Shown: positions 1-64,000 of the stretch, piece after piece
Layout of the letters: each line of letters opens with the position of its first letter
Position numbering within the stretch: position 1 is the stretch's first letter
Origin: Pocillopora damicornis
Lineage: Eukaryota
DNA length: 64,000 nucleotides
Direction of reading: 5' to 3'
NCBI RefSeq assembly: GCF_003704095.1
Contig: NW_020843826.1
Span: 1 to 64,000 of the forward strand
Made by a program: the position numbers and the translations under genes
Notes under the pieces: model-generated
Seen by the model: the letters and a program-made list of their open reading frames with translations, nothing else
Told to the model about the DNA's origin: nothing
The model's database searches: none

Positions 1-670
1 TTTAAAGCACAGTTATACGTTTAAGAGGAGACATATTTGAATTTTTACCTCTGAAAGGGCGAGTTGCATCGCTTCCTGAAACACTAAGTTTGATAGGGTC
101 GAGGTTACATCATCCTTGTATATCTCAACAAAATTTTGGTTGTGCCATGGAAAGGAAATTGATCTTGAAGACTAATTCAAAGCCCTCGGAAGGACTGGTC
201 TTAATAAATATATTGTGTTATTTTCTGGGCCCAGTACTCACCAATTATTATTGCAACGGATTAGAAGAACTTTTTCACATCTGCCGGAGCGATACCAGTT
301 CGCTGATACAAGCGAAAAACAGAAAGAACGAAATTAAAACATTTCGCTAGAAAAAATGCACTGGAAAGTCAAACAGATGATTTTAGTAGCCATATACAGA
401 GAAAGTATAGCACAATTGGTCTCATCAGTGTGTAAATTAAGTGCACCTGCAATGCATCTGTTACTAAAGACAAGTCAGAGGTACCTGCAGATGGAAAAAT
501 CCCTTATCTTTTTTAAACAGGTACAACAAAAATTAAAGCACGGAAACAAGAACCTTGGTTTTCAACTCAAATGGCATTGAAATCTTTGAGGCGTTTTGTT
601 TTAAATTAGATCGTCTAACAAACAAAAATGAAACTGTCAACAAGCTGATAGGTTTACTTTCAAAATGTCT

Positions 671-1090
671 ATTTTGTTTCAGTCGAACAATTTTAATTTA
701 ATGGGTCTGTGATACGATTTCTGGATTCAAATTGCCGCTACACTGAGATATCCACGGATTTAAAGCCTTTTGCGAGTTTTTTTTCCTTTATTTTTCCTTT
801 ATTTTTTTTTTACAAATAATTATGCACAGCATGCACGTTTATCTATCGCCAAGTTTGCGCTAATTTGAATCCGAGTTTTGTATTTTGTTTCAGTTGAACA
901 ATTTTAGTTTAATGGGTCTGTGATACGATTTTCTGGATTCAAATTGCCACGAGACTGAGATATCCACGGATTAAAAGCCTTTTTCAGTTTTTTTCCTTTG
1001 TTTCCCTTGGTTTTTTTTTACAAATGATTATGCAAAGCATGCACGTTTATCTATCGCCAAGTTCGCGCTAATTTGAATACGAGGTTTGTA
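671..1090. repeat. Tandem duplication of a ~210-bp non-coding unit (copies ~671-881 and ~882-1090)
   Basis: The block attttgtttcagt(c/t)gaacaatttt...gggtctgtgatacgattt...gagatatccacggatt...gcatgcacgtttatctatcgccaagtt...gcgctaatttgaat occurs twice head-to-tail. Confidence 0.9.
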
Positions 1091-1798
1091 GTTTTAACTG
1101 AATTACATGACAGTACACATTTTATGTAGATTCTTCTCGAAACTATACTATGAAAGGATGTAAACTTCCAAACTTTAAACTTCTATCTAAACTTCCAATA
1201 GCCATCAGCCATTTAAAAGGTGTTCGAACGAAAATATACGAAATAGTCACCGATCTGGACAGACGTAATAAATTCGCGCTGGAAAAACAAGGATTTTATT
1301 TGCAATTGATGTAATCGATTTAGCCGTACGTGACTCGGCAGTAGTTGTTTACGTGTGTAAATATGAAAATATAATTAATTAGCCGTAAAAGCATGTACTG
1401 AAATAAGAGCAATTTTATAGCTGTTTACACTAATTAGCTAACCAGAAGTCGAGCGAATTTCTGTACAGATGCAGCGGGCTGCTTTCGGTTCACTTTTTTT
1501 TTCAAGCCTATATAAGGGAATACTGCGATTCAATGATCCTTCAGGGGCCTTCTGTTTACCTGCGGTCAAATAACTGACAGTCCTATTAATTTATTGCCTA
1601 CAATTGACTTGCCCGCGGCACTTTTCTTGTATTCGCAAGAACATCTGCATTTAACTTAGTGGATACCGGTGAAAAACGATCTGCAAAACATAAGCCGATT
1701 CTGAGGCACCGACTGTTAACTATTACCGACCGGCAGTCCTGTAGATTTCAACTCTTGTGGTAATATAGAAGGAAATTGTTCACATCAAACTAAACGAA

Positions 1799-2651
1799 AT
1801 GAGTGGGCAAAATCTGACAGTTTCATGTTCGGAAGGTTCACTGGGGAATTTACACCTGCAATTGACATTTCTGTTGGTTTTAAATATTTTCCTCGCCATT
1901 GTAACCATCTTGGGGAACAAGCTGATTCTTGTTGCTCTACACCATGAGTCTTCCCTTCATCCGCCGTCCAAACTCTTGCTTCGTGGTCTGGCCACCACTG
2001 ATCTTTGCGTCGGACTAATCTCCCAGCCTGTTTGTGTTGCCTTTTGGGTCTCAATTGTAGTCAAAAACTGGACCATTTGTCGATACTCGAGAATGTTGCG
2101 TTTTATCCTGGGTTACCTTCTAGGTTCTGTGTCTTTGTTGACGTTGACTGCAATCAGTGTTGATCGACTACTCGCTTTGTTATTAGGGTTGCGATACAGA
2201 CAGGTTGTAACCTTAAAGCGAACATACTTGATTTTAGCTGTCATTTGGGTAATTTCAACTTTCGCTGCGGTAATCTCACTTTGGAACGACCTTATCACAA
2301 CATGGTATGGCTACATTGGAATATCACTGTGTTTAGTTATCTCATCGTTTTCGTACTCAATCATTTTCTGGAAACTCCGCCAACATCAAACTCAATCGCA
2401 TGTACAGACAAATGCGGAGACAAGTCCACTGAACGTCACGCGATATAAAAGGGCAGTCACTAGTGCGTTGTGGCTGCAGTTGGCTTTAATAACTTGCTAT
2501 CTACCATATGAAATTACCGATATTATATACAATCTGAAAGATCTCACCCCATCAGTTTTTCTCGCTGCTCAATGTGGGATCATTTTAATCTACTTAAATT
2601 CAGCACTGAATCCCATTCTTTATTGCTGGAAGATCGCTGAGGTGAGACAAG
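1799..2651 (+). CDS. Intronless rhodopsin-family (class A) orphan GPCR, melanocortin/adenosine-receptor-like; C-terminus lost in N-gap
   Basis: Seven hydrophobic segments with GN (TM1), LAxxD (TM2), SVDRL (DRY variant), CYLP (TM6) and NSALNPILYCW (NPxxY); short N-terminus with an NLT sequon. Confidence 0.92.
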
Positions 2652-2751
2652 NNNNNNNNNNNNNNNNNNNNNNNNNNNNNNNNNNNNNNNNNNNNNNNNN
2701 NNNNNNNNNNNNNNNNNNNNNNNNNNNNNNNNNNNNNNNNNNNNNNNNNNN

Positions 2752-2898
2752 TGTGTAACCGCATCCCCAAGGGTAACATGAAACCTGAGCTTAACCAAAC
2801 CCAAGTCATTTACCCTCCGCAAGGCCCCAAACCCAAGGTGTGTGTAACCACGGCTATTACGAGAGTCATACTCAGCAGACTTAACTGGGGATTTACAT
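2752..2898 (-). pseudogene. Isolated, divergent S1 (trypsin-fold) protease middle exon; runs into gap
   Basis: After a tacag acceptor it translates as CKSPVKSAEYDSRNSRGYTHLGFGALRRVNDLGLVKLRFHVTLGDAVT, resembling the catalytic-Asp segment (HPxF...NDIALLKL..PV.L...V). No matching IVGG/TAAHC exon was found. Confidence 0.45.
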
Positions 2899-2904
2899 CT
2901 GTAG

Positions 2905-3121
2905 TTAACATTTCCCTCTAACTCCCAAGATTTGATTGTTAATTCTCCCCTCTCGCTGCTACACGTTTCCTTGTAAATTAATGACAAGAATTTGGTGTTA
3001 GATCAAGATAACACCTTCTAGCTGATATGTTGGAATTTTCTCATTACCTGTTTGCTGGATAATATGAGGATACTATAGGGAGAAGTTTCATGTTGATCAC
3101 CTCTGGGAGTTAAAGGGTTAA
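2905..3121. mobile_element. ~200-bp TTAA-flanked MITE (piggyBac-like non-autonomous family)
   Basis: ccctctaactccca...tgggagttaaaggg followed by ttaa; same family recurs throughout the window. Confidence 0.8.
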
Positions 3122-4044
3122 TCATATTTTTATCAGTCATAGCATAGTAGTCAGCCAGAAGCATCAATCATTTGCAATGATTGCCAAATCATGAACGATG
3201 TAATTAAATTTCCAGATCCCACTAAAGATCGAGAGAGTTCGTTTTTAAAGGAAAAGTATGCTTCAGCAACCATACCATTTTAAGGCATTTGAATGCAATT
3301 ATAGCCCAGGGGAGTTTTGAACGAACCGATCTTCAAAACTTCAATTATCCGTGGACTGCCTTGGAGGGGGGGAGAAAGAAGTTGAAGCTTGAATTGATCG
3401 ACGCTTAGTTACTACCATTCTGAAGCATGAAGGGATTTTATAATGAAGTTTTGGGCTTGGATTTTTTTTTTTCTTTTTAGCTAGTTTACCTCACACACTC
3501 GATATACTAGATTTCCAAGGCTTAACCAACAAATATTTGACTCAATAACTTGCTGTGTTCTGAACTTCTGTAAGCCTTTTAGCCTTAGTAAGTTTGAATT
3601 GTGGACAGGAGCGGCTCTCGGATTCAAGAAGAATGTAGGACTCAATCTGCTGATGATGGGAGGGAAATTGAGAACCACCTGGGAAAAACAAATTATCTAC
3701 TAACGAATATTGAACCAAGGATAACTACACACAAAGGTTAACCTTATTTTAATGTGAATATTTAACCCGCTAGTGGAGAAAAACCTTAGTAAAAGCTCAA
3801 ACTATCTACTAACTTCATGACACACTTTTAAATTTACTCTACAAATTGTCCAAATGAGCAAATATCTAATACCAAATACCGAGCCAAATTCTGTCATCAC
3901 ATCAATATCTATATAACAATTACTGTCCCACTTACAAGCTTTAACTTTATTCTAATATTAGGTGAACGGGAGAGATTTATTGTCAATGACAGTCAATCAG
4001 TCAAAAGACACAAAATCAATCACACTAGCTTTTTACCGGTGGTA

Positions 4045-5436
4045 TCATAAACGTGATACACTTTTTATCCAATCACGTACGTGAGAGACATTGGCATAGA
4101 CTCCTAGGTGGCCCTCCCATCCACAACCGTAACCCCAGCTGACGACTCCTTCTAGTTTCCAAATGCGGTTTTGGTGCTCGCAAACATATGGTCCTCCGCT
4201 ATCGCCCTCACAAGAATCTTTTCTGTCTGTTAGATGTCCTCCACACAGCATACTTTCGTGGACCTCTTCTGGATAGATCTTTCGGCAGTCAGAATAGGGC
4301 ACGATTGGAACGGTCACCTGACAAAAAGATAACAAAAGGAAGAAAAGAAAACTCGCACCTTTAGGTTAACGTCTCACAAAACGCGGCTAAAAATTTGCGA
4401 TACTTCAGTCTTGCAAGACTGTTTTTCGACATCATTGTGATTACAGTTTAAAATGAACAGTTGTCAGGCTTTCGGCTTGCCCGAAGAGAGAAGTTGTATT
4501 GCATTTGAAAATCTGCTTTTATTTCTAAACTTTTTAATTCATTTTAAAAGTAATACATGTTAAACCTCGAATGGTGCGTTTACCTGCATAAGGTAGTCTG
4601 AATAAGGACCATAATAACTCAGGCGACCCCAACCGGTCACCGTGCAATCTGTACCCGGTTGGTCATCCTTGTCAGGCAAGCAAATTGGGCGGACTGCGCT
4701 GTTCAATTGGGCTGGTCCGTCTAGCAGGAGCAAGGCCACATCATTTGCCCACATAACGGGATCGTTGTACTTCGGGTGTCGATAAATCTGTCGCACTCGT
4801 AAGTCTTGCACCCACTTATTCGGCTTGGTTCGGTGGTGTGCACCGACCCTAAGTGACAAATAATTGTGGTAAATATATACCGTATATTTTTTAATTTTTT
4901 CCACCAAGTTTAATATCAACCTCCACCAAGAAAACATCATCGCTTTCCTTTACCGTTTTAGTGCATGAAAGGGAAAAGTAAAAAATGTTAATGATTTCGA
5001 TTGCGAAAACCTTAACGGTAGTAAACGATAACGTATGTATTTCAGCGTATTGTTGATGAGGCAACCATGAATCCTTTTATGATATACAGTTCTCAACTTC
5101 AAAATTTCGTTACGTTTGCAAGACACTACATGTCCTTTCGTTTACATTTAAAGAATAAGAGTTTTTTTATGACAGAAGGGAAAATATTGGATGGAACGAA
5201 TGTTAAATATCACTTGTTACAGCATTCGACATGTAACCTTTCTTACCTAACTATAACATCTTCATTCATCAAATAGTCCGGCAAACAGTGGTTTGCGGTG
5301 ATGACCCAAAATTCATTCAATAACGTCCCTCCGCAGCCGGGATCAGGATACATGAGCATGACCTGCCAAGGCCAAGAATGAGGGGCAGCTTTGTAGCCTC
5401 CGACTATACGAGAACGCGTGCGAACACCACAGCCAT
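4045..5436 (-). CDS. Trypsin-like S1A serine protease; exons 5436-5247, 4848-4584, 4317-4045; 5' (signal peptide) exon not identified
   Basis: CG..R/IVGG activation site, triad TANHC / NDVALL / [10 protein letters not shown] (Asp at S1, trypsin specificity), SWGYGC, GVYA. GT-AG splice sites keep the frame. Confidence 0.93.
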
Positions 5437-7323
5437 CTTGAAACGAAAAATACATTATCTTAAATACATTCGATGTATTATCTCAGATGTTATCATGGGT
5501 GGGTTAAAACCATTTTCGATATGCCAAAGTCTCTCGCTGTCCACCTCCATTTTTCCATAAACTTGAGTGGGAAAACATATCTTTAAACCTTTGTTTTGTA
5601 CTATCGCTAGCCGCGGAGATGAACTAATATGGCAGCTACATAAAGACAGAGTCAATTGGAGCCGAGAAAAATACTGCATACTAGTTTGGACTGATCAGAA
5701 TTGAATAGCATGAAGAAGCAGACAGAGAAAGGACCTCGCTGAACTCAGTCGATCAATTTTTGTTTGCAAAAATTTATATTCGATCGAAAAGATTCTTGCT
5801 AAACTCCGTTTCCGTTCTCGGTATTTTACACAAGTGAATATTTTCACGTTTCGTGACATTTGCATTGTCCTTTAGAACCTGAAAGTGATGACGGCTGAAC
5901 AACGCTTTGAATATACTGAGTTCTGATTTACTATATGGTCTTACAAAGAAGGAAACCGATGCGTACATATGTGCTCTGAAATACATTTTAAGAAAGCCCA
6001 TAGGGTTTTTGACCCCCTAATAATTTCGGAGTTAGAAGAGGGATCTTTCAAATGAGATTCAAAACGTTCCTTCGGTAGAATTTCCTATGATTTGGTAGGG
6101 CACTTTAATGTGTTTGTCCCCTTGCTGTTGCCTATTATAAAAATAATTAATGAGACCAATGCTAAGATAGAGGCAGAAAAAAAAATGTGTAAAGAACGAA
6201 GAAACTGCCTTCGTAATTCCTATTTCTCCGACTATAAAACGATCGTCAGGACAAATATTGCATCGTGAAAAACGTGGAAGATTTCAACCAAAGAAATTGG
6301 AGCGTTTTCGCTCAATAACGGAAACTTTAATGTCCATGTTAACTACAGAAAACGATACTCCGACTCTTTTATATTACATTTTGGTCACTTTTAATGACCT
6401 TGAAGACGGAATACAACAAAAACTCTTCATGAAAACGTAACGTAAACCTTTTCTTATAACTAATAAAAGTATACGGGAACTTACCTACAACAAAGAATCC
6501 ATAGACGACGATAACTAAAAGTGTTAGAAACTTGGGAAGGAAGAAGCCCGCCTTCGGGAAAGCTCTATCGAATTTTCTACTGTTGAGATAATCCATATTG
6601 AAACGTGGTGTTAGCGAAAAGGGTGGTTCTTTGAGCGTTGATCTTTATGGCCAGCGTTCTGTACCTACCCACGCAGAAAAAAGAAACTGCAGGCGAGGTA
6701 GCTCGTAACGATAGTTCATTCCTTCCCATTTCGAAATCGAAAAGTTAAAGAAGAACCCTTCTAAGCTCAAAAGTACCAAACATTTGTTATCATCATCACA
6801 CGAAGAGCTTTGTTCACAATAAACGGAGCAGTTGATTGTCATTCCGGAAGCAAAGATCAAAATCAAAAAACGAAAAACCAAATAGGAGAAAATTAGCATA
6901 AGAAACTTCCGGAGAATATTCTCTTGAATATTCTCTCCGGCAGCCGAACAATTTTCACAAAATTTCCCCTGAAAAATTTCCTCAGACTTCTTGAGACGTT
7001 GTTTAGAAATTTCAAGCGATTCTGGATCGAATTGCAAGTCTACTAGTCTACAAGGAAGAATGCATTCATTTGTACTCTGCATGGCTGATGCCTCTTCAAA
7101 TGAATTCATATTGACAATGCTTTGGCGCGACACACCTGCACGGTTCTTAGCAGCCTTTCCTTATGCAAACTAGTTTACCGCGTGTAAAAGCGTCTTGGGT
7201 ATGTTTTCGGATTTTGGTAGCCAGCGAGCGAGGAAGTTTTTTTCATTAATACCTGATTTTTGTAGACCTTTTGCAATGAGTTATTTGGTGTCTCAGGAAC
7301 GTGTTACACTGCACAAATATTAA

Positions 7324-8086
7324 GGGCCTGTTTACACGCAGATGAAGGCCTCCTGGAGGGTGAAGTAACCCGCCTTGCCGTGGTCGAAGAAAAGCCTGCG
7401 TTTACATGCCATCTTACAATCTCGGGATTCCGGGTGAAGTTTCTCGAGGTTGCTGTCGCGTATGGAGTGCCATATAGGACAATATTTTATAGCAACAAGT
7501 ATTTACGGTAAATGAAATATTTATGGCTATGATAAATAAATATATGGCATTGTCCTGGCATTGTTTCATATATTTGGGGCTAATCACAAATACATTCATC
7601 CAATTACAAATATATTTAGAGCATACGGCAAATATTTATGCCCTTTAGCATTCACCTATATCTAGGGCATTGCGGAATTATATGTAGGTCACTGCTTACA
7701 AAGATATAGATAGACGGTTATTGTGTCCGCTATCAAGTTTGGTCAGCGGTGATACTTCAGTGCGTTACAAAACTTTTTACGGCTATTGTGCTCGCTATCA
7801 AGTCGAGAGAATGACGGGGGAAATGATTAACGATTTTGAGGAATTTTCGCAAAGTTCAATCCCCTTGCTGTTCTATCACGATCACGCTCAACGAAACCTT
7901 CATACTCTGAAAACAATTATGTTCTGGAGTATTTTGAACGCCGATTAGGTGATCTCATTGCAATGCGAAGAACACAACACCAGTGAGGACTCACTTCAGC
8001 TGCTTTACCTTTTGCATGAAAACATCAGTGGTTCAAATGGTCGGTTCTAAGATTTTTGGGTCCCCCAGCTCAATGTAAACAGGCCT
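7324..8086. mobile_element. Non-autonomous DNA transposon, PIF/Harbinger-like
   Basis: Terminal inverted repeats ggcctgtttaca (7325-7336) and tgtaaacaggcc (8074-8085); left end preceded by TAA; no transposase ORF inside. Confidence 0.55.
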
Positions 8087-8184
8087 GGCTTGGTTTACAA
8101 CATACTCGATATTATCAGGAAACGGCGGAAATATTAAAAAGTAAACCTCACACTTAATCCAGATGTAATTAGTATAGGTACTAA

Positions 8185-8505
8185 TATGAGTGCAATTTGG
8201 TGTTAATAAGCACGAGTAAATTTTTCGAATACAACAAAATTGCACGAACCTATAGGGCGAGTGCAATTTGTAGTCTTTTAAAATTTTACAAGTCCTTATT
8301 TACACTAAATTGCACGCGAAATCGTGTTATTACTTATCAATAATTTACATGAAGAAGCATCACAGAAAGTCAAAACCGACGAAATTTTGACAGCGCGCGC
8401 CATTTGTAAGTTGCACTTGTTTTACAACTTTGCTCTCGTGATACATGAAAAATGCACTCACTTCCAGCCATTCAGAAGTGCGTAATTCTTTTATGTACAT
8501 TATCA
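8185..8505. repeat. Dispersed repeat (gagtgcaattt.../aaattgcacg family); related pieces near 32040-32165 and 44075-44195 (reverse)
   Basis: Shared motifs gagtgcaatttg, aaattgcacg, tacaacttt, cagcca.t.agaag.gcgtaatt at several positions. Confidence 0.6.
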
Positions 8506-9051
8506 TTCGCGAGAATATTACTGATATCGACAGTGCTTGTAACGCACATTTTCGTTGCGTAAGGATGGCGAAGTGTGTGCTAAAAATAGCCTGAAATGCA
8601 CGAGACATTGGGTTAAGGATGGCATTTCAATTAAGCTCCTGACTGATAAGAAGTCCATGTCTCTTTTAAAAGTACTTTTTACTTTTCTATTGTTTATCTA
8701 TCAAGAATATAAAACAAGAAATACATTTTCTTTTCTTTGATTAGGCTGTGTTGAGGGAAAATCATTTCCGCAAAACTGGAATCTCGCGCGTTTTTTTAAC
8801 AAGGCACACACCCCCACTCTTCAACCATATTTGGTAATAAACTCCATAATAAGCGTATTCGAAACAAAGAGCACACCATATTAGGAAATCAAAACAAGTC
8901 TTTCCAGTCATGCTGCTTTACAGCATATTTACTATCACGAGTTAAGGTTGTTTTGGAGTAAAAATCTCAAACCTTGCGATCCCTTTCATCAATACTACGA
9001 AGCGGTGAAAAGGGTACAGCGGTACAGATCCTAAAGCACACGTAAATCACC

Positions 9052-12000
9052 ATGGTTGATAGCGTTTACCGTACACGTTCCTTGGGAATCGGTGTCTCTG
9101 GCATTCCAGATCAGTACGCAGATGGAAAAGCCGCAAAAGTCTGGCAGCACTACATCGGTGGACACAAGAAACGAACAGAGTCATATAGAGAATTCTTCTG
9201 CAATCTTTTGAATGACAACGGTGTAAAACACATTCTCGATGTCGCTTGTGGAACAGGGTGAGAAAACGACCCTCAATTTATTGCTCAAATTTGACAATGA
9301 ACACGTCACGAAATCGAAACATCTAAAATAATGTTGTCTTTGATAATTGTGTGCTCTTGAAGATGCACATTTTTACATTTTTATTGGCTTTTATAAATCA
9401 GCAAATAGTACACAAAGTGATCTGCTGTGGTGAAACGTTTGCGCATTATTTGACTCTGTCTTCGAAACCTACTTCGTGGATTATTATTGTGCCTTGAGGA
9501 TTTCATTATCATATGACACGTCAATCTCGTTAGGAAGCCGGTTCGCCAAGATATTGTCAGGTTTTTTTCTTGTTTGGGAATGGTTGGTACGTGACTAAAC
9601 TCTTTGTTTTGACGTACATATCTACGAGGCAATCATAAGCTAAGCTGATTCTCAAAGATCGTATTCCCTCTTTCCACAGCTGAAGTTTACTGTGCTCTTT
9701 CTTTGTCCACGTAATCACTCATGGAGACGTTAGCGTAAATTTTACACCTTAAGATCAGTATGCATATTCATATGCATATTCTCTCACCATAGTTTATTGG
9801 TGATCATTTCCTTTATTCTCGTGAATTTAAGGTGTGATTCAGAGGTGAAAGGAGAAATTAGATGCTAGTAACTCTTGGGGGGTTAAATAACTGAATAGCA
9901 TCATCTTTGTTAGCAGAGGTTGCACCGTTTTCAAATTTATCTCACTAAATTTTGCTTACTACTCAAACTCTTTTTTAAGTCTTCTGTTGGTCCTAATGTT
10001 TATTTACAGATAAGACACTCCGCACACACTTGAGGTCATGCTACTAAAAACTCAGGGAACTGCAGGATGCATGCAGTTGTCATTTGTCAGAAAAAGGTTG
10101 CCCTTCCTTCACCTTTCTAGCTGTAGAGCTTGATAAAAAAGGAAGGATTCCGCAGTGTTGAGGTAATGTTACTCGAGTTAATCTGACCACTGCTGTGCCT
10201 ATGCAATACAATCAAAATTTACTTCCTGTTTTTGTGAGTGTTGGAGAAGAATTGAGAGAGATTGTACACCACAAATCCCTTGAGGCTTTTGCTAGGATTG
10301 TAAAAGTAACGAGCAAGTAACATTGCTGGCAATCAGATACTTAGATGAGAAGTGAAAATTAATTTCTGAGCTGACTGACAGTCACTTTATCAAGTACCTT
10401 ATAATTGTGTAAAGGGTATCTGAAGGAAAAGCTATTGGAATTCTTACTTAGCATGTTCTTTGTGATCTTTGTAAACACATCCATTACCAAGGATCAGTAG
10501 CTGGCAATTAGGTTATCACTCTTACTAGGGCCATAAATGTTTGTTCATGTGCATTGAGAAGTCCATGGGTACATTGTTATTTTTTCTTGTTTCATGAAGT
10601 AATGCACCAGAGCATCTTTATTTCTCTTAGAGTGGACTCCATTATGCTGCTTGAAAACAACTTTAAAGTGACAAGCACAGATGCCAGTGATAAAATGTTG
10701 AAACAAGCATGGAAGATACGGTGGCAGCGTCGAAAGGAAGAAGCCTTTGATGAGTGGGGTAAGGAATAATCAGTGACCAAAATGGTACACAAGCATTTGT
10801 GCACCAATGGTCTCTTAAATTATTTAAAATTTCTTGTCATTTAATTTCAGAAATTGAAGAAGGCAACTGGCTTTCTTTAAAAGATGCCAACATTGATGTC
10901 CCTCCACAAGGTTTTGATGCAGTCATCTGTCTTGGAAATTCATTTGCTCACTTGCCAGACTTCCAAGGAGACTTAACCAATCAGAAGCTGGCAATTCAAA
11001 ACTTCCAAGATATGTTAAAGCCTGGCGGGGTCTTGTTCATTGACCACCGTAATTATGATGCTATTCTTGATACAGGCAAAGCCCCTCAGCGAAACTTGTA
11101 TTACAATGTAAGTTACTAAATTCAAAATGTACAGTAGTTTTTTTTCTCATTATTTAGCATTTCCAGCCAATAAGGTCACACCTTTAACTCAGATAATTTG
11201 AGCCAATGAAGTCTATTTAACCATCATATATTGAGCATTTGTTGAAGCTTTCTCAAACCCTAAGCCTCACAGCTCTAATAACAAGAAGATGTCACAGGTA
11301 ATTCTCCCACCTGATAACAAATATAATTTGTTTCCCTTTTGGTTACTCAGGAATTTGGTAATTTATCCATTTAGTTTATCCTCTAAGTGCATAATTTTGT
11401 TTGAGAGTGTATTAAGATAGGCTTTATGGATATTTATGGTGCACAACCAAATTACAGCCCCAAGCCTCCCTTTCAAGGTGTGAAGTGGTAAATTTTAACT
11501 CTCATGTAAAGATATAAAAAAGTGGTAATTTTAGTGTAGATTTTAGTGCAAATGAGGCTCTGGGGTTAATTTTCAGGAAGTGACATCCTCACACACAAGA
11601 GCTATTGTGGAGAGAATTCTAATACAGATCATTCCAGGCAGTTGAAAGTATTTATGTGTTAAACTTAACTCAAGCTCAAACCTAACTACTTTAATTTTAT
11701 TGACAGAGTGACTGTATTGAGAGTATCAAGACTTCAGTCCTATTTGTGGATGGCAAAGAGAGTATGATAACATTGGACTACACCGTTGACCCTTCAAAGG
11801 CTTCAGATGATTTTACAGAAGAGGGAGAAGAACCAGCAGTGAAGAAAAGGAAATCAACTGAAGGAGACGTCAGGTATCTTCACACACAGTTGATTTCAAG
11901 TCATTTGACGTTAAAGTGGAAATACAGTGGTGATAAAGTTGTAGGGATCTATTACTTATTTATCACCCCACTGACTTTGTTGGCAAGGCAATAGAGGTCT

Positions 12001-12590
12001 TACATGCCCAACTAATCATTTGTTATCTTCAGTATGGTTTCATAATGCCTTGGTCCAATATGAAACAGCCAGACTGTTACACTTATCAAATATATGTCCT
12101 AGATTTTCTATATAATAAAACCCCACACTCAGGGACCACAAAATTCAAGTTCTGGCATTTATTTGCTAAATCCTTTTCAGGCTTCTGTCATAGTGAATTC
12201 TCATTCTTTTTCAATCTCTCATTCAAGTATGATTCGCAAAAGTGAACTGGGATATTTCCAACATAACATTTTATTTAAATAAGGCAGAATTAGAGGTCTT
12301 TTTCTAATCACACCAAATAGATTTGGGATTTCCATTCTTGTCCTTCAGTTTTCATCACACTCAATTTTTCATTTTTTCTATTCTGTAACTACAGCAAGTT
12401 CCGTCTTTCCTACTGCCCCCTGCGCCTGAGCACATTTACCAACCTCCTGAAAAGCGTCTTCGGTGAAGCCACAAGACATGAAGTGTTTGGCGACTTTGAA
12501 CCCCTTGGACAAGTTGAATGCCCAGCATATTATGTTCACATGATTTGGAAACAGGCCAGTGAAGATGTGAATGGTGTGGAAGATCACTAA
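9052..12590 (+). CDS. GNMT: Glycine N-methyltransferase; exons 9052-9257, 10631-10758, 10851-11107, 11707-11873, 12395-12590
   Basis: [12 protein letters not shown]...[11 protein letters not shown] start, SAM motif [43 protein letters not shown]. All introns are GT-AG and in frame to TAA at 12588-12590. Confidence 0.97.
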
Positions 12591-14162
12591 ACTTTTGGCA
12601 ATCTTGTAGCATCAAAGAGAATCCTTGATTTTGATATTGACAGTTAATAGTAGATCAGAATTAACTTTAAATTGTATTTAGTAGTTATGTCTGTGTCCAT
12701 TGTCACTCTTGATAAGTGGGAGGTGCACATGTACATAAAGTGTAATTGTTTTTTTGTTTTTCTGGTAAAAATTACTGTAACAGTATACTTCAGTTAATAT
12801 GTAGTCATTGATAGAGTTGTTAACCCTTTAACTCCCAAGATCTGATTGTTAATTCTCCCCTCTAGCTGTTACACATTTCCTTGTAAATTAGTTATGAGAA
12901 CTTGGTGCTTTGTCAAGAGATAAGTTGGGATATTCTCATATCCTGTTTGCTGAATAACATGGGATATTACAGGGAGAAGTTTCATGTTAATAACTTCTGG
13001 TAATCAGAATTAAAATGATACACAGCACACAGAAAGGGCCTAGCAAACAACGGTGTGTGCATTTGTCACTTTTTCCAAACCTTTGCATGAAGTGGCCTTT
13101 ATTCCCCAGAGATGAAGCCAGTTGCCAGTTCTTTTGACAAGTGTGCAAGCCTTACTGGGATTTCTGTAGCCAGTGAAAACACCTCAGCAACATTTTGTAC
13201 AAAGTGAGACACAGAGTGAAGCAATTGAAACTAAATATAATAGCTAGAATGAATTTTCCTTTTGTTTTATAATGTAAACGATTCCTGTGCATGTAAAACT
13301 ATCTTAAACAATGGCTTGTCATTATCTCCTTTAGTTGAGTTAATGATTTAACCCACAGTACTGGAGTTCCAAACACTCTCTTTAGAGGTAAAAAAAATTC
13401 TGTGAAAAGTGTATCATGAAAAAAATTTAAAGTCTATGCAGTAAATTGTTGCAGTTTCCTTTAATGACATTTAACATTTTATGTGCCTAGTTTCACAACA
13501 CACGACATTGAGACCTTCAACCTCTGTCTCTATCTTCCTGAATCTCCCAATGTCAAGTCTCTTTTTCTTCACCTGCACTGCAAAAAATTCTACTTGATAT
13601 ATTTATAGGGGATTGTTTAGCATCTTAAACCATGAAAGCCTTCCAAAAAAATATACAATTTTTGACTTTTTTAAGTTCTGAATGCTTAACATAAACCATA
13701 CAGTTTCTTTGACAGAAGATACTTTTATTTCAAACAATGTATGTTACAAGGAAATCTTATGTTTATATTTTTTGGCTTATCCTCAGGGTAACCATGATAA
13801 AAATGCTACCATGCATCAGTGGCTGTCTATTTGTTGTACATTAATTTTGGTTGAGTTTTTTAAATAATTGAAACGGCACTGGAACACATAACTAAGGAAA
13901 AACTACCAGCACTAAATTTTCAACATTTCACAAGTTCACATGGCTTAATTTGACAACAGCTGCAGATGGTCGTCAAGGAGCCCTACACAATAAGCTGCTT
14001 TATGACAAACAGTACTTTTAAATTGTTCATCTGACATGCACTTTATATTATTTATCAAGAAGTAAAAGTCCTCATGTGAGACTACGCAGAGCACTATGTC
14101 TGTCTAACTATGTACATGCATCATTTTTGACTTAGGTCTGTGTATAAAACAAAATAAAAACA

Positions 14163-17100
14163 CTACTGTGTGGCAGTTTGGTGAGGATGTCCATATGCAG
14201 CCCCATACTGCTGATACCACTGACTATAGCTGTATGCATTCTGAAAGATAGAGAAACAATGTTTTAAATTCACCCTTAAATCATTAAAGTTTTTTTTTCC
14301 TAAGCTCAGTGTAACCATACAAGTTCCTGAGGGCAGCAAAGATTTAGGAAGTAAAGAGCTTTTGCAAAGATGTGAAAGCCATGAAGGGAAGGACACAGGC
14401 TTTCAGCCAGGATTTGATAAGTGGCCGTCCGTGAATTGATGCTACCCGTTTTAAAATCAAATTAAACTGTCTTGTGAAATGCATTACCAAAAGAATAACA
14501 AAAAAAAATCTTTGATGTAAGATCAACTGTCAGTACATCTGCTTCATATCTGCCCATAACAAGAACAGGTTTCCTCAAAACAGAATGGTACAATTGCATG
14601 TGCTATTGGCAACAGGGAACGAGCAAACAATCATAGATCAGACAGTTCACTAGCAAAGTTGCCACCAGTTCACCTCCAACTTATTGACAACCTACCGGCT
14701 GTGCAGCTGAGTAGGCTGCCCACTGGCTCTGTAAGGGTGTGGAATAGTTATAAGCAGATGCCGCAGCAGAGTAGGCTGCTGCTGATGGATATGACGCATC
14801 GTATGTTTCTGCTCCTGTCAGTGCAGTGCTGGTAGCATGTTGACTATTTTCCACTATTCCATCTTCTGTTTTTGATACTTTGGATTTGATGTCTGAACTA
14901 CTAGAAAGGATAAAAGACCTTTTAACAGAATTCTGAAGTGCACCACAGTTTATGCTGAATAAAGTAATATACACAACATTAAGGAATACAATAGAAGTTC
15001 ACTTTTGACAATTTTTTACCATTAAGAAGATACTTATCGCAGATAGCATAGGATTCCCTTGCAAGTAACAACAAAGAAATGAAATTTTGCATAGTGCATT
15101 TTCTGTTGGCAACAGGGAACGAGTGAATTGTCATGGAATTGACGCATCCACTAGCTAAAGGTTGCCCCACTCCTCCACCATTAAGTTAGCTTTCATTATC
15201 TTGCAGCCTGTACTATGACATTTCAGTGACAGTTCTCGTTTTAAAGAAATTCTCACATCTCTCTGTTGTGATATCTCACTTGAAAAATTTTGAAATGCAT
15301 TTCTTTAAAGCAATTACTTCTTACCCATCTCCCTCTTGTGACCTTTTACTGCCAGTCAATGGGATCAAGGAAGATTTTCCTTTATAAAGTCTAGCATGAT
15401 TTTCCTGAGCAGCCATTATTTTGGTAATGTCAGCACTGAAATCTTCAAGAAATTCAACTTGTCTTTGAGAGAAACCTTGTTTGACTTCTGTGTTCAGCTC
15501 ACTGTCTCTCACCAAATCAAAGACTTCTAGAACCTTTTCTTCTTTCAATGGAAATGAAGAAAGCTCTACATCCAAAAGCTGAAGATACAACCTCTTGTTA
15601 TCCTAGAGAGGAAAAAAATTCAATGTTATATAAAAAAAGTGCAACAGATAAATGATTTGACTTCATCAAAGGCACTTTATTTAATGCTATTGTGGAAATG
15701 TCCAAAGTGTCCTTAATGCCACACCAACACTGATATGACAAAAAAATTAGAGTGTCAAGAGAATAAATAACTGGTACAGATTGATTTTCATCCACTCTTT
15801 TCATCCTTCTTGAAATGATACATAGAGTGTTTGTAAATACCTTATCTTTTTCAAGGGCAACCTTCAAGACCTCTCTTGCTTTCTCCACATTACCCATGAC
15901 CTAATGAGAAAAAAAAAGAGAACACTCAGGGGAGCAGACACAAGAACAAAGACAAGCAACACTAATTGAAGAGGGTATGAAACTCAATTCCAGCAACAAT
16001 ACTCAGTCCAAATATCTCATCTACATTGCATAATACAAGATTAAGTCAAGGTCTATAGGTGATGTAAACCTTTTTAAATTAGCATTCATCATTAGATTTT
16101 GAACTACTGATCACAGGCAAACCATTAACCCTTTACACCCTAAAGTCATTATGCATATTCTCCATACTGTTCTTTACATATTTCCTACGGTGCTGACAAG
16201 GAGAAATTGTCAACCGATCAAAAGCTTCTTTTGTGGGGTATGATTTTAGTCATCCTCATAACCTTAATATATAATGCTAGTCACTCTTCGGGTTTAAAGA
16301 GTTAAGACAAACAACTTTAGAAAAACGTTTCAAATTTTTAAACCCATGATCTGCCTAGATACTATAAGAATCAATTTATAGCATTCAACAGAATTTCCTT
16401 ATGGAACAAGATAACAACCCTTAAGCTGAAAAGTTCTTCTATCCTAATAACATTTAACATTGCAAGAAAGAGTTGCATGTTATTACTCTTTGTGAGGTTA
16501 GAGGGTTAAAAAGAACCCTTCTAAACACAAGTTGGCCAAACACAGAATTCTTCTCTTACCTTTGCTAAAAATCGGGAGTATCTAATAGCAAAAAATGTTG
16601 CTAACTCCTGGTCACTAGTCTCATTCATGGTCTCTTCATAGAGAGTACAAGTAACTTCAAAGTTGTCCCTCCGTCTTTCCAGGTTTACTCTCTTTAGCTT
16701 CACTATTATTATACCAGGAACACCCTTGTCTAACTCAGCCAAAATCTCTGATGCCTTGGCAGCATTTCCTTAAAAAAAAAGATGATAAATTAGTACCAAC
16801 CATCCCTTTGCCTATATGAGACTAATATCATAACTTTGCCAAAAAATTAATTGAGGCACTTTTTAATCTACCTTGTATAATGCATAATAGGTAGATTTAA
16901 AGATTGATGGTAAAATGATCTGTTAAAGATGTCTCAATTCGTATGCAATGTAACACACACGAAGAAAAAAAGATTGAAAATTTTGGACTTGAAATTAGAT
17001 AGGACTCCAAGTATCTGTAGCTTTCTTGAGCAGTTTTGATCACACCATGAGATTCTTATACTAAATTATTTCTTCAGGGTTCAATATACACATGCCATAC

Positions 17101-20100
17101 CAAGATGAGATATAAATTGGCCCACTAGAATTCTAACTGGACATCCTGACATGAAAAAAGTGGACTCACCTTGCTGTTCTTCAAAAGCAGCCCATGCTAA
17201 ATGAATGGAAGGTTTCCTTGGAAGGTGTATTGTGCATGCTCTCTCGTATACATGGCGGCATGCTTCCACATCATGTGCTTCCATGTAACTAGCAAATCTT
17301 TGCCAAAAGTCCTCATACAATGCACATGCAATTACACAACGTTCAAAGAGAATCACAACCCTTCTATGATCACCATTGCCAATTTCAAAATCCAGATATT
17401 CTCTCCAGTTCTTTAGCTGGACACGTTCAAGTGGTTTGACATGGAAATATGGTCTCTTTATGGCCTCCTCAAATGTCCAGCGCTTTCTCACTTCTTCTCC
17501 TAATGCAGTAAATACTTTTTGTCTTGCTGCAATTACTTTTTCTCTGATTGCAATAGTTTCAGCATCATCCTGAGGGAAAAGAATGTGTAAAACAAACATT
17601 CACAAATGAAATAAAAACAAGCTACCACACATTTTAAGCCTCACATTCAAAACAAGCCCAACTAAACCTTCTATCCTCTTGACAGCTTTTTATAACTGCA
17701 ATTGTTACTATCATTTCTACATTTACCGACCAATCTAAAGTAATGCCTTCATAATACACATTATTTGGAAGTTGAAAGAAACTAATACCTGGGAAGTGAC
17801 AGAGCTTTCAGCTCCAGGAATGGTAAGGTTTTCAGTTCCAGGAGCTACTTCATCAGCATCAGCATCTCCATCAACACCTTCAGAGACCAAATACAAATAA
17901 ACTATTCTGAGAATGCTTGGGACTTTTGGAACATTTAATGTAGTTTGAAAATCATTTATCATGAAAGCAAAAACTGAACACATTCTAATGTCTCATTCCT
18001 CATGAATTCTAATGTCAGCAAGCACTTCACCAAGATGGCAAATCTGAAAGCACTGACAAAATTGAAGGGCTTTATACAACACAAGTATTGAGGAGCATCA
18101 TACAATAAAAGTAGACATAACCAATTATGCAGACTCCATATACACTTCCTATACCTGGTGGATTAGCCGAGGAAGAGGTTACACTTATAAGAGGTTCCAC
18201 CTCGGCTGATGACAGGCCAGGGGGAGCAGCTGCAACCTCTGCCCTCAGCTTAAGAAGTTCCTCGGTGCACAATACCGCAGCAATAGGGTTGGAGTTTATG
18301 TGTTGTTTAAACCTGAAGAAAAGGATAAAAATTAGAGCAAATTATAGGTATTTTTTCTTTTCTTTATTGATTTTCTTAATGTTTTCACTCTCTCAATCTG
18401 CTTTGCAATTCTCTCAAAAAATGCCTCGCATCTCCTTGGCTACAAGCCGGGAAAATTTAAAATTAGTTTGATACAACCATACTGACCACAGCCAAACTTG
18501 GTAGATGTGAACATCTAATAGTTCTAACTTAAGTAAAGTGGATTTAAAATACCACGCAGTTCAGCTTGGTATACTCTTTGACAACTCAGCAGCACATGTA
18601 CATTGTATTTTTTCAAAATTACCAAAATGCTTACTTTTCAAAGTTCTGGCTGTAATTCTGGGTAGGAACATAAAAGACTCTGTCATATAAAGCTGTTACT
18701 CTTTGCAGTTGGCCTTGATTTTTCTCCCAGTCAATGTAAGCATCCCAAAGTTTGTCTGCACGGAACTCTTCTCCAGCCGATGACACTGCTCTTTCAAATA
18801 AACTGCAAAAAAGAAACCAAAGAGAGAAGCAAAAAATAACTTAGTAAAAGATAAGTCTAACAAAAAGGCATAAACTGACTACTTGATGCAAAATGGACTT
18901 AAATCAGGACTGAATGGATTGAAGCATTAAAATACCTTGTCCATCAGTAAAGAACCCAATACCAATTGACCCGGAAGAGGCTGGCGTGGGTTGCGATGCC
19001 CACTCAAAACTGTTTATCAACACCAACCTAACTGTTACTAATAAGAAATACATGGCACAACAAATCATCGGGATTAGATGAACTGCCAAAAATTGAACAA
19101 ATCAGAAATTCAAAAACAGAACTCTCAAAGTTTTAAACACACTCATCAACAGTGGTCAGATTATCCCCAGTGGAAAGGTTAATGCTCTCCTCAAGCCTTT
19201 GCTGATCAGTTTTCCTGGAGAACAGATAGCAATGTCAGTATTCAGGTTCATTAATGAAAGTTACCTGCGCATGACCTCTGGGCCATCAATCTGACCTTTG
19301 GTACTTTGAGAAACAAAGTTGAGGTAATGTACCCACAAATCCACACTGAGAGGAATGGCTGAAATAGCACCCTCAAATACCTGAAGCAAACAAAAAAAAT
19401 TAAGTCTATTTAAGTTACTTGATTTTGGAGGGTTTCATGTGTAAATTTGGTTATTACTGGCATTGTAATGTCCTGGTGAGAATCAACGCTAATATATATC
19501 AAGTCAAATGGACTGTTCAGACTTGTACTAATGTTGACTTGCAGAAGTAAATCCTTTCAACACATTTGTTTGCTGTTACTATCAGTAGTTAAATGTCCAA
19601 CTCTGTAGAGTAAATTCAACTTGGTTTTATTACATCACCAACACATACCTCTCTAGCTCTGTCATTGTTTCCATTTTTCCTTTCCAGGTCAGCATATTTC
19701 TTCCAGTACCCATAACAATAAGGGTAACGTTTAAAAAAGGCGTCGAATGCTTGCCTAGCAGATGACAGTTTGTTCTACATACAAGGAAAGTATACACAGA
19801 GAAAGACTAAATTAGCGCACACCAAGTTCAAAAAGGTTGTGAAAGCAAAGTGCAGGCTGAAAAAGCAACAAGAAATATAAACCTCCTCAAACTGTGGGTT
19901 CTACAAACGATGACTTGCATGGTTTTTTCCAAGTAAAGGCTAGAATTATCCTAAACAAAGAGAATCATCGACCAACTTTAATGATAACATTCAGAGCAAA
20001 TGAAGTTCAGCTGACAAAGACTTCCACGTGAAAGTGTTCAACGAACAACGGATAGGTTAGGTTTATTACATACCTCTTGTTCGACAAACTGCAAGAGATA

Positions 20101-20539
20101 CGTCCAACTTGTAAAATCCGCGGGGTTTTCCTTCACAGCCTTCCAGTACTTCAATTCTTGTTCGTTGACAACTTCTCCTTCCAGTACTGGGGCATTTGTA
20201 GAATCTTCGTCACCAATGGAACCATTTGCCTTCGTTTCAGTTATGTTTGCATCATTATCACCCTCTGCCGTATTTTCACCGTTGTCCTTCGCCGCTGCAT
20301 TTCAATTCCATCGAAGAAAGATAAGAGAGAGATTCAGGCTCATAGAAAAAGCATGTTGCACCTAACATTTACTCTACTACCTTTTTGTCTCCATTCTCAA
20401 ACGCAAGTTGTCGCCTGACGAATGAATGGAAATAAAGCTTCACAATGAAAGAGAACATGAGATACCAACCTACAGGATGAAAAGGATATTCGCTGGATTC
20501 AACCTCGTTACCCACCAGCCCTTCCTGAACGGCCGCCAT
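14163..20539 (-). CDS. PRPF39: Pre-mRNA-processing factor 39 (HAT-repeat protein); exons 20539-20470, 20294-20074, 19774-19649, 19380-19265, 18802-18635, 18312-18155, 17877-17789, 17569-17170, 16768-16560, 15900-15841, 15602-15325, 14900-14696, 14240-14163
   Basis: [82 protein letters not shown] and a Tyr/Gln-rich C-terminus. Intron phases are consistent across all 13 exons. Confidence 0.97.
14525..14665 (-). ncRNA. Intronic box H/ACA snoRNA candidate 1 (snR37/SNORA10-type guide for an LSU rRNA pseudouridine)
   Basis: Hairpin GGCAAC-UUUGCU-[upper stem]-CGUUCCCU-GUUGCC, then H box AUAGCA 15 nt after the upper stem. The pocket pairs with LSU rRNA AGGGAACG-UG-AGC. A second hairpin ending in ACA (14530-14528) can be drawn. 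Confidence 0.75.
15032..15168 (-). ncRNA. Intronic box H/ACA snoRNA candidate 2, paralog of candidate 1
   Basis: Hairpin GGCAAC-CUUUAGCU-[upper stem]-CGUUCCCU-GUUGCC, then H box ACAGAA at the same 15-nt spacing. The second hairpin has a 10-bp upper stem (AUUUCUUUGU/GCAAGGGAAU) and an AUA box 15 nt downstream. Confidence 0.78.
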
Positions 20540-20737
20540 GTTAGCCAGGGTTTGCTGCAACAAACGAGTGAGAGAAACTGGTCAATAAATAGTGCAACGA
20601 ACCTTTCCCGAAACTTTCCGAAGGGAGCCGAAGATAAACGGAGCAAATTATTGGAATACTTAGCATACCGATATCTCCTAATCCTAGTAATTCAATGTTT
20701 ACATCGAGAAAAAGTGTATATTTTGCTTTCACAAAAT
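20540..20737. promoter_or_regulatory. Probable bidirectional promoter and 5' UTRs shared by PRPF39 and TMEM179-like A
   Basis: Divergent start codons (20539 minus, 20738 plus) separated by only 198 bp. Confidence 0.65.
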
Positions 20738-23140
20738 ATGCAGCGAGCGGAGCGATTTGAGATTTTCTTCTACATCGTAGCCCTCGCCGCTGGATGTTGC
20801 ATTTCAGTTCTTCTTAAACTCAACGAAACTAATTTCAATGGTGACTGTTTACTTTTTGGAAAACTGGATATTCTAACCAACAACATATTCATGGGAAATC
20901 AAGCGTACTGTAATTTTACATTTTACTCCTCTTTGACAAACGCCATCTTAGCGATTTTGCTCGGATTTGGCCAATGCTGCTGTAGTGTACACACCTACAA
21001 TTGGAGGTAAGGTGTTGATTAAATGAAATTGATGGCGAGTTTATTAAGACGATCGAAGTGCCCAAATCTTATTTATTATTTTTAAATATATTCAACTCTA
21101 TCATGCATATTTTTATTTCCAATTTTTTATCTCCCAGATTAGTTATTCCCTCTCTAGTATAGATTCCATGTTACCGCGGGTCTAAACAGTTGTACATCAC
21201 AGGAGACGTCAAAATCTGATCTACTGATTAAAAAAGTAAAAAATGGACGCACAGCGCCATAGAATTCGAATCGATTTGTTAAAAAGTAAAAGATAAAAAA
21301 AGTTAAACATACTGCTTCCTAAACCCTACCATCAACCTTTAGATGTCCAGTTTTCAGGAAAAATTTGTTCTTCTTAAGTTTGCAATTCCGCTTTTTAAAG
21401 CTCACACTAAAGAGGTTTCACATGTACATGTGTGTATTTGTCACCACCTGTCAACATTGACACTTCAACAAAGAATCAATTTTTAAATTTAATTTTAAGT
21501 TTTCGCCTTCAGCCCTACTCATATTTCCTTCAACATTCCACCATTTCTAGCGTAGTTTACTTCAAATTCATGGCCATCATTTTAGCAGCAATTGCTTGGA
21601 TCAACTGCTTGGTGTGTACTATATTTATCGTCACTGGCTTCAACAAATGGTGTAACTCTGTAACCAACAATGGAAACATTGAAAGGTATGTTTCATTGGA
21701 AGTCTTTCTCACAAGCAGCATTGTTCTTATGGAACAGAAAGCTCTGCAAGCCTTCAAAACCACCTGCTTGCCATTGTTTACATTAATGCAAATGTTAAAT
21801 TTCTGTTTCAGGAAATTTGTATCACATGCAAGCTGAGTTTGTTGATTTTTATTTTTATAATTACTGTTCTTCCTGATTTGAGGGTTTGACCCTTTAGCAC
21901 CCAGGAGTGACCAGCACCTAATTTCTTCTCCCAACAATACCCTTGAATAAACCTCCTTAATCTAAATCATAGCTATTGAAATAATGACAATCTCTGACTA
22001 TTCACATGTGAAGCTTATGTCATCTACAGGTGCAAAAATGCAGAAAGGTGGGATTGGACTGTTTACAGACCAGTTGGCATTGATGGCAGAAACTTTTACA
22101 CCCACCTGTTTATAGCAGAGGTTTGTGTAGCCTACATATNNNNNNNNNNCTTGGGAGGGGAAGGGCACCGCTAAATGTAGGCTAAGGTTTGTAATGTCAT
22201 TGAATAAAAATTTCAAATGAATGTTAACATTGAACACTGAACAGCTAGTCAATAATTCTTGTAAGGTCTTTCTTGTGCTGTATGGCAAATCATTCAATGA
22301 CAGGTCTCTTAAAAAAAATTGGTTAATTTTGTTTCCTGAGAATCTCAGTGTTTCCCAAGGCAAAGCCTCAGGAAATATTGAAATTTTTAGGAAAATAAAA
22401 TTGTTTTGAGAGCCTAGTCATCAAGTGATTTGTAATACAGCACAAGGAATACATTACTTAAATTTCAATTAACCCTTTACACCCTAACATCAATATCCAT
22501 ATTCTCTATACTCCCTCTATACACTTCTTTTGGTACTGACAAGGAGAAATTGTCTTGTAATCAAAGCTTCTTGGATTGGCAACCATTTTCTATATTCTCA
22601 CAATGTTGATAGAAGATGCTAATGAGCAGTATTGCTGTGAGGAGAACTTACATGGCGGTCAACCTTAGTTTAACACCATTTCACACCAATTTTGGTCATG
22701 TTTTGTTCACCTGCAACAGTCAATGTTCACAGGTAACACAGCACAGGTACCCATGCCACTGGCTTAAAAACATTTTGCAATGTTAGTTGCTCAGAGACCT
22801 GCCTGAAAATAGTTTCGTTGTTAAATGTCGTGTGACCTCAAAGTAAACAATGAAAGGGTGAACGTTTGGGGAAAAAATTTCAGCTATTAGACAAAAAGTC
22901 TCAATATAACAATTTTAATACACGCATTTTCATTTTTTTTTACACCAGGTTGCATCATACTCTGCTTTAGGGATTTGGTTTATCATAACAGTGTTCTCTG
23001 GTAGAAATTTCAAGAAAAGCTTATTTGAGATGAAAGCTTCTGAGTATTACCTTACTGATGAGAGAATGACATACTCATCACCCATCCAAGAAATTCCATT
23101 TTATGAGGTTACAAGTGACAGGGGATCAAGATATCTTTAA
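20738..23140 (+). CDS. TMEM179-like tetraspan membrane protein A; exons 20738-21006, 21551-21685, 22030-22120, 22949-23140
   Basis: Four hydrophobic segments with FNGDCLLF, CNF, GFNKWC..C and FY.HL.IAE, matching the TMEM179 pattern (F.G.CLLF, GF..WC, FY....AQ). In-frame GT-AG splicing, phases 2,2,0. Confidence 0.85.
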
Positions 23141-24283
23141 ATTAGTACTTCTTAGTTTGCAAATATTCAGAAATGTTTTGCTACATTAATAATATAGAAA
23201 TTTATAGCTTCAGAAAACCAAATGAGAAGTTTTTCATTTGAAATAAATAATGATGAAATAATGTAAAAAGTCTCCCACAGTGTCCAGAGTCATCATCTTA
23301 AGGAACATCAGATTGCAAATATCAAAAAAATTAATATTCCATAGCATAAAAGGCTTTATACTGTAAGACTTGAAAAACTTAATAAAATAACTGAGATATT
23401 ACCTTTTGTCGTAATGGTTAACCCAAAGTTGTTTTATAAAAGAGCATTAGACAAAACTTTCTATCAGTTAACCAGCCTACAACCGTGACAGGATGTTGGG
23501 AACTGGAGTCGACAACAGAAAGCGTGTTCTATAGCTTAATTAACATTCTTAATATTGACCTTCTGGTACATATATCTATACTGTTTCTAAGTTTCACAGC
23601 AGCTTAAATTCTTAAAATTGGTTTCTATTTAGTTTCAATTGGTGTCACTCCAGTGTATGTGGAAAACTGTGTAGCCTACTGCATGGTTTTGTCACTTTCA
23701 TCATCAAAACATTGACTGATTTTTTTGGTTATTTACTGCCTATCTTAATGGGCATAGAGAGATTGAATAAATAGTTATTATAAGTTATTGAGAGAAACCA
23801 TCAGTGAGTTATGTTTGTTAAATTATTCAGTATGAAATAAAATACTAATATCCTTTAACCCTTTAACTCCCATGAGTGACCAAGACAGACTTTCTCCTTA
23901 CAATATCAACTAAATAAGTGATGAGAATAAAGAAAAATACCAATTTGGTGAAAATTAGTTGATTCAATACTAAATTCTCTGAACTAACATTATAAGAATT
24001 GTATGGTTGATGGTGAGAAGAATTACAAATTTGATCTGAGAGTTAAAGGGTAAATATCAGGACACCAAACAATGAAATTAATTCCCTTCTTTTCATAAAC
24101 CACCAGCTATTCAACGGGCAGAGTCTCATTAGAGCCTACATGCATCACACTATTAATTCTAGAATAATTTTGTATGAACTCCTACTGTTATTTTTCTATT
24201 CTATGTAACTAAGTTGAAGTCTATTCTGATTTAGAGGATAACACTCTTGAGCTGGTATTTGTACATGTAACAACAAAACACAC

Positions 24284-24691
24284 TTAACCCTTTAACTCCC
24301 AGAAGTGATTAACATAAAACTTCTCCCTACAATATCCATACATTCTTCAGCAAACAGGTGATGAGAATATTCAAAATTATCAGGTAGAAGCCACTGTCTT
24401 GATCTAGCACCAAGTTCTCATAACTAATTTACAAGGAAATGTGTAGCAGCTACAGGGGAGAATTAACAATCAGATTTTGGGAGTTAAAGGGTTAACCCTA
24501 TATCTCCCAAATGTGACCAAGACAGAATTTCTCCTTACAGTATCAATCAGGTAATAGACGAGAAGAAAATATCAATTAGGGAGTCATTATTTGATCCAAT
24601 ATCAAATTCTCCGAACTACAATGTATCATCATAAGAATGTCAAAAACACTAAGGAGAAATACTAATTGGATCTTGGGAGTAAGAGGGTCAA
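24284..24691. mobile_element. Two TTAA-MITEs of different subfamilies inserted back-to-back
   Basis: ttaa-ccctttaactccc...gggagttaaaggg-ttaa (24284-24495) followed directly by ccctatatctccc...gggagtaagaggg. Other copies lie near 9740, 12820, 16126, 22469, 23855, 28113, 29937, 30826, 31657, 35259, 49120, 58615 and 63598. Confidence 0.85.
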
Positions 24692-24781
24692 GGGAAAATC
24701 TGTCAGCACTGAGTTAGCCAGGTGTCAAAATGATCCTCATGGAGAGGTCAGCGGAAGAAGTCAGTTAAACTGAATCATCTA

Positions 24782-27675
24782 TCAAGGTGTTGAAGTAATT
24801 TGCAGCCCAGCCCACAATCGCACAAAATGAGTCACACATAAGACAGACAATAACAAACAGGCACACCAACTGGAACCCTGAAAAGAAGAGAAATACAGGT
24901 ATATAAGAAACCAGGAAGAAGAATTCAAAGTATTTAAAAATATATTGTAACATGGAAGCATGAAACAGTATGATCCCTTCCCTAAACACCCACTCTAGCA
25001 CAGAGACAAATACACACACTGAAAATAACAAAACTTAAAAACAATTAAGATATCTTGAATTTTCAATTTGCACACAGTTACTTTGTCCCTGCAAAAGGCA
25101 GCTTTTTACTTCGTGTAAAAATTTCCTGATATAAATGCATTGTGGAGTGTCCCCTTTAGATTATGATCATGGTTGTCAAAAATTCCACTAACACACCTAT
25201 CCTACCAAATCACCCTTTTAATAATCTAGAGAAACATTTCTCTGCAATCACATGGAATATGAACATGATCAAAGATCCTTGTCACAAGTTTCCCGTCTCT
25301 TAGCGTAATGCAACAACAATGAAACTACCGGCTACAGTTTCTGACAATGGTAACCATGTATCTGCTTAGAAGCTGGATAATCTGAAACATGCAGTATCTG
25401 CAAGGTCAGTCACAAGTATCCAAATGATCAAGCCATAACAATAATCATGAGAAACAAGAACTTCAAAGGGATGTAGTGCAGACCCCCCTGCCATTGGAGT
25501 CCCAACTACAAGTAATAACTTTATAAGGATAATAACTGACCAAGGAATCTAAGAGATTACATTTGACCTGGTTCAAGTCTTAAACCTACCTCAATTTTTT
25601 GTAGTAACCTATATGAATTTGAACAATAACAATACTTTGGGGTGAAATTTTTCCAATCCATTGAGCTAAAATGTTCTGCACTGCATCTGCAAGTCGGACA
25701 AGGTGAAAATGATTAGTTCAGATTGCAGCTACCTGGTTTTAACGAAAATAGTATCAATAAATGTATAACCTTCAGTTAAAATAACCTATAGTTCAAATCT
25801 TGGTAGTGAAAGAGCTAATAATAGTATAGCATGCAAGAATGTTCACTAACCTGTTTATGACAAAGGACTTGCAAAATTCTCGAAATCCAGAAGAAATAAT
25901 CCAAGAGGATAGAAATGCGAGAAAAGCAGATACAGATATGAGACCAAGAACTCTTGAACAATTGCTCTGTGACCTGAGGAAAGAGGACTCTGATTTGTTT
26001 ACAACTTTTCTTTTGGTTAAACACACATATCCTATGTAATCATTTGTAAGTTACAATAAGTATGTAATTCAGGAAGAGGGGGAAAATATAGCTAAATTGC
26101 ATTTGGGGTACTCTCAAGATGTAGGGGAGGAGGAGGAGAGAGGGGCTTAAAATCTGGCAAAATTAAGGTTTTAATCAACTCAATCCCCAGTTCAAATGGT
26201 CATGATAGTTTATGATACTTTCAACTATCACTTGTGTTTGAACACAAACTCTCATGCACTATCATCCATGATCATCAATTATCATGTAGTTAGGATATGT
26301 ACAAATTCAACATGATACTTGATGGTAGTGAATGAAAGATGAAACTTGTGACAATTATTATCAATTATCATGACTGTTTGAATGGGGCTTAACTCAAACT
26401 TCCTGCTAACATGAAGCAATTTGTTTTCCTTCAGGCCATTCTCTATATATTTTTACCCTCAACAACTCAAACCACTTTGAAGCATGTCAATCAATACTGA
26501 CAGTAAACACTGCTTTTGCCTTATTTTTAGTCGTTTTTGTTTTCAACTTCTGATAACTCGAACATTTATCAATTTCCCTTGAAGGTTTGAGTTATTGAGA
26601 TTTCACTGTATGTATATGTTTTGTCTCCCCAATCAGTGACCCCCCCCCCCCCCCCAGCAAATGGTTCCATATCCCCCATAACTGGTGCAATTAACCACAA
26701 AAATGTGTGTCAAGCTAATGAATAAGTTGCCTGTAATGTTTGTTTTTGCAAAGACTTTTGGGATCGCCACAGGGCAAACATTGCAAGTTGCTAAAGTGTA
26801 ATACATGGTGAGAGCATTAAAACAGTTTCACAATAATCCTTTTGCAAGGAGAAAAGTTTATTTGTATAATTTTAGCCTGCAGTGCAGGCATCTCATTAAG
26901 GGGAGTCAACATTGAGACACTTGTAATCATTTCTTCAAAAGGCCATGTTTGATTTGGAGTTAGAGTTGCCCATGGGGGAAAGGGGTGGGGAAAGGCAAAG
27001 AGAATATTCACACCCCCACTCCCACCCCTATCCTTGTTTTTAACTGTCCCTCACCCACTTTGTACAGATTTCTTTCTCTCCCCAGCCTTTCACTGCAATC
27101 AAAATCAAAGATGCCGGTCATAATTTTTGCTGCAGGCTAGTACAACATATATTACATTTTGTGGTTGTTCAAACAAAAACTTGATCTTCCCTCATCTCAA
27201 AATTATGTTAATTCTGATAAAAAGGCAGCAAATAGGCACTTACCTCTCTTAAAATTTATTATTTTGGACGTAGAAACTACCTTTTGCCAAATATTTCCTT
27301 CGTTTGCCCCATAGCGATCCCAGAAATCTTTGCGCAAGCACAGGGATCCGAATCATTGCCGAAAGGTTAATTTGAACAACATACTCACCTATATCTTCCC
27401 CCTCTAACGAAGCTGAGCACAACCAATGAGCATAACCCTGCTGCTAAGTGCAAACAGGCCGGCAAATAGCACCACCCTGGGGAAGAACCTTGTAGAATTC
27501 GAGCTCGTTCGTACAACTTCGCGAATAACATGCATTGTCCAGCGCACAACTTAGTAACTTCATTCAGCCGCAGACAAGAAAATATACCCAAAAGCATCGA
27601 CAAGATCAAGAGAATAGCTTCACTAATATGAAACTGATACTTGAGACTGGAAAATCCTGTGAAGTTTAACACCAT
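24782..27675 (-). CDS. TMEM179-like protein B; exons 27675-27389, 25973-25851, 25686-25590, 24877-24782
   Basis: CAGQCMLFAKL, WCYLP, SGFREFC, C...MDWKNFTP and a final TM WCACLLLSVLCV; same four-exon, 2-2-0 phase structure as gene A. Confidence 0.82.
26184..26390. mobile_element. Small TIR MITE in intron 1 of TMEM179-like B
   Basis: ccccagttcaaatggtcatgata ... tatcatgactgtttgaatgggg inverted ends. Confidence 0.55.
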
Positions 27676-28781
27676 ATTTCCGTGAAAATACCGACGTAAC
27701 TTTCTGGTGATCTCACCGGCACGCCATATCGACTCATGATTGGGACGAAAGAGAGAGACTGGATTCTAATGGCTCCGTACTTAACCGCACCAGGCGTGTT
27801 TTGCAGAGTCTCTACTTCTTTCACTGACATGTTTCAATTTCATTTTAAATGTTTCAACGAAACCTCTGTTCCGTATAATATGAATATAATTGACTATGAT
27901 CAAATAACCTTAAACGAAAACTTGCAAAACTAGTCTCATTCAATAGTTCTCGCAAACTTACTGCTATCAAACTTGGACTTGACCAAACTTTTATATAGTG
28001 TATTTCTTTATTAACCTTTGTTAAATGCTATGGGTGAAATTCACCATATTTCGCTTAAAGATGAGCAAAAAATAACAGTTTAAGAGTAACAATGTAACAG
28101 CAAATTCTCCTAATCCTTAAACTCCCATAAGTGACCAAGACAGAATTTCTCCTTACAAAATCAATACAATATCATGCTGACAAGTGATGAGAATGAAGAA
28201 ATATATCAATTAGGGAATTATAAATTGATCCAATACCAAATTCTCCAAACTAACATCACAAGAACTTTAAGCAGGCAGTGAGGAGAATTACTAATGAGAC
28301 CTTGGGAGTTAAATCAGCCTAGACTAGCTAGCTAGTAACCATGACTTTCTCTCTTCTTTCTTTAAGAAAATATACAACATTTTTTAAAAACATGTTTAGA
28401 CACAATCAAAATTAGATCAAAATTGATTTTTAAAAGAAGTAGTATATTTTCTTAAATTTGATACATTTCTGCTGCTACCTAGACCTTTTGAAGAAATAAG
28501 TTATGTTATATATTTAAAGATTTCTTTTAAATCTACTATCACATTTTTTTTATTTTTGAAGAACCTTCAAAAATAAAATAAAAAAACAATAAACAATGAA
28601 ACAATGAAACTGTTCAGGGGTGCATTGGACTATAATCTACCTTCTATTAACCTAATATAGGAAATAAGACATGTTGCTATGGTGCCTACAATTTTTACCA
28701 TTTATCAAAGGAGATACATGTACAACATTCTGAAGTTTTAGCTTGAGTTTTTCATTTTGAGATATACTCCTTTGTAAAAGA

Positions 28782-31700
28782 CTATTCATCATAAAAATTT
28801 AAGTTTTTAGTTGTGTGGAGTCCTGCAAACAATTTTCGAGCACGAGTCACACAAAGAACACATAGGAGTAGACAGGCAGACCAGCCAGATGCCTAATAAA
28901 AAAAAACACAAACACAATCAAAATTAGATCAAAATTGATGAAGCTTGTAATTCAAGCCATTTGAACTGGATATTTATTTTTCTATACCTCTAATTTATTT
29001 TATTTTCCCCCTCTAATTTTTACACCAAAAGACATTGGAAAATAAAGATAAATTGATTCTTAGGGTTCCAATCAGATAAACTATGAATTGACACTTAACA
29101 ATGGTCACCCTCATGTGAAAAAGCCCCGGAACTGTACAACTACATTGTATTGTCTCTGGTAAATATGTCTTATGCTATACCCGTGAATATGTTTCACATC
29201 TCAATAGAAACGGTCATAGGGAAAGTCTGTACTCAAGCCAACTGGCTCATCCAGTAAGAGTTTATCTCAGTCCCAAAACAAGAAGCAATTGGGAGTACAG
29301 GTGCACACGATACACAGGTAAGTACAGTGTTACATGTACTTCTTCCTCTTCAATAGGATACCAGTTCATCATAAGGTACCCACCAGCATTTTATTAGGAA
29401 CCCATCTATATGGCGAGATGGAGAGACACATTGCGAGAAAGAAATCTATGACCTGGCCAGGTCTCAAACCCAGATCTTTCAACCTGGAGTCCAGCACACT
29501 GACCACTAGGCCGTCGAATCAAAATTAACTATGGGAGTTCTATGATTATCATAGAATTCCCTGATATCTAACCAATTAGGAGACTTCTCTAAGAAGGCAG
29601 GACCAAAATGTAATGCTTACCTCTGCTAATTGTAAGATGAAATATAAATTGCCACCATCAGTGTACTTGGGGGTGAAATTTTTCCAATCCATTGCCTTTA
29701 TATGTGCATGAATGCATCTACAAAGATGACACAGAAACAGTTATTTTAAATAAATAATCTAGAAATTAAACCCATGTTATATGATTACAAGAATTATGAA
29801 TGGTCAATAAGAGTAATTTGCATGGAAATCAGTATGTATTTCTCAATGCCTAAAACTTGCATTCTTCCCTCAAATAAGAGAGAGCAATAAATGTTCATCC
29901 ACACCATGGTGTTGATATTTTTCTCACCCATCCTAACTTAGCCCTTATACCCCTGAGAGTGACTAACATCTAATTTCTCCATACAATATCACCCATGAAA
30001 CACCCATTAAGGAAATAGTCACCAGGTAAAGAAGCTTTGATTGTTAAACTAATTCTCCTTGTCAGCACCTCAGGAAATGTACAGAGAACAGTACAGAGAA
30101 TATGCATACTGATGTTACAGGCTGATTAGGGTTAAGAACCTTGCATGTAAACAATGTGTGTTTTTACCATATTCTGCTTTTCCTTCACACTAGGTTTCAA
30201 GAGATGCTGAAAAAATTAGCAAGAGGGTCCCCTGTACTTTTTACACAGAGTGTGATTGGGTGTTTTTTTTTTTTCTCTTGATTCATCTGTTGATTTTTTT
30301 CCTTATAATGATTAATCAAAGATAACAGATCTTTTCATGTCCACATGAACTGATTTTTCTATTTAAACAAGACTCTTGAATGAAGAACTAAATTAAACGC
30401 GATTTGTGAACCATTTTGCTTTGCATGATGAATGAACAGCTTTTAAATGGTTCTGCAAAATGTATCGTTCTCTTGCGGTTAAGTTGGACAGGACATGAAC
30501 TTCATTTGGATCGACAAAAGTCATAAACCAGACAGCTAATGGTCCTTGAACAAATAAGATAAGACCTTGTGTCATCATTTGTCACTTTAGACTGATCAAG
30601 ACCAGAAAAAGTACAAAATTAATTCATGAATTTAGTTTTTTATTTTTATGTAAAATGTTACAAAATTTTGTGTGAATGCGATATAATTTTTGATATTAAT
30701 CATGATGTGTGAAAAGGCTAAATATTTTTATGTGACTGTGTTTCACAAAGGAATATAACGGGCCCTCTAGCTATAATACAGCCTTTGACTATGAGAGAGA
30801 TCTTTGCAGTAATGAACACTGCTTAAGCCTTTAACTTCCAGATCAAATTTGTAGTTCTCCTTACTGTCAACCATACAATTCTTATTAATGTTAGTTCAGA
30901 GAATTTAGTATTGGATCAACCAATTATCCCCAAATTGATATTTTTCTTTAATCTCATCACTTATCTGGTCAATATTGTATTGATTTTGTTAGGAGAAATT
31001 CTGTCTTGGTCACTCATGAATGCTAAAGGGTTGAGCAGTTAGTGAAAATAAGGCCTCAATGTGGCCTTTTTTCTAAATTACTGTTAACTTTTTCACACTA
31101 GAAACAAGGAATTCTTAATTAAATGTAACAATGCATCATGAGATAACTCTACCCACAATGAAGCAATTTTTGAAGACCTACAGTTGTTTCTACCAGTAAA
31201 GGCCATTTCAGTGTGGATCAGTGACAAAATTAATAACAGAAAGTATTTACAGTGTTTAGTGAAGTGAGGAATCCTCCTGAATGTAATAATACTAGTGACT
31301 TTTACCATGACCTTATTGATGTTCCTTGTGACTATTATCAAGAAGTTGCTTAATTATGTCATAATAGTGTAATAAAGTGTAATAAAGGTTTCATTTCTTC
31401 ATTTATTTTTATTAATTTTATTTTCTAACACTCTCCTTGACTTTCTAGATTTTTTATAACTAGCATGAACCCCCTCTTCACTATGTTTGACCCAAAAAAA
31501 AGTGTTCACTTACTTATTAATGACGAATGACTTGCAAAATTCACGAAATCCAGAAGAAATAATCCAAGATGATAGCAAAACAAGAAATGCAGAAAGTGAC
31601 CCTAGACCAAGAACTCTCAAATCTCTGCTGCGTGACCTGAAAAGAAAACAGCCCTGTTAACCCTTTAAATTTGTAATTCTGCTACTGTCAATCACACAAT

Positions 31701-32919
31701 TCTTATAATGTTTGTTCAGAGAATTCTGTATAGGATCAACTAATTACTCACAAATTGACATTTTTCTTTTTTCTCATGACTTATCTGGTTTATAATGCTT
31801 TGATGTTGTATGGAGAAATTCTGTCTTGGTCACTCATGGGAGTTAAAGGGTAAATGCTATATTAATTTGGACAAGATCTGAAAGGAAGAAAAATACCCAA
31901 AACATACCACTGCACATTTACTTAAAACTCAGATTTGGTTCAACATGAGACACTAACAGTTTTTACAAAGCAATCGCTGTATTTCAGAGCCAAAAAAGTT
32001 TATTAAAATACGATAGAAGAATCTACAGCAAATATGGGTAATCGCATGGTTAGAGTGCAATTTCATATAATATATCAAATACTTGATACTGTTAAGACCA
32101 GTACCAAGACCAAGATACTCAAAGACCAAGAAGAGTGCACAAACCCGTAGGGCTCATGCAATCAGTGATTTTTGTTTGTTTGTTTGTTTGTTTTGAGTTA
32201 TCACCTCTAAGCACATCTCTCATTATTATGTTAAATCTATAATTGTACATTCTATGAATATATATTTATATTCTATAAGTATACTCATACACTTGTGTGT
32301 TACATATCAATTATCAAAGGCTGCAGCCTAGGGGCCAAAAGCTGATCTTTTTTAAAAACTTTTCAAACCAGAAAACAATTCAATTATATCACCATGCATC
32401 TAAATATCAGCAACAAAAAAAATTAAACTATCACTGACACCAAACACTAAACTAATACCAACCAAAAAAACTGAATAACAAAAGAGGAAAACCATCTTCA
32501 AATATCTCCATGACGTAGGATAGAATAAAATAATACATTTTTACATGTACTGAAGACAAACAATGAAGATAATAATTGCAAAATAATCAATCATTTCTAT
32601 ATATTAATTAACTAAAAACACCTTTGAAAATTATATATTTGTCAGTTGGTATCACTGCTTAAAAAATATCAGTTCAACGGTAAAATTTATACAATCTACT
32701 TATCCATACCTTCTTCCTTTTATTATTAATTTGAGCACAAAGACTGAGGTTGTGGCAGCAGCTAAGTTGAAAACCATTGGCAAATAGCACCAACTGGGAG
32801 ATGAACCTTGGAGAATTCGAGCTCTCTCGTACAACTTCGCGAACAGAACACACTGTCCCCCGCAACGCTTCTTTGCGGTATACAGGAACGAAGAAGACGT
32901 TGTCTCTAAAATTATCGAA
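28782..32919 (-). CDS. TMEM179-like protein C (tandem paralog of B), start in N-gap; exons (gap)32919-32710, 31636-31514, 29717-29621, 28892-28782
   Basis: CGGQCVLFAKLYERARILQGSSPSWCYLP, SSWIISSGFREFCKSFVIN, MDWKNFTPKY. Exons 2 and 3 have the same lengths as in B (123 and 97 nt). The correct frame is absent from the ORF track. Confidence 0.85.
29225..29512 (-). mobile_element. Degenerate tRNA-derived SINE
   Basis: Minus strand begins ggcctagtggtcagtgtgctggactcc...gggtttgagacctggcc (A- and B-box-like head), followed by a core tgctggtgggtacc...atgaactggtatcc and a tail gagccagttggcttgagtacagac. Confidence 0.6.
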
Positions 32920-33132
32920 NNNNNNNNNNNNNNNNNNNNNNNNNNNNNNNNNNNNNNNNNNNNNNNNNNNNNNNNNNNNNNNNNNNNNNNNNNNNNNNNN
33001 NNNNNNNNNNNNNNNNNNNAGGAACAAAGTTCAATTTCACAGCATGACAGTCACGCAGTCCATTTCCTAACACCCTTTCAAGAAATTTCTTGTTCTCTGT
33101 GTAATCTGAGATTTTTCCTTTATACTCTTCAG

Positions 33133-34654
33133 GACAAAGAAAATGCAAGCAACACAAGAAAAACAAGGTCCATGTTTCAACAAAAAGATGCTGACCCATA
33201 CGATGCAGATTCAGAACCTGAACAGGGGATCTTATCATCCATGATTGTGGATCAAAACATTCCTTTGGAGCAACAGCTCATGCAATCCTGTTCACACTTA
33301 TTTCACCCAGAACACTCCACACCAAGCATACAACCAGAAAGAAGTGTGTACAGTTCATGTTATGGGTTTGATGACTTGGCCTCTCCTCTTACCTTTTCTC
33401 CTGTTGGAGAACCAAAAGTGCCACCTCAGTGTGTTGCTAGGTCTCCTGGGTCTGTTTCTGTGTCATCATCAGTTACATCTATTTCTCCAAGAAAGAGGAA
33501 AGCTGACCTCAGAGTGTTTGATGTACCAATTGAAAAACCCACCAAGAAGATAAAGAAAAAGAAAACAACTAAAATTTTGGTAAGATATGTTATTTTTAGA
33601 TAGAATTATAAGAGAGATGGAAAGTTTGGTTTTTACTAGTCAACATGTTTACTGCACAGGTGTTAAAGTACTGCATAGTGATTTTTGCATTGTGGTATTA
33701 AAAAAATTCCTTAATTAAAATGCCAAAAGTTAATTTGAGCCCAATTGCAATAAAAAGCATGATACTGCCTCTACTTCTATTTTCAAAAATCAAGCCATTT
33801 AGATCTAGATGCAATGCATAAGCAGTGTTCTTCCATATTTTAAGCATGACAGGTGAAAGAAATTTCCAAGAGGGTAGAGCAATCCTTTTACTTGGCAATT
33901 CTTTTACTCCAGGCAATTCTAGGCATTAATAAGAGGTACTACATCCAGTCAACTTGAGTGTTGCCATCTGAGAAAGAGAACACTGCATAAAGTGGCTGAA
34001 ACAAGGTTTCAATAATTGAAAGTAAGAGGATTAAGAAAGAAGAAAAGTACTTGAAGTGAATTTATTTACTGTCTAGTCTAACAGACATGAATTCATGCTT
34101 CTGTATCCCAGATACAGGGATTATATGGGTCCTGGAGAACCTGGAAAGTCCTGGAATTTTATTTTGACACTTTTCTGGACTGGAAGGTTCTGGAAAAAAA
34201 ACCTTCAGGTCCTGGAAATCTGCCTAAATCAAGCAATAAAGTTTTCAGAATTTACATGTTAAGATATGTATAGAGACTGTAAGAAGAATTGATTTTGAAA
34301 TCTTCAGTGAGAATAAAAGTAATTAAGATGAATTTGGAGTCTTGGAAAATTCAATTTGAGTCCTGGAAAAGTTAATCTGAGCCCTGGAAAAGTCCTTGAA
34401 ATTTGTTTCTGGAAAAAGGGTACAAACCCAGCAGGTATGGTACAAAATGAAAAGAGATATAATTGCAATACTTAACCTTGTGGTACTCTTTCCAGGTTAC
34501 CTGGTTTTCTTCTCCACTATTCATTGCAGTTGTTTAAAGTAACAGATGGTGTTTGTTTTTCTTCCTTTCATAGGATTTAGAGGATGACAACTGGGTATCT
34601 GAAATGAAATCTCAGTTTGAGGAAATAGAAATGGTGGAGCTTGTTGTTGACTAG
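33133..34654 (+). CDS. CDCA5: Sororin-like cohesin regulator, 5' part in gap; exons 33133-33579 and 34574-34654
   Basis: KEN box (DKENA), STP followed by SCYGFDDL (FGF-like motif), many SP sites, a basic stretch, and the C-terminal Sororin motif DNWVSEMKSQFEEIEMVELVVD-stop. Confidence 0.85.
34114..34432. mobile_element. MITE with internal cctggaaa repeats in the Sororin intron
   Basis: Repeated gtcctggaaa units; degenerate inverted ends caggg.../...gtacaaacccag. Confidence 0.5.
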
Positions 34655-35855
34655 ATTGCCACAGTTATGAAGAAATTTGAAAACATGGAATGTATCATAA
34701 ATATTTAGTGTATCCTACAATAGAGAAGGTAGTGGTGAAAGTAAAAAAGGACACTGATCTCAAACTCGTGTTCAGTTGCTATGGTCATATGTAGTTACTG
34801 TTTCTCACTAAGATTGTACCACTCAGTCTGTTATTGTATTTATTGATCCTGCAATACACAACCTGTAAAGTTACTGTTGCTGTTCATTTTTTTTTTTTTT
34901 TTTCAGGTAATTAATATTTTTTTGGCAAAGACCAAGGCTGTCTCTGCTCAGAACCCATCTCTTATTGATTAATGAAAACTCTGGAATTGCATTGTGCTAT
35001 GGCTGGTCTTTAAAAACAATAACTTATATATTTTTGCAACTATGAACTGAATTTCATGACACTAGATAGAGAACAAAAGCATGATCATCAAAAGAAGGAC
35101 TGTACCAAAAAAATTGTTTAAAATTTCTTTGTCAAACAGCCAAAAGACAGCAAGCCAAAATACAACTATTGTGTGCTATTCTCTGTTTTTCTCCTGTGTT
35201 TAATATTTCAGCTGTGCCTGGAGGTTGTTGTTAGAAAATGGCAGCATGTTAAAGTTTCTTAACCCTTTAAACCCCTAGAGTGACCAGCATCTAATTTCTC
35301 CCTACAGTAATACTGCTAAGTCATTCATTGAGATAATAAGAATTAAGGAAATGATCACCACCAACGTAGGAAGCTTTTATTGCCAAATGAATTCTCATCA
35401 GTACCATGGGGAATGTGTAGAGAAGATTATGGAGAATATTGAGACTGATGTTAGGATGTAAAGGGTTAAACAATATTTATTCTATGACAAATAAGATCAT
35501 ACATCATGTAAGTTAATAGGATGAAAGAAGAGTTGCATTGTACCCACCTCTCCTTTCCATCCCCCCCCCCTCCCTTCCCTTCACTCCTCAAAAGACTTTT
35601 GGGGAGGTACCTCTGTCAGAAATAAGAATGTAATTAGCATGACAAAAATGTACAGGTTCACTACCTTTCCACAAAAAACGGCCCCAAGATAGATGTTCCA
35701 ATATCGATTATGGACATTATAAACACTGCCCCATTTACAATAGGGGCGACATTCTAGGATAATTGTGTAAGGTGTACACTGAGCAAAACGCACAATTTGA
35801 ACCCCCACCCTCCTTGGCTCCTTTTCAGCGGTATGGTCGCCAAGTAAGAGGTAAG

Positions 35856-36134
35856 TACGGTTACCCCTACAGCTGTCACGGCAAAAAGAAAAAGACTCAG
35901 ACAAAAGAAAAAACCTTACGGCAAAAGAAAAAACCTCACGGCAAAAGAAAAAGACTCACGGCAAAAGAAAAAACTTCACGGCAAAAGAAAAAGACTCAGA
36001 CAAAAGAAAAAACCTCACGGCAAAAGGAAAAACCTCACGGCAAAAAGAATAAGTTAAAGAAATAACCTCGCGACAAAAGTTATTTCTTTTGCTGCGAGGT
36101 TATTTCTTTTGCCGCGACAGTTGTGGGCCACTGT
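35856..36134. mobile_element. TA-bounded TIR element carrying a ~20-bp internal minisatellite (cacggcaaaagaaaaaacct)n
   Basis: Ends tacggttacccctacagctgtcacggcaaaa / ttttgccgcgacagttgtgggccactgta; about 9 tandem units inside. Confidence 0.75.
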
Positions 36135-36347
36135 AGGTAAGTGATGTACCTTGGAAGTGATGACCACCATACCGCTGGCAAGGAGCCAAAATGATCCTGG
36201 GCTCGAGATTGGTATCTTGTCAAATCTCTTCTCTGCAAAATTCATACGTGACATGTTTTCATGAAGTATTGTTCAAAGGTTGAAATTTAAGGTTTTCGAC
36301 ATGGGCATAATTTTCCTTTTTTTCAACCCTCTCTGCTAAAGTGAACG

Positions 36348-36470
36348 GGTTGATGTCAGTACCTGAGAAACTGCACACCGACCCCTCCCCAAACTTGTTA
36401 TCAGTTTGACTGTCGTTGGGATAAGGGAGGGGTAGGTACGTGGTTGCTCAGACGTTGACACAAATCCAAG
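36348..36470. mobile_element. Short palindromic MITE
   Basis: tgtcagtacctgagaaactgcacaccgacccctccc ... gggaggggtaggtacgtggttgctcagacgttgaca inverted arms. Confidence 0.6.
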
Positions 36471-37446
36471 AAAATTTGTCAAAAATATAATCGCTTGATC
36501 TCCTAATAGTAACAACAAAATGGATAACTGAATGTAAAGTTAGCATTAGCACCGCAGCCGGAAACGAGTCTTGAACTCAGAAGCTGGTACTGCCTAAAAA
36601 AGCGACATTCCAACAGGTAGTTTATTCTAAAAAGCAGAACTGGACACGTGCAGGTTAATACAATTAAATACCCGCAAGCTTTTGTCTACCAAGAGTTCGT
36701 TTACAACGCAAGGACGGATCGAAAAATGTTTTTGTTAAAGATGTTTATGCTATGGACTACAGAACTCACATTTAATTAACGATTGGTGAGTAAAGTTACC
36801 CGTGTGTTCTATAGGAATATTTCTATACATGTTGACTTATTTTCGGTGGTCGTGGTAAAGCAAGAGAAGGCTCGAACCATTTGTAATCTGGCAATGAAAG
36901 CAACTGGGGCTAACTGGAAAATTATTCCATTATATCAGAAAGAATTAGTCGAAGACAAAACAGCTCTAGATTATGTTTATCAAAGGTTGAAGTATTAACA
37001 TTTTTGTTTTTGTTTTTTTGTCTTATTCGCGACGTCATAGCAAGCTAATTCCAGATTTTGCTATCTTAGATATATGGATCTTCCTCTGCTGTAAAGTAAA
37101 TCATTTTCCCTAGAACTATATGCAATTCAAAATGTAGAATTGGATACTAGTTAAGAAACAACCTTTTCGTTAAATAGGGGGGTTCAAGTATGTTCACAAA
37201 ATTTGAAGTCATAACAATTCAAATTACCCGATCAATGAACTAACTGCATGCGTCTGGATTTGTTTACTCTCAACCTGTAGTTAACATTTTAAGACTCTAG
37301 ATTTTCTTTTTTACCTTTTACACTTTACAGCTTCAACACATTTCGTAACGAAAATTTATCAGTTATGTTGCCATAGGGATGTTTATTCTAGGGCCTGTGA
37401 AGATAACAAGACAGGTCCTTGTATATTCTAATTTCTTTTTATTTAT

Positions 37447-37468
37447 CTAACCCTAACCCTAACCCTAA
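37447..37468. repeat. Interstitial telomere-type repeat (CCCTAA), ~3.5 copies
   Basis: ctaaccctaaccctaaccctaa read directly. Confidence 0.85.
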
Positions 37469-37601
37469 GCTTCGAGACCGTTTCGTTAGCACGCGCTGTG
37501 GATGGTAGAAAAAGAAGGGGGAGTGGGTGATTTGGGTGTTTTGGAAAGGATTGAAATATTTAAAGGTTATTGGTTGTTTTGTAATGTAAAAAAACCTGAC
37601 G

Positions 37602-37780
37602 TGGTTTGATGCTACTCTGGTTTACAGATTTAATGAATGTAACCGAAGAAGTTACAATTCATAGACCCAACGCTTCGACACTCCTGTGTCGAAACCGGGA
37701 GTGTCGAAACGTTGGGTCTATGAATTGTAACTTCTTCGGTTACGCTCATTAAATCTATAAACCACAGTAGCATCAAACCA
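37602..37780. repeat. ~180-bp near-perfect inverted repeat (arms ~83 bp)
   Basis: tggtttgatgctact...gacccaacgcttcgacactcc versus ggagtgtcgaaacgttgggtc...agtagcatcaaacca. Confidence 0.92.
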
Positions 37781-38285
37781 TTTCTGATTGACCACCTGGT
37801 TGCCGTGTGAACTTTAATATAGTAAAAAAACCTGTTTAACAAGTCGGCTGCGCGCGATTCGCTTCTCCATCCGCTTTCCTTTTTCCGCCTTATGAGAAAT
37901 GAACAGAAAGACTTAGCACAAAAATAAGCAGTTGGATAATAAATAATTTATCAGGCTCGTCAAAATATGGCACAACTCGTAATACTCAGCGATACTACAC
38001 ACCAAAACGTCTGATAAGACGTATTTATTTTATCTTTATATGCATAAGGTGAAACACTGCCTTTCCTTCATTACCACCCGGTAAGCGTTTTCAAATTCTC
38101 TCAAGGCTGAGAGATCATTAATTATTTATTGCTGGGCAATAAATAATGAGCGGTCCTCTATAGCCGACCACAGTTTGACACTGCAATTTTCACTTTGCTT
38201 CACAGATTCACAGAAATTTACCTCCGTTGTGAAATTCGATCTTATCCAAGGATATTAGACCTGGTTGAAATGAGGAATCTTTCTG

Positions 38286-41200
38286 ATGGGAACGTTCACC
38301 GTGAGAAATCTGCGAGCTGACATACAGAACGTCTCCATGAGGCAAAGTCGAATCCTCGGACCCAGTCTCGCGCGCTTTATTGTTTGCTACATTTGCGCTT
38401 GCGCGGTAGTCTATTTCTATTTCCGGTATTACTTAACAGACGAGAGAGATTATGGTGTACCTATTCCCGCAACTATCATTCACGAAAATGCATTTCGACC
38501 GCTAAAGACATTATCGCCTGAAAAAATTTCATCCTCGCCAAATGAATTATTTGAGAAATTGCAGAAAAAATTGAGGGGTCGAAAATTAAGACCAGGTGTT
38601 TTCGGAATGGTGAATAGTTACAGTTGGCGAGAGTCAAAGGACAAGAGTATTGAAAAATCCAAGGTTTTATCAATTGTTTCAAAAGGTGGAGGAAGTGGTA
38701 CAAGCCAGTTTGATAACTACAGCAGCCATTCAACAAACTATACCGACTATTTCAATACCAGGAAAAATGATTTGCCGTTTGAAAGGGATTCAGGACGTAA
38801 CGTGGAAAATATTTCAACTCCGGTTTCAATTTCTGAAAAGGAGAACTTTGATCTGGACTTTATAGAGGTAATTCAGAGCGACACTAAAGATTCGTTCGTT
38901 TCTCGTCAATTTCAAGATTTCCGACGCCAGTGGTTACGTCAGCGTCGCGCACGCGTAGACTGGCAGAGTATGATTCAACCGTGCGTTGACAATATGGCCT
39001 GGGGACAAGTAAAGAGTCACTGGGGCAAACAGAACAGAACTAACGCAGTTACCAGTGATGTGATATTTTGGGACATAAAGCCTGTGGGGGAGTTTAGCAA
39101 AATTTTCATTCAATCAAAGACCTCAGAAAATAGAACGAAAATGATTGGTGGAGATACTTGGAGGGTCTACCTACGTGGCCCAGCAAGCGTTGCGGCGACT
39201 GTTTTTGATCACAATAATGGAACTTATGAAGCTCTGTTTCTTATCATGGAACCAGGTATCTATCAGTTGACAATTTACCTGGATTACAGTCTATGCGATG
39301 GATTCAGGGACCCACCGCGTGACTGGTTCATAAAAGGGAATGCTCAGGGAAAGTATCAGAAAGATGGGCTTTTGGGCCCTCTGGACGACTACTTGATACA
39401 GCCCCTTCAGAATGGGAATCCTATCATTATAAATGTACCAGAATCGCGGCTCAACATGTCTCTGATAGGTAAGTAAGTAACTTGGTTACATAACAGGTTA
39501 ATTTTGCTGGATTGAAACGGTAAGGGAGGGATGGTATGTATTGTCACCAGTCGTTCAGATAATGCTTATTTGAACATGGCATTTTACATCCCTCTGAAAA
39601 GTCAGCTACAAAGAGGAAATCTCCAAAAAAGCCGCTGTGAATGAATGGGGACTATTTTGAGTGATTTATGAACTCTAACCTTAGATCTCCTTTCGAGATA
39701 TTTTAGCAACGTTTTTCATTGCATTCAGGTGAAACGCAAAGCACGTGACATATGCACTGCAAACTAGCTTCAAAGGAATGTCAGAAAATTAAAAACAGTC
39801 ATAGTTATAAAAATTATCGAGCCACTAATTAACTTACGTGTTTGATACCGTTTTCTCCCCAATTCACCAGGAAAAAGAGATAAAGAAGTCAAATTTTAAT
39901 AAATTGTTGTAACGGTGACCTCTTTTTCGTTTCCTCTTTCAAGAACACCTCAGGAAGGATCTGGACTCGTGCAAGTACACCTGCAGTCACCTATGGGATG
40001 GATTTGGTCGATGGAAAAATGATGAGTGGAAGCCGTTTCTTGATGGTGAGAAAATGACAAAAGTGAGATGATATCAATATACAGAGAGTAAATACTAAAT
40101 GTGTGTCGAAAATTATCGGGGCCCGCATTGATTTTGCTTTACTAAGCTCGATCATAACTTGAAAAAAAAATTAAGTCATTCACCCCTATTGCTTGGTGAC
40201 CGCTTAATACAGGTTGACCAGTTAAAACAAGTTCCGCAGATGAGGGGTATTATTAAAAAAAAACGATAAAAAACGCCACCTAATGCCATAATTGACAACT
40301 TCATGTACAGAATGTCCCTCCTGAGTTTTCCTCAGGCTTCGCTCTTGGAAAACTCTTCGCATTTTAGAACAGATAATGTCCGCGAACAAATATCCGTGCA
40401 TACTTTCGCGCCATGTAGAACCTATCTTTTTATATATCGGACACTAGTGCCCAAAATCAGTCAACTTAAGACATAAATCAAACGCAAGTGTCAAATCCTA
40501 CACTATTATTTAAAATCGGACACTAGTATCTAAAACCGGACACTAGGTAATCGTAGTAGTAGGACTGAGTGGAGTCCACCTCGGTTTGAAATCATATTAG
40601 TGATTGACAAAATCGGGTGACTGCGAAGAGGAAGTCCGATTTGTTTATTACGAGTATAATTGCAGACAAAATTGGACGACACGAAGTCCTGTTACCAATC
40701 AATTACATCATGACTCAAGTTGAGAAACAAACTAGCCATCTGCCATACTTTTTCAGAAAAAAAACAACAGTTACCTCGGCTAAATGCGCGACAACAGCGT
40801 ATACACAGGATCCGTACCATCCAATTATACAGGCACGACGAATAGGCTGTCCAATTATACTGTCCAATTACAAGCACGAGGCGTTCACTGTCCTATTAAA
40901 GCTCAGTTTGGGATGGTGATAATCAACCACGTTCGAGAACTTTCTTGTAGTTTCGATGATTTCCAACCTCAGACACGAGTGTCTCAAATCGGACTCTAGT
41001 GTCTAAAATCAGACACTACCTTCGACTCAGATATTAGTTTCTTAAATCACACATTGGTTTTTTAAGTTTGTTGAGACCAGAATAAAAATTATATTTCTAG
41101 CACTCTGACAGTCTTCTTTCCCTTCAGATTAGCGCTGATTTCCACAGAATTATTGGGAATGGATAAAGAATACATTTTTCGTTCCGTGTTAGCTGTTTAG

Positions 41201-42227
41201 GGGTTCGATGATTTCAATGCAATGCATGTGTTTTTATTATTATTGTTTCTCGCTTAAAAATAGATTCCTATGACTGGTCGATGCCACAACAGTATCAGCC
41301 GGCTGGTTTCCTTTGGGTGTACGGGGATTCTCTTGCTGTCCGTTTGGGGAAGTCTGTTCAGTCGCGTGGCCTTTGTACCCGTCTTTACTGGAGATGTTCG
41401 CAGAGTTACAACTGGATATACCCTGTGATGAGCGAAGCTTTAAGTAAAGAACAGAACGATGATTTAGACTTCTCATCTGAAAAGGTTATAGGAACCATTG
41501 TAGATGTTTTGCGGCGGCGCGAGATGCAACGAAGGGACAGTGTTCTACTCATAAACCTCGGAATTCATTTTCCGATTAGTATCAATTTTACAACATTCCA
41601 GAGGCTTGTTGGAGACCTTATAAATGTCTTGAAGGAAACGAAAATCGACTCACAGGGAAATAGGGTTCCAAAGTATCCTGCAAAGGTTATTTGGAAATCA
41701 TCGACAGCTATTCACAAAGAAAAAGTGGAGATGAAAAATAAGACTAACTGGAGATTTTTTACTACTCAAGTAAGTACATAGTGGTAGTAAAAAAAATTAA
41801 TTCTGACTCACTGTTTAAGGCTTCATTTAGCAACATAATGGACACAAATCTTATCCCATATAGAAAAATATCAAGTCGGTGCCGAGATTATTGGCAAAAG
41901 ATTAATCCTCCCGCCTGGCAATTGATCACAAGTGATGTAGACCTTATCAATTTTTTTTTTAATCAACCATGCAGGATGCTCAATCATTTTTTTTTCCAGC
42001 GAGTTCTTCTGTTCAGCACCTACGCCATGTCGGCCATGTGTCAAGCGGGTTTTGACGTCATAGATGTCTATCCAATGACCGACTCGTATCCAAGGGGTAC
42101 GCTGGATGAGGTTCATTATCCCGACAGAGTTTTCCATCTAATGGAGACAATGCTGGAGAAATACAAGACAAATGACAATATGCGAGTGAACATCGGGGAG
42201 GGTGGTATTAGAAGATGTATTGGTTAG
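38286..42227 (+). CDS. NXPE-like (neurexophilin + PC-esterase/SGNH) type II membrane protein 1, ~672 aa; exons 38286-39468, 39944-40045, 41264-41769, 42000-42227
   Basis: N-terminal TM, GGD...DHNNGTYEA (NXPE-type beta domain), GDS, NLGIH and DEVH (DxxH). Spliced length 2019 nt is in frame. The start could instead be the ATG at 38337. Confidence 0.85.
40545..40965. repeat. Dispersed repeat with internal palindrome, inserted among ggacactagtgtctaaaat-type short repeats
   Basis: aaaatcggg...tccgatttgtt inverted core; (g)gacactag repeats on both sides (40437-40546, 40972-41055). Confidence 0.55.
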
Positions 42228-43675
42228 AACAAAACTATTCTTGTACTGTTTCTTACGAAAGATAATGGTATTTGTGTGATCGGGATTCCACCGCCTTGCT
42301 TTTGGGAGACTGGTACGTGACTATGTATCGTGCTATCTTCCAGGCCTTCTCGGTCAACCATCAAGGTGCCTTTTTGTTTTGGAACAAAGAGACAACTGTT
42401 TTGCTATGGAAAGTGGGGTCTTCACATTATTGCTAACTGATTTAGTCGTAAAAGCGACGAAAGGTCCACAATATGAAGTCAATAAGGTTACGAAGAGGTG
42501 CTGTCATGTGAAATCTGGCATGAGCAGCAACTAGCGCTAATGAAAACTAAGAACTTTCGGCCATCAAGCGATTAAACATAACTACCAAACTGATGCGTGC
42601 TAGGCAATCACAACGAAGAAAACTTCTTTAATGAAAGTTTAATAATTTGAACAATATCTGGACTTTCGAAAGTTAAAATCTTGCTTAATATGTATCAATA
42701 GGCAGCGTACGTGCTCTTACATTAAACTTTTCATTCTGAGTTTCTGGTATTCGTCATTAACTCAACTAACGCGTATTGAGAGCATTACATCATTGATTTT
42801 GGTTGTTGGCTTGAATTTGAAAAATAAATCATAGACCTAACTTTATCAAAAAGTTTTGTAATTTCAGTGATGGCGAATATTTTTTAGCATGGCTGGTTTC
42901 ATTGCTCTGGCGTTTACAGTTCACTGACGCTAACTGAAAAATTAAATGGCTTCCTACGAAATTGCACAGCGACGTCCGTATACTACCCTTCCGAAAAAAA
43001 ACTCATACCTTATATGTTATAAAAAATAATCACAAAATGCAACACATCAAGCAAGATTTCTCCAGATTTGCCCTCGAAGCTTTGCTCCTCGGCCAAAATT
43101 TCATTTCACGTACAATATCTCCGCCGCGGACATTATTGCTAATAAAATCATCGCTCAAAGAGCGAGAAAATCGCACCTGTAGGTAGAGGAGTCAGATTGT
43201 TACATCCTATTCAATAAGTGACATAAAAGCATCACCATGCCATTCACAGAACGTTGATAACTACCACAACCGACAACTAGTTTTTCACGGTTTATTACAA
43301 AGGGGTATCTATAAACAAAACGTCCTCAAACGCCCTCGGGTATTCATAAATTATATCTGTTAGTCTGTTAGACTTGGACGAATTTGAACGAAAATGTATT
43401 CAAATTTTTTCCTAGAGAACTCTGATTTACTAGATTGGGGGAGAACCCCAAATAGTCATTTCAAAGACGGCAGAGGAAGTGCGAGTGTTACCCCTGTTAG
43501 TACTCCATGCTTACCTCTGTTTTAACTTTTATTTTATTATTATTATCATTATTGTTATTATTATTATTTATTATTTATTTATATTTTTTTTGTTTAAAGA
43601 GAAACCATGAGAATGATATGAAAATATGTACCACATCCACATGTGTGTTTTGTGTCAAAGTCGTTTAAATTATTT

Positions 43676-43989
43676 GTTACACCCATTTTGAAATCATTGT
43701 TGATCCTTGTAATCTGATTGGCTCGCACTGGCGTGCTTAATGGGCGAATCGCACCATTTTTTTTAAAATAAATCACAGCTATTTCCCAACTAATGAGGAA
43801 CTTTTGCTAAAATACGACAAACAATCAGATTTTAAGGCTTGTTTGAAGAAAAAAACAAATTGCAAGAAAATGAAAAACAATTTTTGCAACTTTCTACAAA
43901 CCAATTACTGGATCAATAAAATATACTTGTATAGACTTTAAAATCCTGCATCTGAGCGACTGAATTTTGCGATTTCAAAACGGATGTAA
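43676..43989. mobile_element. TIR MITE
   Basis: ttacacccattttgaaatc ... gatttcaaaacggatgtaa inverted ends. Confidence 0.65.
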
Positions 43990-44635
43990 GAAAATGGTGT
44001 CTAAACTTCGTGTTAGCGGACTAAGCCTGTTGTGTGCACTCGTTTTATTTTGAAATAATGCATATGATTTCAGACCTACTAACTTACATGAAAAAATTAC
44101 GCTCTTCTTATTGGCTGAAAACAAGTGTACTCTCCTGTAACACGAGTGAAAAGTTGTAACACGAGTGCGAATTACAAATAGCACGTGCACGCATTCAAAA
44201 TTTCGCATGGTCGAGGGAATTCTGGGAGGCAAACCTCTTGCAATCGTCTGATGACTTTTCGGCAACAATGCTCTTTTCAAACCGGAATCGACTTTGCTGA
44301 AATTAAAGACAAAATTCCTTACCAAAACGCCAGTGTCCCAAACAAAAGTTTGTTTCATTACACCTTGAATAACAAGGGAGGCTTAAGATCTACCAGACAA
44401 CTAAAATCTTACAAATCAAACGACTCCCTTTAGGCAAGGGGACTACAAAATGAAAGAATAACCGACCTACTCCGATAACCCGAACCAAATTTCCAAATAT
44501 ACCTCTGGCAAAGAAAATACATGTCTCGTATTGGCCATGTCAGACACAAGCTGGGAATAACTCAAACCCATTCTTTGCAAAAATTATTTGCGTGCAAGGC
44601 CATGCCAAAGACTGCCATTTCAGTCTTTTTTTTCG

Positions 44636-46802
44636 TCAGCTGGTACATCTCCCAATTCTTCTCTTGCTATCATCTGTTCCTATTCTTTGATTTCTGTTAG
44701 CCTTGTAATTCTCTAAAAGCGTTTCTAAGGTATTAAACACTTTGTTTGGATAGTGAACGACGTCATTTGCCAAAGTACCCCCCGGATACGAATCTGTCAT
44801 TGGGTATACGTCTATGACGTCAAAACTCGCTTGACACATGGCTGACATGGCGTAGGCGCTGAATAGAAGAACTCGCTGAAAAAGAAATAAAATAAGACAA
44901 AATAAGGTGATCAAATGTTTGAATTTAAGACTGCTATAATTTTATGGTCATCGATACAGAGATTGCCTTTAAATATGCACAAACCTGCGGTGTAAGGAAT
45001 CTATTATTTGTTGGGTTGAGTATCGCTCCATTGTGCTTACACAAAGCTGTAGTTGATTTCCAAATGATCTTGGCCTTATACTTTGGAACTTCTTTGCCTT
45101 GTAAGTCAACTTGTGTCTCTTTCAACAAATTTATTACTTCTCCGATGAGCTTCTGGAAAGTTGTAAAATTGATGTTGGTAGTATAGTGAAGTCCAAGGTT
45201 TAAAAGTAATACACTGGAAGGCTGCTGTAATTCATTCGTATTAAGAACGTTTCGAATGGCTTTCAAAACCTCCCCAGCACGGAAGTCGAGGTTATCGTTT
45301 TTCGTCTTGCTCTGTTGCTCGTTAATTATTGGATAGAGCCAGTTATAACTGTGTTTGCATTTTAAGTAGAGCTTTCTACATAGGGCTCGAGAGCTGACTG
45401 AAAGATACAGACGAACCGCCAATGAATCACCATACACCCAAAGAGTTCCAGAAGAGCTGTAATTTGCTGGTAGAGACCAGTTGTATGATTCTGTAAGAAG
45501 GCAAATATTCAATGAAGTAAGGGATTCTTTGATTATTTACAATACGCTTTGCGTCTAGGTCTTACTATCAAAACTGATTACAAACCAGTGCCAGCAAAGT
45601 AAATACATATTTGCTTGTTCTTCCAATTTGGCTTCGCCAATGACGAATGAGTTCTTACCTTCAAGGTATGGCCGCCATTTGTTATTCTTCCACCGACCAA
45701 ATCCATCCCACAAGTTATTACATGCCGAAGAGCACGACTCTAGAGAATGAAGTTTGTCTGTACAGAACAAAGTTGCAAGAAAAAAAAATTGAAATTTAAG
45801 TTATACACAACGTTGTTGAAGTAATCTGAGATTCCTTTGGTTTTCTTTTACTTTGCTATGTGATTGGTCCGCGCTACTTTCTCGGCCAATCAGATTTAAA
45901 GCCAAAACCAATCGCAAATTGGTAACGTGTTTCCCGCGCTTGAAGATGTTTGTGTATTTTCACTTTGAGCGCTCATTGGCTGCTCATGAATATTGCCTTT
46001 CATCTGATTGGCCGTTGTGATTACGTTGATATCGGTTTGCGACACTCAATCAAAAAGCGCTCTAAGCGATAGATTTATTTGTACGGCGCTTTCGCGGTAA
46101 ACGCTGCCAGGTTATTACATACCGGCTAATGGTAAAATTGTGTTTTCCGTCTGCCAAGTTACTAACCATCTAATGAAAAGTTCGTCTCTGCCTTTGTTAC
46201 GTTTATCTCCAAAGGCCTTCCGCTCTGAAGGGGCTGGAACAAGTAATCATCCAGAGGGCCTAGAAGACCCTCCCGCTGAAATTTCCCTTGAGCATTGCCC
46301 TTAATAAACCAGTCACGTGGTGGATCCTTGAATCCATCGCACAGACTATAATCCAGATAAATTAACAGCTGATAGATACCAGGTTCCATGATAAGAAACA
46401 GAGCTTCATAAGTTCCATTATTGTGATCAAAAAGAGTCGCCGCAATGTTTGCTGGACCACGTACGTAGACCCTCCAAAAGTCTCCACCAATGACTTTCGT
46501 TATATTATCCGACGTTTTTGATTGGATGAAAATCTTACTATACTCTCCCGCAGGCCTGATGTCCTGAAATATTATCTCACTCGTAGAGGCATTGGTTCTG
46601 TTAGGTTTTTCCCAGCCGGCCTTCACTTTTCCCCAGGCCATATTGTCATGACATGGATTGATTATGGCTTGCCAGTCCATGCGGGCTCGGCGCTGACGCA
46701 CCCACTCTCGACGGAAATCATCGTATTTATTCGCTTGGTTCGCTTTTTTTAAAGAAGGAATTGGCGGAAAGTCCATCAAATCGTCGTATTTATTCGTTTT
46801 GT
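44636..46802 (-). CDS. NXPE-like protein 2, 5' end in gap; exons (gap)46802-46167, 45757-45659, 45490-44985, 44875-44636
   Basis: Paralog of gene 1 with the same intron positions; GGD/DHNNGTY, GDS, NLGLH and DVVH motifs are intact. Confidence 0.87.
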
Positions 46803-46902
46803 NNNNNNNNNNNNNNNNNNNNNNNNNNNNNNNNNNNNNNNNNNNNNNNNNNNNNNNNNNNNNNNNNNNNNNNNNNNNNNNNNNNNNNNNNNNNNNNNNN
46901 NN

Positions 46903-47766
46903 TGGTCGGTGGAGGAATGACAAATGGCGGCCATACCTTGAAGGTAAAAACTGACCCGTCATTGGCCGAGTCAAATTAGAAGAACAAGCAAATATATCTA
47001 TTTTGCCGGCAATGGTTTGCAATTAGTTTTGATAGTAAGACCTCGACGCAAAGTGTATTGTAAAAAATTGAAGAATTCCTCACCTCATTGGATATTTACC
47101 ATCTTACAGAATCGTACAACTGGTCTCCATCAGCAAATTACAGCTCCTCTGGAACTCTCTGGGTGTACGGTGATTCATTAGGGGTTCGTCTGTATCAGTC
47201 AATCAGCTCTCGAGCCCTATGTAGAAAGCTCTACTTTAAATGCAAAAACAGTTATAGTTGGCTCTATCCAATAATTAACGAGCAACAGAGCAGGACGAAA
47301 AACGATAACCTCGACTTCCGTGCTGAGGAGGTTTTGAAAGCCATTCGAAGCGTTCTTAATACGACTGAGTTACAGCAGCCTTCCAGTGTATTACTTTTAA
47401 ACCTTGGACTTCACTATCCTGTCAGCGTCAATTTTACAACTTTCCAGAAGGTCATCGGACAAGTAATAAATTTGTTGAAAGAGACACAAGTTGACTTACA
47501 AGGCAGAGAAGTTCTAAAGTATAAGGCCAAGATCATTTGGAAATCAACCACAGCTTCATGTAAGCACAAGGGAAAGAAATTCAACCCAACAGATAGTAGA
47601 TTCCTTACACCGCAGGTTTGTGCATATTGAAAGCCAATGCGTTTATTGATGACCAAAAAATCATAGCTGTCTTAAATTCAAACATTTCATCAGTTGTATG
47701 TTCAACTAGAAATTCTGTTCGAGCCATCTTATTTTGTCTTATTTTATTTCTTTTTCAGCGAGTTCT
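46903..47766 (+). CDS. NXPE-like protein 3, gap-bounded fragment: end of exon 2 (to 46943), exon 3 47110-47615, start of exon 4 at 47759; 3' UTR piece at 47978-48095
   Basis: Close inverted paralog of gene 2, including introns and 3' UTR; GDS and NLGLH present, no stops. Confidence 0.78.
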
Positions 47767-49897
47767 NNNNNNNNNNNNNNNNNNNNNNNNNNNNNNNNNN
47801 NNNNNNNNNNNNNNNNNNNNNNNNNNNNNNNNNNNNNNNNNNNNNNNNNNNNNNNNNNNNNNNNNNNNNNNNNNNNNNNNNNNNNNNNNNNNNNNNNNNN
47901 NNNNNNNNNNNNNNNNNNNNNNNNNNNNNNNNNNNNNNNNNNNNNNNNNNNNNNNNNNNNNNNNNNNNNNNNNNNNNATGGGTTTGAGTTATTCCCAGGC
48001 CTGCTTGTGTCTGACATGGTCGATACGAGACACGTATTTTCTTCGGCAGAGGTTATATTTGGAGATTTGGTTCGATTTGTTCGGAGTAGGTCGATNNNNN
48101 NNNNNNNNNNNNNNNNNNNNNNNNNNNNNNNNNNNNNNNNNNNNNNNNNNNNNNNNNNNNNNNNNNNNNNNNNNNNNNNNNNNNNNNNNNNNNNNNNNNN
48201 NNNNNNNNNNNNNNNNNNNNNNNNNNNNNNNNNNNNNNNNNNNNNNNNNNNNNNNNNNNNNNNNNNNNNNNNNNNNNNNNNNNNNNNNNNNNNNNNNNNN
48301 NNNNNNNNNNNNNNNNNNNNNNNNNNNNNNNNNNNNNNNNNNNNNNNNNNNNNNNNNNNNNNNNNNNNNNNNNNNNNNNNNNNNNNNNNNNNNNNNNNNN
48401 NNNNNNNNTCTCGCAACAGTGAGATTCAAATACCTCAAAAACAGTTTTTACCCTACCTGAAACAGTACTTGCTTTGATGCTGAATGACCAAAGTGGAAAG
48501 TCCCTGACCTAATCAAGATTGAAAAGTTAGCACTAAAACACTTTCTACTTATTTCTTAAGCAGGGAAGGACATTAACATGAGATGTAAGAAGTGTGACCT
48601 TCATTGAGTATAAAGACTGATGCCTGTTAGTATGATGCAACAGTCACTGACAGTGCAAAACCCGTGTCACCAAGAATCAGCTGCATGCTTGAAGCTGATC
48701 AAAATGGAGATAATGACGCCAACTGGTACATGTAACAATGACATTTATAAGCATTTACTTAAATGAATCCTTACCACTCAAAATTCTAACCATTGGGCTT
48801 TGCTTCCCAATCCCCAATCATAAACCTTGGCAAATGGAAATTTCATTTATGTAGCACACCTTAATCGGCATATGGCAAAAAATAACTGTATGTCCTTTGA
48901 ATCAAGTAAATGTACCTTTCACCAATGGCAAGAAACAAGGAATCTTCACTCCATGCTATACAATCAATCTCATTCTGTAAAACAAAAAAGGCAATCAAAA
49001 GATGAGACAAAGGCAGCAGTTTTATCAAAAGCCAGTTATTAGCTCTCTAGGCTACCTATAAGACCTCTAGCTACTCTCAGTTTAGTTTGCAAGCAGGCTG
49101 TCCTGTTTGGGTCAAGGTCTTAGCCCCTTACACCTCAATGTCATCATACATATTCTCTATACTGTTCTTTATACATTTCCAAAGAGGCCAACAAGGAGAA
49201 TTTGTTTAACAATCAAGAGCTGCTTCAGTTTGTGATCATCTCCTCTATTCTCATGACTTTCATGTTTGATTCAGGAGTCATATAGTAAGGAGAAATTAGA
49301 TGCTAGTCACTCTTAGGGGCTCAAGGATTTAGGCCCCTTTCTGGGTACAGCTACCTATTAGACTATCAGCAGCCACGTATGGGAATAATTATTGAGACTC
49401 ATGCAAGGGTCTGCACTGACCAATAAATAAACATTCATCAAACAATGCACAAAGCTCAGATAAACAAACCAATCCCATCCAGTGTGTTAGAAAAACTAAG
49501 TTTCTTACNNNNNNNNNNNNNNNNNNNNNNNNNNNNNNNNNNNNNNNNNNNNNNNNNNNNNNNNNNNNNNNNNNNNNNNNNNNNNNNNNNNNNNNNNNNN
49601 NNNNNNNNGTATACTGATCTTGGGGTGTAAAGGGTTAACCTTTGAAGATGTATTTTTTCTGAATTTTTTATTCTCATCAGCATTTGGTGACAAACTAATT
49701 TTCACATAACGAACGTGTTAGACGAATTCATTTCACCATCCGGTTGTGATCAACTGTAATTAATAGTTATTGCTTAATCCATTGACTATAGATTAACTGT
49801 GGGACTTGAAACTTCATTTAACGGTTCGCAGACTTTTAACAAAAGTTTAATTCAACTGAGTTGAGAACGTAAATTTGCCACAGTAAAGAGTTTAAAA

Positions 49898-49931
49898 GCT
49901 GATGTTTCGAGTGTTAGCCCTTCGTCAGAGC
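49898..49931 (-). ncRNA. Minimal type-I hammerhead ribozyme motif (degenerate) in a Penelope-like repeat fragment (~49850-50055)
   Basis: GCU-CUGACGA-AGGGCUAACACUC-GAAAC-AUC-AGC: CUGANGA and GAAA boxes, short stem II, stem I GCU/AGC, NUH triplet. Confidence 0.65.
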
Positions 49932-50429
49932 GATCGAAGGAATGGGGTTGTGTGACTGTTTCTAGGCAGAAAATGGAGCAGCGCTATTGGTGGAAATATG
50001 GTGACGAGAAAACAAGAATAGATCAGTTGAATAAAAAGTGCTCGTTGATACGCACGCGGCCCAAGCTCCAGCTGTAGGAAGGGCTTCTCTTATGTAGTAA
50101 ACCTAAAAATGGATAACTCGCTAAAATGGGTTCTTTTCGTTTATGTATGCGGTCAGATAACAAGCGATACGCTTTGGAAGTAAGGTGAGGTATTTTATTG
50201 AGAATTTGACTTATTTTTTTATTCCTTAGAGTGGTCATAAATATTCCATACAAACTCTTATAATTCCGCCATGACTGTTATTGCGCATGATGATCATTTC
50301 ACAGCTAGAGCTGAGGCCGCCTGTGGTTTGAAAGATAAATTTTAATCAAACTGGGCGAAGAGACAAGGCAACATCTCATCGATCAACAACAATGATCAAC
50401 AACAATGATCAACAACCGTCACCAGCTTT

Positions 50430-62600: not shown

Positions 62601-64000
62601 CATTTCATTATATTGATACAGTTTAATGATGAAGAAACAATGGCGAAAATGGAAATGGCTGGTTCCACTTTAGGCAGAGTTTGATTCAATATCAAAAGCG
62701 CTGAGTCATATGATCTAATAAAATTCAAGCCGAAGGAATCTGAAGAAAACTATCAATGCCGCTTACAGCTCCGTCTCCTACATCACAGTAAAAACTGATG
62801 GCCTGAAAACTGGTTAATTGGTTAGCACCTCCACTTCTGCTTAAAACCCCGACAATCTTCTTTTCACTGGATAATAAGCCTCGGAGTCATAAGCGGAGTC
62901 GGAAAAATGGAATATTTCCAATTCCGACTCTTTCAAACTTATGATTCCCGACCCAATTTTCGATCTTCAAAAATCAGGTTTGAAGCGCTTTTACGACTCC
63001 GCCAGTGGAAACTCAACCTTACAGAATTCGCTTCCACGCTAAAATTCATTGAACCAGGTCTCATGAATCATGCACAGTGCTGAGAAGATGTGTAGCTTAA
63101 AGCGGGAAAGCACAGAAACAAAGTATGTTGCGGTGTCATTTTCAAAAATAGCACGTATACACTCACCATTCACTTAGCAAGTGATGCTCTTGACTAGTTT
63201 TTTCCAAGATTTAGCAGAAGGAATGAGGTTTTATATTACTCCTCCCTTCTACAAATTTGTTTCCATTAGTAGTGAGTTTATGCTGTTATGGACCACAACG
63301 TTGTTAAGCGACAGACTCAACCTTTCAACGCATCATCAATATTAAAAACACACGCCCACCAAACAATTTCCCTTATCCAATATTGCAAATGATTAAAGTG
63401 CCTGAGTAGTACTAATAGTTTAGTAGAAAAACTTGATCGACTGACGTCACACTTTTATGCAGTTAAGACCGGAAACAAATAACATGCGCTTAAAACTAGT
63501 CTAAGCAAGCGATTCAGATTACGAGCTGTCCCTGCCTTTTAGCGAAGTCCGGTGCGCGATCCAAAACAGGTCAATGAAAAGAAATATAAAACTTATTTTA
63601 ACCCGTTACACCCTAACATCAGTATGCATATTATCCATTCTGCTCTCCATACATTTCTCAAGGGGCTGACAAGGAGAATTTGTTGAATGATCATGAGCCT
63701 TTTTAGTTGGTGATAATTTCCCCTATCCTCGTGGCCTTTATGTTTGATCCAGGGCTGACATTGTAACTAGAAATTAAAATCTAGTCACTCTCAGGTATTA
63801 AATTGCAGAAGTATAAGTTATACATTGGGCTTAGTCTGTGGGTTTGACTTTGCTCGGCTGAGTGATTTTTAGGCTTCAATTTGAATTTCAACTAGGTGTA
63901 ACAAACAGCGTTATCGAAAAGTTCAACTTTCGTCCGTCCATGCATACGTACATGCGTACAAAGTGTTTAAAAAAGTTTTACCCTGGAGAGCGTTTTTGAA

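Follow-up and report, generated by a model that had tools for sequence, protein, structure and literature searches.

Paralogous candidate box H/ACA snoRNAs in the last two PRPF39 introns of Pocillopora damicornis, with 5′ pockets predicted to target the large-subunit uridine equivalent to yeast Psi2944

What are the hairpin elements that lie within the last two introns of a PRPF39-like gene in the coral Pocillopora damicornis, and what could they do there? We addressed this question in a 64,000-nucleotide stretch of genomic DNA (contig NW_020843826.1, positions 1 to 64,000; hereafter the window). An initial annotation had placed two sense-strand hairpins in these introns and read them as twin box H/ACA snoRNAs aimed at the peptidyl-transferase region of large-subunit (LSU) rRNA. 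Spliced contigs confirm the placement. The host gene runs on the minus strand and is recognised by its HAT-repeat exons and by named protein matches to one exon-bearing open reading frame used as the query. Its two final introns, defined by spliced contigs from three RNA runs, have GT..AG borders on the minus strand, and the penultimate one has an alternative acceptor 3 nt off (giving 14901-15324). The end of the gene is arranged as follows.

14898-15324, minus strand: penultimate PRPF39 intron, host of copy A
14696-14897, minus strand: penultimate coding exon, separating the two snoRNA introns
14241-14695, minus strand: last PRPF39 intron, host of copy B
14163-14240, minus strand: coding part of the last exon (25 residues, then stop)

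Judged from sequence, we consider it likely, at a probability of roughly 0.8, that both elements are paralogous box H/ACA snoRNA genes with a 5′ pocket directed to the LSU uridine equivalent to yeast Psi2944. Each element can be folded as a hairpin, an H box, a second hairpin, a terminal ACA (copy B) or AUA (copy A) and three further nucleotides.

15166-15032, minus strand: snoRNA copy A, full predicted H/ACA RNA of 135 nt (hairpin-hinge-hairpin-tail fold)
15108-15166, minus strand: copy A 5′ hairpin (fold and pattern search)
15106-15101, minus strand: copy A H box ACAGAA (ANANNA), 15 nt past the upper stem
15038-15100, minus strand: copy A 3′ hairpin (suboptimal fold and consensus with three orthologues/paralogues)
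15037-15035, minus strand: copy A terminal box AUA (orthologues have ACA)
15034-15032, minus strand: copy A 3-nt tail

14663-14525, minus strand: snoRNA copy B, full predicted H/ACA RNA of 139 nt (fold and pattern search)
14608-14663, minus strand: copy B 5′ hairpin (fold and pattern search)
14606-14601, minus strand: copy B H box AUAGCA, 15 nt past the upper stem
14531-14600, minus strand: copy B 3′ hairpin (fold and five-copy consensus)
14530-14528, minus strand: copy B ACA box, invariant in four related-coral runs
14527-14525, minus strand: copy B 3-nt tail

The 5′ hairpins share exactly the lower stem and 3′ pocket strand that had been described as identical. In copy A the lower stem pairs GGCAAC (15166-15161) with GUUGCC (15113-15108) around pocket strands CUUUAGCU (5′, 15160-15153) and CGUUCCCU (3′, 15121-15114); in copy B the same stem (14663-14658 with 14613-14608) encloses UUUGCU (5′, 14657-14652) and CGUUCCCU (3′, 14621-14614). 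The upper stems, AGUGGAU/AUUCACU in copy A (15152-15122) and AGUGAAC/GUUUGCU in copy B, have diverged yet remain paired, and in both the ANANNA box begins 15 nt beyond them (8 pocket, 6 stem and 1 further nucleotide), just as had been claimed. The second hairpin and its ACA or AUA ending likewise stood, although the proposed length of ~137-141 nt is revised to 135 and 139 nt counted from GGCAAC.

Two other ways of drawing the boundaries were discarded. The conserved hairpin could in principle be the 3′ hairpin, with its ACA within ACAGAA or AUAGCA. This was rejected because copy B starts 32 nt past the 5′ splice site, too close for a hairpin to fit in before it, and because the stretch preceding copy A is variable in the genus and interspecies alignments extend downstream rather than upstream. 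For copy B, the minimum-free-energy fold suggested an ACA at 14518-14516; it was set aside because this triplet varies in related runs (AAA or GCA) whereas 14530-14528 is invariant.

The predicted target is the 28S motif AGGGAACG-UG-AGCUGGG, in which the UG would stay unpaired at a distance of 15 nt before the H box, inside the 14-16 nt spacing expected of the class. This site has the sequence AUAGGGAACGUGAGCUGGGUUUAGAC in human 28S and yeast 25S alike. Computed by a pairing script against this human/yeast motif, the copy A pocket forms 8+7 base pairs and the copy B pocket 8+3 contiguous base pairs; in our reading copy B could reach 8+6 if one rRNA U bulges. Hence the two-sided pairing that leaves UG free holds for both copies, but is weaker 3′ of the target in copy B, as its 5′ guide strand falls 2 nt short of the copy A length. 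For the coral 28S, pairing calls for AGGGAACGUGAGCUGGG, with the target U in the context GGGAACG-U-GAGCUGGG. Pattern searches of the assembly, including the sequence just downstream, returned no match to the target motif at up to 1-3 mismatches. The LSU match in the assembly, found with an LSU model, is one decayed 28S fragment that breaks just after the A-loop, 9 nt upstream of the target. The identity given to the uridine agrees with the literature: snR37 guides yeast Psi2944, which corresponds to human U4521 (4491 in the older numbering), and SNORA10 is the predicted human guide. For cnidarians, a literature search yielded neither a pseudouridine map nor a systematic annotation of H/ACA RNAs.

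Conservation of these elements extends well beyond the window. A covariance model (R1) built from copies A and B scores them at 99.6 and 86.6 bits, respectively; together with a pattern search, it finds exactly two sites in the 234-Mb genome, and the elements are therefore not a dispersed repeat. In six other coral or cnidarian loci the same model picks up 16 more copies, each in an orthologous PRPF39 intron, and exon maps place all 18 copies from the seven loci on the sense strand within PRPF39 introns. L024, L025, L026 and L027 show the same twin arrangement at their last two introns. ‘Twin’ understates the family: the number of copies in related species ranges from one to four, and these occupy as many as four PRPF39 introns. 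An orthologue of the last PRPF39 exon is present in L019, L024, L026, L027 and L028; two PRPF39 loci at a greater distance, L029 (60% exon identity) and L030 (44%), contain no copy within 10 kb. The pair is part of a family evolving by birth and death, with one to four paralogues, that has resided in the PRPF39 introns of stony corals and of some relatives further away.

Covariation within this family supports the predicted stems. The lower stem is invariant in all 18 copies, 16 of which have the same 3′ guide strand, and six upper-stem pairs show double changes (20 cells), a result matched by none of 500 shuffles. Across the 18 sequences, 91% of cells are paired, against 22-57% when the partners are slid, and conservation is highest in the H box and the unpaired strands of the pocket. 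Every one of the 12 copies checked has a two-hairpin fold of 131-140 nt, against about 120-140 nt for the class, with ANANNA one nucleotide past the lower stem in 11. The conserved block, also 131-140 nt, ends at ACA plus 3 nt in most copies.

Alignments between species stop close to the ends of the predicted RNAs. What aligns in each intron is only a stretch the size of the RNA, and its limits lie no more than 7 nt from the predicted RNA ends and, on the 3′ side, from ACA+3. Against L025, the copy A intron is alignable only at intron positions 159-286 (predicted RNA, 159-293), and positions 30-168 of the copy B intron align to L025:20312-20451 (predicted RNA, 33-171). Within the genus, only 2 of 24 variant sites fall inside the two RNAs, which make up 31% of the intron sequence (binomial P = 0.009). 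Canonical geometry, conservation and covariation over seven loci, and alignments that end at the predicted RNA ends support the proposal of two paralogous intronic H/ACA snoRNAs.

No conserved guide is seen in the second hairpins. In copy A, this hairpin comprises a lower stem UGCA/UGCG, an inner stem GCA/UGC and an upper stem of about 10 bp, and the consensus with three orthologues/paralogues contains no conserved guide pocket. Its copy B counterpart pairs GUAC/GUAC, then UCUGUUUU/GAAGCAGA, then an apical CUGUUC/GGGCAG, and in the consensus fold of five B-type copies four pairs carry compensatory double changes. The initial annotation had suggested that the 3′ hairpins may have diverged to new targets. 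These hairpins, however, have small pockets that lack conservation between species, and a scan of partial 18S and 28S fragments with the 3′ hairpins and with the guide-strand variant CAGUCCCU returned weak GU-rich matches only; the suggestion gains no support. Apparently the 3′ hairpins guide no second modification; most likely they provide only a second protein-binding module and the ACA/AUA end signal.

By analogy with the intronic H/ACA snoRNAs of other animals, we infer how these RNAs may be processed, bound by protein and put to use. Exonucleolytic trimming of the spliced PRPF39 introns would release both, and dyskerin/Cbf5, Nop10, Nhp2 and Gar1 would package them. The 5′ hairpin would be the working guide: CGUUCCCU would pair with AGGGAACG in 28S rRNA and the 5′ strand with AGCUGGG, leaving U and G free for pseudouridine synthase where the upper stem begins, 15 nt ahead of the H box. 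Copy B probably serves the same site as copy A, as a redundant guide of lesser strength.

Whether both copies in the window work as guides deserves closer consideration. Only one of them may do so, the other (copy A with its AUA box, or copy B with its truncated 5′ strand) drifting towards a pseudogene; we regard this as unlikely, albeit worth weighing. Birth and death are evident in the family, with one to four copies per species, altered guide strands (CUACCGCU at L027:11862; CAGUCCCU at L025:9522 and L027:8712) and boxes other than ACA. In the B-type clade the first base of the ACA varies (UCA in L019; CCA in L027:13172, L025:9522 and L027:8712), and some family members may therefore be decaying. 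Copy B, moreover, pairs through only 8+3 contiguous positions, and its interior holds two variant sites within the genus (14545 and 14569, both in the 3′ half), where copy A has none. Against such drift, the 3′ guide strand is preserved exactly in both A and B, as are the lower stem and the H box. A shortened 5′ strand (CUUGCU/CUUUGCU) is common to the last-intron copies of L019, L024, L025 and L027, and the B-type shortening is conserved in last-intron copies of five species with no further decay. The ACA of copy B is canonical and invariant in the genus, and the 21 nt just downstream of this copy carry six variant sites. For copy A, the 160-nt block 15012-15171 is free of variants in four related-coral runs, in which its AUA is likewise invariant, while the rest of the intron has 11 variant sites; such a block argues for constraint.

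It is tempting to speculate that the altered copies are not decaying at all. Anthozoan PRPF39 introns might constitute an old ‘nursery’ of paralogous H/ACA RNAs whose members turn over continually while all clamping the same 8-nt stretch of 28S rRNA beside the A site. The B-type lineage of the last intron, with its shortened second arm and relaxed NCA box, and a sister lineage that has switched its guide strand to CAGUCCCU (in the intron upstream of the HAT exon, at L025:9524-9659 and from L027:8714 onward) would then act as non-modifying pre-60S chaperones or as guides for a new, unmapped target. We consider this improbable. If true, it would echo the dual catalytic and scaffolding role of yeast snR37.

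Under a separate reading, the RNAs would bind this 28S segment mainly as folding chaperones or scaffolds of the pre-60S particle and not as guides. A preprint on snR37 describes a pseudouridylation-independent structural role at the Psi2944 site, and an invariant 8-nt arm beside a variable second arm and ACA box would fit binding over catalysis. Yet the scaffold role of snR37 needs extra helices together with Upa1-Upa2 and Rbp95, the coral RNAs (131-140 nt) are without such extensions, and their pocket geometry is exactly that for catalysis; we hold this reading to be highly improbable. That the elements are some other conserved intronic structure (splicing regulators, microRNA precursors or mobile-element remnants) is hardly credible: no Rfam family claims them and a processed RNA is absent from the mostly polyA-selected contigs, a library type unsuited to stable small RNA in which the PRPF39 introns are seen unspliced at low depth, but there are just two genomic copies, conservation peaks at the pocket strands and H box rather than in a 22-nt duplex, the pocket complements a known pseudouridine site at the correct spacing, and the conserved block of snoRNA length mostly ends 3 nt past ACA.

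Paralogous H/ACA snoRNAs thus remain our preferred reading; such genes are of an ordinary class, and these members of it had been missing from databases. A cmscan of the whole window against all 4227 Rfam families gave no match at gathering thresholds, SNORA64/SNORA10 (RF00264; gathering score 35 bits) included; this last family was also without a match in the snoRNA region at E<=10 and in the whole genome at E<=1. No SNORA family appeared in the snoRNA region at E<=10, where the plant snoR144 (RF02412) was the only, sub-threshold, hit, as it was for four related loci at E<=1. snoR144 has the GGCAAC/GUUGCC lower stem in common with the coral RNAs, as well as their general layout, and its scores of 14.5 bits with copy A and 28.9 bits with L026:9121 are far short of the gathering score, 100. 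The pocket strands of its consensus are of the UUUUUCCC type, however, and its target must therefore differ; the resemblance is probably coincidental. The earlier label of an snR37/SNORA10-type guide is a description of function only.

As far as sequence comparison goes, the coral RNAs are best described as a functional analogue of snR37, SNORA10 and SNORA63 and not as a demonstrated homologue. With yeast snR37 they share the H/ACA class and, as predicted, the site equivalent to 25S Psi2944. snR37 is much longer (nearly 400 nt) and independently transcribed. The coral RNAs are minimal intronic H/ACA RNAs of 135-139 nt, whereas snR37 has extra helices that recruit Upa1-Upa2 and Rbp95, and no sequence homology between the two was detected. 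Human SNORA10 (ACA10) is an intronic H/ACA snoRNA of similar size, predicted to guide the same 28S uridine, U4521; it also guides 18S-210, whereas the coral RNAs have no evident second guide. Its host in human is RPS2, in contrast to PRPF39 in the coral. Vertebrate SNORA63, a guide for 28S-Psi4491, is the other functional counterpart; nothing in the coral 3′ hairpins visibly corresponds to its second function, at 28S-4390. PRPF39 is itself a snoRNA host in human, where intron 10 contains SNORD127; that RNA, however, is of the box C/D type, directs methylation at 18S Gm1447 and is unrelated to the coral RNAs in class and target.

A vertebrate study found SNORA63 to be the evolutionarily conserved guide for 28S-Psi4491, and SNORA10 to have been lost in several lineages in which the pseudouridine is kept. 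Guide functions have accordingly been viewed as more conserved than the snoRNA genes themselves, and the coral case fits this view. In most respects these would be ordinary intronic H/ACA snoRNAs with the expected predicted job. Nevertheless, cnidarians gain in them a concrete candidate guide for one of the few pseudouridines of the peptidyl-transferase centre that yeast and human share, and the alignment of 18 copies might serve as the seed of a covariance model when coral genomes are annotated. Across eukaryotes, guide function at the Psi2944 site would thus be kept by unrelated-looking RNAs in different host genes.

Two successive introns of a PRPF39-like gene on the minus strand each enclose a predicted H/ACA snoRNA, copy A in the penultimate intron and copy B in the last. 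The HAT-repeat exons of this host are seen as ORFs, and its homologues carry the source name pre-mRNA-processing factor 39. Because spliced RNA contigs fix the order of introns and exons, the initial annotation was correct in assigning the copies to the last two PRPF39 introns. Contigs of the RNA runs, most of which were polyA- or oligo-dT-selected, carry the unspliced introns at low depth and are unsuited to showing a processed RNA of ~135 nt.

Features of the PRPF39 3' region (window coordinates)
14898-15324, minus strand: penultimate PRPF39 intron (GT..AG; spliced junctions in contigs of three RNA-seq runs)
15166-15032 (135 nt), minus strand: copy A, predicted H/ACA RNA
14696-14897, minus strand: exon separating the two snoRNA introns (spliced contigs)
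14241-14695 (455 nt), minus strand: last PRPF39 intron (GT..AG; spliced junctions in contigs of three RNA-seq runs)
14663-14525 (139 nt), minus strand: copy B, predicted H/ACA RNA
14165-14163, minus strand: PRPF39 stop codon, last exon (ORF)

The penultimate intron also has two acceptors 3 nt apart (window 14897-14901, minus strand), giving skips of 427 or 424 nt. Two RNA runs show both at high depth, a case of NAGNAG-type alternative splicing with or without one codon.

Elements of the two copies
Lower stem, 5' side: A, GGCAAC; B, GGCAAC
5' pocket strand: A, CUUUAGCU; B, UUUGCU
Upper stem, 7 bp: A, AGUGGAU/AUUCACU; B, AGUGAAC/GUUUGCU
3' pocket strand: A, CGUUCCCU; B, CGUUCCCU
Lower stem, 3' side: A, GUUGCC; B, GUUGCC
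H box, after one A: A, ACAGAA; B, AUAGCA
Terminal box, followed by 3 nt: A, AUA 15037-15035; B, ACA 14530-14528

In both copies the upper stem is capped by a short apical stem, and the stretch from the H box to the terminal box forms a second hairpin. H/ACA guides obey a spacing rule of 14-16 nt, within which both copies fall, the H box starting 15 nt after the upper stem. The architecture first described, with a common lower stem and 3' pocket, diverged yet pairing upper stems, a box 15 nt downstream and a second hairpin ending in ACA or AUA, is present in full.

The 3' pocket strand is perfectly complementary to AGGGAACG, and the 5' strand of copy A forms four Watson-Crick and three G-U pairs with AGCUGGG, such that U and G stay unpaired between the two guide-target duplexes. 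Scripted pairing gave 8+7 bp for copy A and 8+3 contiguous bp for copy B, which on our reading reaches 8+6 only with one rRNA U bulged. The target region reads AUAGGGAACGUGAGCUGGGUUUAGAC in both human 28S and yeast 25S, and the proposed pairing of the pockets on either side of a free UG is to this conserved LSU motif. Neither the target motif nor the sequence just downstream was matched in the coral assembly, from which the 3' end of 28S is absent altogether. Just one sizeable match to nuclear-type LSU rRNA is present there, a decayed, internally deleted fragment (G000:C3123:14998-15959; L004 about 1490-2460, minus), which breaks off immediately past the A-loop sequence GGATTGTTCACCCA and stops 9 nt short of the predicted guide-binding site.

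A covariance model, R1, was built from the two 5' modules. Across the genome (234.35 Mb, 4393 contigs), R1 and an exact pattern found only these two sites; copies A and B are not a dispersed repeat. The shared 3' arm and the start of the H box, run against metagenome contigs, picked out one true homologue, L019, on a contig that also bears the orthologous last PRPF39 exon. Further loci were obtained by searching with the HAT-exon ORF, taking the DNA around exon-sized matches and scanning it with R1.

PRPF39 loci in relatives (R1 copies; exon identity to the window)
L024: 2 copies; 89%
L025: 4 copies; 93%
L027: 4 copies; 82%
L026: 3 copies; 72%
L028: 2 copies; 75%
L029: 0 copies; 60%
L030: 0 copies; 44%

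All matches in relatives lie in introns and on the PRPF39 sense strand, showing conservation in orthologous introns (L019, L024-L028). By exon mapping, the intron before the penultimate exon and the intron between it and the last exon likewise hold one copy each in L024, L025, L026 and L027, and L025 and L027 have extra copies in two more introns. The most telling conservation result is an RNA-sized footprint between loci: when the window introns were compared with the other loci by BLAST, the RNA-sized segments alone aligned (intron A, 159-286 against a predicted RNA at 159-293; intron B, 30-168 against 33-171). Among 18 sequences the lower stem is invariant and the 3' guide strand identical in 16, while in the upper stem six pairs are changed on both sides (20 cells), a level reached by 0 of 500 shuffles; 91% of upper-stem cells are paired, versus 22-57% with slid partners. 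The B-type 3' hairpin adds four compensatory pairs, and the 12 copies measured span 131-140 nt. The 5' strand CUUUAGCU occurs in A-type members and most copies of the two more distant loci L026 and L028; the last-intron copies of five species are distinguished by a shortened version, which is UUUGCU in the window and CUUGCU or CUUUGCU in the others.

A Claudin_TMEM179-179B gene (PF26158) adjoins the PRPF39 5' end on the opposite strand at two other coral loci (L024:839-1096, L025:3036-3311), in agreement with the TMEM179-like cluster beside the window gene; the neighbourhood is therefore conserved. Near-perfect palindromic hairpins in PRPF39 introns (L025:11143-11250 and L025:20014-20072), with weak, below-threshold scores on both strands to the unrelated microRNA families mir-1422 and mir-BART21, probably represent small transposons with inverted repeats.

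Compared within the genus over contigs of four runs, of which three are from coded organisms and one is a marine metagenome, the two introns hold 24 variant sites. The predicted RNAs occupy 31% of the intron sequence and contain only two of these sites (binomial P = 0.009). A variant-free block of 160 nt (15012-15171) encloses copy A, and the 21 nt that directly follow copy B hold six variants. An alternative ACA for copy B (14518-14516) was rejected, as both needed bases vary in related runs and those of 14530-14528 never do. At intronic positions 14569 and 15237 the window differs from all four runs, the reference carrying a minority or private allele; with the common allele at 14569 (U, RNA strand), the 3' hairpin of copy B gains a U-A pair beneath its apical stem.

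Taken together, geometry, pairing, conservation and covariation support the reading of copies A and B as two predicted paralogous intronic H/ACA snoRNAs, a duplicated guide whose 5' pocket would be built to pseudouridylate the 28S U that corresponds to yeast Psi2944. Their family is conserved in PRPF39 introns, both in corals and in some more distant relatives.

The suggestion that the 3' hairpins had diverged to new targets was unsupported: their small asymmetric internal loops differ in sequence between species, and a scan of the available rRNA fragments gave no convincing second target. They look like structural modules. The terminal box, AUA in copy A, is ACA in most relatives, and in the B-type clade its first base varies by species, with ACA occurring three times, CCA three times and UCA once. 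A third paralogue class, in the intron upstream of the PRPF39 HAT exon (approximately L025:9524-9659 and L027:8714-8850), keeps the family lower stem and H box, has CCA at the ACA position and in both species carries a 3' guide strand changed to CAGUCCCU; no counterpart lies within the window. This class may have been retargeted, or may be a decaying copy common to both species. Box variation (AUA, UCA, CCA) and the altered guide indicate turnover among redundant paralogues, and one of the two copies in the window could be in the course of being lost.

Copies A and B are uncatalogued members of a well-known RNA class, of use for annotation and testing in cnidarians and not surprising. Covariance-model scans of the copies and related loci matched no Rfam family, the sole snoRNA match being plant snoR144, whose scores of 14.5 and 28.9 bits lie below its threshold of 100. 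The proposed kinship with snR37 and SNORA10, like that with SNORA63, is one of predicted function; these scans brought out no kinship in sequence. Yeast snR37 guides Psi2944, as established by CMC primer extension (2026 preprint). In vertebrates, SNORA63 bears the evolutionarily conserved antisense element for this site, 28S-4491 in the old numbering, and several species have lost or retargeted SNORA10 yet keep the pseudouridine (Xenopus/vertebrate study). Human PRPF39 also hosts a snoRNA, SNORD127, but this is of the C/D class and unrelated to the coral copies.
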